Shown: positions 1 to 64,000, counted from the stretch's first letter. The stretch is DNA of 64,000 nt from Patellaria atrata CBS 101060 (GCA_010093705.1 MU006091.1:310001-374000); one strand, 5' to 3'. Made by a program: numbers and translations. The notes: generated by a model not told the origin, from the sequence alone.

Positions 1-923
1 TATTTGTTTAATTGTTCACTTGCGAAGAGTTTATACCGCCCAGTCCCCCTTTGTGGGGACTGTTGAGGTTTGTGGTGTGATATATGTCCCACATTTGTGC
101 AATCAGGGTCAGCCATACAAGGCAAGGCGGGCAGAGACGGGTCAATGACCACATTACGCCGTGTTTGTTTGTTATGCAAAATTTCTCTATACAGTCAGCA
201 CGGGAGAGAAAGCTGTTGGAGATCTTCTAGCTTTGCAAATCTCCCGTCTTTCTAACTTACTATCACTGCAAAACTACGTCAAATCATCTATTTACACTTC
301 AACGATGAAGTAACGACTATCTTTCAATCCGAAGATACAACCCGAAACCGAGAAATGACGAACTGTCCTCAACTAGGCAGAAGTTCTGGAATGATCAGGA
401 GAGAAACTGATAAATGCAGTGAGGTCGGAGCCTGGTGCAGGAAGTTTGTAATATGATGTCGATGATTGGTCCAACAAATTCCTGAACAATGACCTTCGAT
501 TTGCAGGATTTGATTTATCATTTCAAGCTCAGACTCTACCTCGTACAGTGCGTTTACGATTATTCTCAGAGCACATGAACTTACAGGCCTGATCGTCCAT
601 CAAACGTTGAGTGGAACTGCACCTCACCAGTCTCCTCGGATGAGAAGGGCTCAGGATCGCAGTTGGTCACTGAAAAGCTTTGGCCAGATCAAAAGCCATT
701 TCAGTATCACACAAGTAACGCAATAGGTACTCGATACAGATATGCTGTTAAGTTCTTGTACTGTACAGTCATTGGTGAAACCTTGAATTAGAAGTACTTT
801 TTACTTTTGAAGATATATCTAATATACAATGAGCAGAACAAAAAAGCAACGTCTTTAACAAAAGGGTATATAACAGGACAGGAAGTATGAATATAAGAGA
901 AAAGGTGTGACTTCTAGTCGCCA

Positions 924-3077
924 TTATGGCCCTAGCTCTGTCCCTATATGTACAGGACTCCAACCTACCCGTGACTTCGGAGGCAACGCTTCCAGAAATG
1001 AGTCGCATATATACTGAACCTGTTCCGACTTTAGGTAGGGATTCATTGGAAGGCTTAATATTCGTTCAGCTAACCAGTCGCTGTTCGCAAGTATTTGACC
1101 TTCCACGGTGTATTTCTCAAAAGCCAGATGCCGGTGTAAAGGCTTTGGATAGTATATTCCAGTCGAGATGCCTTTCAGTTCGAGTTCTTTGCGAATCTTC
1201 TCCCTCATATTCTCATTCTCGACAGTTACTGTGAACAGACCCCGGGCGTGTACATCTGTTTGGGAAATCTTCTGCACTGGGACTATTTTTTCCAGTTGGT
1301 CTTCATACATCTTTGCAACCCTCCTTCTCTCATGCAATTCTTCGTCCAGTATGGCTAACTTCGAAAGAAGTATTGCACATTGCATTGAGTCGAGACGCCC
1401 GTTAAGCCCAACCCGGATACTCATGGATCTAGCATCGTCCGTTCCGTGCCACCGTATAGATTTCCACCTTTTAAATCTTTCAAGGTCATCCGTGAATAGC
1501 GCTCCTCCATCACCGAATCCACCCAAAGATTTGGATGGGTAGAAACTAGTCGCCGTCATGTCTGCTAGAGTACCCACCCTTTGACCATTTTGCGATCCAC
1601 CAAATGACTGAGCAGCATCAGCCAAAACAATCATCTGAAACTTTCGAGCAATTCGATTGATCTCTGCGTAGTTTGCGGGCAGTCCATACAGGTCGACTGC
1701 GATTATAACTCTGGGTCTCAGTTTACCTTCGGTGACGACTCTCTGGATGGCGAGTTCGAGCGATCTGATGCAGATATTGCATGTATCTCGTTCTACGTCG
1801 ACGAAAATGGGTACCGCACCTGCTGTCAACACTGCGTTACACGTTGCGTTGTAGGTAAACGCTGGAATGAAAACAGCTTCATTTGGACCTAAATCTTCGC
1901 CCATCAGCGCTATCGTCAATGCAGTGGTCCCACTCGATACGGTCAGGGCATACTTTGCACCAGTGTATGAGGCCAACGATGCTTCCAACTCAGTCACCTC
2001 TGGACCGTTTATATATTGCATATGATCCAGGATCTTTGAGAGACTGCGTTCAATATCCGATCGCAAACGAACCGCGGGTGTTTGCATATCGAAAAGTGGT
2101 ATAGTCGTTATACCCGATTTAGGGGGCAAATAAGGGGATTGAGCCGCCTTCCCTTCTGATTTTGATGCGGCCAGAATATCCAACGTTACTTCTAGGGCAC
2201 GCCTGCCATCTTCCCCGGTGATGCAGGGCTTACCCCTCGTCCTTACGCACTGAACAAACTTGCTGAGCGCAAGGCCCAAAGGATCGTATCGGACCTTGTC
2301 CGCACCATCCATCAGGTCGCTGAATTTTGCTTTGAGAGTTATCGGCCTGGTGTCTTCGATGTAACATACCAGGAAGTCGATAAACACAACACCATTTTCG
2401 TATTGGATCAGCATGGTCCTTTCCCTCCTCTCAGCTCTTCGACTGGCAAAAAGCCGTACAGCACATTTACCAATAGAAAATGTTGCTCTAATGTCATCAT
2501 TCGAGCTACCATTGGTGCGTGGGTCTACCTCCATATTCTGAATCTGTCCGTGAGCCAATTGAAGGGCCAGATCCACGTCATGAATGAGAAGGTCCAAGGC
2601 AACATCCACGTCATTCCCACGACCCGTCCAGGTGTTTGTACGGTGACATTCAATACGAAGAGGAGTTTCATGTTTATCGAGGGACAATCGAGTGATAACG
2701 AAACGTTCCTGATGTCCAACCTGTAATATTCGACCGTTCTTTCTGGCAGCTTCCAAAATTCGGTCCGCATCCTGGAGTGTCGAGGCCAGTGGTTTTTCAA
2801 CATACACATCTATTCCCTTCTTCAGGAGATGAACCGCTACCTCTGCATGGAATGTTGCTGGTGTGGTAATCGTAACCATATCGATCTGCCCTATGAACGG
2901 GTCCAATGTTGTCTGTGCAGAACAACCAAACTCGTTTGCAAGCTGGATAGCTCTATCAAGAGCTTTGTCGACAATAATCACCAGGTCAACATCTTCCATT
3001 GCTGCGTATTTGGTTGCATGATATCTGCCAAACATCCCGGCTCCAACAACGGCGGCTCGCAGGCGACGAGTTTCCAT
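924..3077 (-). CDS. Fused Gfo/Idh/MocA NAD-dependent oxidoreductase (GnnA/WbpB-like) + DegT/DnrJ/EryC1/StrS PLP aminotransferase (GnnB/WbpE-like), intronless
   Basis: 717-aa ORF. N-half has the Rossmann motif VVGAGMFG, EKPLA, LQVGHQERF and DVALDLLIHDVDL. C-half (from about IPLFDMQ) has SSGTTAL, DAAQSFGG, SFYPSKSLGGFGDGG (PLP lysine) and GLNGRLD. Kozak-like start (caaaATGG). Confidence 0.9.
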   Translation of the reverse strand: METRRLRAAVVGAGMFGRYHATKYAAMEDVDLVIIVDKALDRAIQLANEFGCSAQTTLDPFIGQIDMVTITTPATFHAEVAVHLLKKGIDVYVEKPLASTLQDADRILEAARKNGRILQVGHQERFVITRLSLDKHETPLRIECHRTNTWTGRGNDVDVALDLLIHDVDLALQLAHGQIQNMEVDPRTNGSSNDDIRATFSIGKCAVRLFASRRAERRERTMLIQYENGVVFIDFLVCYIEDTRPITLKAKFSDLMDGADKVRYDPLGLALSKFVQCVRTRGKPCITGEDGRRALEVTLDILAASKSEGKAAQSPYLPPKSGITTIPLFDMQTPAVRLRSDIERSLSKILDHMQYINGPEVTELEASLASYTGAKYALTVSSGTTALTIALMGEDLGPNEAVFIPAFTYNATCNAVLTAGAVPIFVDVERDTCNICIRSLELAIQRVVTEGKLRPRVIIAVDLYGLPANYAEINRIARKFQMIVLADAAQSFGGSQNGQRVGTLADMTATSFYPSKSLGGFGDGGALFTDDLERFKRWKSIRWHGTDDARSMSIRVGLNGRLDSMQCAILLSKLAILDEELHERRRVAKMYEDQLEKIVPVQKISQTDVHARGLFTVTVENENMREKIRKELELKGISTGIYYPKPLHRHLAFEKYTVEGQILANSDWLAERILSLPMNPYLKSEQVQYICDSFLEALPPKSRVGWSPVHIGTELGP

Positions 3078-3550
3078 TTTGAAAGAATCCTATTGATATC
3101 AGAATTTTAATGTTACTGGACGCTCTGAGACACTCACTAAACGCACTGACATGCAGCGTTCAGTCCGAACCATTTTTCACTGAACAGGTTATGGAAAGTG
3201 TAGCGTCAGAACAGCCAATAGTCGCTTGTGCACTTCAGTTCGTGGGACACTAGTATGTCTTTCAAATAGTAACCTTACAGTCATCAAGGAATATCACAAC
3301 AAGGAAGAGATAGTCATGGACAAACGAACATCGAAAAGGGTTTCAAAGTTGTATCGATAAAAGCTTTAAATAATGATCTATTTCGCGCATTACGTTGAGA
3401 CAGCATCGTAGAGGTCATAGTCTCTGCTAGTGTTGGGAGCTGTCAAAGCAAGCGACTGGGTTCCAGATTTCTTTGAACCTTCCAACAACACATGTGAGCT
3501 TTATCTTCTCTCTTAATGCGTTGATTATACCTTGGAAAGGGCTGGTTGCG

Positions 3551-3717
3551 GAGCCACTTTCCATTTGCGCAAATCAACAGCTATTCCTCTTTGCTCAACG
3601 ATTTTTCACCACTTTTTCTACCTTCGGTCCTCCTTCTATCTATAGAAGATATATGGAGCCTCTTTCCATTTACGCTAATCAACCGCTATCTATTTTCTCG
3701 ACGATTTCTGCATCTTT
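3551..3717. repeat. Two imperfect ~65-bp direct repeats in the divergent intergenic region
   Basis: ggagccacttttccatttgcgcaaatcaacagcta... (~3551) versus ggagcctctttccatttacgctaatcaaccgcta... (~3655). Confidence 0.7.
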
Positions 3718-4044
3718 AAACCGTACTGGGCCATCCTCCCACCTATAGAAGGTCTATGGTAACATCTAACGTGAGACATTCTTTATGCTTGTAGGAATAA
3801 GTATAAGTGATAAGTATAACATATATACTAATCATTCTCAAGTTCGTTTCAAAAACATACGTACCTTAACATGAAAATCCGAATTCTACAATAAGATGGC
3901 GAGAAGATATATTTCATGAAATAGAAGAAGTAAAGAATAAGTACAGCTAAGCGAAAAGACATATCACAACTCATTCTGCCAATACGCTCCATCTTTTCCG
4001 TTTTCATTGCACCCATTTCTGTACCAGACCACCCAAACCTCAAG

Positions 4045-4872
4045 ATGTCTGCTCCGACTTCAACTCTGGTAGCACCTCCCCTTATTCACCCTACCGCCAT
4101 CATCGATCCAAGCTGCACCCTTTCCTCCAGCGTGGAAATCGGTCCTTTCTGCTTCCTCGGTCCCAACGTACACATCGGCCCCGGGAGCAAACTCGTTTCT
4201 TCAGTTACCGTCATCGGCTCCACCACCATCGGCGCAAACTGCACCATCTGGCCCTCCGCCGTTCTCGGCAGCCCAGCTCAAGTCCGCAACTTGGGCTCTA
4301 CCGGCGGTGCCCTGGTGATCGGCGACCACTGCATCATACGCGAATGCGTAACCATCGGCCTCTCCTCCCTAGGCAAGGAGAAGCCAACAAGGCTCGGGAA
4401 CAGAGTGTACATCATGACGAACGTGCACGTTGCGCACGATTGCGTGATCGGCGATGATGTGACTATCATCCACGGTGTTGGGTTAGCAGGACACGTCACG
4501 GTGGGACGGGGCGCGACTATCGCTGGCCTTACGGGCGTGCATCAAAATATTGTTATCGGGGAATTGGCGTACCTTGCAGGGGGTGCGTTTGTGGGGAGCG
4601 ATGTGTTGCCTTTCTCTCTGGTGAAGGGGAATAGAGCGCGTACGTTTGGGGTGAACGGGGTAGGATTAGTGAGGGTGGGCTGGACCGAGGAGAGGATAAA
4701 GAGGTTGGCAGAAGCGGTGGAGTGGCTGTCTAAGGACCCAAAGAATATAATGGAAATGGAACAGGAGGAAGACGGGGATATCAAGAGGGTGGTGGAATTT
4801 GCGATGGAAAGCAAGAGAGGTGTTTGTTTATGGGAAAGTGTCTCGACTAAAGGGAGTAGATTAGATTTGTGA
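4045..4872 (+). CDS. lpxA: LpxA-like acyl-[ACP]--UDP-N-acetylglucosamine acyltransferase (left-handed beta-helix plus C-terminal helical domain), intronless
   Basis: Hexapeptide repeats IHPTAIIDP and VEIGPFCFLG; HVAHDC (catalytic His); LAGHV; VHQ; LpxA-type tail DVLPFSLVKGNRARTFGVNGVGLVRVG ... EFAMESKRGV. Confidence 0.88.
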   Translation: MSAPTSTLVAPPLIHPTAIIDPSCTLSSSVEIGPFCFLGPNVHIGPGSKLVSSVTVIGSTTIGANCTIWPSAVLGSPAQVRNLGSTGGALVIGDHCIIRECVTIGLSSLGKEKPTRLGNRVYIMTNVHVAHDCVIGDDVTIIHGVGLAGHVTVGRGATIAGLTGVHQNIVIGELAYLAGGAFVGSDVLPFSLVKGNRARTFGVNGVGLVRVGWTEERIKRLAEAVEWLSKDPKNIMEMEQEEDGDIKRVVEFAMESKRGVCLWESVSTKGSRLDL

Positions 4873-5139
4873 TATCCGCGTCATACGAATGAAAATAGAA
4901 GATTCCTCGTATGTGCACTATGTACACTTTGTTTTACGTGTTAGTTATACTCGACTCACTTAGGCCCAATACTATTAATACTACTCTAACTCCTATGTTA
5001 CGGTAGAGAAAAGGCCTTGACGCCCGCTCGCTTGCAAGATAACTGGACGTACAAAACGATAAGGGGTCCCCCTACTCGCTATTTATTAAAAATAAAGGAG
5101 CAGGCATAGAAAGAAACTCGAGAGATAAATCATCGGCAG

Positions 5140-5334
5140 AAAAAAAAAATCGCAAAACAGTTCCCACCCCTCCGAAGAGGGTGTGGTACATCTGCTGCCC
5201 TCAACTTAGGGCCCAAGATATGGGGGCTTTTTGCCCCCTCGGGGAATCGACCCCGGGGTTGTCGAGATATGCCCAGTGGTAACAACCACTGGGCTACCCC
5301 GGGAGATGTTAAGTAGTTGCTGGATTATTGTTTA
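5140..5334 (-). ncRNA. Structured Pol III-type ncRNA or tRNA-derived SINE-like element, copy 1
   Basis: Minus strand has an A-box (TAGCCCAGTGG), a B-box-like GGGTCGATTCCC, several hairpins including a cUUCGg loop, and a poly-T run at the 3' end. A near-identical copy is at ~50352-50562. Confidence 0.65.
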
Positions 5335-5683
5335 TTACGTTACTAATATGAAACCTGCCGGCATGCAGCACGAGTGCCAAGGCAGTCACATGGAGAGTGA
5401 ATGGTAACTTAACTCACGTGTTAGTCATTGTATTTAAGAATGTTGACTACCTGGGGTATCACTTCGAAATATGGCTTATACAATGGTAAACTTGGTTGGC
5501 TCACCCATGAATGCAATGGTCGAAAATCGAATACTTTCTCAAATATCTACACACTAACTCATCACCCACTGTTGAAAATGCTTAAGAATAATTAAGTAAT
5601 ATGGTATTCACTGTACCTAGCTAATATTAGACCTTCTCAACATCATAGAACCACACATTAACCATCACTACACCAGCGAAATA

Positions 5684-6639
5684 ATGGTCCTCCCCAACGA
5701 GTTAGATCGCATGGAGACAAATGCCTCTAATGCATTCAATGACGACGAACCCCCAGACAAACAAATATTCTAATGGATTACCTTGTTTGAGTACACACCA
5801 GATCAAGCCCGGACAGAGATAAAGCGTCAGCATGCTCACAAGTCCAGAGCGCGAGTGTTAGACCACCTCTGGAGCTCCGTACATGAGGAATTAGAAGGAT
5901 ATGGACACGACCGCTTCTCTTTCGAGCATCAACTTGCTCTGACAGCTCAGCGCCAACGTACCGTACAATCTGCTACCAAAATCTCATGGAAACCCCACAA
6001 TGGCTCGTGGTCCTCGGGGAGACTCTTGATACCCCACAAGCGGTGCGGGCCGCTGCATCCTTAGCTCGAAGTCTAGCGGTTCTTTTGAGAGTCGATGACG
6101 AGGGGAGGGAGGTACGGTGCTGCAAGATCAGCACCTCATCCAAGACAGCGATCGAGAAGTGGTGTGCTGCCCAAGGAATCGCGAGGCCGGAATTTGCACC
6201 GTACGATGTGGCTGAGAAGGAATTCGAGGCCTATACGGTGTACCCGACTTTAGGTGTGGATACGACGATTCCGCAATTCAGGGGGACCGTTGGGGTAATG
6301 CCATCACCGATGGAGGACGAGTACCCGGTTTGATACATTTTCTATAGTAGGTTGGCGGATGAGGAGAAGTTAGATTCGCTTCTTGGATTAGAGGAAGAGC
6401 CGGTTCTTAGACAGGCTACTGTACGGGGAGGATTTCTGAAGCAGATGGGGGAGTATAAAGGGCTCTTTGACGCGCCGATGAGTGCGAGCGTAGAGGGGTT
6501 TGCTTATTGGGTGCAGTCTGAGGAACACGAGGATAGATTGAGAGATTATGAGTCGGCGGCCTATAAGGTCGTGAAGTGTATGACTGAGTTCGGAGATGGA
6601 TCTTGCACGAAGGGGTGCACATTTCGATGGGCTTCATAG
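5684..6639 (+). pseudogene. Disrupted gamma-glutamylcyclotransferase/AIG2-like fungal protein
   Basis: Motifs YPTLGVDTTIPQFR, YPV*YIFYSRLAD, YKGLFD, LRDYESAAYKVVKC and GCTFRW. In-frame TAA (~5771), a frameshift near 5985, and TGA at an expected Trp (~6331). Confidence 0.65.
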
Positions 6640-7395
6640 ATACCTTTCCAGTTACTACTGCACATACTATATTTTTAAGAACAGTACTATCAATATGATT
6701 TCTTAACAACTCATATTTACTAGGTGATCTGGAAATCACAATCTCGACTAGAAATGGACGAGGATGGCGTTGATATCTATGATGATTTACGGTACAACCT
6801 GATTAAGGTGGTGAGGTTGAGATCCTCAGCCACTCCAACTGAAATTTAGCTTTTTTCCAGCCACTGATTCAGATTTCTTGTTTCGACTTCACCCCTCATC
6901 AACATCGACTGCTATTTCGACTGCGCATACTCCAAGGGCCAACAAATGTCTAAAGAGAACTACCGCGGCCTCGACCGGAACAACCTCTGGTTACGATGGG
7001 TCTGAAGATGGTATAGTCACGGAGGGCTTCCCATCAATACTCCACTCCGTCTGCTACCCCTACCGATGATAAAGGAGCGAAGTCTTTCCTTGTGGGGAGT
7101 ATAGCTAGCCAAACCAAAATGAACGTAGTGCTCACATGGATTCCCGACTTTAACCAGAGAAAGAACTGTGATTTATCTTACGCACTTGAGGATATCAATG
7201 TAAGCTGAATGTAAGTCCATGTGTAGGACTTTTCTTCTTGCACTTACCTTCTCTTTTTCGTATCCTTTGTTACCAGTCCTACATAACTTCGATCTTTAAG
7301 AAATTCACGGTCCTTGGGTACACTATATGTGTGATGAGTTAACTTCACTTCTTCTCTTTGCGATGACCACAAAAGTGTAGTGGAGTATCGGAACG

Positions 7396-9007
7396 ATGCC
7401 CACAGAACAACCTCCTCTTCCAACGCGGCAACTCTTAATTCTTTCGATATGTCGGTTCGCCCAACCTTGTACGTCTTCAAACTCATGTTTATCTACCTTT
7501 CTGATCAGCCTTAGTCGCTTTGGGATCTATATTCCCATGTATTCCAAACTACATTGAGGATCTTGGTATTCCACAATCGAAGGTTGCGATATGGCTCGGT
7601 GCACTAGCAGCGACTTTTGCACTTTGTGAATCTATGTTCGCCATTCCATGGGCATTTTTCTCTGATTATGCTGGCCGAAAGCTGGCCATCGTTATTGGGC
7701 TTCTGATCTCCATGGTTGCAAATATTTGCTTAGGTTTCTGCACATCAATCGCTCAGTCCATGGTTTGTTTTGCCGTTGCGGGCGCCGCAAATGGGAATCT
7801 CGTTGTGATGCGTACAACCATAGCTGAGCTTGTTCTGGAGAAAGAGTTACAGTCGACAGCGTATTCGTTTCTCCCTATCTCTGCGAGCATTGCTTCGATT
7901 ATAGGACCTGTGGTAGGGGGTAATCTGGGAAAGATTGTGCCGAGCGACCACAATCTTCTTGCCCTTTTCCAAAGTCATCGGTTTGTTTTGCCTAATCTCG
8001 TCTCTGGGTTTGTGTTTCTTCCTGGAATTTTTACAGCAATATTGCTCCTCGAGGTAATCACCATTGAATGAGGTTATTGCGTATTCCGCTGAAACGTCCA
8101 GGAAACCTGCCATGATCGGAGCTTGCGTCTATTTACCACCAATGGATACGAGACCCTTGAAACCAGCGACGCAAGCAACATTAACGATAGCTATGAAGCT
8201 GACATTGCTTTGTTGAATCTTCATGAACCTACAGATGAAGAAGAGAGTCCGAAAGGAAGGACTAGACATCTCAATGATTTTGAAAACACTGAGGGTAAGA
8301 TTGTTACGGTCGACAACAAACGCCGTACATGGCAGCATTTTGCAAATATCTATATGTGGATCAATAGCCTCTCAGGCCTGCACACCACAGGATTCGATCA
8401 TCTCCTGCCTGTTTTCTTGCACTCCTCCACTGCACGGATACATTCTGGATGGAGTCTCATACAGTTTGCACATGGTTTTGGGAAAGGTGCCATTTCCCTA
8501 TTTCAACTGCATAGGCCATAACTAACAACAAGGAAAGACTCGCAGTCTATCGGCACCCTACTTGCGGGTTGCGGAATCATTCCTATACTCACGAATCTCT
8601 TTCTTTATCCTCGAGTAGCCCGTACCTATGGCCGTCTTAAGACTCTTCGATTAGGCCTTACTATTACCCCCTTCATTTACGCTACTTTTCCATTCTCAGT
8701 CGTCCCTTCACATCCAGCCGTGCAGATGATCTGTTTAATCGGTTTCTTACTCGTCAAAATAATAGTGTCAGTTTCAATCCTACAATGTTGCATGATCCTC
8801 TTAACCAATTCGGTCCCGCCAAGGGATCTCGCCTCTCTCAACGGGCTGAACTTTGCCGTTGCGTCGATTTGTCGAGGGCTCGGCTCGTTTATCAGCGGTC
8901 TGATGTTTACTTTCGGCATGAGCCATGGATATGCTATTCTACCTTATTGGGCTCTTGCCGGGTTTTCTTCTACTGTGATTATTCTTGCTTGTGGAATATC
9001 ATCTTGA
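7396..9007 (+). CDS. MFS transporter, spliced (about 3 introns)
   Basis: Exon 1 MPTEQPPLPTRQLLILSICRFAQP; MFS motif FSDYAGRK; GAANGN; GPVVGG; C-terminal ASLNG...RGLG helices. Introns at about 7470-7514, 8054-8101 and 8487-8538. Confidence 0.8.
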
Positions 9008-9920
9008 ACCTTTCTTTACTTCTAAACGCGGTAGATATCTCTTTTCACAGATACTGGACGAAGCGTGATATATACTGTTGAGTTACCTCTAAAGGTCAGT
9101 TAGGGACAAAAACACGGTATGGTGATACCTGGCTCATTTCATTTCCCCCTTACCTCTCGTAACCGAGAACCGGGGATCTAATATGGGACTCCGGAGATAA
9201 AATGAAAATGGACTCGGGAGCAGTACCTTACACAGATAGGTCTGTACGAGTTACGTATAAGGGAACACCCTCTATCAACGATTACGTTCTTCACGTACAA
9301 GCAGTCTCGAAGACCATTTTAGGAGCATGAAAGGACACAGTAATCCACGAGAACAGATTGGAAGATACTCGATATCATTCCACACGCCATCCATGACCCG
9401 ACACGGGACCATCAGAAACACAACCAACACTGGACAGGGGCACTTTCACCACCTCCTCAAGATTCCAATTCACGACACTCCTTCAGCGGAAACACAGACT
9501 TGGGTATTAAAATCTCCCTTATAACCCGTTCCTTCTAAACTATGACAATGGCTTATTACCGTACCGCACGAGGTGTTGTCAAAACCCATGGGACAGATCC
9601 GTGCCCACCTCAAAATCACACTTTTCCAACTCCAATCCAATAGCGCGAAGAGTGAGGAATAATTCAAAAATAAATAGTAAGTATTACACTCCCTATGCCC
9701 AACTACATTCGGGAAAAGTTATAGATTATTCGAATTCATCTTGTCGTCTCGAGAGAAAGATTAACTTGCCAGGTGGATTTTAGGGTGTCCTACGAATTCT
9801 GACCACATCTGGTGCCCGTAATTTTCCCCCGGTAACGACAAAATATCCCTGAGATCACTAGATTGCATTGCAATGTCCCGACGGATCCGTCTCCCCCTTC
9901 TCCTGCAGCCCCTGGCAGTA

Positions 9921-10139
9921 CTACCGCAACGCCGCGTCGCGAGCCGCGTACTGGTCTGCCGCAGGCTGAGGGGCTGGCATCCCGTTATCGACGCCATATG
10001 TCGGGCGGGGAGCGGCGGTTGTTATGATCGGGGCTGGCATGTCCATGTTGGGCGTGTAGTGGGCTGGTACAGTCGGTGAGGGGGAGGGTGTTTTCATTGC
10101 TGCGAGGCTCGCGAGCAAGGCGATGAAGGAAGGGTTCAT
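9921..10139 (-). CDS. Small secreted Pro/Thr-rich peptide precursor, family copy 1 (TAG precedes a homologous 2-Cys tail ending at 9858)
   Basis: MNPSFIALLASLAAMKTP...MPAP..TTAAPRPTYGVDNGMPAP; reading continues after TAG as YCQGLQEKGETDPSGHCNAI*. Confidence 0.55.
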   Translation of the reverse strand: MNPSFIALLASLAAMKTPSPSPTVPAHYTPNMDMPAPIITTAAPRPTYGVDNGMPAPQPAADQYAARDAALR

Positions 10140-11468
10140 CGTTGTTTTGTTTTGTTTGTTCGATTGTGTGATGGGTTCGTCGGTTGTGTTTGTTTTTGGA
10201 TGGTTTTTTGCTTTGAGGGTTCTGAGGTCGTGATGGACGAGGGGGGGGAGGGCTGATTTATGTAGTAGTGATATCTTTGGGGGGCGGAGGTGGACGGTTG
10301 ACATGGACAAAGGGGTGTTTTGTAGTTCTTTGAGGTGGGGTGGAAAAAGAGTCGGAATTCTATAACAAAGGGTCATTGTGAGTTTTACCGTCGTATTCCT
10401 AACAACATCATTGTTTTATTCGGACGTGTCAATATTTTCCCCTTGTTTCCTTCTTTCACCCAGAACTAACTGAGGATATGGTACAGCCCCACGCGACTCT
10501 ATTTACCAATAGCGTTCCTTGAAAGAAATCTAGGTTCATTCTTAGTTGACCGTGCATTTCTCGCACGTTTAATGCGCATTTACGTGCGATAGTTTCTCAC
10601 AATTTTCTCCTCCCTTGCCTTGCGTCCTCCTTGTCAAAGAAAAGATTGGATAAAAAATTAGCAAAAACATGTTCTTTGTTCGTAGCGTGTGATAAGTCTT
10701 CGGCATGCTGGAAGTTTGATAAGTGGGTGTTAGACTTACGAATTCAAGTTCCGGATACTATCGTTCATAGCAAAACCAGCGCATTCCAAACCTACCGTCC
10801 ACACACTTAGATTAAGAAAACCCCCAACCCAACTATCAAAATAAAAGCAGAGACGGGACATAAATACCGTCAATATCGCACTACAAGCATCCAGTAAGGC
10901 AGATATAACCATTTAAACCCACCTCTCGTAACCAGACCAGACAGGAGAAACTGTTATTTTTTTTAGAAAAAGAAAAGAGGAACATATACTCCATCAATCC
11001 TACCAGATAGAACCAAGCCGTCTCTTTAGGGGCTGTCTATGTATTTTAGAGGGGCGGACAGGAGGTGGACGTGTTTAGTGTTTGGTGTTCGGTATGATAC
11101 GGTATGATATTTATCATTTCTTAGGTACTCAAAACTAAGCAAAAGTACTCTACTTACTTAGGTATTGACAAAAGGAGGGATACTTTATAGGAGTTTATAT
11201 AGTTATTGTATCGTCTTGGTACAAGTATTGATTGCACCCCGCCTGCGGGAAAAGAGGGATCAGTCGAATATAAACATCTCACCAAACATGACAAAGCCAC
11301 AACCTCCCTCGCCTTCACACTTCTCCCCTGTATCCTCCAAAGCAGAAAGTGGAAGTCCTCCGTTCGCGACCAAACGCTGTAGTCCACCACACCACTATAG
11401 ACAGTCAGCCAATCAATCCGTCCCCCATCCTCACACAAAAACCCACAAATTCGAATCCCACAAGCACC

Positions 11469-11748
11469 CTAAATATACGCCGGATCATCCCAGTTCTCCG
11501 GGCTGGCACAGTGAACCCTCAGCTACCCCGGTTGGTAATCGATCAGATCAGGCGCCGGCATGCCGTTATCGACGACGGGCGTAGGATTCGGGCGCGGCCG
11601 TTACGGTCGGTGCTGTCATGCCGTCGAGAATCGCGGGGCGCGGGCGCGCTGTTACTGTTGCTGTTGCTATTGCCCCGGGTGTTGTGGTTGGAGTGGGTGT
11701 TTTCATGAGCGCGAGGCTGACGTAGAGGACGATGAAAGAAGAGTTCAT
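11469..11748 (-). pseudogene. Small secreted peptide precursor, family copy 2 (frameshift plus TAG)
   Basis: MNSSFIVLYVSLALMKTP...; the shifted frame reads VVDNGMPAPDLIDYQPG*LRVHCASPENWDDPAYI*. Confidence 0.6.
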
Positions 11749-11955
11749 GGTTTTTTTTGGGAGGTTCCTGGGGTGGATTTGTGTTAGGATGGAGTTTGTT
11801 TGTTTTGGGTTGTGTGGTGGGATTTGTCGGGGTGGAGTTGTTTCCTTTGGGTGGTTCTGGGTTGTTATGGAGAACGGGGTGGTTTATGTGGTATTGATGT
11901 ATGTGGTATGAAGGTGGATGGTTGGCATGGATAAAGGACTATTGTAAAGTTCTTT

Positions 11956-12098
11956 GAAGCTGGTGATAAGAAGTAGGAGCTAATGACAGAGTAGAAGCTG
12001 GTGATAAAGAGTAGAAGCTGGTGATAAAGAGTAGAAGCTAGTGTTAAAGAGTAAAAGCTAGTGTTAAAGAGTAGAAGCTGATGATAAAAAGTAGAAGT
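11956..12098. repeat. 20-bp minisatellite, about 7 degenerate units
   Basis: Unit aagagtagaagctggtgata with variants such as ctagtgtta. Confidence 0.85.
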
Positions 12099-12719
12099 CT
12101 TACAAAAAGTCATTATAAGTTATAGGGGAGATCATACTGGAAGTCCCGACAAGTAGGTCTAAGACAACAGAGACACGTTCCTAGATACTGCTGGTCTATA
12201 GTAAACCAACGTATCCGAAATTTACCGTATACAAAATCAAGAGCACTCTTATTTAGCTCAAAAGATAAGCAAAGATGGCTGACAAACGGTTCGATGACCC
12301 ACTACCGGCATCCAGTAAGGTAACCAGTCAAACTCACCCCTCGTAACACGACCTAAGAGAGGAGAAATTCAAAACGAAAATGGGATACATACCTATCAAC
12401 CCTACAGATACTGTATGTATCCCCGCCCCGTTCATCCCCCTCGACCTTACCCTTACAAGCTCAAGTCACAAACTAGATCAAACTGATTGATCGGGATGTC
12501 GGGAAAACGGGGTGTATCTCGTAAGGGGGGTTCTAGATTATGGGGCGGAGGGGAGGTAGATGTGTTTTTTATTTGGTAGGGTATTTGTTTATTATTTTTA
12601 GTAGTTGAAAGTGGTTTATATTCCCTACTATATGCTCGATGAGAAGGAAAATGAGAACGAGAATGAGGGATATTCCATAGGGAATTTATATGGTTAACAC
12701 ACCACCAGCATGAGTCAGC

Positions 12720-13365
12720 AGCCATCTCTAAAATCTCTTTAAAAGGACGTGGATTTTTTTTTCGGTCAGTTACCTAACGCTTAGAGATAGAGTCAATCGA
12801 CATAGTTATTTAGGATCTCGTCGAGAAATGCCGCAGATTCGTGTGCGATATAAAATTTTAGTTAGGGTGATAAAAGTTCAGTGATCGAAAAGGGTGGTAT
12901 GAACTTAGGCGCCTTGGGTGCACATACCACCAACCCGACCGAACGGAATTATCTAAGATCACGGAGAAAAATCTCGACGATTAGTGTGCGATATAGATCT
13001 TTGACATGAATATGGTGGAAGTTCACTTTCCGGGACGTCGCCTCGCCCGATACGGAACTGCGACCCGGGCGTAGACTTGTGCCGAGCATCGGGTATTTGT
13101 CGGTGCGCGCACTGTGCGGTATCACCAGCACGAACTATATCCAAAATGTTGAACAAGTATTTAAAAAGGACGTGATTTTTTTGGTCGTCTATATAACGGT
13201 AAATAGAACAAGAAATCGACATACTTATCTAAAACCACGACGAAAAATCTCGACAGTTCGTGTGCAATATAAATTTTTGAGATGTAGGTGGTGGAAGTTC
13301 AGTTTCTCCATCACGTTACGCACTCGAGTACTCTTGGTATTGAAATCGTGCATTGCCCTAAAGGG
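12720..13365 (-). repeat. Degenerate repeat array (about 3 units), reverse complement of the 17.5-19.2 kb array
   Basis: Recurrent core tcgtgtgcratata...ggtggaagttcagt and ggacgtgattttt at about 12750-12880, 12950-13030 and 13165-13310. Confidence 0.75.
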
Positions 13366-13374
13366 GAATCCTCT

Positions 13375-13681
13375 CATTTTTCGTCGAACATCTACTGTCA
13401 TATTTTATTTTTGACTGAACTCACTGTTGAGATGAAAACTATTTTGGGATGAAATCAATGTTCTGTGAAAGAAAATTGATTTTACAAGGTCATGTTGAAT
13501 GACTTCACCTCAAAATCAATTTCATCTCGAGATCGGTTTCACCCCCCACGTGCCCCCCTAAAATTGGTACTATCTCAAAACTGGTACTACGTCACATGAA
13601 TTTCATCTCAGAATTGATTTCATCTGAACATTGACAGCTGTCAGAAACTGAAATGAGATCGTAGATGTTCAACGAAAAATG
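13375..13681. mobile_element. MITE-like non-autonomous element (~307 bp)
   Basis: Terminal inverted repeats catttttcgtcgaacatctac / gtagatgttcaacgaaaaatg (20/21 match), with imperfect complementarity extending ~80 bp inward. No ORF and no clear target-site duplication. Confidence 0.75.
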
Positions 13682-13838
13682 TACAATTTACCTGTTTGGG
13701 CTTAATCGTCCGTGCGTTACCGAAACCCCCGCCCTATTCGAAGACCCCTGTTTCGTCTCTCGTTCTAACTACCAACGCGTATACTTAACGGCCAAAGGGA
13801 GTGGATATGTCCCGCATCATTCAGCTACATCATTCTAA

Positions 13839-16579
13839 ATGGCTCACCTGGCCAGGTTAACGAATCTCGCAGACGAGTTGGTCAGATCGTTAACTCCTTC
13901 ATCATTATCAGTACGCAATCCCTCCGTTTCGCATCATCCCTCCATGACTTATACTGAGTAGAAAAGCCCTCGTGAGTTCAAACAATGCAAAGATCAAGCT
14001 TTGAAAGGAATACGCTCCCAACAATACGCTCGTGTCGACCAATTCGACGTTCAGGCCCACTACGAGGGACTGGTGGAAAAGTTCGTTGTGCTCCATAGAG
14101 AAGAGCTAGCAACAGCGCTCGAAATAAGATTAGATGAATTGTCTAAACGGAGTTCCAAGTGGACACCTGAGATTTTGTTCTTATTTTTGAGTCTTTCTGA
14201 TCGACCTGCTGAGAAATCGGATGTCAAAGATCTGGAACTTCTGAAACCACCGCCGTCACCCCCGCAGTTGACTTGGGCGGAAATTATTGCAGACGATCCC
14301 CTAGATGAAGAGGGCGTCTGGGACGATATCGACTATGCTGCTCAGAGTTCAGATGATGAGCGAAGTACGAAGGGGCGTCACCGATCACCTTCTCTCGGGA
14401 GTAGTCCACCTCTCACGCCTGCAGAGGTTGGAGTTGATGCTTCTCCGAGCGATTATATCGTTGTCCCTGAAACAAGCATCCTTGACGGAATTGAAGATGC
14501 TCAATTCTGGAGAGAAGGCAAGGAAACACCAGGGAAGGCTGCTGAATCCACGCCTCACTCTAAATCAACTGAAATCAGCGAACTACAAGCCATCAGAGAG
14601 ATCCTCTTCATGTTAGCAGGACTACCGACTGCACTATTTCAATACGATGAACGTTCCGGTATTATAAGGTACGTTCCAAAATTTAGACTGAGTCATGCTA
14701 TGGTAGATACATTCCACCAAACTCTCGACTCTTTCTTAAGGATTGGTACCGCACTATGGCATCTACGGCTGTTCATCAAGCAACAGCAAAGCATCCCACT
14801 TCTTCAAACCTTTCATGCTGTCGTAACTCGCCGTCTTAGAGACTTCGATATCCGCCTGTCAACTATTTCTCAAAGACTGATGGGGCATGATAAGCCCATA
14901 GTAGTAAGCTTAATCCAACTACAGTCAGAGATATCTTCACTATCTCGAAATCTACTCGTGCTAGCTCGATTAGTCAATGATTTTGCTTTAGTAGCAGAGA
15001 CGCAGCCTTTCCTGCATCTGGAAGCATTATACCAACAGAGCAGTGAAGCACAAATGGTTGGGGATGCAGATGCATTGGAATTCTTCGGTACATTATTCTT
15101 CGAATGTCTTCAAACATATTTGAGGCCAATCCGGCAATGGATGGAAATGGGGGAATTAATACCGGATGACAAAATTTTCTTTATTTCAGTCATGGACCGT
15201 AGTAGTGAAGCTTCAAATCTATGGCATGATCGATACTCTCTTATGTACGGCAACAAGGGTCGTCTTCACGCACCAACATTTCTGCAACCGGCAGCGGAGA
15301 AGATATTCAAGTCTGGTAAAAGTGTGATATTTCTAAAAGAGCTTGGGAACAAGGCAAGCCATAATTCGAGGGTTGATACTGAGCCACCACTCACCTTTGA
15401 GAGTTTGTATGGATCTGATGAAATAAACCTTCTGTCTCCGTTCTCTGAAATGTTCAATACGGCTTTTCAAAAATGGATGGCGAGTAAATATAGCTTTGCT
15501 TCCACCATACTACGACAGCAATTGTACGATGAATGTGGCTTGTGGGATATGTTAGACTCTCTGGAATACTTGTACTTTTCTAGAGATGGAACAATCTTTC
15601 AATCCTTTGCCGACACAATATTCGAGAAGCTTGATGGAGGTAGGGGTGTCTGGAACGATCGATTCGTCCTCACTGAAATTGCTCAGAGTATCTTTAGTAC
15701 TATTCCGTCTATTGACAGTGGACATATTTTCGTACGTACTACCACAAACAGTAAAGGACGTTCCGTGAAAGCTTTTTCTAGCATACGTATTGACTACACC
15801 GTAAGTCATTCAGTCTAATCTCTCTATTATAAATTAATGAAGAAAAGATCCCCTGGTCCATCGCCAACGTAATCCAGAAGTCCTCCATCGCCGTATACCA
15901 ACAAACACACACCCTACTCCTCCAAACCTATCGCGCGAAGTACGTCTTACGCAAGCTCGCACTTCGAACTCAAAAGTCCACAGCGCAAAGCTACCACCTC
16001 CGCCACCGCCTCCTCTGGTTCACCGATGTCCTCCACTCGCACCTGACGGAAAACGTGCTAAAGCCCATGTCCATCGATCTCCGCCAGAAAATGGACAAGG
16101 CGGAGGACATCGATGCTATGTCCTCTGTTCACGAAAATTTTGCAACAACAGTTCAATCCCGGTGTTTGCTCTCCGGAAACCTTGCGCCGATTCGTCAAGC
16201 TGTGGTCTCGTTACTTGATCTTGCGGTTTTGTTCGCGGATACGCAGGCTAAGGAGACGAAACTGTCGGCATCTAATACACCGGTCGAAGGTCAGCACCAG
16301 GTCTCCCCGTCCCGGGCTCGTCATTCTCGCAAACTGAGACGTGGCCAAACCTCAACCGAAGATGCCTACTCCGAGCCAGAATCTGAAGAAGAAGACTACG
16401 ACGCTCATTCTGATTCTGACATCGGGAGTCAGGGATCTTATGAGGAGAAATTGCGGAGGATGCGCGAGCACTTCGACAAGTTGAGATACTTCGTTACAGT
16501 GAGCTTGAGGGGTGTCAGTAGGGCGGGCGGAGAGACAAGCTGGGAGATGCTGGCGGACAGGTTGGAGTGGGAGAGCTGA
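13839..16579 (+). CDS. GCP5: Gamma-tubulin complex component, Spc97/Spc98 family (GCP5-like), 2 introns
   Basis: ARVDQFDV..YEGLVEKF, WTPEILFLFLSLSDRP, ISELQAIREILFMLAG, YLRPIRQWM, WNDRFVLT, C-terminal WEMLADRLEW. Introns at about 13911-13961 and 15801-15848. Confidence 0.85.
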
Positions 16580-16900
16580 TTGGGAGGTATGATTTTCGGC
16601 CTGTATGTCCTACCATAAGCTCCCGGTACGCTTACGGTAATCTCGTCCTGAGCCGAAGTCTCAAACAATGGTTCTTTGACCCATGATACCGAGTGAAAAA
16701 AACTTTCAAACAATAGCCCTTCAAAGCACGATACATCCCACGAGTCAAAAAGCCCTTGTACGCATCATCTCCTTAAACAACCCGCTCCGCCCCTATTCCT
16801 TGCGCTCCCTAGATTCCACGCACAAAACTACTTTTCATAACTACATCACTCGAACCAACATACACACATACCCACCAAACACCAGACCAACGCACAAACA

Positions 16901-17153
16901 ATGAACCCCTCCCTCTTCGCCCTCCTCGTCAGCCTCGCGCCCATGAAAACACCCGCTCCCACACCCACACCCACATACGGCGTCGACAGCGGCATGCCCG
17001 CCCCGATCCTAACCACCGCCGCTCCCCGCCCAACATATGGCGTTGATAAATGGCATGCCCGCGCCTGATTTGACGGATTATCACACCGGGCAGCTGAGGG
17101 TCCACTGTGCCAGCCCGGAGAACGCAGATAATCCGGTCTGTCGAACGATTTAG
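16901..17153 (+). pseudogene. Small secreted peptide precursor, family copy 3 (+1 frameshift at ~17050)
   Basis: MNPSLFALLVSLAPMKTPAPTPTPTYGVDSGMPAPILTTAAPRPTYGVD; removing one A from gataaatggc restores NGMPAPDLTDYHTGQLRVHCASPENADNPVCRTI*. Confidence 0.6.
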
Positions 17154-17478
17154 TGTGGTCGAGAGGTATAGGGAATTGTGAGGTTTTGTTTTTGTGTGTT
17201 TGATGGGATGGGGGATCATATCGTACTATACCTCTAACATAGAAATAGAGGGTTCTCCTACTACTATAAATTGGAAGCGTGAAGTGTGAAGTGTGAAGAG
17301 GGTTTAAGCGAACTTGTAATGACTTATCAGATGTTATCCACTTTCTGGGGTAGATCCTAGGAGTTCTGCAGTCAATGCATGTCGATTTGTCTGACTATTT
17401 TCGAACGGGTGGGATCGAAGGTTCGAGGGATTTGGATATCGGAGTCCATGCACCCAAGACGCCCAGGCCATCTACACC

Positions 17479-18840
17479 GTTGCCCTTGGCAACGCGATTC
17501 TGTTCACGTCACCTTACTTTTTTTAGAAAACGGAACTTCCTCCACCATCAAATCTTAAAAATTTGATATTGCACACGAATCGATGACATTTCCCGAGGAG
17601 ATTGTTTATAATGATACGAATTTACTCTATCTCTACCTGGGAAGAAAATGACCAAACAAAAAATCACGCTCTTTCGAAGGATATTTTATAGACCTTCACG
17701 CCAAGACTTAGATATAGCTCGTACGTGCATCTAAATCTAAAAGCATTCGCGTGACGCGTCTCCGGTCTACTCTTCTAGGAAACTGAAATTTCACTACCAA
17801 ATCTTAAAAGCTCTATTGTACTCTGTCACGATCTGGATCTCAACGATCGTAACAGTGGTTAGTGGCACGATGGATTAACGTCGGTCTATAGGCCTTGGCA
17901 CACATGTAGATATATCTTTCCCTACCACCACGTAGATAGCTCCTCAACTTGTTATCCTTCGTCAATAGTAGTATCGTTATGGCCAGCTCGCATCTGAAGA
18001 TACTCGCTGTGACATACGCGAATCTACGAGATTTCTTCACGCGATCTTAGAAAAGTATATGGGTTTCCTCCATCTCTAACCGTTAAGTAAATAAGTAAAA
18101 AAAAAAAAGAAAAAAGAAAAATTACATCCTTTTAAGAGATTTTGGAGCTATATATTGAAAAAGATGTTTAGGTAGCCCTTTATTACTTAGAGTAACGTAA
18201 CTTCCTTTAAGTTACTTATAGAAAAGTGAACTTCGCCCGCTAAATATCAAAAATACTATACTATATAAAAATTTTTGAGATTTTATAATAAGGTCCTTAA
18301 TCACTATATAAAGTTCCTCTATCTTTACCCGCTAAGAAAATAACTAAAAGAAAATCACGACCTTTTCTAAGACTTTAGATATAGCTTAGGTCGGATCCCG
18401 TAACCTAGGGTAACGTACCTTCGTTCACGTCTCTTTTAGAAAACTGAAATTCTACCACCAAATATCAAAAATTTCATATAGCACATGAATCGATAAGATT
18501 TTTAAACGTGATTTTAGATAACCGTTTAGATTTCATCTATCTCTAACCGTTAAGGAGACAACCAAAAAATAAAATAAAAATCACGAGATTTAAGACCCGG
18601 CTCGGGCTAGCGATACTTCAGCTACATCGAGAAAAGACGCCTCGTAGGCCGTCTACCCCGTTGCCTAGGGCAACGCAACTTTCCACCTCATGTTCGTTCA
18701 CCTCACTTTCAGAAAACTGAACTTCAACCGGCAAGTCTCCAAAACTTTATATCGCACACTAATCCGTAAGATTTTGTAATGGGATTCTAAATAACTGCTT
18801 GAATTTGCTCCATTCCCAACCGTTAAGCAGATAACCTAAA

Positions 18841-18873
<33 letters not shown>

Positions 18874-19210
18874 CATAGTAATAATAATCACGCTCTTTCA
18901 AAGAACGTCTTAAGGACTTTCGACGCCAAGGCTGCGTATATACTTACGTCCGGGAGCTCCTGTCGTGGTGGCGGTACAGTACGTGCGTCCAAAATGGTTG
19001 CTATGGCAATACAACTTCACGTTCGCTCTTTCGGAAAAAGTGAACTTCCACCACTAAATCTTAAAAACATTAAACCGCACATGAAACGATGAGATTTTTT
19101 AGCGAGATTTTAGATAACTGTTTAGATTTACTCTATTTCTAATGGTTATAGAGATGACCAAAAAAATCCAGGTCTTTGAAAGGATATATCAAGGACATTT
19201 CTATGCGAAG
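17479..19210 (+). repeat. Tandem array of about 6 degenerate 250-330 bp units, most starting with an X-box palindrome; includes an (AAT)n tract at 18841-18887
   Basis: Shared core agaaaaNtgaactt..caccaaatNtNaaaa..gcacaNgaa..ctctaaccgttaag..aaaatcacg. Unit starts near 17479, 17750, 18182, 18400, 18660 and 18997. Confidence 0.8.
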
Positions 19211-19519
19211 ACCCTCGCGCCACGATAGAGCGGGAGATAGTCTACCATTATACAACTTATCTATCAATAGTCATCACGGGATGGAACATGTAGAACCTGA
19301 AGATTAAATACCATATACGCATTGCTTTCTACTCTACCCACTTTTATGCTTCCAACAACCTAAAACCACGATTCACGCCCACACGAACACCAAATCGACC
19401 GTATACTATACAAATATGCCTCTCGAGCCCTCTCAGAAAATCAACGCCAACAAATGCACACAAAAGCACCACCTTCCAAGATGACTAAATGTACATGTGT
19501 CGAACAGCCAGCAAAACCA

Positions 19520-22500
19520 TCACACACACTCCCACTCCGCAAAAACGCACCATCTCGCGCTTCGATCCGCGAGAACCAATCCCCTCCAAATCCCCCTCTC
19601 ACCGATCTTGATGACCGTCTCCCACGTGGTCCCATCACCGTTTTCGCCCGCTCCCATCATATGCTCGCTCTTGCGCGTGAACCTGATGATCTTGCCCGCG
19701 GGACTCTGTACCGCTAACTTTGCCGGCTTCACACTACCCGCGCTCCCCCCGGCACTGCTCGGGTTGGAATATTGAGAGCCGGAGGCTGAGGTGCTGATCA
19801 TGCTGAGGGCGGAAGTCGGTCGAACGAAGGGATTCGGGGTTGTGCGGCCGTTGTTAGTCGTACTGGAGGGATCCGGAGAAGAGGCGGTGGACGAGGGATT
19901 TTGGCGGACGGTGAAGACGAAGGTGTTGTTGACGGCAAGGCGGGCGCATTGAGGTTGGGCGACGTAGAGGTCGTGTCTTTGAGCGTGGGGTGTTGGATGT
20001 AAAATTAGGAAGTCGTAAGGTGGGTTGGTGCCGGAGTGGGTGAGGGGAAGAGCGAAGCTGAGAGGATGAGGATTGGATTTAATGGAGTGCTATAGATAAT
20101 GATTAGCGAAAAGGGTAGGCGAGGATTGAAGAAGCGGTTTAACTTACCATTAGGCCACGTTTGCCAGTATACACTTTGAGAATGGCTTGGCCTTCATCGC
20201 CTGGTAGGATTGCTTTGACTGTATAACGCTTCCTACCTCCTATCCACTCGGCTTGAGCGAGAGCTCTCTTCCTCACTAGCTCACCGCTTTCAAAGAAGTC
20301 ACCATCTGGATCCCTAGCAAATTGTCGAGCTTCCACTTCAGCCACACATTCCACATCTTCGGGAACATAGAAATTGATGTGGGCCATTTCTAGGTTGTCG
20401 AGGTTTAGCAGGCTAGTATCGAAGTCGACCAACTCCAACCCATTCTTGAAGTACGGCGGGCATGTACAAGGTAAAGCCATCAAAATATCATGTGCCAGTG
20501 GTGGGCAAATATGCTGCTGCTCTGGCAAGAGAGGGACATGTGTATAGCAGATCTCTGTCGGTCTGGTTAGGAACCACCATCCATCAGCGACATGAGACCC
20601 AGCGCTCGAATACTGCGACCGTTTCGGATTCGTGGGATTTGCTAACGAGCAATCCATGATACGCCATTCGCCATCAACAATGACCGTATTCCACCAGTGA
20701 TTTGGACGAGCGACCATATCAAAATCTAGGGCTTCTCCGGGACTTTTGAGATATCCACGGACTATTTCAGCATGAAGGCCCATAGCACTGCACATTTCTG
20801 CAACAAGAAGTGCAATTTCTTTGGAACAGCCTCGCTTGGTCTGAATTACCCTTCTGGAATCGATTTCACCCACAAAATCCTCTTCCCACGCGACACGCTC
20901 GCTAACCCAGGTGAAGATAGCACGTAACCTTTGGACATCACTCCTGTATGGTCTACAGACATAACCCTGGGCAAGACTTGCTGGAGTCGTCATTGGAGGT
21001 AGATTATTAATGAACCGGGAGCTTTTGTCGACTAGGGCAAGGTTGCAGAGCGTGAAATCTGTTGGATCGAGGATAGGTAGGCCGTCTAACCCTTCGTCTC
21101 CTTCGACCGTCTCAGTGAGTATGTCCACAGGATTGATGACTGCGATATCCATCATCTGGCACCGTTCTGCTCTTTCTACTTTCTCATTTTTACTCAATGA
21201 ATTCGATCGATTAACATCTCGTCGAACCTGTACCCAGTCTACGCAGCTTCCAAGGCCCATATCTCTCGCGGCTGCACTTGATCCCGGTCTGGATTGACCA
21301 CCAGAAATACCCGTAAAGCTACTAGGAATCATTTTGCTTTGCCGCGATACGGGCCTGCTACTAGGATTTGATGATATCGTAGTCCTTGCGCTCGCTGCTC
21401 CAGTTTTGGCTGATTCGATCATCTTCTTGAAAAAGCCGCTTTTCTTTGGTTTTGGTGCAGCCAGTCCGCCCAGAATCCCTCCCCCATCGTTAACGTTGGT
21501 TGCCCAATCTTCATTATTGGACCTAGAGTCGTGACTGCTGTGGTATGAAACACCCGTGAAAGGAGATTCTGGCCGATCATTGAACCCAACTATGCTGCGG
21601 CTTTGACGTGTATCCATAACACTTTGCGGTCTTTCTTTAATGGTGCCTCCAAGACCCCATTTTCTCCTAGCTAGACTACCCGCACTAGTAGCACTGACGC
21701 CGCCCGCCGAAGAATGACTCATCAAGCTTCTGTTGGTTGACTGGGTGGTGTTACTGCTGTTGGTAGTGGTGCTTTGTATGGTTTTGGTGGTAAAGGTTCT
21801 TCCTAAGGCTTCACGGCTAAGCTCATACGCAGATTTTCGATTCTTAAGCCTTCGGGAGTCTTGTCGTGGTGGTGCAGGATCTGATTGTTGGCTATCAGAC
21901 GATTGAGGTCTACCCATATACGGCGAGTTCTTGGGAGGAGGAGCTGGAGATGGTTCTGTAGTATCTGTAGGTAGGAAAAGCTCATCCTTATGTCGGCGCT
22001 CCTCTTGCTGTTGCATCTTTCTCAGTCTACTTTCCATCCGTCGAACATAGTTCTTAACTTGCGGAGGGCCATCATCTTGCCAGTCATCTTCATACTGACC
22101 GTTTTCTTCTGTGCCGTACCCACTATCCTGTGACATACCGATTCCCATAGATGTGTGCGCCCTTAACTTTCGAGTATTTGAGCTGTATGCTTGATCGAAT
22201 GCTTCTGGTGACCACATTTCAGGGGATCCGGGTACTTGAGTGTTCTGTATTGAATTTTGGCGAGACACGCTCATGTCTTGTAGAGATGACATGACGTCGT
22301 TCATAGCATTTGTGAGAGGAGATGGAGTGAAGTTATTGCGCTCTGGCATAGGTGATGGCGGTCCTGGAGTGTGGTATCCGCTTCCATATTGATGGGTATC
22401 ATCGTACTGGGCCATGGGGGATGGAACCCGACTAGGGTTATATGCGACACGATGTGGTGGAGGCGCAGGCGGGGGAGGTGAGGATCCGACATCTTCGTAT

Positions 22501-23460
22501 GGATTTGGGGACGGTGCGCGAGAATACTGATGTTGATGGTGAAACGGTACAGGTGAAGGTATTGGTGAATATGCCTGATATTGCTGCGGAGGAGCAGGTG
22601 ATGGCGCCCGAGAGCGACTGTTGGAATTCATTCGTTGGGGTGGTAGAGGAGAAGTTGCTCTAAAGTTCATCCTCTCGTTTCGTAGAGGGAGGGGGGATGG
22701 TGCCCGAGAGCGGCTATTTGAATCATTTCGAAGTGGGGGTAAAGGAGAAGTTGACCTAAGGTTTATTCTTTCATTTCTTGGTGGAAGCGGAGAAGTTGCC
22801 CTGGGGTTCATGTTTTCCTTCCTTGGAGGAAGTGGAGAGGTTGCTCTAGGGTTTATGTTCTCGTTCCTTGGAGGGAGTGGAGACGATGCCCGTCCTTCAT
22901 TTGACGTCCGCTTCATTGAGGAATACGGCTTATGCTTGCTGAAACTGCCCAAATTCGGTGACCCACCCCCAGGGGAACCACTCTTTTGCTCCAATTCTCT
23001 CTTTGCAGCGGTAGGATTGGGCGCTCCCGCCTTATAGTATGCTTGAAATGGCTTCCTAAACGTACTCTTGGTCTTCTGCGGTGTTGGTTTCGCTGTCCCA
23101 GGATTTGGACTCACTCCTCTTGAGATGCTACCCCCGTTAGGTTTCGCAGCCAACGGGCTCACATTACGGCTCCAAGGTTGATAATCATCATCAAGAACTT
23201 TGACGAAGTTAGATGGAAACAATCCGATCATGCGCCTATCTCTCTTCAATCTTCCCATCCACCACGAACCGTCACCAGCATTGAGACATTCGATGAGGTC
23301 GCCTTCGATGAAGCCTAGATCCCGTTTCGTCTGATAGAAAATCAGTTAGTTGCTTGATTGAAAATATTGTGCTTTTCATCCCTACCTCTCCTCCCCATGA
23401 GTAGACAGCCTTGACCCAGCATGGGAAGCGCTGTGGGAGTGCTGGAGCAGGTGGAGGCAT
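19520..23460 (-). CDS. CYK3: Cytokinesis protein Cyk3 (SH3 + transglutaminase-like), 2 introns
   Basis: SH3: KAVYSWGGE / DLGFIEGDLIECLNAGDGSWW..GLFPSNFV. TGc-like: QRLRAIFTWVSE, VRGYLK, NHWWN, WRIMDCS. Last exon ends WCVFAEWECV*. Confidence 0.92.
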
Positions 23461-24012
23461 TTTCGCAGTATATTGCCCACTGAAGAGTGGCTATCTAGTA
23501 GTTGAGTAAGATGCAGTGTTGTTCGAATGCAATCATGGTATGTGATGGATCGTAGTCGATGGACTCGGCGCTCAAGAGCTCAGATTGCGTTAGTAGTGTG
23601 TTGTGCACTGCACAATTGTTGATTCTTCGTCAAACCAGAAGATAATCAATTATAATATGTGAGCTGACTTGAATATTTTCATCCGGTATCCAAGATAAAG
23701 CGAGGGTATGAATTGGAGACTGTGTATCGATAATAGTTAGCTGTGCTAATGCTGGTCTGGGATGATATTGTTAGTGTTTGGATGGCTTGGCGATCGAGTT
23801 TCCGGAGCAACGTTCAGCCTCAATAACACTACGTCAGTCTTAAGATCACAACTCTTATCGTTCCAGTTTCAGCCTTGCGAAAACCAAGTTCTTTATATTA
23901 GAAACTAAGCAATCATTCGAGGCACACCATTTTCATCACGATTTAAAACCTGAGATAAAGGGTATTAGAATGATCTACTTCATTATATCTAGGACTTCCA
24001 AATAGACATGTC

Positions 24013-25044
24013 TCAGTGATTTATAAGGTCGTGACACCCACTATCGTTGCAGTCCGGCACCTCAATATTCTCCTGTGCTAGTTGTCTCAAGGTGCTCCCT
24101 GTCCTCTCCATCCACCGCCAGTACTTGTGGTGTATAAAACTCTGCAAGTACGCGCTCTCCACGACGAAGTAGAGGATACACATCTTAATGATGCGAAGAG
24201 TTGTCTTCCTAGACAATTCTCCCAATAGAAAGTTCGAGAAGTGGTCCCTAATCTTATCAGAGAGATCTATGTAGAGAGACCGAACGGAAAAAATACGATG
24301 ATCTTCGGAAGATATGTATTCCGAGAAGCACTTCTTAAGGTCGCTCACATATCGGTGCTCTATGTACTTCTTACATGAAGTGCGTCCTTCGAACACCTTG
24401 CCCTCTTTAAAGGCCCGTCCAACTAGACGCTCGATGATACGTGACATATGTGGCCTCATCCACTTCTCGTATACCATTACGTACTGCCCCCTAGGAAGTT
24501 CTTCCCGCAAGCAAAACCTCGGGTTAACTTTCATGGCAAAGTACTCTCTGAGCTTGCCTTGAAGTGAATTCACAGGTACAGATAGCTGCATCGAGCGGAT
24601 AGGTCGGATGAAACACACTCTTCTGCACATCGGGCACTTGTTTACCATACCATTTTGAAAGATTGGCACAATACACTTGCTTCCGAAGTGATGACCGCAA
24701 GGTAGTCGCACTGGATACTCCGCAGGCATTTTCACACGAGCTATATTCGGGTTCCTACTCAAAGGAAGCTCCGCTAGCAATTTGAGCGTCGCGATGTCGC
24801 GCTCAACCTCTTCTCTCTCGCCGTAATCCGATAAACAGCACGCACAGCGGCGGTCGTTGGCATCGAGATCGTCTATATTGATAGACTTTATGAGGTGGTG
24901 GAAAAAGTGAGGGTAGCTCGGTAGCCTGGACGGCGTATTGTTCATACGGGTAATGGACATGTTCATACGGCTAATAGACATCTTCATGCCAGTAATAGAT
25001 ATGTTCATGCCGGTAATAGTCATGTTCATGCCGGTAGTAGACAT
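24013..25044 (-). CDS. RING-finger domain protein with N-terminal 7-aa repeats
   Basis: CACC...PVRLPCGHHFGSKCI...KCPMCR; intronless 343-aa ORF. Confidence 0.75.
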   Translation of the reverse strand: MSTTGMNMTITGMNISITGMKMSISRMNMSITRMNNTPSRLPSYPHFFHHLIKSINIDDLDANDRRCACCLSDYGEREEVERDIATLKLLAELPLSRNPNIARVKMPAEYPVRLPCGHHFGSKCIVPIFQNGMVNKCPMCRRVCFIRPIRSMQLSVPVNSLQGKLREYFAMKVNPRFCLREELPRGQYVMVYEKWMRPHMSRIIERLVGRAFKEGKVFEGRTSCKKYIEHRYVSDLKKCFSEYISSEDHRIFSVRSLYIDLSDKIRDHFSNFLLGELSRKTTLRIIKMCILYFVVESAYLQSFIHHKYWRWMERTGSTLRQLAQENIEVPDCNDSGCHDLINH

Positions 25045-26094
25045 GCTTAATATTTCGGAATATTCTGAAGTTCACCAATATGAAGTTTCTTGTGCGATTG
25101 TATAGAGGGACGTTACAGAAAACAATCCATTGGCATGAGCTACAATACTATTACATATGAAATTTATTGTATCCACATAATGACATTGTCTTGGGAAAGT
25201 TACTCTGAACATTTCATACAACTACCGTCTCCGCCTTTGAGAGTACACCTTAAACAACGCTATGTTGCGATGCGCGGACCGGTATGGAATATGACCTAGG
25301 ACGTGGTGTAAGCAGAAGATAGCCGAACGGTCTGTGGATATAGTAATTGGCCAACGTTCGTATGGGGAATGTCTAATAACCATGGCGTGCAAACTGTACG
25401 GTACTGAGAATAAAATCAGTCATGCGGAAGGATTAAAGACGAATAAGATATACGATCTCAGATGCTACACCATCCTTCATGAGGGCTATAAAAGTTTCAA
25501 TTCGGACTGTCTTCCGATAATTGAGAAAGAGATGATAACGATGAGGAGACAATGGTCTAATATTGAAGACGATAATAGCAGACTTGCTGTTCAGCGGAGG
25601 AGCGCTTACCTGGATAATAAGAGGTATATAGAGGAACTAGCTCTATAGCATGTGTGTATTGTAAGCGTACCGTGAAACTGTTTGGAAGTGCGCTTCTGCA
25701 GGTACAACACAAGCGCTTCCAAATCCAGATATTGCGACGAACTTCATAATTGCTTTGAGGTGGGTTCTGATACAGGATGATTTCTTACACACTTTGGGAG
25801 TATATAAATCAGAATGTAATGAACCGCTATACTGTAGTATAATATCGTCAAGTATGAGTGGGATTCAGCTGGGATCATTGTAGTAGGACGACAAGCTCAA
25901 GTCGCGCTGACGCGCCCAACCTACTAGACGCGTACGGTGTATTTTTTCTGATGTGAGCTCTCAATGTACTGTACAACAGCCTGATGTTTCTTGTTTTCGG
26001 ATATACGTCGTAGTTGAGGTGTTGATGTCATCACTTGAATCAACGATTGTTCGACCATCTCTTCAGTCGAGAGTACAGTAAGGGCAAGCGCTGG

Positions 26095-26206
26095 TATCCA
26101 AGGCGAATGATATCCAAGGCGAATGATATCCAAGGCGAATGATATCCAAGGCGAATGATATCCAAGGCGAATGATATCCAAGGCGAATGATATCCAAGGC
26201 GAATGA
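26095..26206. repeat. Perfect 16-bp tandem repeat x7
   Basis: (tatccaaggcgaatga)7 with no spacers. Confidence 0.95.
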
Positions 26207-26858
26207 TGATGGCTGTGAGAGAAGAATGAAGAGAATGATGTTCGAGTGTGAAAGAAATGGTGGATCGGGAGCCAATCCATAAATGATGAGCGAGTGCCTG
26301 AGGCAAAGCTTATGCAGACCCCTGTCAGTCGCGTAAATCACGTTGATGTTTACGGTTTGGTTAAATATTGCAGACACGCCATATCGCGGAGGCATCGCGC
26401 TATAACACGAACACTTCTCGACTCCTTCACCCTCTTCTTGTTCACCAACCTCGATCCTGCATCCTACCGCCCGCCAATATCTGCACTCTTCACACCGTCG
26501 AATCAGATTCTGCTACTACCCACATCGGCATTACACAGACCGTCGATCCAGTCCAAGTCTGCCGAATCCAATATACACCTCTAATCCCCCGCTCTCCTTT
26601 CCTCTCCTTCTTCAAGCTTGCTTCTCCAGCTTTCCTCGAAGTCCTTACCTTCAACTTATACGTTCACTCTCTCGATTCTTTTTCATGTGCTTTCACGAAC
26701 AGGTGTAAGTCACGAGAGAGCTGCATCGGGACCGGGGAAACTGCAGGACGAACTAAAACACGACCTAGTCGCGTATATAAGAGCTCTTCTCTCCAAATCT
26801 CTTGAGTCCCAAAAACCTACAACTAAATCTACAGTCGAACTCAATCACATCAAATACA

Positions 26859-28280
26859 ATGGCAACTCAATTCCCCGCTCGTCAGCCCTTCGGTAGTTTG
26901 GACAGCTCCCGCCTTCAGGCGCTCTCGAGCATCAAGAACAGGCAGAATGGTACGTGACCTGAGGATCGTATAGAACAAAGGCGGAGATGTAACTAACGAA
27001 TCTCATGATGCACAGCTCGCTCGGCACTTGAAAAATCTACTAAATCTTTCCCCTCCTTCGCTCCAGAGAAGCAGACTCTAGTATCGCCATTCAAGCGTAG
27101 ATACTCCCCAGACAACTACGGGGACTTGGATTCCGAGAACATCGACCCTTCAATCTTCAATTCCCCCACCAAACGTTCGAAGAACATTGACGGCACCCCG
27201 CTCAGGAAGTCGTCATTCATCCTCACAGACACACCAAAGTCCCAACCGAAACCTATTTCATCACTTACCAGTCGTCTCGAGGCCGCTTCTCAACGAAAGA
27301 CACTTTCATCTCCGCCGACATCAGTCCCAACGCCAATCTTTTCAAGCCGCGGATCACCAAAACACAAACGTGTTGGACTGCTCTCCAAACGCAAATCGGC
27401 AGGTGGATCTCCTTTCCGTCGTATTGATCCGCCATCCTTTATGCGTGGTACTACTAATGGTACAACTGGTCTTCCTTTCTCGATCGATGCGGCGCTTAGC
27501 GGTACTATCTCATCTTACACTCCAAAGTCTACACCTGTAGAGAAAGAAGTCAAGATTTTGGAAGACTCAATGCCCAAGGGCTGGTTCTTTGATATTCACG
27601 AGGATACACCTGAACAAGAAGCTACCAACATGATGGAACACTCCGCATTACAATTGGATATCAGCTCAGACGATGATTGTATAACGAAACGCAAGAACGA
27701 AGAACGAGAGCGGGGCAAGGAGAATATCCCTCCACCGGAATGGGTAGCTATGTCCAATCCATCAAGGTCCCCTCGTATGAACGCCGATCTTGTATCTTCC
27801 TCCGGTGATGCTCTACCTGAATCTAAGTCTCTCAAGCGTCGTCATTCTGATATCGATGCCATGGTTGAGGATCGTTCCCCCCTTGGTAATCTAAATACTG
27901 AAGACTTCTATCCTGAAGGTCTCGACGCTTCTTCCACTGTCATTGTTGACGGTGATAAGTCTACATCTGGTCTGTCACAAGAATCAAACTTCAACTTCGA
28001 GGTTCCTGCTGCTCTTAATCAAGGTGAATCGATCATTGATGTAACCGAGACTCTTGCTGCAGTTGATGAGCAAGTCCAATCCATCATCTCTGCTGTCGAA
28101 GTTCCTGTTGTTCAAGAAGAAATCAAGGATGATCTCATAGAGGAGATTCCTATCTGGACTGATGCCGATTCTACTCTCGAAACTGCTAAGGCGGAGGAGG
28201 TTGTCGTCAAGAGTGTGCTATCTGAAAAGGTCGATGCTATCATCGCTGTTGAGGTTGTCGAGGAGAACATGATCTTGTAA
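26859..28280 (+). CDS. ACM1: Acm1-like APC/C-Cdh1 pseudosubstrate inhibitor, 1 intron
   Basis: Exon 1 MATQFPARQPFGSLD; intron at about 26950-27015; ABBA/A-motif FDIHEDTPEQE, KEN box GKENIPP and D-box RSPLGNL in the Acm1 order; many SP/TP sites. Confidence 0.6.
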
Positions 28281-28984
28281 GGAGGGTTAGCTGTGTAGCT
28301 TTTCTTACGTCTAGGTGGTTTCATAGGTATCATCAGTGTCTGCTTGAGTGCTATATTCCCCCTTTCCTATCTTTCCTACCTCTCCTTGTCATCATTGGTC
28401 TAGCAGAGGGTTCGATATCAGTATCATGTTTCTTATATCTCCTTTCTTGCTAGGGTTTGTTTTGTGCTTGGGTATCCGGCTTTGTGTTTACCTCCCTCAG
28501 GTTAATCGGTTTATGTTTGCTGTCAGCGAGTTTGTCCTTCTTATCATTATCATTTCCTCCTTGCTTAGGTAATGCGGGCTTGTAACCGGTGTTTGGGTCT
28601 CTTGATACATGTCATTTACGGGTATACGAAGGGTTGGCGTTCTTGCAATGGGGTCCTTTAGTTGCTTGCAAATAAAAAAAGCTATTCAATACGATCGAAT
28701 TATTTCCGATATCACCGTCCACTGTGCCCTTCCATCGCGCCATATCTGCACATTCTCTAAATTTAACTATCTAAGCGGGTATCACAAACTAAAAAAACTA
28801 ACAACCCATCCAATCATCCAATCCATTCATCTCATCAAACACATAGCCGCCCTACCACCATCATCAAACGCTAAAGCTTCCCCAAGCTCTTCTCCACCAC
28901 CTCCCCCTTACATCAACCTCCCCAGCAACCTCCCCATCAACCTCCCCATCAACCTCTCCATCAACCTCTCCATCAGCCTCCTTC

Positions 28985-30666
28985 TCACCCATCTCCCCCG
29001 CGCCCCCCAAACATCTCCAAAATCCTCATCTCACTAACCCTCCTCAGCTCTGGCAGCACAGGCGCATCATCCACTCCCGTCCGCTCGCTCTTCCCATCGT
29101 TCGTCGTTTCTGCACCCGCCTGCACGTCCAGCTCCGTCACCAGATCCAACGACACCGCCGACTCCGAATCCGACCCCGAATCCGACCCCGCCGCCGCCGG
29201 CAAAGCCGGCAAACTTAACCCCGGCGGCGGGCCGGAGGGACTCCGTCCCCGCTGCTGCCGTTGGTGTAGTAGGGGCAGCCGTAGCGCGTCGAGGCCGCTG
29301 TGGACGCGGTAGGGATAGGGTGTGTAGGGGTACTGCTGCGTAAAGGAGTGCGGGTGAGGTAGTGTGTAGGAGAAAGCGGACGAAACGGACACCGAGCGCC
29401 TAAATAGCGGGTGCGTGTGCAGGGGTGGGGGTTTGATTGGGAGGATGGTGGAGATGCCTAACCCGAGACTGAGGGCGGATGGGAAGGGGGAGGAGGCGGA
29501 GGGCGTCGAGGGCGTGGGACAGGTTGTTTGGGTTTTGCCCGACGCGAGGGAGAGGGAGCGGGGGTGTGGGTGCTGGGCTTCGAAGGACGGTTTCCGATGA
29601 GGGGGGAACGCGGCGGTGGAGGGGACTCTGGATGTCATAGCCGGGGTTGCGGATGGTGTGCTCGACATGCTGAGGTGGGAGGGTCTGTGGTGGAAGAGGG
29701 AGGCTTCGAAGGGGCGGCGGATCAGGGTTAGGGTTGTGAAGAGGTAGAGGCTGGCGATTCTGTGAGAGACGTTAGTATGTCCTACCTAGCCGTCAATGGG
29801 GGAGGTAATGGTGATATGAAAAAGGAAATGGGGAAGGACATACAGACACAACACGCCCACCCCGGTGCCTACCCTCTCTACCACACATCTCTTCCCGTAC
29901 TTCCAGTTCTCTGCCGTTCCTGGATTCGCGAAACTACACACTGGCGCCCTAGCTGCGACGACTAAACCCCATCCCACTGTCAGGATCCAAAGCGCACATA
30001 GCCCAACTACGAGGCGGAGGGCTATGTAGCACGTGTTCCTCCTCTCTGGCTGTCGCTGGTGAGATAGGGGGAAGAGTGGTAGCGAGATGTGTGAGCGGGC
30101 GATGAGCATGTGCGTTGCGATGTATATGAGTGAGGCGAGGGACTGGGTTGATCAGTTAGTATCATGGTAGGCTAGGGTTGTACTGTCATGCGTACGGTTG
30201 TATCGGAAAGGGGAGTAGTCAGTCCAAAGTAAACGAAGTAGACTCAAATCTCTTGCTACCGTTTGTCTGTACTGTACGGATGTTTTAAGCATGGTTGGAT
30301 TGCTTGCCATAGAAATTTCCGTCCTGGTACAGCACAAAAATGGTAGCAAATGGTTTGAGTTTACTCTCATTACTTTAGACCGACTGCTCTCCTTTCTCAT
30401 ACAACTCTAGTATCGTCGCCCGGCTGTTTCAGGGAAGGGCGTAAGTGGTAACTTACCGAAACCAGCCCCAGAATCTGCGTGCTCAAAATGCTACCGTCGC
30501 TTCCACTAACCGCCAGGAGGTATATGCTGCTTATAAAAATGAACGACGAGCTCCAGAGTAGAATTTGCAAACAAATAGTTATGATCCTCAGTGTCCAGCG
30601 TCGTCGGTAGCGTATGGAGAGGGTTGATTTTGTGGATGTAGATGTGGAAGGCGTCGTTGAGGACAT
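28985..30666 (-). CDS. Hypothetical multi-pass membrane protein with Pro/Ser-rich tail, 2 introns
   Basis: Hydrophobic exons at about 30666-30457 and 30143-29842 joined by gtaagt/gtatgt donors, then a low-complexity exon to 28985. Confidence 0.55.
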
Positions 30667-31620
30667 CTTTTCTCTGATAGATAAGGAAGATTATATGGTT
30701 TGATGGAGCAAGAATTACATAGGGAGGTTCAATTGTTTCTTGAGGAAGAAGGATAAAGTAGAGAGTGACTGACGGAAGTGGGATTCATACTCCTAAAACG
30801 GCCTCTTTCCAGCCTCAGCATGTTAGAACAGTAGCTAGACGCAACGTAATGTGAGCGGCTGGTACATGAAGTGTAATGGGAGGCCGGAGAGACGCCCCAG
30901 CAGTCGCGTTGCTCCAGTGGTACTATAGTACTTGCATTAGTTACATTCCATATGAGGGGGGGGGGGGGGGGACCCTTAGGCACTGAGGAATGTTAGTCAT
31001 GACGTGAAGCGGTAGACCGTATTGATTCAAAGAGAAAACGTGTGATAGTTCCTCTATAGCTCTATTTTACAGTCTAACGGACCATGGTCAATCTGCTACA
31101 GCATATTCCGCTAATGACCTTCCTCGCTATTGCTCCTTTTTATGACAATTGCCCTTATCGTTCCAGAAAATGACACACTTACATAGCTAAGGTGAACGGC
31201 AAAGCTGCGTGTCTCTGTACGGTTGCTATACACTCATAGACTCCCAGCAAATGCCTATAGAAATAGGATCCTCAGCAGAGTGTAGAATAAACCGCAAGGT
31301 TTTGGAAATATTGGAAGTATAGTGGACTGAAAGTCCATCAATTCGTCCGTCTCTTCTTCACGTCCTTCTGCTCATTCTTCCACTAAATTCCAATGACCTT
31401 GGATTCATAAAGACGGTCTTTCCTACTATAGCAACCTAGACACACATACCCATACCATGGCGAGGTTGACATCCGAAGTATTGGCGGTTGGTGCAACAGA
31501 TTGTTTGAGAAAAAGTCCCTTTTGCTCAGAGTTGGACACTTGAGTGTACAAGATGTCGGGAGGGGGGCTGAGCGCATCGAAGTTTGCTACGCGATGGACG
31601 AATCGCACACCGTCATTCTC

Positions 31621-32008
31621 CTAGATGACCCACAACACTGACAACAGATCCTTTTGCTCACAGAAATGGACGAGATCGGTGGACGTCTTGTTGGGATACA
31701 AGATATCGGGATGAAAGCTGGACCGCTGGTCGCTGCTCCTTTGGTAATCGCTACTACTCCTCTCAGAAGGTACGGATCACTCTCCTGGGGACCGTAGGGA
31801 TCGGATTCTCTTGGGTGACCCAACCAAAAACCTCTAGATACGCATCCGCAGGGACGAGGCCGAGGTCAGGACACATGATGTTCAGGAACTCTTTCAGATC
31901 TATGTTAACTCTGCCAACCGAGTCGCGGATTTCCGAATAGGCCTTCGCGATGATAGCCCATTTGTTCTTCGTGGGGTCTGCATACAGGTAGGTAGCCTGT
32001 TCAAACAT
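31621..32008 (-). pseudogene. MAT1-1-1: Truncated MAT1-1-1 alpha-box (MATalpha_HMG) remnant
   Basis: ADPTKNKWAIIAKAYSEIRD..LKEFLNIMCPDLGLVP..YLEVFGW matches the C-terminal half of the alpha box. After stops and a frameshift it continues FHPDILYPNKTSTDLVHFC. The N-terminal half is absent. Confidence 0.8.
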
Positions 32009-32011
32009 CGT

Positions 32012-32853
32012 TCATAGTACCAAAACAAGAACTAGTAGAATGACAAGGACAAGAATGAGCAAACCGATGCAGCAGCTTGACATGGAATCTGGAGGTTGAA
32101 AAGTCAGTACGAGAGGACCTTAGACGGAAGTTAATTACTTACCCTCGTTCTTCTTGATAACCCAACCAACACTCTTAATACCAGTCTGTAGCTTCCCATC
32201 AACACGGTCCGCAAGAGCATCAACCTCTTCCAAGATCTCCCTTTGCTCCTCAAGTTCCCTACCCATGTCCGTAGCCTGATTCTTCAAATTGCCTACAGTC
32301 CGAAATACGCTATCAAGCGTCTCATCCTGCTCTTGCATGATCTGCATCTGCTGCTCTTGCTCAAATTGTACGTAATAATCCTCGTCTCCAAAGGAATCCG
32401 GATCAGGGAGCACGTCGCCGTTGATAACTGCTTTGCCCTTCTGTGCATCGTGAACTGTCTTCTGGAGTTCTTCTCTCATGTCTTCAATCTCGCCACCCAC
32501 TTCTTCGACAAGATGGCGTCGCCTCTCGACCTCGTCAATCTCCAAACCGTAGCGGTAAGGGTCATGTTCAACAGCCTTGACGGTCTCGATCAGATCGCGG
32601 AGATCGGAGCTAAGGTCTTGAAGGGTGGACTCAAGCTCGCTCCGCGCTTCTATGAGTTCTGGCGAGTTGGGGGATGTGGCCGAGGATCGGATCCGAAGAT
32701 ATGAGCTGAACAATGGGCGCGTGGTATTTAACAATGAGAGGACGTCACTAGATAATCGTGAGATTAGACAGGTACTCAGAAAGATATCACGAAGAGGTGT
32801 ACGCACGCTTGTACCTGGAGGAACGGATCCTCATCACCCGTTGAAGACATCAT
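32012..32853 (-). CDS. TLG1: Syntaxin-6/Tlg1 t-SNARE, 2 introns
   Basis: EDPFLQVQ / DVLSLL, DPYRYGL..EVERRR, SNARE coil QDETLDSV..MGRELEEQ, C-terminal TM SSCCIGLLILVLVILLVLVLVL*. Confidence 0.92.
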
Positions 32854-33142
32854 GGTCGCTATCTTACACTACAGCAATAGTCTTCAATTTGGTTGCTCAA
32901 AGTCGAGTGGATGGAGAAAGTAAAGTTGAAGGAAGCTGTCAGAGATGGACGTGCTTGATATCTGAGTTGGCTGGTCCGTGCGCTCGGTTCTCAATTCGGG
33001 CATTCGGCTCGTTTGCACTCGTCTGATAGTTATTGCATAAAAAGTCCAACGAGCAGTTCCGTTTGACGTCCGATATGATAGAGACCCGCGGTTGGTCTTA
33101 TAGTCTGGAGCCCGTTGCTTGAGTATGGCACACTATGAAGGC

Positions 33143-35092
33143 ATGACCCCCCAACAAACTCTTCCTCTACCGCGGGAATTTGACGATGTTGATACATACG
33201 TCGAATCACTTCTGGCATTTGGGACTTCCTCTGAGCTGCTGCAGAGATTGTGTGGTGGTGTCCATATTCTGGACTTTCTGACGAGATCACCAGATTTGTA
33301 TTCTCAAGTCCTGCCGCAGGAATGGCGCGAATGGTTTCAATCACAGGACATAATGGAGCTATTAGATTTGATGATGAGAGATGACCTATCAAAGTATGGA
33401 CACAAATCCCCCGGAAATGGCCATACAAACAACCCTGGTCCTCCAACGGACAGCAGATTTGAGCCACCTCCTAAGAGTCTAATTGAGTATATCAAACAGA
33501 TCAGGGAGCACTCATTAGATCGCACATTCCCCCCTAAGCGGGGTAATGTCTCATCAAATGAGAATATACCTCTACCAACTATGTCACGCAATATCTCACT
33601 TGGGATGAAAGTGAAGAAGGTGCATGAAGTAGACAACTTCGCAAGATATGTTTCGACCTTGGCCGCCGACTTGGAGAAAACCAAGGGGCGAAGAATCACA
33701 CATCTCGTAGATTTTGGCTCTGGGCAGAATTACTTGGGCAGGGCTTTAGCTAACAAACCGTATGATAAGCATATCATTGCTGTTGAAAGCAAACAGCAGA
33801 ACATTGCAGGGGCAATGTACATTGATGTTTTGGCCAGACTAGCTCCAAAACCAGTAATCATGAGGAATAAGAAAGCATTTCGTGCAGAAGCCGGAGATAA
33901 GGCGAAGAAATGGAAGAGATCAGATGATTGTTGTACCCCTGAAGTAAAGGAGGCAGCCTCGAATGGCGTAGAGCGTAGTGTGGAACCATGGCGGTCGAAA
34001 ATCGAACACGCTTCCAAAAAAATGGATAGAGCGGGAGAGAGACATGATAACAGAGCAAGTCTTAAGGTCTCATCTGATAGTCGTGGGAGCATACAATACG
34101 TCATCCACAAATTACAGGACGGTAACTTAGCACCAGTGGTTGAACAGATCATCGACGACACCGCTATTGAAAGTGAAGTATCAAAACGCCAACTTTCCAA
34201 CAATTCAACACTCGAGAACGAGACGCTTACATTCTTAACCCCTCCGAAAGCGATGAAACCTTCCTTGATGGTCATATCTCTCCATTCTTGCGGGAACCTC
34301 CTTCACCACGGGCTCCGGTCTCTTGTACTTAACCCAGCAGTCTCTGCTGTTGCAATGGTTGGATGCTGCTATAATCTCGTAACTGAGCGGCTCGGCCCAC
34401 CGACATATAAGCTACCATCGTTACGGCCAGCTCACCCACGCTTAGAGGAAACCGCCAACGCGTTCGATCCTCACGGTTTCCCTATGTCTGAGCATTTAGT
34501 CAATTATCAGCATTCCCACGGCAAGGGCGTCCGCCTGAATATCACAGCTCGCATGATGGCCGTACAAGCGCCGCAGAACTGGGGTCGAGATGATAGCGAA
34601 AAGTTCTTCACACGTCACTTCTTCCGCGCACTTCTCCAGAGAATTTTCCTGGACCGTGGTGTTGTATCCATCCCCAACGAATTGGACATCGCGAAAGGAG
34701 CCTCACCTTCCGGCTTTAGCGGTGGTTCCGATCCCATCATCATCGGAACGATGAAGAAGTTCTGCTATAGTGATTTCGTATCGTACGTACGAGGTGCGCT
34801 GGAGAAGCTGTATAGCAATTCGGAGAAGAAGCCGTTCCTGAAATCGAAGATGGAAGGGCTTACTGATGATGAGATCCGGGGGTACGAACAGCGTTACGGG
34901 GCGAGAAAGAAAGAGCTGAGTATTGTCTGGAGCTTGATGGCATTTAGTGCTGGTGTGCTCGAGAGTATGATAGTCGTTGACCGGTGGCTTTGGTTGAAGG
35001 AGCAAAAAGAAGTCGAGACTGCTTGGGTAGAGCCTGTTTTCAAATATAGCCATAGTCCAAGAAATCTCGTGGTTGTAGGTGTTAAGAAATAA
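33143..35092 (+). CDS. SAM-dependent methyltransferase, METTL25/RRNAD1-like
   Basis: MKVKKVHEV, LVDFGSGQNYLGR, ISLHSCGNL, VGCCYNL, ESMIVVDR, SPRNLVVVG. Confidence 0.85.
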   Translation: MTPQQTLPLPREFDDVDTYVESLLAFGTSSELLQRLCGGVHILDFLTRSPDLYSQVLPQEWREWFQSQDIMELLDLMMRDDLSKYGHKSPGNGHTNNPGPPTDSRFEPPPKSLIEYIKQIREHSLDRTFPPKRGNVSSNENIPLPTMSRNISLGMKVKKVHEVDNFARYVSTLAADLEKTKGRRITHLVDFGSGQNYLGRALANKPYDKHIIAVESKQQNIAGAMYIDVLARLAPKPVIMRNKKAFRAEAGDKAKKWKRSDDCCTPEVKEAASNGVERSVEPWRSKIEHASKKMDRAGERHDNRASLKVSSDSRGSIQYVIHKLQDGNLAPVVEQIIDDTAIESEVSKRQLSNNSTLENETLTFLTPPKAMKPSLMVISLHSCGNLLHHGLRSLVLNPAVSAVAMVGCCYNLVTERLGPPTYKLPSLRPAHPRLEETANAFDPHGFPMSEHLVNYQHSHGKGVRLNITARMMAVQAPQNWGRDDSEKFFTRHFFRALLQRIFLDRGVVSIPNELDIAKGASPSGFSGGSDPIIIGTMKKFCYSDFVSYVRGALEKLYSNSEKKPFLKSKMEGLTDDEIRGYEQRYGARKKELSIVWSLMAFSAGVLESMIVVDRWLWLKEQKEVETAWVEPVFKYSHSPRNLVVVGVKK

Positions 35093-36480
35093 GGTTTGGT
35101 TTATAAGTCATTTGAACCCTCGGGTATCACCGGGTAGCCGTGAGACGGCCTTTCAGGAAGGTATTGTAGCATCATACCGTACCTATAGTATCGTGTGTTG
35201 TCACCTGGTAGTATTGCGCATGCTAAATCTAAGGGGCAATCCTCACTCTCATCTATTTACGCTGTTTGCGGTGAATTTATCGCACTATTCAAAATAGTGA
35301 AGTCCTAAGTCGATCACGGACTAATTACCCCTTAGTTTTAGCCTGCCCGATACCACCGGGTGACAACACTCGAGTGTGTACGGGTAGTTTTAAATCTTCG
35401 CCAGGGCGAGTTTAATTTACCATAGCTGCCACACAGGCATGTTTATCAGGGGCTGATTTCCCCTGTCTCCATAATCCAGAGTTGTTCGAGGTTAGGGTAT
35501 ATAAAGGAACAGAGAGGTTAGGAGGCCGATACATCTCTCTCATGTAGCTAACATTCTCCTCACCATGATCTCCAGGCTCTATCATTTTCGTTCCGATCAA
35601 TACCGCCTTCAGAGAACTGTAAGCTTCGAACGCTAGTCCCGCCAAAATATCTTCTGCAAAAGGCTTTTGTGCTTCTAGAATTGCATCAACTATGAGAACA
35701 TCCTGAGCGCATTCGACCTGAAAGATCTACTTACCTGCCAATTACTTGGGCCAACCGATCCCATTAACGAGTCACGAGAGGTCCAGCAACTGGAGCTCTT
35801 CTAGTAACGGGAAGCTGTTAGGGTATGCCAAAAACATCTACACCATCCATTTTAGCAATACAGGTGTTCATTGAGTGAAGATATTGCAAATTGACATGCC
35901 CTAATCTCGTGATTAAATCCCTTATTGAGCAGCCCCTCTTTAGTTCTAGTCAATATGTGTCGTACGTCAAAATATACTGTCACTGTTAGCTTTTCGGCAA
36001 ATTTCTATCGATGACTGGGTTAAAACACACGCCGGTTATTTTGAACGCCGATATCTATACGAAAGCGTGTGAGAGATCGTAAACCTGATACTATTGTCGA
36101 GTTGCTGTTGTTTGACCATTCGTCACTCGAATCCAAATGCCAAGGAGGCGTAGATTGAGTGAAGACGAGATAGATTACTCAGTGAACCGGAATTCTCGTT
36201 TCGGTCTTTATCATCGAGGGTATCGATAGTAATAGGAAGAATATCAGAGTGCAACATATCCATAACGCTTACAATGTAAATGTGGTAGTCTTGGGCCTAT
36301 GAGATGTTATTTGGTAACAGCTGTCAATATCTGAATTTCTATTAGTTTGGATAGTTAGTACAGTGCTAGATCAAACTATGGAGAATAGTAGTATATAAAT
36401 ACGTAGATTTGGTTTGAACGATTCTGAGAACCAAAATTATACTCCATACATAAAAGCTCAGCTCCTATCCTTTGATTGTC

Positions 36481-38085
36481 TCAGGAATCGATTTTGATAA
36501 CAACAGTCTTAGTCTCGGTGAAATTCTCCATAGAGTTGTGGATGCCTTCTCTTCCGAGTCCGCTAGACTTGATCCCTCCAAATGGCAAGTCATGGGTAGT
36601 GTTAGGACTCGTGCAATTTACACCAACAATACCAGATTCAAGATTCTTAGCCATTCTGAGTGCTCTATCAATATTCTTGGTGAACACAGCCGCAAAGAGA
36701 CCATATTCGGTATTGTTGGCCCTCGCAAGCACTTCTTCCTCTGTTTTGAAGGCGCTGATGTTGACGACTGGTCCGAATATCTCTTCGCGCATCATCTTTG
36801 CATCGTCGGGAGTCTCAAGGAAGACTGTTGGTTTGATGACATAGCCATTTCTTTGAGTGTCTGCCTCGGCACCACCCATTTGCAATTTACCGCCAGCTTC
36901 TTTGCCTGACTTAATGTATTCATTGATGATCTCATACTGTTTTTCATCAGCTACAGGACCCAAAGCGGTTTCTTTATCGAGCGGATCGCCCGCAACAACA
37001 GCTTTCATTTCCTCGTTGAAAGCAGTGACGAATTTCTCAGCAATGGTGTCTTGGACGTAGATTCGGGAGTTTGCAATGCAGACTTGTCCGCTGTTCCAGT
37101 ACACACTTTTGGCTGTCGCTTTCACAGCATCGTCAAAGTTCGCGTCGTCGAATACAACAGCCGGACTCTTTCCGCCTAGTTCGAGGATAACGTTCTTAAG
37201 ATTTGACTTTGCCGCTGCCGCTTGAATGATACGGCCCGTACGTCCACTTCCAGTAAAGCTGATGACTCGGACATCCATGTGGGTAGACAGTGCGGATCCA
37301 GAGACAGGCCCATGTCCGCTTATAACGTTAATCACGCCAGGTGGAAACCCGACCTTTTCGATCAACTGGGCTACTTTGATCGACTGAAGGCATGTTAGTT
37401 TCCAGTCTACAAGTAAAGAGGGCTCCTACCTACTGTTAGAGGAGCCTTTTCACTGCTCTTCAAAACTATACAATTACCTGCCGCAATGGCGGGAGCGACC
37501 TTATGACCGAAAAACAGAAGTGGTAAATTCCACGGAATGATCGCAGCCGCAACACCAAACGGCTGTTTCAATGTTATGTTGATGAATCCAGGCGTGTGCA
37601 AGCTAGTGCTTCCGTGAAAGGCCATCGCAGCCTCTGAATAATATTCGAACTTCCACGCCGCAGCATGGCTATCGATGTAGGCAGAGACGGGCTTGCCCAT
37701 TGATTTTGCTTCTAGTGCTGCCAATTCATCGTGGTTCTCTCGAATCAAAGCAGCTAGCTTCTTCATGTAGGCACCCCTTACAAAAGGTGATAGTGCTTCC
37801 CATGCTGGCTGTGCTTTCTTTGCAGCTGCAACCGCCGCGTCAACGTCTTCTACCGTTGCTTCGGCAACTTCAGCCACTTGTTCCCGAGTCCTTGGAGAAT
37901 AGAGTTTGAATGTGCCTTTGTCGGACGCATCTACGAACTATACGAAAGAGATATCAATAACCGGTATTGGACTCGACCTGATGGAGAATGCTTGCCTTGC
38001 CATCGATGAAAAGTCTCGTCTCAATTGGATTTGCTACTGTGCCATTTGTCCCATTGGTCGACGTTCCATTTGTTGTTGCGCCCAT
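36481..38085 (-). CDS. Aldehyde dehydrogenase, 2 introns
   Basis: ETRLFIDG, IIPWN, KSSEKAP, FTGSG, LELGGKSP, GQVC, EEIFGPV, PFGGIKSSG. Confidence 0.95.
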
Positions 38086-39323
38086 GACGACTTCTGTTGT
38101 ATAAGTGTCAAACTATATGCGACAACCTAAGTGGTCTTGAACAGTGGCTTCAATGAAAATGGACTGATGATAATACGGTGACAAAATGAGAAAAAGAAAT
38201 GTTAATCGTGGAAATTCCTAAAACTATCAGACTGAAAGAGAACTAAAAGACTTAATAAGTAAACTTCGGCCGAGGAAGTTGACCGATCATGGAGATTTAT
38301 ATTGCTTCAACATTTCTGTTAGAAATTATGCTCTAGCAAAGCGTCGTGGTCCAAGGTGGGGTAGAAGAGTCTGAAGATGTGTTATAATTGGGGGAGATGT
38401 TATTACCCTTGAAACGCCGGCAGTTGGGGACCTAGCTGCTGGTTTTGGTGCTTGGGAATGATATGATATTGCTCTTCTTGAGTTATCGCTCTACAGTAAC
38501 TCAATAATCGCCTCAGTTTAATATGGACGATCGGCTAGATCAATTCTACCAAGACGAGGCCATAGCCCGGTTGAATCTGACAGAGACAAACACCAAAACC
38601 TGAGTTAAACATTTCTAATGAAGGTTTGGTACGTTTCTTGTATAGACTGATGTGTTATCGAGTTCCAGTTGCGTATGAAGGTAGAGATTCTTATTGAACG
38701 CTGTGGGGATACAGTGGGGGACGAGTCCCTGGGACAGTGACATGGAAATCCATTTCATATCAATCATCAGAGTGTACTGTACTGTACGATTAAACCTCCA
38801 GCTCGACGGTCGATAGGTCCTATTCAGATACTTTGAATGGCGAGTTTACTAATGAACGCTTTTTACCCATAGCGTCAGCCTATACTAACACTTTACCACA
38901 TATGCCCCTAAAGCTATAGAGCTTCCGTATCTAGATGAGCATAAATCGGACTTTGTTCGTTGACATTCAGAACCGTAGGGTATAACAGCTAGCGGGGGAA
39001 AGATCCGGGTGTTGTACTGTAGAACAGAGAGCTGGGGGGTGACCGCATGCAGGGTGCATGTCAACCAGAAAACAACAATCGAAAACGGGTGAAAATACAT
39101 CTGCGGAGTGAGATGTTTCGTTGATAGTGGCATCTCCTTGAACTAAAAGAACCTTTGTGTACTGAATGGCAGGACTACAATAGAGATGGGAACCGCGGAA
39201 AGGCTCCGCGTGCACCGTTGCGTCAGTACCGCGACAACCGACCCTCGATACTCCATACTCATCTGATCGACCAGTTCGGCTTAAGAAACATAGAAGAATG
39301 TCATCTACTTTCCGTCGGCAATA

Positions 39324-40053
39324 ATGTTACGACAATCGATTCTTCGATCACAGCTTCGCATTCTTCAGAGAGCGCCGCGGTTCACTCGCCAGCGATATGT
39401 CTCGACAAAGGTTGGAGGTGAAAACCATGTTCCCAAATCACAATCGCGAATTGAACGTTTGAATGCTCGACGTATGTTTTTTCAATTCTTTAACTTTTTC
39501 GATCGTCCTGTGGGACTTGATCCTTGCCTCCTCATGAATTGGCTAACGTCAACTCCCTAAGATAGTTCCTCGCTTCCTCCGTCATTTGATCACTCCCCTT
39601 CTGACTGCTCCTGTCTCCCATATCACCGCCTTCCTAATCCTTCATGAAATAACAGCCATTGTTCCACTCTTTGGATTTGCAGCTGCTTTCCATTACTTTG
39701 ACTGGCTGCCGCCATATTTGAGCGAAGGAGCTTGGGCCACGAAGGGAGTCACGATGTTTGGAAACTATCTCAGACGGAAAGGATGGATTGATCAGGAGGA
39801 AGGGCGTAAGAGTTGGAAAGAGAGAGGTTGGAATATAGGAGAAGGTGGGACGAGGGTGGTTGTTGAACTAGCTACCGCTTACGCAGTCACAAAGGCCCTG
39901 TTACCATTGAGGTTGATGGTCAGCGTATGGGGAACACCATGGTTTGCGAGAATATCCGTTATTCCACTTAGCCAAAAGGTCAAAAAAATATTCAGCAAGA
40001 AGAAGGTACAGCCATCTGATATCGTAAATGAGCATGGAAAGAATGTTCACTGA
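39324..40053 (+). CDS. FLILHELTA-family mitochondrial membrane protein, 1 intron
   Basis: Arg-rich presequence MLRQSILRSQLR; AFLILHEITAIVPL; ELATAYAVTKALLPLR. Confidence 0.85.
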
Positions 40054-40749
40054 GAGGAAACTGCACGGGTGCTTATCTCGGTTTTGGTCCTTGATGCTGT
40101 CATACCCGTACCTTCCTATGATAGAGGATGTAAAGTCGGCCGGGTGTCTCGTAAGGTATGCTTCTCACGATTCCTATACGGTAGTGCACCTACTCTCTGA
40201 AGTATTTCGAAAGGCATGAGGTGCTCTTACAGTATGGTCGATTTCCCCCCGGCCTACAGTAATCATCCCGTCGAATTATGGACAGACTGGAAGACTGGTA
40301 CGCCCCTTATAGGAGAAAGAGCTTTGTGCGAATCCGTCCGAGACCCTCTAAGATATTCTTTCCGAATACGGATTGCAGCACTTTCCATTCTATGCTTGCC
40401 CTTCTCAGGAAGAGATGGAAGGCACGCAGCAGCGTCTACAATAAAAGACCTTTCGTCTTCCCAAATCTTCCATTCTTCTTCTTCTCCAACAATCATCACA
40501 ACATTTCTATTGACCCAACATTTCATCCCAACATCGACTAAAGGACTGAACTGTTCATGTGAGTTGGCTTGCTCTTCTCGTCTAGACCTATGCTCATCGT
40601 CATCTCCAGCATGCTCTTCCCTCAATTCAGCACAGGTGCTGGCGTTTTGTGCCTCTTCGCAATCTTCGCAACCCAATGCTCTTCGTCTGTTCTGGGAAGA
40701 CAGTACTATGAAAACAGACAAGCAGACGTGAAGACACTTGCTCATGTCC

Positions 40750-41565
40750 AAGGTTTGTCCAACTTGTCTTCTTTCCTCTTAGCCGTTCGTCGCTAACTTA
40801 ACAATAGACAAACGTGCTAATCAGGCGACAACAACGATTCAAACCGCTCATACAACCTTGACGACTGCTCATCGTTCTACAACTGTCCAGACAACAGTCA
40901 GTCGAGCCACAACAACATCAGTCACTGGCAACTTCAACTTCATTTTTCCCACAGAGACGACAACTGTCCATGACCTCGTGCAGAAACCCGTGATTACCGT
41001 TTCCCCGAGCGTGATGACGATTGAAACCACAGCCTTCGTGCGCGTGTCTCCAACTGATGCAGTTTTACCTAGACGTGTTGCATCTGCTCAGGAAGATTTG
41101 TCTACTGTCACTTCTCATCACACTGTGGTGAAGACAACAACCGCAACTGATATCTCAGTCACTTCTACTAAGACGGAGATCCATTCCACATCGACAGCTA
41201 TCGTTCAACCCACGAAAATCCTAGAATTCCTCTCTCCTAGCACTATAACCAAAACCACAACCACCTCAATTACTGTCGATCCGAATTTCACCACGGTTTT
41301 TGTCCCACCACCTACGCTGAGCACGACGACCACCATGGTTAATCTTGTTCAAATCACCCGAAAGGAAAATCTGCCTAGGCAAACTCCTCCTCAGTGCTGC
41401 AGCCCTACAAGCAGTCCATCAACTTCCAGCACAACGATGGTTGAACTCCTGTTACCAACTTCAACTACGACTGTATTTGTTGATACGATTCGCACTACCG
41501 TCACCGATCCTACTCCTATCTCCACCATCACGAGGTTTGAGACAGTGTCAGCTCTGTGGCGCTAA
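40750..41565 (+). CDS. Thr/Ser-rich (mucin-like) hypothetical protein, last exon; 5' structure uncertain
   Basis: Long Thr-rich open frame after an apparent intron (ctaac..ag near 40795-40807). Confidence 0.4.
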
Positions 41566-42218
41566 ATTTTGCTTGTTGAAGTTTTTCAACTATGGAGTTC
41601 ACTCTTGTTCTTTGTGAGTTTCCAAGACAGGTTCTGATGTTGATTGTTTTCAAAAAAGGGTGTGGGATTGGTTCATTTTGAGGGTTATTCAAGCTGTAGG
41701 AAATGCGTTTGAGTTGCTCTTTTATCGTCTGTTCAAGGTGATGAATAGCTGTTCCTTTAGTCTTTAGTCAATAGAATTCTCAGTAGATTGTCTGACCAAG
41801 ATTCTTTACGGTAGCACACTTTTGACACTATCATCGCGTATGCTGTAGAATTATTATGGATGGAGCACATTCAAAAGCTTCAGAGCATTCATAATCAGAT
41901 AATCCTTTATTATTCTCGCCCAATCAAGGTCAGTATTTCATATATCTAAGCAAATAAGTCCAGCCTAATTATTTAATACCTCATAACCGTATGTTCAGTA
42001 GATTTTATTCAAGACCTCGGCAACTGAGTATCGTCTTCTTCGCGTCCCCGCGGCTTTGCTTTCCCGGCAACCACACGCGCACACCACTTCATAGCATGGA
42101 GCCTCTTTAATACCTCCATAATGTGAATACCATTGTAAATTCAGATATCATGCTTCAGCATGCCATTTGGCATCTTTCCATTTCCTAGACGTCAATTTTC
42201 TCAAGCCCTACCCACATC

Positions 42219-43587
42219 ATGAGCTCCCCTCCACCCCTCACTGGCATCAGAGTGCTCGAGTTTGCCGGCCTAGCACCAGGTAAAACTCTCCCCGTACCAA
42301 TTGCCCCAATACCAGGAACTAATACCACACCAAGGTCCCTTCGCCGGCATGCTCCTCGCAGACTTCGGCGCCACCGTCCTCCGCATCGACCGCGCCAGTC
42401 CCGGCGCCCACACCTCGTTCCCCCCACCGGCGACTGAAGACCAACTCGTGCGCCGCAAGTCCTCCATCGCAGTCAACATCAAGCGGGCCGCCGGCGTCGC
42501 GCTCATCAAAGCGCTGATCCCGCACGTAGACGTCGTCATCGACCCCTTCCGGCCCGGCGTGCTCGAGAAAGCCGGCCTGGGCCCGGAGAATGTGCTGATG
42601 AAGCTGAACCCGCGACTGGTCGTCGGGCGCATGACGGGGTTTAGGCGCGATGGGAAGTATAGCGCCATGGCGGGCCATGATATCAACTATATCGCCGTGA
42701 GCGGGGTATTGTCGATGCTGGGGCGGAAGGGGGAGAAGCCGTATCCGCCTGGCAACATCTTGGGCGATTTTGCAGGCGGAGGCGCCATGTGCTTCTTGGG
42801 GATCGTTTTGGCGCTGCTGGGACGGGAGATGACGGGTCAGGGACAGGTGGTCGAGGCGAATATGGTGGATGGGAGTGCGTATCTGGCGACCATGCCACGG
42901 TTCGGCACCAAGGGGGAGATTTGGCGCAGGCCGAGGGGCGAAAATATGTTGGATGGTGGGGCGCCGTGGTATGGTACGTACAAGACGAAGGATGGGAAGT
43001 ATTTCGCCATGTAAGTTGTCCTCGGCCCCCACCCTCCCCCCAGGCTTTATGAAGAAACCGCAAGATTACACCTCCTGAATCCACGAATGTAGATTCTCAT
43101 ATTAACACTCCCCAGCGGCGCAATCGAACCCCAGTTCTTCGCCGCCCTCATGAAAGGCCTCAACCTCCCTACTCCCTCGGAATCAGACCGCTGGAACCGT
43201 GCCAACTGGCCCGCTCTCACCCGCCAAATCGAACAAGCTTTCAAGTCCAAATCCCGCACCGAGTGGGAAGCCGTCTTTGACGGCACAGATGCGTGCGCCA
43301 CGCCTGTCCTTACCCAGTCGGAACTCGAAGAGCAAGGGTTTGACCAGCGGCCTGTGGTTACGCTGAAGAGCACGCCGAGCCTGGCAATCAGCAAGGGTGA
43401 TCCGGATAGTAGAGAGCCGAGTACGGGGCAGGGAGAGGGGGTGGAGGGAGATGGATGGGATGCTGAGGGGTTGCGTCCCGGGTCGGGCGGGGAGGAGGTT
43501 GTGGAGAGGTGGGTGGGGTGGAGGAGAGGGAGGAATTATGTGATTAATGATGGAGGGCTAGAGAGGACGGAGGGGAGTAAGTTATGA
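42219..43587 (+). CDS. CoA-transferase family III / alpha-methylacyl-CoA racemase-like, 2 introns
   Basis: [65 protein letters not shown]; ends in the PTS1 signal SKL. Confidence 0.92.
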
Positions 43588-44177
43588 GGAACTCGTATCC
43601 TTCCGTGCATATATACACGACTTAAGGCCGCAGTATTTCTCTCTCTGGTTATTTTGAGCTGAAACGGATCATCCTAGAGGAGAACAGCAGTGTATAGTAT
43701 CATTCGACTGTTGTTGCTTGGTTGACCAACTATCTAGTCAATGGTCATAGTCCGACCCCTCTTATTCTGGTGCGTTACTGCCTCAGATAATCTCTCTTGC
43801 TTAGAGGCCCATCCCAGGCCTTTCCACCAGTCTAAGACTTTGCGTTATTCATAACCTTCCTCCTGCGCGAAGTCTACTCCAACCTCGGCCTCGCACACAT
43901 TCCCGTTACTCATATAGTCGCGGCTCATACGGACTACTCCAGTCGGATGGTATCTGCGGAGGATCGTGAATGTAAGTCCGGTAGTTAGCTTTGGTGTTCA
44001 ACTGGCTCGATACATTAGGTACGGCTCTATATCCGAGCTCTTTTTCTTGTCCTCGCCGCTTTTGCATGAGGACTATTGCCGCCTGCGAAGGTTTGCCATC
44101 TCTAACAGGAAGTACAGTCGGATCTAGACAAATCGTCGTCGAATCTATGGTATCAAGAGCTCCTTGATCTAATTACC

Positions 44178-45335
44178 TTACTCTAACTTATTCCCTCTTC
44201 TTTCATCTCCATCTTTCCCCAATAGCCCCTTTCGCCGCACGATAACCGGGACAGACGTAAAGAGCGAGGGCCAAATCAATTTCACCTCGTCCTGCATACC
44301 GCTCATGCAATACTGTAACCAGATAGTAGATGTCAAGTGATAGTAAGCGGAAAGTCCGGTCATGATGTGCCTGGAAACCGCATCAGTAACCCCTTGAGGA
44401 ACATACGCAATAAAATACGAGGTGCTCACCACCAACCATGGCCCTCTAGAAGGATTCCCCAAGGTAGGCCAATATCGTGGCGCCAGCGTCTCAGGGTCGA
44501 ACAAAATATGTTGTCTAGATTCCAGATGAAGAATCCGAATGCGATGAACCCCAAGCCGCATTTTTTTAGCTGCCATATTTCATTATAGATTTGAGTGTCA
44601 CGTCTTTCGAGACGTGCTCTCTCGACTATATCCCTCTGGACGTCGTTACCACTCTTTCGACCTACGTCATCAAATCCTTGATTAATAGTCATTGTGCGCC
44701 TTGACGGTTTGAGATATCGTTCAATCCTGTACAAACTGGTCAAGACAACAGAGACGGTGATCAACGCGAACGCGATCTGATGAAACACCGGATCCTTAAG
44801 ATAGTGATAGTACGCTGTAATGAAAGCAGCCAGTGAAACGACGAAAATGAGTACTACTGAAGCAGCGAATCTCGAACGCTGGAAAGAGAAGACAGCGTAG
44901 AACATGGTGCACATGTTGTAAATCATTGACAATTCGTCGAGCAACTGCATTTCATCTAAAGCTTAATCAGTATATAATCTCGGCAATAATTATCTATATC
45001 TGACATTTGAGGCTCATGTGGAAAAGAAAGCTTCCTAACCCAATGAATAGGTAGGATAGAAAACCGACGAGGAAGACCGTAGCGTGTCCATTTCGAATGC
45101 AATTTCGGATTCCCTTGTATGCTAGGAGTATGAAAACTGCGTTGGTAAAAGTGTTCACGATTTCTGCAACGTATATGGTCGCATAGTAGTCCTTGATTAT
45201 ATGAGCTTTTAGGCTTTTATAAGTGATTTATTAGAACTCTCCTACCTCCTCACACCAGTTCAGAGTCGAGGTCACCGGATCCCAGTAGCCACTACGTGCT
45301 AGAGGATATGATATAGATGGTAGTGATATTGTCAT
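44178..45335 (-). CDS. Alkaline ceramidase (Ypc1/Ydc1-like), about 3 introns
   Basis: GYWDPVTSTLNWCEE, AEIVNTFTN, GSFLFHMSL, MQLLDELSMIY, LEGHGWW / HIMTG. Confidence 0.9.
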
Positions 45336-46259
45336 CTTGGCGATAGAAGATGATGTTGTGAAATAAATAAAAGTAGAGGTGTAGAATACTAGAATTAAGG
45401 TAGGACGCACTTGGCGAACCCTGCAACCAATCCTGCGGTCAGCTGAAAAACCTCAGTGTCCATAATCCAAATCCGGTGAAAGTTTTCTCACTTGAGCTTC
45501 AAATCACAGAAAATTAAACATGATATCATGCCGTTGTATCCTGAGTATTGTTGCGTGCTCTCCATTTGATAGTATTATTGGTCTGATTGAACAACTTCAT
45601 TTATGTGTTGACCCCTCAAGAATGCCCAAGCCCTTTGGCAATTTCAGATTGTTCTTGCTGGAGCATACTCCGTAGTAAGATCTTTGAATTTTTATCAGAG
45701 TATTTTGCTTTTGTGATGCTAGGACTGGGTAACTATAATCATCAGCTGAAAAGGTGCAGGTGGTGTGTGCAGCATCCTACTGCATACCGTGGATAGCGCT
45801 ACTTCGCGTTGTTTATTATCCAATCCTCTTTATGTAATTAAATTTCCTTCGTCGTATCGAAGAATACCTGATGAAGTAAGATGTGTGTCTACGGGAGGGA
45901 TCACGCTATCCACCGTATGCAATAGGATGCTGTATGTTGAAGTTTCTCACTCTCCTGCAAGATACTTCTTCCATATTGGAATAGACACGCTTATCCGAAC
46001 AGCGAGCCCATGTTACACCAGCGCAGGGGGGATGGTGGAAAAGTGAGGCTGTTATTTCATGGAGATCATGTTTGTATCTTCGGCTGCAGCACCCTTCATA
46101 TCCTCATATATGCTTCCGAGGACAGTCAAAGTGAGAAGCTTTCATTTACTCCTGATGTCATCTTTGTTATTTGGGATCTATCCGCATCTTTGATACAAGG
46201 AGAGCTTACCTTAACACTTGCAGTACAATCATCAGTCATTAAATCACCTTCGGCAAAGT

Positions 46260-47276
46260 ATGCGTGTGCTATTCGCCGTCCTTTTCGTTCTGCTCGTCTG
46301 CAATGGCTGTTTTACAAGAGGCGTGACGACGCAGTACCGCAGTTTGTATCCAGAGTTTGCGTTCATCTTCGAGCGTATCCTAGACGAGAACTGCAGTATA
46401 GAGTATGGTCGATATCTCACCGGCGAGCGTAACCTCACCTGACTCGAAGTTGACAGATGATACGGAGCAACCAAGACATCTTCTTTAGCACAGCCCGTGG
46501 CTGCTTGTATCATCAACCTGACTCCTGAATTTCTCAAAACAAATATGGCCAGCGCGGCCGTGATGCTCGGTCTAACTCCTTCTATCCTCGCAGTCCTAAG
46601 TCCAACAACTGTAGAGACATCCCTCCTTTTCATTGTGACCAGACGGCCACTGCTTGCACTTTGTCTCGCCGCTGGTTCCCCGGCAACGTTCTTGTCTCGT
46701 TCGGCGAATCATGCCGACCCACTTGAAGCTCTCGGTGGGCACCACAGCCAACTCTCTCCTCCAAAACTCTCAAATAATGGACATCGTATGGTCACGGTCG
46801 TGGAGTACCTCATAGCAATCGGTGCAATTATAAACATTGCATGGCTCAGCTATGAGCTGGGGATGTAGAGAACATGCACATTAGCTCCGCATGTCACATA
46901 TCTGCCCCTATTATGGGCATTCTTAGGGGTCCTGACACACCTATTCGGTGCATGGCATCTTCGGCTCCGTGTAGAATGCGAGAGGCCATACACCACACCA
47001 CTGCATTGGCTGAAGTTGCAGTTTACTCCACTAGCGCTACAGAAGCCACTTCGTGTACAGCCCATCAATGCGATTCCCCTCTATATCTTGGTTGGATGGT
47101 GGATCAGCGTTTATATCGCTTGTCAGATTACATTTGGCACTCTTATCTTTTCTAGAATGATGTTCATTTCGGTAAAGGTCAGTACAGCTATTATCGGTCG
47201 CTATATGTTGTCGGTGTTAAGCTGTAGGGCTGTTTTAATGTATGAGCTTGCAGTCCTGGGGGGACAAACAAAATGA
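46260..47276 (+). pseudogene. Fungal multi-TM hypothetical protein with three in-frame stops
   Basis: One continuous frame with a signal peptide and NMASAAVMLGLTPSIL, RRPLLALCLAAGSPA; stops at 46440 (TGA), ~46458 (TGA) and 46866 (TAG). Confidence 0.6.
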
Positions 47277-48156
47277 GGTCCCCGACTATGTTCCAGTAAC
47301 CTCGGGTTAGCAATCGAATTTGTTAAGGGAGTATCCGGGACTCCTCAGCAAAGATTTTACAATGCAGAGATCGATCTCCAGGTTGTTAGTTATGTAAGAG
47401 TATGTCTTATTGTTTTGTTTTGGTTCCTAGCTCTTCGAGACGAGATTTGATATTCTAGAATCTTGTCCACAGTCCCATAGTGTCCGTAGTCTTGTTTCGA
47501 TATCGTTTTTTTCAATATCTTTCCTCGTTTTCACTGTACGTTCGCTTTTATAGTATCTTAAAGGAAAACCAGGAATGTATAATGATTGCAAACATATGCG
47601 GACTAAACCTTACAGAAGTCGAGTGATGCCATTCATGTCAAAGAAGATGGAAAACAGTAGGCATGGGAGACTGTAGCTACAAGTAGGGCTCACCTCAAAG
47701 GTATTCACCTTCAAAATACAGAACTACTTTCCAAACTTTTTGAAGGTTTCATTCCCTTTTCCGTTTTGGTCTGACGTCATAAGCATGCGAAGTACCTGAA
47801 ACCCGATAGAAACGGTGTTATCAATGTAAATCATTGAAAGGTATTGAGCCAATCCATCGTTATGCGAAACTACCATGACAATGACAATCTGGTGATAGTG
47901 CTAAAGATGAAGATGCAGTACAAAAGTACGAAGTGATGTTTCCCACGCCTTGGCCAAAACTGGATAAAACTACGGAAGTGCCACAAAAGCCCGCACCGCC
48001 CACCGTACAGTACAAGCTCATCAATATCAATTACGCCTTCTCGACTCTCCGCACACTGCTCTAACATCCTCACAACTAGCAAATATGTCCATGCTCGCAC
48101 AACGGCTGTTTACCCTCACATATTTCAGACGCGCATTTTCAACGAGCACACGCACA

Positions 48157-49111
48157 ATGGCATCGAGATTACGAATAGGCTACGTTCCGGGTATAAACCC
48201 CACTTACTATATTTTTCCTCCGCTATAGCTATCAATTGACTCCCTGAATCCCAGAACACTTTTCCACGCCTCTATACTTCGCCTCGAAATATTACGATCT
48301 TTCCTCCGACCTCGTTCCCTTCCCCTCCGGCACTGGTCACATGGTTAAATCACTCCAGTCGAAAGAAATTGACGTCGGGATAGGTCTGACGGAGGGTTGG
48401 ATCGCTGGAATCGGAAAAGCAAAAGCGGAGGGCAAAGACCCGGGATACAGGCTCGTGGGTACATTTGTGGAGAGTCCGCTTCAATGGGCCATCAGTACCG
48501 GATCTAAGCGCGAGCTAGGAGGTGTAGCGGATCTCAAGGGGAAGAAGATGGGGGTATCGCGAATAGGCAGTGGTTCCTATGTCATGGGCTATGTTCTCGC
48601 AGACCAACAAGGGTGGTTGGAGAAGGGGCAAGATGCACCCTTTGAGGTCGTGCCATTAGATACCTTTACGAAGTTACGGGAGGGTGTGAATAATGAAAGA
48701 GCCGATTTCTTCATGTGGGAGCATTTTACATCGAAGAGGTATTACGACAATGGGGAGATTAAGAGGATAGGAGAGATCTATACTCCATGGAGTAGTTGGA
48801 AGATCGTTGCGAGGGATCCGACGGATAGGAGGATGCAGGCCATGTCGGATAGCATCAATAAGGGTATCGAACGTTTTAAGAATAACCAGGATGAAGCGGT
48901 GGAGTATATTAGCACGGAATTAGACTACTCGAAGGAGGATGCGACTAGGTGGTCGGATACCGTCCAATTCGCAGACAATGTGAGGGGCGTGGATCCCGGT
49001 GTCATAAGCAAGACAATTGACATTCTCGCAAAGGCGGGAGTAGTTGAGAAAGATAAGTTGTCTAACGAGGATGTCATCGCTATCAAGCGGGTATCGAGAG
49101 CAGATTCGTAA
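48157..49111 (+). CDS. Periplasmic-binding-protein type II fold protein (NMT1/THI5-like), 1 intron
   Basis: LRIGYVP/EHFSTP, PSGTGHM, IGLTEGW, GVSRIGSGS, FMWEHFT, TPWSSW. Confidence 0.85.
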
Positions 49112-49190
49112 TGACATGAGCGTAACGGTCGTCCGGGATACTATTGTAAATAGCTGTAATTGCTCATCATAAGTAATTGCATTAATCTTT

Positions 49191-50051
49191 TCACGTTTCC
49201 TCTGGAACCGTGTCCGGATCCGTCTTCTTGCCTCCGCCAGCAATCAGGTCTAGGAATCCCTTCTTGCTCATCTCTGTAACCTTCTCCTGCTTCTTGTCTA
49301 ACCCAACGACACCCTGTTTCCTCGCCTCTCTTGCCGCTTGTTCACCTTTAACCTGGGCTGCGCGGAACGCATTAAAGAGCTTAATAACACCTCTTTGCGC
49401 GATCTTTCTTAGCTTTTTCTCCTTCTCAGTTATCTCCGCCGTAGACGTATCAGTGCTCTGCAACCCCAACACATCCGTGACCCTCCCCTTATCTAGAGCC
49501 TGTCTCTTCTCCTCCCTCAACTTATGCCGGGCTTTAGCTTCGAGTTTCGCATCCGCCAACTCCTTATTCGCCAATGCAGCGTCCTTGCTACGAGATAGGA
49601 CAGGGTCTGCACGTTTCGATGTCGATAACTTTGATGATAGAATCTTCTCAATCGACGTAGCGAATGCTTGCGGGTCATTCCGCTTTTTCATCTTCCTCCC
49701 TGGCGCACTCGTAGAATTGTCTGATTCCGAATCTTCAATATTCTCGTCTTCCCCTTCGGATACGCCAGTGGGATCGGTCAGCTCGGCATCCTTATCCATT
49801 TCGCTGCCCGAAGCGCCTTCTTCGGAACCTGAAGATGATTTTGCTGCACTTTTATTCTTCTTCGAATTTATTTCTTCCTTTTCGCTCTCAGAATCCTGAA
49901 CATTCACCGCCGTAAAGTCTTGGCTGTCGTCTTCTTCATCTTCGGTTGAACTATGGTATGCTTTTTGCTTCTTGAACTTCTTAACCTTTTTTGGGGCTCT
50001 GTTTCGAAGCTGCTCCTCTGTTCTTCGACGCTTAAGTGTAGTTGAAGGCAT
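49191..50051 (-). CDS. RRP15: Ribosome biogenesis protein Rrp15
   Basis: Acidic N-half; AFATSIEKIL, PVLSRS, EKKLRKIAQRGVIKLFNA, MSKKGFLDLI. Confidence 0.9.
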   Translation of the reverse strand: MPSTTLKRRRTEEQLRNRAPKKVKKFKKQKAYHSSTEDEEDDSQDFTAVNVQDSESEKEEINSKKNKSAAKSSSGSEEGASGSEMDKDAELTDPTGVSEGEDENIEDSESDNSTSAPGRKMKKRNDPQAFATSIEKILSSKLSTSKRADPVLSRSKDAALANKELADAKLEAKARHKLREEKRQALDKGRVTDVLGLQSTDTSTAEITEKEKKLRKIAQRGVIKLFNAFRAAQVKGEQAAREARKQGVVGLDKKQEKVTEMSKKGFLDLIAGGGKKTDPDTVPEET

Positions 50052-50351
50052 TCTTTTGAGTCGTGTTCGTAGGGGTGTGGAGTTTGTAGAATAGTGGTGA
50101 ATATTTTGAACTTTTAGTTGCAATTTTTCGCGCCCGCAATAACTGACTAAGCGGTTAAACTTCCTCCTGATGCCCCATTATCACCAATCTCATCAAAACC
50201 TCACCAATGCTCTCTTTCAAGTCTTTCGTTTGTATCTGACTTTTGCACTCACTCAATAGATATTTACTTGGTCACTAGCCCAGTGCCATAGATTCCAAGA
50301 TAGTTAACTCGAGTAGATAAAAAAAAGTAAAAGGAAGCATAATAGAAGTGC

Positions 50352-50562
50352 AAAAAAAAAAAAAAATTAAAGAAAAATTGCAAAACAGTTCCCACCTCTC
50401 CGAAGAGAGGTGGTACATCTGCCGCCCTCAACTGAGGGCCCGAAATATGGGGGCTTTTTGCCCCCTCGGGGAATCGACCCCGGGGTTGTCGAGATATGCC
50501 CAGTGGTCGTTACCACTGGGCTACCCCGGGAGATGTTAGATGGTTGCGGAATTATTGTTTAT
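50352..50562 (-). ncRNA. Structured Pol III-type ncRNA or SINE-like element, copy 2
   Basis: Same as 5140-5334: A-box TAGCCCAGTGGTAA, B-box-like GGGTCGATTCCC, perfect ccacctctc-TTCG-gagaggtgg hairpin, poly-T tail and an upstream TATA-like ttataaac. Confidence 0.65.
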
Positions 50563-50868
50563 AAACCATTGGGGGAAGGAGCCATCGGGGAAAGTGACTG
50601 AGCTGTTTGTATCCCTTGTGACTTATTCTCTCTGCTAATAAATGCGTTGCATAGACTTCAAAGGGGTGTGTGCTCGCTGATTAGAACTACAATTTCGAAC
50701 GAATTCCATCTATGAGACGCACCTAGCACTTTCCGATTATCTCTTTCAACTACAGACGATTAAGATATACAATACATTACATATCACAATAAGGCTAATC
50801 TTAAACCTAAAAAGCTAAAATCACTCAATCACTCAACCCCTAACCCGTCGTCCCTATGTTCCCTTCCC

Positions 50869-51693
50869 CTAAAACTTCCCCCTCAACAAATTCCCCAAAA
50901 TCTCCCGTCCATTTATCAAGACCGTCCTCCACAGTGTCGGGAAATCCAGCGTCGATGTAAACGTATCCGCAAACCCAAACGCCAGCATCGGGGGGATCCA
51001 GCCTCTCGCGTACTCAAGCGCAAAACACGTGGACTCCATCTTGTACTGCTTAACCTGACCGCGTTTCAGCAAGTGCACGCTACCCTGCGGGTAGACCTCT
51101 GCTTCGAAAGAGCCCGGAACGTGGGCGAGCTGCGTCCCGTGGAGGATGTGGAAGTAGTCATCGGCGGTGTGGCGGCCGGTGTGACCTTCGGTGCCTATGG
51201 CGGTGCCTGTGGCGGTATTAGAAGATTGAAAGGGGAAGAGGTGGGAATGATACAGACCGAAGATTATGACGTATTCAGTGATGCCTGGTCCTGATGTTAG
51301 TAAGGTAAAAAGGGGGTATGCACATTGGGAGCAAGATGAATCAAGAACGTGATTCCATGCTCTGCTCGTCTTCGTTCTCGGAAGAAGTTATCAGGCCGGG
51401 CTCTTACTGGAATGGATGATCCGCATTGCGCCCATTGCGCCTCCAGCATTGTTGAATACCCATTCTTCGTCGGTGTTGATATAACCGTTCGGGAATTTTT
51501 TATCGAGGTCACGGACGATGGAATCAACGACACTGCGTGTCTCATTACCGTAAGCTTCTATTGCTTTCAGTGATAGATTCTGCAGATCAGTGGGATCAAA
51601 AATATAAAATTTATGCAAATTTGCATTTAGATATGCGAACACAGCGACGATAAAGGCAAAAGTGAGTGCTATGTAGCGTATAGTTTGGCTCAT
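50869..51693 (-). CDS. ERG2: C-8 sterol isomerase, 2 introns
   Basis: EEWVFNNAGGAMGAM, ITEYVIIF, GTEGHTGRHTADDYF, ALEYARGWIPPML. Confidence 0.95.
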
Positions 51694-52244
51694 TTTCGGT
51701 ACAGTGAATTGACTTCAAAGAAAAGAAAATTCAAAAGACAATTGACGAATGATAATAGATACGTACATAAGTATTAATACTTCCCTTCAAATTACTGTCT
51801 ATTTTGCTACAGAAATGTAGTAGTCAGCTAGGGTAAATATAGATCAAGTATCAGTTCATCCGGAAGCGAGTTTCCCGATTCTCTCGGCAACAACGTTCAG
51901 CGTTATCCGTTCTCGGCACGAACGGCTTGGAACGGTAATGCTAGATGACAACATCTTCTATTCATAATTCCTCTCGTGTCCGCTTACAAGGCGTCCGCGG
52001 ACTCCGTCAACTATGATCAATCTACAGGGAGTGGATGCAATGCCATCTTATATCTCCTATGGGATATTGCTCTAGATCTACTGAATGTTGGAGTATAGAT
52101 GTCTTCCCCTTTCGCCGTATTCTCCTTCTAATCTCTGACATTATAGTCTTTCGTGTATTTTCATCGATCATGTCTTGTCCACCAAACCCAGTTGAATGGT
52201 TCTAATATCCCGAATCTACGCTGATTCCTCTCTAAATTTCCCAC

Positions 52245-53867
52245 CTATACCACTTCGAGATTCCTCGCTTCTCCGTAACCATTATATGCTACGCCTCTCA
52301 AGTTCCACTCAGGACATTCGACCTGCATATTTCCTCCCTTGTCTGTAGCTCGACTTAGGACTCTCTTCCCCTTCCCCTTCTCGGCCTTCACCCTTCCTCG
52401 CCAGAGACTCCAAGCCCATTTCAACCCGACATCTTTCGGTATCTCTAGCAATCGAGGCTCTCCATGCGCCGACAAGATCTCTGCTTCAACCCATGAAGCA
52501 CCCTCATCACCAGACAGTTCAACCTTATCTACCGGTCCGTGGTCTCCTGATGGGAGTGCATAACCCCGTACTTCGATGCATCCGTCTTCACCTAGTTCTA
52601 CGGTGCTGTCGTTAGCGGGGATTGCGACGACACTGTTTACCGGCATATCCTGGATCGCAGGGACTTTGTCCCACCATTCTTTCGCCTTCTCACCATCTGT
52701 GACGGTGGGAGGAAGGATCTTGTAGTCGCGCTGCTGATAGAAGTTTGGAGATTCTGTTTCCGATACTGTGATTTTGTCGAGCCATTTCACAGATCGGGCG
52801 CCTGCGATTCCGGGAGCGATGATGCGTATTGGGGCACCATGGGCTGGTGGAATGGGTTTGCCGTTCATCTAATTGTTAATCAGAGGATACTATTCGCAAA
52901 CGAATGAATACTTGGGGAATTAATACCTTCAAAGCAATAATGACATCGGCATCCACCCTCATCGCCCTTGCCAGGGGAATGCTACCCCCGTAGTAACTGT
53001 CGTCCTCAGTAGGTTGCTGGTGACAGGCGAAGAGCACATGGCCCTGCTCTTCCCCTTCAGTTTGGACTTTACCCTCTCTTATCTTAAGCCCGGCTCTTAG
53101 GAGGACATCCCGTAGCCTCGGACCGGTCCAGATGCAGTTCATGACCGCTCCATCGAACCAGTCGATCCCTTGGACTTCTTTCAGTTGCGTGCGCATGGTG
53201 TGACGTCGGTTTCCAGCGCATTGTAGGGCACATATCACAGTGTGTTGGGGAAATTCGGTGGCCAAAGACGACACAGTAAGGGATAGGAGATTTTGGACGA
53301 GGCCATCCACTTGGAGAGAATGAGCATCTTCATTGATTACCGGGATGGAACTGGTATAGAAATCTTAGTATATCGAATAGAAGTATTGCAAAACTAAGTG
53401 GGAGAGAGACTTCGCGTACCTATGGTTACGATCGAAGCCATCCTTTTCCGTTATGAAGCTATGCAATGTCAGAGTTGTTCGGAGAGAGTTATACAGAGCC
53501 CTTTCTTTATGGTTGTCTCCATACGATTGCTGTACACATAACGGTATTCTATCAAGTTCGACTCTTTCAGATTGAACGTGTCTTATCTGCAAAGCCCATG
53601 CAGTTTCAACAATAGCGTACAGCACAGTAAGACAGCACTACGTGAGTATCAAGGGGATGTCGAACGTAACCTATAATTAAAGGGGAAATTTAGCTTGCTC
53701 TACTTACTGAGCGATGAGTTGCTCCAATGGTGGTTCCCTATTCAAGGGCTCATCACCCGTATATATGTACTATATTCACAATTCCTGATTAGCTCCATGT
53801 TCAAATACAATTTACTATGTTTCCAGGTTGTGAATTGAGGAGGGATACATACAGTTTCGACTGACAT
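52245..53867 (-). CDS. Sulfite oxidase-family molybdoenzyme with no cytochrome b5 domain seen; several small 5' exons
   Basis: PLNREPP, FDRNH, LQCAGNRR, YYGGSIP, HGAPIR, GARSVKWL, WNLRGVAYN. Confidence 0.88.
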
Positions 53868-54417
53868 TTCTAAGTGTCTTGTCAAACACCCCTAGATTAG
53901 TTCTCGAATGTGTCAGCCGAGTTCCTGGGTAGATATATGAAGTGTTATCAGTTTATGTTTCCAACCGTGTGGGTTCAATGCAATGTTCGTTGTCCGAAAT
54001 CCTTCCGCAATTTTATGTACTGGAGAGGTAAGATGACTTGTCGAAGGTCAACTGGACGAAGCTAATTTTAAAGCTTGCAATTCCGACGCAAAGCGGGCAT
54101 GACGCGCAACTTCCTTTTCTGACTCTCATGATCTGATCACCTGTATGCTTACCTACCTTACTCCGTCATCGTGAACAAGACCTGCGCTTATTAAGATATT
54201 AGTTTCCGTTATTCAGGTCCGGTTGCTGACTGAAATGTATCGATCGAGACTTTAACATAAACCACCAATAGTTCTAACGGTCTCTCCCGACGGAAGGCTA
54301 GTATTCTGTTCAAAAGTCTTCCATCACTTAATGCTGTCTCTAGAAGGGATCTGGCTTACCCGTGCAGTCTCGAGATATATAATTCGTGTACGGATATTCG
54401 GAAACTATTCAGTCTAA

Positions 54418-57400
54418 CTACGAGAAATCTATCTTCCAACCCTTCGCAATCAGGACACCTGGATCCCTTACAACTGCCCAGCTACCCTTTCCACCAGCCG
54501 CTGCATGATATTGAAGACTTACTGATTTCTTCTTGCTACTATCTTTCGCTCCCTCCTCTGCAATACTAACCTGAGTTTTTGACTTCCATGAGTTAGGAGC
54601 TCCGACAATGATGACCCTCTCAACCCTAACCTTCGCCATCGCCTTTAGGTACGCTGCAGTCTTGCTACCCTTAGTACTGATATCCTCAGACGAGAGAATC
54701 CCGGTCTCCTGGTTGAATGAGAACTTGCGATGTATGTAAGCACCCTGCTGATAGTCGAAAGTCTCCCCATCGTCAACGTAGAGACTACCCTCGGCATTAC
54801 CCGCCTTATCAAGCACAATGAGTAGAGTGTAAGGATCGTATCGCATTAGTCCACTGCTTCTTCTTGGTCTGTCACGGCGGGGAATGATGTGCCCTCCTTG
54901 CATCAGAAGTGGAATCTTCTCTAAAGGAGCTTTGTATGTATGACTACCCTTCCCCGAATAGACCGTATAGTCAAAGTAATCGTAGTAGGGCTCATCATCA
55001 GCGATATAGATATCAGCGCTCTCAGCACCTTCTTGAACGATAGGCTTAGCTAAGAGACCGGTTGAGCCGATGTATAACTGGTCATCAATAGCGAAACCTT
55101 TTTCATCCGAGGGATGGACATAGAAGTTGGGGCGAATGATCGGTGAACCATCAATACTTGCTTCGTGGAACGCAGTATACCACGCTGGTAACAAAGAATA
55201 CCGCAACCGAATAGCTTGTGTGATTATCTGGGTGTATGGGGTTCCAGCGAGGTAGGGCTCCCGTCGTCGAGTATCAATGTGAGCATGTCCACGGAAGAAG
55301 GGATAAAAAGTCCCACTCTGGTACCAACGTGTAAGTAGTTCCTTGGTTGGGTTGCCGAAGAAGCCACCAACATCCGAACCGACGAAAGGAAATCCCGAAA
55401 TGCCCTGATTCAGAAGCATGGGTAGTGCAGCGCGAAGATGACCCCAATCCGCAAGGTTATCGCCCGTCCACACGGCACCAAGCCGCTGACTACCAGCAAA
55501 GAAGGCGCGGCTGAGTACGAATGGACGCTGAATCTCACCTTTCTTGCGTTCTATTAAGCCCTCATGGGTAGCATTGTGGACAGTCATGCCGTAGATATTG
55601 TGGACATCGCGATGCTCCCAATTACCGTAGTGGATGTTGTCTTTCGGCATGGTAGTCTCCGGGCCGTTGAATACGGATGGCTCATTCATATCATTCCATA
55701 AGAATGTATTCTTTGCTGTGCCAATAAACTTTTTGAACTGGTAGAGTGACTTCCACCAAGCTCTTGCAGCAGGATTGAAGCTGTCAATCCAATGAGAAGA
55801 TCCCGGCCAACACCAACCTTCAGAGATGGAACCTTCCTTGTTATGAACACCCAGATCTTTGTTTCTAAGGTCCTCGTCAACATGATAGTTATTTTCGTTC
55901 TTGATGTGCGGGTCAATGATGACCACCACTTTTCGCTCATGCTCGTCGAGTTGTTTGTGCATCTTGTCAGGATGCGGAAAGTTCAAGGGATCCCAAGTGA
56001 AATATTTCTTGCCATCTGTATACTCGATGTCGAGCCAAATGACATCATAGGGGATCCTATGCTTATCGAACTTTCGATCGACATCCATGACATCCTGATC
56101 GGTTACATAGTTCCATCGACATTGGTGATATCCTATAACTGATGCCTGAGGTAGCTGTGAGTAGCCTGTCAGTTCACCATATTTCTTTGTTATATCCTTT
56201 GGTGTTGGTCCAAGGAAGACAAATAAATCAAGCTGTCCACTTTCCGAAAACCAATGGGTTTGTGTCGAGCTCTTTCCGGCAACCCCAAGGCTTAAAGCAT
56301 TCGCCACAGATTTCCCCTTGATAATATCTACCCAGGTCTCCGCAGCATTCAACCAGAAAACACCGACGGTGGAATCTTTGGCTTGAGCTTGCATAAGTGG
56401 TATCACTCCATACAAAGTCATTGGACTATCAAGTTCATACTCAAACACATCAGAGTTATAAAGGCGGTAGGGATCAGTATATCCTCCATCACCACCCCTA
56501 GACAATCAATTAGTAGGGCTCTAGACGTTACGATCGAGAGCTGTACCTTGTTTGCTTTAGGGACATTGAGCTAGCATGTTCTGGGATCCCATAGACATGG
56601 TCATATCCGGGGAAAGAGATATCTAATCCAATACTCTCTGGGCCCCTGGGTTTGGAATCCGTATTACCTCCAAAAGATTCTTCCCACCATGTACTTTCAT
56701 CCTCGGTGGATTCAGTAGCTGTGTCTTGCAGTACCTGCTGCTCCTCACCTTCTTTTGGCTCGATGGTCTCTTTCTCAACTTTCGCCCTCCAGTGCTCTAC
56801 GTTGAGTAGCCCTCGTTCATTGAGTTGGATATGTGTCTTTCCATCCCGGTTGAAATCGATTCCAAAAGGAGAATGACGTAAAACAGCCTCATACGCTCCG
56901 GCTGGGCCGTATAGAACCTTCGTAGTCTGGGTTCCTGCATCATTGCTTAATGCCGCCCCTTTATTAGGTTCTAATCCTCCTACAATTGCCCAATTGGCAG
57001 CTTCGTTATAACGTTCTTTTCTAACTTTACTATCATGCCGAAGAACGATGTCACCCTTCTGGCGTTTTTCTTCATCAATCGTGATTCTGACAGTTCCAGA
57101 CTCCAGAAAAGTGATAATTATGGGCAATCGAACTTTCTCTTTGGAGTTGTCCAACTTCTTCAAAATTGTACCAGACAATTTTCCGTCATTGAAGGCGATC
57201 GAATTCGGATCTAGGGCATATGGGGACTGCCATGTTGATATGGAGGATGCGTTATCGGCGAAGGCTCTGTTACGTTTACAGAACCCGGACTGAGCACATG
57301 TTTTGAAGGTATCGTGTTTCACCGAAACTGTAGGCGGAGCGAGGTTTTAGTTTACTATGCCAATAGCTATCTGTACGATATTTTGAACGTACCAGACGGG

Positions 57401-57477
57401 ACAACAAGGCATGCAAGGAAAGTCAAATAGAATAGCAACATTGTCCACCTTCGGGACAGATCCCCTTGGCACCGCAT
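54418..57477 (-). CDS. ROT2: Glucosidase II alpha subunit (GH31), 2 introns
   Basis: Signal peptide; FKTCAQSGFCKRNR; YHQCRWNY; IWLDIEY; WNDMNEPSVF; WTGDN; FFRGHAH. Confidence 0.95.
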
Positions 57478-59650
57478 CCCCAGTTAGAAGAGACAGGAAT
57501 AGAATTGAGAGCTATCAAACTTGAATCGATTATGGCACTCTCCAAGTTCCATCCATCACACTTCGTGACAGATGTGCTTTGCATTGATGGTTAATATAGG
57601 CAACCGCATTTATACTTCTCTGAGCCCTCTACTCTTATCGTCCGCCGTAGAGCTCAAGCTTCATAGAAGTGCTCCATCCCCGCGCCCGCTCAACGGCACT
57701 CCCTAACCTTCCCGGCATACGTCCTGCATATCAGTTGGTTATCAAGTCAACATCAATTAGATATGCAGTCTACTATATGCATCCCGAGGTTTAAGATATA
57801 CTGACAGATGCAAGTAGCGCAGCTTAGCCCGTCGGGGAACACGGAATGCAGATATCGGGTCCACTGGATAACCCAACTACTGTTTGCTCAGCAATATCAC
57901 AAACCTCTTCGTCATGTCGGCCCTGAGCTCTTTCAATGTTAGACAAACCAAGTTTTGCTCTCGATAGAGGTATCAAATCCGTCCAATGGCGACCCAACCT
58001 ACTAGAAAGCCATTCGGTTTGAACCTCTGTCAACGGCTTTGAAAACTTTGAGGGAGCGGTGAGGAGGACGAAATATGAAAGAATTCCACAAGAACCATCT
58101 TGAAGTCATGATGTGCCATGATTGACCTTGAGTATCCTTGGGAGTACATTGATAGCGCGCTCTTTTGACGCCAGGTGTATACACCATTTCATTAACATTC
58201 TTGCACACCGCTGCTGGCCCCCAAAGTGGAGTCTCCGCAACGTACCTAGCATGTTCTTGCAGGTATTTATTAGCTCAGTCTATCCTACAGAAGTTACAGA
58301 AGAAAGAGCTCGACAACGAATCAATATATCCTCTGCTCCGCGACCAGGTTCAGAAACGTGTAAAACACGGTCTTCGGTAGGTACCCATGGAAAGCTGCAT
58401 CGCCACGTTGCTGCTCAACACGTTAGAAGATACACAATCTTGATAAATTCCTCGGTTCTGCAGCTATGCATCTTGTACCGACTTTGGACGGATCTTCGTT
58501 CTACTTTAGTACAAGTATCAGTGTCGAATACACTCAGTTCCTCAACACGCAATATTCCATCCGTCTATATGTCGGGTGGCTGCAAGAAATAATAATCGTC
58601 GCTACCGCAATCAGAGTCATATGTTTGCTCGAATGGACATCAGTCCGGACGGTTCACTGAGACCATCTACTTAAAAACCGTGAGTGACTGCGATCAAAGT
58701 ATTTTCTGCACGATACAACTAGAGAAGAACACGGCAGCAACCTTACTTCCTACCTTCTGCATCCCAATTGATCATTTCGCATATTTCCTCCTGCAGTCGC
58801 TTCAATTCCCTCGTCAGACCCTCGTTTATTGAACATACACAATGGCAAGCTTAGCCGCGCTCTTTCCTCTTATACCCGCACCTTACGATGACCTCGATGA
58901 AGTTCTGTCATTGTTACGTCCAGTTCGCGTAGAGGTTGACATCGATGAATTCGGTCATCGCGAACGTTCAAGAGGGGATCCTCCTTCTCCTCCACCTCAA
59001 CCACCACCAAGCCCTTCTGGCTGGTCTTTCCAGCTAAAAGAGACCGAGGGGTTTCTCGATTCGTTCCACACTGTATGCTTCCTCTTTTTAGTTGGCATGG
59101 CAATATGTTGATCATCCTTGTAGGGTCCTTGCTGCCCACGAGCGTAGAGATTCGAATGTCTTTTTGCTACTTCGGAATACGACACATTCCGCTGCGTACT
59201 ATCAGCATGAGCACATAGAAGATATCGCATAGACCAGGCGCTTTTGTTTATTAGACGTGATTGATTTGTTTCACACTCCTTGGTTGCCCTGTTTATCTCA
59301 AATATCTTTATTAGAATACAGTCTCCTGCAAAGTCACATCCCGTTATCTCTACATATTTCTGTGGCCATTTAGACCTGGAAGCTTTAGGGGCATATACGG
59401 CGTTATATTATCATACGAAAGCAAAAGTACAATATGTAGCGACATATATTTCACTTTGCATTGTTATCCGACATAATGGAATGCTTGGCGCTCCCCTTTC
59501 CAACTCTTTGTCGTGATCTACTTGACCACCCCGCCGTTTTCATACCTATTTTCCCTTCGATGTGAACATGATGATATACCCAGGTCTTTCTCACCTCGTA
59601 CTAATGTCCCAGTGGATATTGTGGCATTCACCTAAAGTCTATCAACAGCA

Positions 59651-61250
59651 ATGTCGCAGAAACCCCTTAACATTGTGATTCTAGGAGCGTCGTTTTCTGG
59701 CGTCACTGTCGCCAATAATATTCTAAACAGAGTCATTGAAAAGCTAAAGTCTTTTGAGGATGCTCCAACATATCAAGTAATTCTTATATCCCCGTCAACA
59801 CATGTCTACTGGAACATATGCGCTCCCAGGGCTCTTGTTTCGTCGAATCTTATCACTCGTGACACGTCATTCATTCCAATCATGCCAACCTTCGAGGAAT
59901 ACCCCTCTGAACAGTTCCAATTCATTCAGGGTACGGCAACATCAGTGGATACGAGTGCAAAAGAAGTACACATCTCACTTATCACACCGGTAACAACTAT
60001 ACACACATCTTCAGCAGCGAGATCCTCTCACAATGTCAATGCTTTGTCATCTTTTCCATCGCAACGTTTAAAAGGAGTCCGAAAATCAACAGGGTCAAAA
60101 GGGCGTAATATATGTAAAATCCCGTACAATGCTCTGGTTTACGCAACGGGCAGTTCCACCTCCTCCCCTCTACTGTCGCTCCATGGACCTCACGAAGAGA
60201 CCATAAGCGCATTGAATAGCTTTCAAGCGAAACTGAAGGATGCGGGAAGTATATTAATTGTCGGTGGCGGACCTTCTGGTGTGGAAACTGCTGGGCAATT
60301 AGCACAACTTTTTAACCCTTCGTTCTGGACAAGATGGCGAAAAGGGTGAACTCAGCGCTCAGATGCCACAACCACAAAGCGCCGATCTTTGATGAATATC
60401 CCTGGGCTAGTGCTCAACCGCACTTCGACCCTCATAGCAAATGGCATATTCCACGCCCCTGAAGACGACCCACCACCTCCAGCTCCAACCGCACCCACAG
60501 ACACCCCCCAAGTCCCACGCATCAACCCCTTCAGCCCGCTCCCCAATAACAATAACCCTCCTCTCCGGCCACGACCGCCTCCTTCCAAACCTTCCCGCCA
60601 AAATCAGCAAAAAAGCCGAGAAAAAACTCCGCGCCCTCGGCGTCAACGTCCTACACAACATCCGCCTCCTCGCCGCAAAAACCGCCCCCGACGGGCAGAA
60701 AACACACTGCCACCTCAACAACGCCGTCACCGTGACCAGCGACCTGCACATACTCGCCACCGGCGCCGTGCCTAACACAGGGTACTTCAGACCAGCGCCA
60801 CGCGGCCCTGTCCCCACTACAGGAGATAAAAACCCGGTACTAGATGAGAAGGGATATATCACCACCGACACCGATCTGCGTATCTGGGGCGCGGGCGATA
60901 GGATCTTCGCCACCGGTGACTGCGCGGCGTACAGTCGTGGCTGTCTGGGCGATGTCTATGATGCTGTTCCCGTGCTCGTTACGAACCTTACCAACGATCT
61001 CGTCGCGTATATCAATAGGTTGAGGTATCAGGAGTCCTCGCTTGCGCTGCAGAGGGAGTTGAATGCGTTGGTGGATGCGCGGTTTTCTCCGAATTTGAGG
61101 GGTAGTTGGCTCGTGCCGGTTACGAGGTTTGGGGGCGTGGGCATGGTTAGCGGGTGGAGGGTTCCCGGGTGGGTGGTGTATCTGGGTAAGGGGAGGGGGT
61201 GGAGGTTGGGTAGGGCGCGGGAGACGGTGGGGAGGGGGGTGCATCCTTAA
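59651..61250 (+). pseudogene. AIF/AMID-like FAD/NAD(P) oxidoreductase split by a stop and a frame change (pseudogene or unresolved intron)
   Basis: VILGASFSG, ILIVGGGPSGVETAG, TGA at 60347; the C-half (ITLLSGHDRLLP, IFATGD) is in a different frame. Confidence 0.6.
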
Positions 61251-61962
61251 GGGATGGAGTCGGGGGATGGGGGGTTGGATAGGGGGATTTAATGGGGTTG
61301 TCTTTGGTAAGGTATCTGGTTTGGTGATTAGGGATATAATTGAAATGGATTTGGGTCAGCTGCGTTATTCCTCCTCTTGCGATTGTTGTGGTCTGTGGTC
61401 TTTATGAAATGCAAATGATGGTGCAGATAGTATTCCTTACTTGGGAAGTTGTGGAGTAGATGTTGTCGTCCAGTAGAATTTAAATCTTCGATAGAATCTA
61501 GAGATCATTAGAATACCTACTACTCAGAAACCTACGGGAGACGTACAGTGCAGAATGTATCGGATCGGCCCGGCAAGCGTTCCGAGAAATACATAATGTG
61601 GGAAACCCTAGCGTCGATCTAAATTTAGCCCCTGAACGGCGACAAGCGAGCGTGCGGCTAACTTCCGAATTTTTTTTTTAGTGTGGTCCTGTAATTTTAG
61701 TTCTAGGGCGGACCGGTTTGCGCAAAGACGATGTATCGATGAGCATGATGAACACCTTGCAAAGGACGTAGATAATATTCATCTACAAAGCGGATTTCAA
61801 ATCCAAAAGCAAAATTGGGGTATCTATATACAAAAGAATCGAAATAATCGCTGTGCTCGAACCGAACCAAATATAATCGAATGTATCAATCAACGGGAGA
61901 TACTATCATCGAATAGTTCTCTTACCGAGGCGAGTTGCACAAAACATTTTTTCTCTTTCTCT

Positions 61963-63303
61963 TTACAACCCTAGAACTAACCCTATAACTCCCAGACTCA
62001 GGCCGAGACCCCAAGTCGCTATCTCGACTTTCCCGGCAGCACCGGTGAATTGAGGGGGCGGGCTTGAAGTCGTGGGATAGCTGCTCACTTTGACGGAGGT
62101 GAGGGTCTGGTTCCAGAACTGGCTGGCCGTGTGCGAAGCCGTGGATGGCTTGGGGCTTGTTGTCACCGGAGAGACGGGTGTGGTTGGTTCAGAGCTCATT
62201 GTACCGGGAGTGACGGGAGTGGTGGGGTAAGTGGAGGGGGTGTAGGATTTGATGACCGTGGTTGTGATTTTGGAGGTTACGGTGTGGGTGTTGCAGGAGG
62301 TTGAGGGGGTGGCTAGATGATGTTAAGTATCTGTTTGTTTATGGTGTTGAGGAAGAGACATACTTGATGCTGGTAGTGGCGGGGGAACCGTGCTCGTGAT
62401 CTCCAGTGTGATTGTCGATTTCGTGGTCGTGGTGCAATCGGACGAGGGATGTGCTTCGGATGGCGCTTCGGCGGGGTATTCAGCAACTGGCGTTGTTGTC
62501 TCGGGAGCTGAGGGTGGGGTCGATGTGCTGGGAGTTGTTGGCACAGGTGTGGGTTCCACGTATTCCTGTAGTAAATTAGTTTCCTGCGCGCTGATAACGT
62601 AGACACTAGGAAAACTGGTAGAAAAGGATGGTTAGGGAGTGTCATCTGCCCGACTTACCTCTGCAACCGTCTCTACAGGGGTCTCCGAAGAAGCTGGGAC
62701 AGTGTATGGCGCTGGCTCTGGAGTTGAAGAAGCAGACGAGGAAGAAGCGTGGTCGACGAGCTGAATGTACAGGGAGGCCTGGGAAGTGACTGCGGCGGAA
62801 GAAGTAGATGTGGTAGGTTGGACATGAACTGGGGTCACTGCGGGTTGGAAGTTGTTGAACTTGCCCGAGGGTGGTAGTTCAACGGTTCCGACCTTGCATT
62901 TTTCCCCGTTCCAGATACCGGAGCACATGCTTTGATCGACCTCGGTGACTTGAACAACCCAGTTCCCAGCATCAAGGCTACCCTCGATATTCCGAACGAC
63001 CGTGGGGCTCATGTCCAAGTGGCCAGCGGAATTGGTGCAAACGTCGACGACCAAGACATTCTCGCATCCTCGAGAGCCACAGACCTCCAAACAAGTTCCG
63101 CATTTTTCGACTCCAATGCCGCACCAAGCGGTAATCCTGTTCACATCTAGTGAGGTATACGGGATACCGCATGTCGGCGGGTTATTTACGTTATCAGCTA
63201 GTGAAAGATAGTCGTGATACGTCATGCTGTTGGCGGAAACCATCGAGGAAACCAGAGACACAACAGCGAGGAGAGAAGGGCTTTTCATGCTGATTGGTGC
63301 CAT
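61963..63303 (-). CDS. Secreted GPI-anchored protein with an N-terminal RlpA/expansin-like double-psi beta-barrel and a Ser/Thr stalk, 2 introns
   Basis: Signal peptide; TCG..ITA..CGTCLEV..VVDVC..HLDMSP; C-terminal FTGAAG plus hydrophobic tail. Confidence 0.75.
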
Positions 63304-64000
63304 TGTTATGTTTGCTTTTTGGAAATGATTGATTGACAATTGCGATTCTAGATTGATTGTATGGGTATACAAGGACGATTCAGCGCTGCTGAACCTGCTG
63401 CGACAGCGAAAAGATGGTCAAAGAGTGTGGTATATCCTTCCAGAAAAGAGCGACTGGGGCGGGATAAGATCCAAAAGAAAGTGATGTGGTTAGGTATGAG
63501 TGAGCGTTTAATTCATGAGTTTTTTTTGCCGGAAGATACCGCAAAGGGAGTGACAATTCTAAGTACACGTCAACACAAAGGAGTGAGTGGAGATGTGAAA
63601 ATAGAAAAGAGACAAAAGTGTGAGAGGTGAAGAAGAGGAAACAAAGAGAAGAAGAGGCTGTGGAGATTTGTTTGAAACGACGATAAGGCTTGGTCCTTGT
63701 TGGCACTCACTTCACCCCCTGGATTTTTGTTCCTGAAGATCAGGAGTTGGGGTAAAAATTGACGCGGGCTTTCGCGTGGTAGGCTGGTAGCTCTTGAGCT
63801 AATGTCAGGTACACGCCGTGCCCGCTTAGAGTCCCTATATTTGGCTTTGTGTCAAACGGAAACCACCAATAAAATCCTCAAAGTGTTGGTGTTTCATGCG
63901 CATTCGACACGTTGTGCTCTACATAAACTGGAAAAAGTCAACGAAGCCTTGAATAGATCCGACGATAAGATACCGACGGGGTACAAACTGTACAGAAATG

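Follow-up and report, generated by a model that had tools for sequence, protein, structure and literature searches.

How genes akin to those of a bacterial diamino-sugar route to lipid A came to lie in the chromosome of a fungus, and what they might do there, is the question raised by a stretch of 64,000 nucleotides (the window) from Patellaria atrata CBS 101060, a wood-dwelling fungus. In Acidithiobacillus ferrooxidans and Alphaproteobacteria, GnnA and GnnB turn UDP-GlcNAc into UDP-GlcNAc3N, for use in diamino-sugar lipid A. Near the left end of the window, we found a GnnA-GnnB fusion and an LpxA-family gene side by side, on the same sequence as ordinary fungal genes:

924-3077, minus strand: GnnA-GnnB fusion, an open frame of 717 amino acids
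2148-3077, minus strand: GnnA-type domain (fusion residues 1-310), NAD-dependent UDP-GlcNAc 3-dehydrogenase-like, GFO/IDH/MocA fold
2097-2147, minus strand: linker of ~17 residues (311-327), at the site of the bacterial gnnA stop and gnnB start
924-2096, minus strand: GnnB-type domain (residues 328-717 and the stop), PLP-dependent sugar 3-aminotransferase, DegT family
~819-968, minus strand: 150-nt 3' intron of the deposited fusion gene model (P0121), donor CGG/GTAGGT near 968, acceptor TATTAG near 819
801-818, minus strand: last exon of that model (IYLQK-stop), in place of the ORF's final 14 residues
3078-4044: divergent intergenic region, 967 bp, AT-rich (GC 0.394) and gene-free
4045-4872, plus strand: LpxA-family ORF, an open frame of 275 amino acids, trimeric left-handed beta-helix acyltransferase
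5145-5335: short dispersed repeat just 3' of the LpxA gene, bounding the module from outside
7505-8071: MFS transporter exons
13962-16579: gamma-tubulin complex protein
19520-20089: CYK3

A literature search found no paper on a fungal GnnA-GnnB fusion paired with LpxA. The transfer from bacteria to a fungus is real and apparently unreported; the function is predicted.

An earlier note on this DNA had described two intronless ORFs, head-to-head across ~970 bp, with eukaryotic start contexts and contiguous with fungal genes. The coordinates and orientation stand, as do the start contexts (tcaaaATGG and tcaagATGT, with A at -3 of both ATGs) and the contiguity, which extends downstream of CYK3 to syntaxin 6, Rrp15, ERG2, ceramidase and GH31. 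The deposited model of the fusion, at 708 amino acids, is not intronless and differs from the 717-residue ORF at the 3' end; the gene may end either with the predicted intron and exon at 801-968 or, as in the uninterrupted ORF, at 924. The spacer between the genes presumably serves as a promoter common to both. No recognisable gene was seen in the 923 bases of left flank within the window. The repeat at 5145-5335 has a second copy at 50373-50562 (91% over 191 bases), and no tRNA was found there; word depth was elevated in the bin (4670-5336) that lies over it.

We considered that the region might be bacterial contamination or a chimeric assembly join, given that both proteins are bacterial-type and that their closest non-fungal relatives are bacterial. 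Composition argues against this: GC across the region is 0.44-0.49, without a break, compared to 0.62-0.65 in the loci of bacterial relatives, and the GC/GC3 of the fusion (0.479/0.462) and of LpxA (0.553/0.638) can be set beside those of fungal exons in the window (0.442-0.582/0.399-0.674). This fungus-like composition implies long residence. Moreover, a single contig of 11,104 bases from a DNA run spans window positions 1-5170, including both genes, unbroken, with a word depth of 459.7 compared to 459.2-470.9 on contigs over neighbouring fungal genes (the match in word depth was seen in two runs of one sample). A Patellaria atrata CBS 101060 protein encoded on a contig of 1,828,131 bp also matches the fusion at 100% identity, and relatives are present in independently sequenced fungi. 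Together with the gene-free, AT-rich spacer and the eukaryotic start contexts, these results leave contamination or a chimeric join extremely improbable; the DNA of both genes is fungal, and the claim of fungal residence held on both the GC and the depth checks.

The identity of all three domains, as proposed earlier, was borne out by profile matches, solved relatives and motifs. In the fusion, GFO_IDH_MocA (PF01408) matches residues 6-122 (1.6e-26) and DegT_DnrJ_EryC1 (PF01041) matches residues 339-694 (8.4e-92). The GnnA half has GAGMFG at 12-17 (GxGxxG), EKP at 94-96 and LIHDVD at 164-169; the GnnB half has SFYPSKS at 511-517, in which the PLP lysine (516) aligns with the lysine of 4qgr, and DAAQS at 487-491, which supplies the cofactor aspartate. 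The sole solved relative of the GnnA half at E<=1e-15 was 7bvj (7.8e-29, residues 6-304), called GnnA in a preprint, and for the GnnB half the DegT aminotransferase 4qgr matched best (1.4e-86), with WbpE ranking lower (1e-73). The fusion scored 145.9 bits against NF040723, the archaeal UDP-GlcNAc 3-dehydrogenase equivalog (cut-off 450), but this model does not define the bacterial GnnA family, since a bacterial gnnA (locus L001) also falls below the cut-off (123.9).

The LpxA ORF carries Hexapep (PF00132, 2.4e-25) and the LpxA C-terminal domain (PF13720, 4.6e-13), and exceeds both NCBIfam LpxA equivalog cut-offs (NF003657, 247.9 vs 226; TIGR01852, 241 vs 231.05). It matched 17 LpxA chains in the PDB at E<=1e-20 (best 8e-45), and its predicted structure (Atlas model) had a TM score of 0.89-0.93 to bacterial LpxA clusters. 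In E. coli K-12 numbering, it retains Q73, H122, H125, G143, H144, H160, G173, N198 and R204, among which we take His125 to be the catalytic base and H122, G143, H144, H160, N198 and R204 its partners; H122, H125, G143, H144, N198 and R204 are retained in 16/16 rows of the fungal-type clade. The protein departs from E. coli at D74, L75, K76 and H191 (V, R, N and R, respectively), and positions 74-76 (DLK in E. coli) and 160 are variable within the fungal clade. In Leptospira LpxA, the choice of sugar nucleotide depends on a backbone carbonyl; the acceptor of an LpxA is not readable from its sequence.

Both halves of the fusion descend from bacteria, as the earlier note had proposed. In trees of the A domain (120 rows) and of the B domain (109 rows), the same 12 fusion proteins (Patellaria, five Beauveria rows and six others) are monophyletic (SH-aLRT 100), and this clade lies inside an alphaproteobacterial gnnA clade of 39 rows (SH-aLRT 99) for the GnnA half and an alphaproteobacterial gnnB clade of 19 rows (SH-aLRT 99) for the GnnB half. 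The nearest bacterial proteins are ~50% identical for the A half and 56-58% for the B half. The 19-row gnnB clade includes loci L001-L003 and L006-L009; gnnA lies directly upstream of gnnB in L001, L002 and L006-L009, and none was found upstream of gnnB in L003. Among the bacterial loci examined, gnnA and gnnB lie next to each other as separate ORFs, mostly in different frames. The fungal gene probably arose when such an adjacent alphaproteobacterial pair was fused into one frame. A second, distinct family of fungal fusions (Tricladium, Nemania, Hyaloscypha) groups with bacterial triple fusions of GFO, hexapeptide and DegT domains.

The history of LpxA is less clear. Its clade of 16-17 rows, supported 100/100, takes in all named relatives from fungi, of two phyla; the clade's stem measures 0.53-0.54 changes per column, and the Patellaria terminal branch is long (0.71-0.9). 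The bacterial sister of this clade is unsupported (UFBoot 22), the best bacterial identity of Patellaria LpxA is at most 44-45%, and the LpxA proteins of four bacterial genomes bearing gnnAB are merely 37-41% identical to it; co-transfer of LpxA with gnnAB is therefore not borne out. Nor was lpxA found beside gnnAB in any of five longer bacterial loci, which covered up to 10 kb on each side. These results do not establish that the three domains were acquired as one module: the GnnA and GnnB halves nest among Alphaproteobacteria, and for LpxA an alphaproteobacterial origin was not rejected (p-AU 0.415).

Co-occurrence of the pair in other fungi, which the earlier note had named as a check, is incomplete. 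Among the matches listed, named fungi with LpxA are Patellaria, Xylogone, Mycena, two Podospora and Trichoderma evansii, those with the fusion are Patellaria and Beauveria, and the two sets overlap in Patellaria only. However, judged solely from equal contig size (5,729 and 13,902), LpxA and the fusion probably share a contig in two more genomes (P0006/P0122 and P0005/P0127). Absence from these lists counts for little, since they hold the best 120 matches from deposited gene models only.

The reading that we modestly favor is that two genes of bacterial descent, now in a fungal chromosome, form one module, in which the fusion makes UDP-GlcNAc3N, LpxA N-acylates it and the product feeds a fungus-specific metabolite or glycolipid. 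Specifically, the N-terminal domain of the fusion would oxidize UDP-GlcNAc at C3 with NAD+, and would pass the unstable 3-keto sugar to the C-terminal PLP domain of the same polypeptide, which would transaminate it to UDP-GlcNAc3N. The LpxA-family enzyme, with its conserved histidine base, would then transfer a fatty acyl group, probably (R)-3-hydroxyacyl, from acyl-ACP or acyl-CoA to the new 3-amine, yielding UDP-3-N-acyl-GlcNAc3N, which may go to an acylated amino-sugar metabolite or glycolipid of the fungus rather than to complete lipid A. We infer, reasonably, that a 3-amino or 3-acylamido-GlcNAc nucleotide is produced. When LpxA O-acylates UDP-GlcNAc, the reaction is thermodynamically unfavourable and depends on LpxC to pull it; N-acylation of UDP-GlcNAc3N has no such need, and so an LpxA without a visible LpxC fits best beside GnnA and GnnB.

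Counting against this pathway are the acceptor choice, which sequence does not reveal, the overlap of the named holders in Patellaria only, the poorly placed LpxA and the probable site of both proteins. The fusion begins at its Rossmann motif and LpxA has about 12 additional N-terminal residues, none of them basic; neither has an N-terminal extension resembling a mitochondrial presequence, so both are probably cytosolic. The fungal cytosol is not known to contain free acyl-ACP, so the pathway does not explain its acyl donor. Given the probable cytosolic site, the donor of this LpxA may have changed from acyl-ACP.

The two genes might instead be neighbours in separate pathways, with UDP-GlcNAc3N going to another fate (for example, N-acetylation and incorporation into a glycan) and LpxA acylating O3 of UDP-GlcNAc or another nucleotide sugar. 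The LpxA holders Xylogone, Mycena, the two Podospora and T. evansii are not among the named fusion holders listed, Beauveria has the fusion with no LpxA-like protein among the matches listed, and variation of LpxA residues 74-76 and 160 is expected if acceptors differ. Nonetheless, we regard this reading as rather unlikely, since the genes are head-to-head on a common spacer and probably share contigs in two more genomes, since absence from those lists means little, and since O-acylation without LpxC is energetically unfavourable. It is very unlikely that the genes are remnants of a transfer, decaying or neutral, that yield no useful product: the long terminal branch of Patellaria LpxA is what such decay might leave, but neither frame is interrupted, every catalytic and cofactor motif is intact, the composition implies long residence, and relatives with conserved active sites persist across several fungal classes.

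We also considered whether the pair belongs to a fuller lipid A-like pathway whose other enzymes (LpxC, LpxD, LpxH/I, LpxB and perhaps more) are encoded elsewhere in the genome or left of the window, so that the fungus would make a genuine lipid A, or an analogue of lipid X, built on a diamino sugar. Plants possess a complete pathway of such kind, and contigs of the DNA runs reach 5-6 kb further left than the window. However, ORFs of 110 amino acids or longer at 5-64 kb of the window and selected ORFs at 1-20 kb yielded no Lpx family besides LpxA, neither an lpxD-fabZ-lpxA-lpxB context nor neighbouring lpxC, lpxD or lpxB was found within the window, and no fungal LpxD-like name occurs among the best 120 LpxA relatives. 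A fuller pathway is thus improbable, and the term lipid A entry pathway, used in the earlier note, overstated the case, as LpxA is the sole lipid A gene seen in the window.

A broader proposal, which we advance tentatively, is that scattered fungi (at least three classes of Ascomycota and a Mycena) domesticated LpxA, in some cases coupling it to the GnnA-GnnB fusion for the synthesis of an N-acylated 2,3-diamino sugar resembling lipid X, with LpxA switched to a cytosolic acyl donor. Spread from fungus to fungus is part of this proposal because the LpxA tree departs from fungal taxonomy. The pair hints at synthesis, in some fungi, of an acylated diamino sugar so far not looked for; if true, this would add a new class of glycolipid, or of signalling or defence metabolite, to those of fungi.

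Four known systems bear comparison with the Patellaria pair. Plants have a whole lipid A pathway, targeted to mitochondria. Like Patellaria, they are eukaryotes with an LpxA of bacterial descent, and Arabidopsis LpxA (3t57) is among the solved relatives of the Patellaria protein (1.7e-34), but it scores below the majority of the listed bacterial LpxA chains, and Patellaria shows, within the window, LpxA only, paired with GnnA-GnnB. Bacterial LpxA, which opens lipid A synthesis by acylating UDP-GlcNAc or UDP-GlcNAc3N from (R)-3-hydroxyacyl-ACP, resembles the Patellaria protein in equivalog score, fold, and His125 and its partners; in contrast, the latter belongs to a separate, long-stemmed fungal-type clade, is changed at positions 74-76, is probably cytosolic and is encoded outside an lpxD-fabZ-lpxA-lpxB context.

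The roles of the bacterial gnnA and gnnB genes are given in PMC7663294. Domain families and motifs are common to these proteins and the fusion, whose halves both nest among side-by-side alphaproteobacterial genes; unlike the separate bacterial ORFs, the Patellaria protein is one polypeptide with a linker, in a host without an outer membrane. The WbpB/WbpE/WbpD route from UDP-GlcNAcA to UDP-GlcNAc3NAcA likewise combines 3-oxidation, 3-transamination and N-acylation by a hexapeptide transferase, and WbpE is a solved relative of the GnnB half, but the Patellaria partner is no WbpD-type acetyltransferase; it is an LpxA and carries the long-chain C-terminal domain. A Wbp-type module was disfavoured, as the fusion stands apart from the clade of triple fusions and second-family fungal fusions in both trees, the PDB ranking favours the Gnn type, and the partner is an LpxA equivalog. 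Thus, as the earlier note had supposed, both domain trees and the PDB ranking point to a route of the Gnn type, with UDP-GlcNAc as the predicted substrate.

The gene pair and the features discussed with it are arranged as follows.

924-3077, minus strand: GnnA-GnnB fusion, a single open frame of 717 codons
4045-4872, plus strand: LpxA, a single open frame of 275 codons
5145-5335 and 50373-50562: two copies of a dispersed repeat of ~190 bases, 91% identical, with GC-rich palindromic stretches
5774-7069, plus strand: gene between LpxA and the MFS transporter, without a Pfam family and without a usable Atlas match
7505-9081: MFS transporter

The two divergent frames are separated by an AT-rich spacer of 967 bases (GC 0.394), and both start codons have an A at -3 (tcaaaATGG and tcaagATGT). 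We found that the fusion carries a GFO/IDH/MocA NAD-binding domain (residues 6-122) in its GnnA-type A half and a DegT/DnrJ/EryC1 aminotransferase domain (residues 339-694) in its GnnB-type B half, with intact cofactor motifs (GAGMFG, EKP, DAAQS and the PLP lysine within SFYPSKS). LpxA has hexapeptide repeats and the LpxA-specific C-terminal domain, and passes both curated NCBI LpxA equivalog cut-offs (247.9 compared to 226; 241 compared to 231). Thus, the coordinates, domain matches and equivalog scores confirm what the earlier note described, two divergent ORFs of bacterial type with these domains. Database names for the proteins are generic: the fusion is called, for example, 'pleiotropic regulatory protein DegT...' and the relatives of LpxA 'trimeric LpxA-like protein'. 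The pair had also been called intronless. Both frames are indeed open throughout, but at the 3' end of the fusion (801-968, minus strand) the model deposited for Patellaria (P0121, 708 aa) departs from the plain ORF: a 150-nt intron (GTAGGT...TATTAG) and a five-codon last exon stand where the ORF has its last 14 codons. If real, this annotated intron would have been gained by a gene of bacterial descent.

We looked for a break in read depth or GC content as the sign of a chimeric contig, and found none. GC is flat across the first 10 kb (0.44-0.49), and the GC and GC3 of both the fusion (0.479/0.462) and LpxA (0.553/0.638) lie within the range of the window's fungal exons, far below the GC of the bacterial relatives' loci (0.62-0.65). 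Two public sequencing runs of one sample contain the region, and both behave as DNA. A single 11,104-base contig assembled from these reads spans window positions 1-5170, and thus both genes and the spacer; word depth over the pair's contig was 459.7 in the first run, compared to 459.2-470.9 for contigs over neighbouring housekeeping genes, and 320-322 in the other run, compared to 327-344. Moreover, a Patellaria atrata CBS 101060 protein on a 1.83-Mb contig matches the fusion at 100% identity, and the remaining window holds ordinary fungal genes (the MFS transporter, CYK3, syntaxin 6, Rrp15, ERG2, a ceramidase and a GH31 glycosidase) as well as an intron-split gamma-tubulin complex protein gene. 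At the dispersed repeat, word depth goes up in the contigs of the runs; window 5182-5253, within the repeat, is uncovered by contigs of either run, and no contig in these two runs bridges the junction between the pair and the right-hand genes, so that this join rests on the deposited assembly and on the equal contig depths. Weighing these observations, we conclude that contamination or a chimera is very unlikely.

In 4.8-5.5 kb, ARAGORN called no tRNA, the repeat included, and a local repeat search returned nothing. The low-confidence Atlas model of the 5774-7069 gene has a weak likeness to an ascomycete gamma-glutamylcyclotransferase-family cluster (TM 0.51). We also note a difference between the sequenced sample and the assembly, an indel within the intergenic stretch at 12858-13286, where the contigs of both DNA runs omit 427 bases and carry 6 other letters instead.

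Since the fusion joins two enzymes, we traced each half separately. Metagenome and reference-genome scans yielded five and four bacterial loci, respectively, in which a gnnA-like gene of ~330 codons is directly followed by a gnnB-like gene of ~375 codons, the two being separate ORFs and mostly in different frames. Against the A half these loci reach 39-41% identity, and against the B half 56-58% (the 57-59% printed by the scans refers to the B half alone). The bacterial gnnA-gnnB is often preceded by two divergent CurA-like reductase genes; in three alphaproteobacterial loci (L001, 84-2097; L006, 7715-9809; L007, 7578-9847) this neighbourhood is conserved, with two CurA-like NADPH enone reductase genes lying in tandem and divergently oriented. 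A search for short relatives gave closer bacterial matches to the A half (49-52%), among them a Micropepsaceae MAG protein and a protein of 'Alphaproteobacteria bacterium SO-S41'. Among 401 sampled genomes from the class of genome G001, 204 (a tally that includes the unpublished genomes G244 and G044) match the whole fusion at E<=1e-40 and none matches the A half at E<=1e-75; therefore the Micropepsaceae-like group is absent from the 401-genome sample.

We built one quick maximum-likelihood tree for each half. The A-half tree has 120 rows and leaves out the partial L002 as well as locus L022, which duplicates L006; the B-half tree has 109 rows, leaves out L022 and the partial L004 and L005, and takes in three named matches in addition to 62 of the 71 single-domain matches below 480 aa. 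Both trees unite the same 12 fusion proteins (Patellaria, five Beauveria rows and six others) in one clade (SH-aLRT 100). In the A tree, this clade falls within one of 39 rows (99), next to the Micropepsaceae-like group; in the B tree, it falls within one of 19 rows (99) that contains alphaproteobacterial gnnB. With each half nested in a bacterial clade, the bacterial ancestry proposed for the fusion's domains holds. These sequences would be most simply read as the outcome of one event that fused a neighbouring alphaproteobacterial gnnA and gnnB, with later inheritance or spread within the fungi.

Other fusions appear elsewhere in the trees. The cluster of P0133, a 726-aa GnnA-GnnB-type fusion, comes from small contigs of several sources, one of them a microbial MAG catalogue; P0133 groups with other bacterial sequences (Ectothiorhodospiraceae gnnA), outside the fungal clade, and gnnA and gnnB therefore seem to have been independently fused in bacteria. 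A second, unrelated fungal fusion family, outside the window (Tricladium, Nemania and Hyaloscypha bicolor; P0142, P0143, P0173 and P0270), also combines GFO and DegT domains in ~750 aa, but its A half is 25-33% identical and both trees place it among bacterial GFO+hexapeptide+DegT triple fusions. This family appears to stem from its own transfer of a WbpB/WbpE-like pair from bacteria to fungi. A WbpB/WbpE-like nature of the window's fusion as well is disfavoured, as both trees set it apart from the second fungal family and the triple fusions. Among solved structures, the DegT aminotransferase 4qgr, which we take to be a Brucella enzyme, is the best match to the B half (1.4e-86), ahead of WbpE (1e-73). 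For the A half, 7bvj, called GnnA in a preprint, is the sole match at E<=1e-15 (7.8e-29).

The relatives of LpxA tell less about its source. Among the matches listed, every named relative at 48-52% identity is a fungal protein (Xylogone sp. PMI_703, Mycena rebaudengoi, Podospora australis, P. fimiseda and Trichoderma evansii), and the best named bacterial LpxAs among these matches have 39-43%. An exhaustive search of 1.84 billion representatives gave no bacterial protein above about 44-45% identity; its longer matches, a FabZ-LpxA-type fusion and the like, were set aside as irrelevant. A quick tree of 87 rows, made up of the first 80 of 120 listed matches, four bacterial loci and three further matches, unites the fungal-type proteins in a clade of 16 rows (SH-aLRT 100) whose stem measures 0.53, and in a careful tree of 53 hand-picked rows, including representatives from the exhaustive search, their clade has 17 rows (100/100). 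Branching inside the clade departs from fungal taxonomy: Mycena joins Xylogone and Patellaria, and Trichoderma stands apart from Podospora. In the careful tree the clade's neighbour is an alphaproteobacterial group, with a UFBoot of only 22; an AU test of the two together gave no rejection (P = 0.415), for a group that was named after the tree was seen. The LpxAs of four gnnAB-carrying bacterial genomes are 37-41% identical to the fungal LpxA, and no lpxA lies beside gnnAB in five longer bacterial loci, up to 10 kb either side. Thus, of the proposal that the three domains arrived as one bacterial module, descent from bacteria stands; a shared alphaproteobacterial origin of all three domains is only possible, in view of the UFBoot value, the low LpxA identity and the missing linkage in these loci.

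Alignment to E. coli K-12 LpxA showed that the Patellaria enzyme keeps Q73, H122, the catalytic H125, G143, H144, H160, G173, N198 and R204 (E. coli numbering), whose functional roles we take to be those of the LpxA literature. H122, H125, G143, H144, N198 and R204 are conserved in 16 of 16 clade rows, and H160 is lost in five (Mycena, the related proteins P0007 and P0008, and two Podospora). The predicted Atlas model overlays bacterial LpxA clusters (TM 0.89-0.93). Positions 74-76 are DLK in E. coli and VRN in Patellaria, and are variable across the clade; we know of no validated rule for acceptor choice from these positions and, with too few sequences, rejected reading sugar selectivity from them.

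From family membership, we infer that the GnnA domain would oxidise UDP-GlcNAc at C3 with NAD+ and the fused GnnB domain would transaminate the keto sugar to UDP-GlcNAc3N; adjacency and LpxA chemistry suggest that the LpxA-like trimer would then acylate the 3-amine. This coupled mechanism is plausible, wholly inferential, and one towards which we lean slightly. The O-acylation that LpxA catalyses in E. coli runs uphill in energy and relies on the pull of LpxC, whereas forming the amide is not uphill; since amide formation needs no such pull, an LpxA adjoining GnnA-GnnB with no visible LpxC would be explained. Three points fit the mechanism poorly: the acyl donor in the fungal cytosol, since neither protein has a visible targeting extension; the pathway context, with no further pathway genes seen across the 59 kb to the right of the pair; and co-occurrence, as named fungi with LpxA and named fungi with the fusion overlap only in Patellaria among the matches listed. 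Contigs of equal length hint at two additional pairs, P0006 with P0122 (5,729) and P0005 with P0127 (13,902). With this pathway context, the earlier note's 'lipid A' label for the pair is probably too strong.

The genes are intact, have fungal base composition and stand as a divergent pair, and the LpxA clade includes several unrelated fungi. Fungal acylated diamino sugars thereby move from a vague possibility to a directly testable one, and the product, if it exists, could be a new glycolipid, immune-active or antibacterial. The LpxA-like enzyme could reveal the way in which an acyl-ACP transferase adjusts to a cytosol that lacks free ACP, and the fusion would cleanly illustrate how two neighbouring bacterial genes, once transferred, merge into a single eukaryotic gene. 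Should the genes turn out to be idle, they would still represent ordinary bacterial-to-fungal transfer.

The textbook setting of LpxA and GnnA/GnnB is the Gram-negative outer membrane, and to our knowledge fungi do not use these enzymes. Literature searches outside the subscription journals brought up no report of LpxA, GnnA or GnnB from a fungus; in the one preprint matching LpxA, fungi and horizontal gene transfer, lpxA was only a simulated donor gene. Thus, these are real fungal genes that descend from bacteria and have apparently gone unreported. The enzymes all belong to known families; new are the host kingdom, GnnA-GnnB as one polypeptide, its divergent placement next to LpxA away from any lipid A operon, and a distinct LpxA clade containing all the named fungal relatives among the matches listed.
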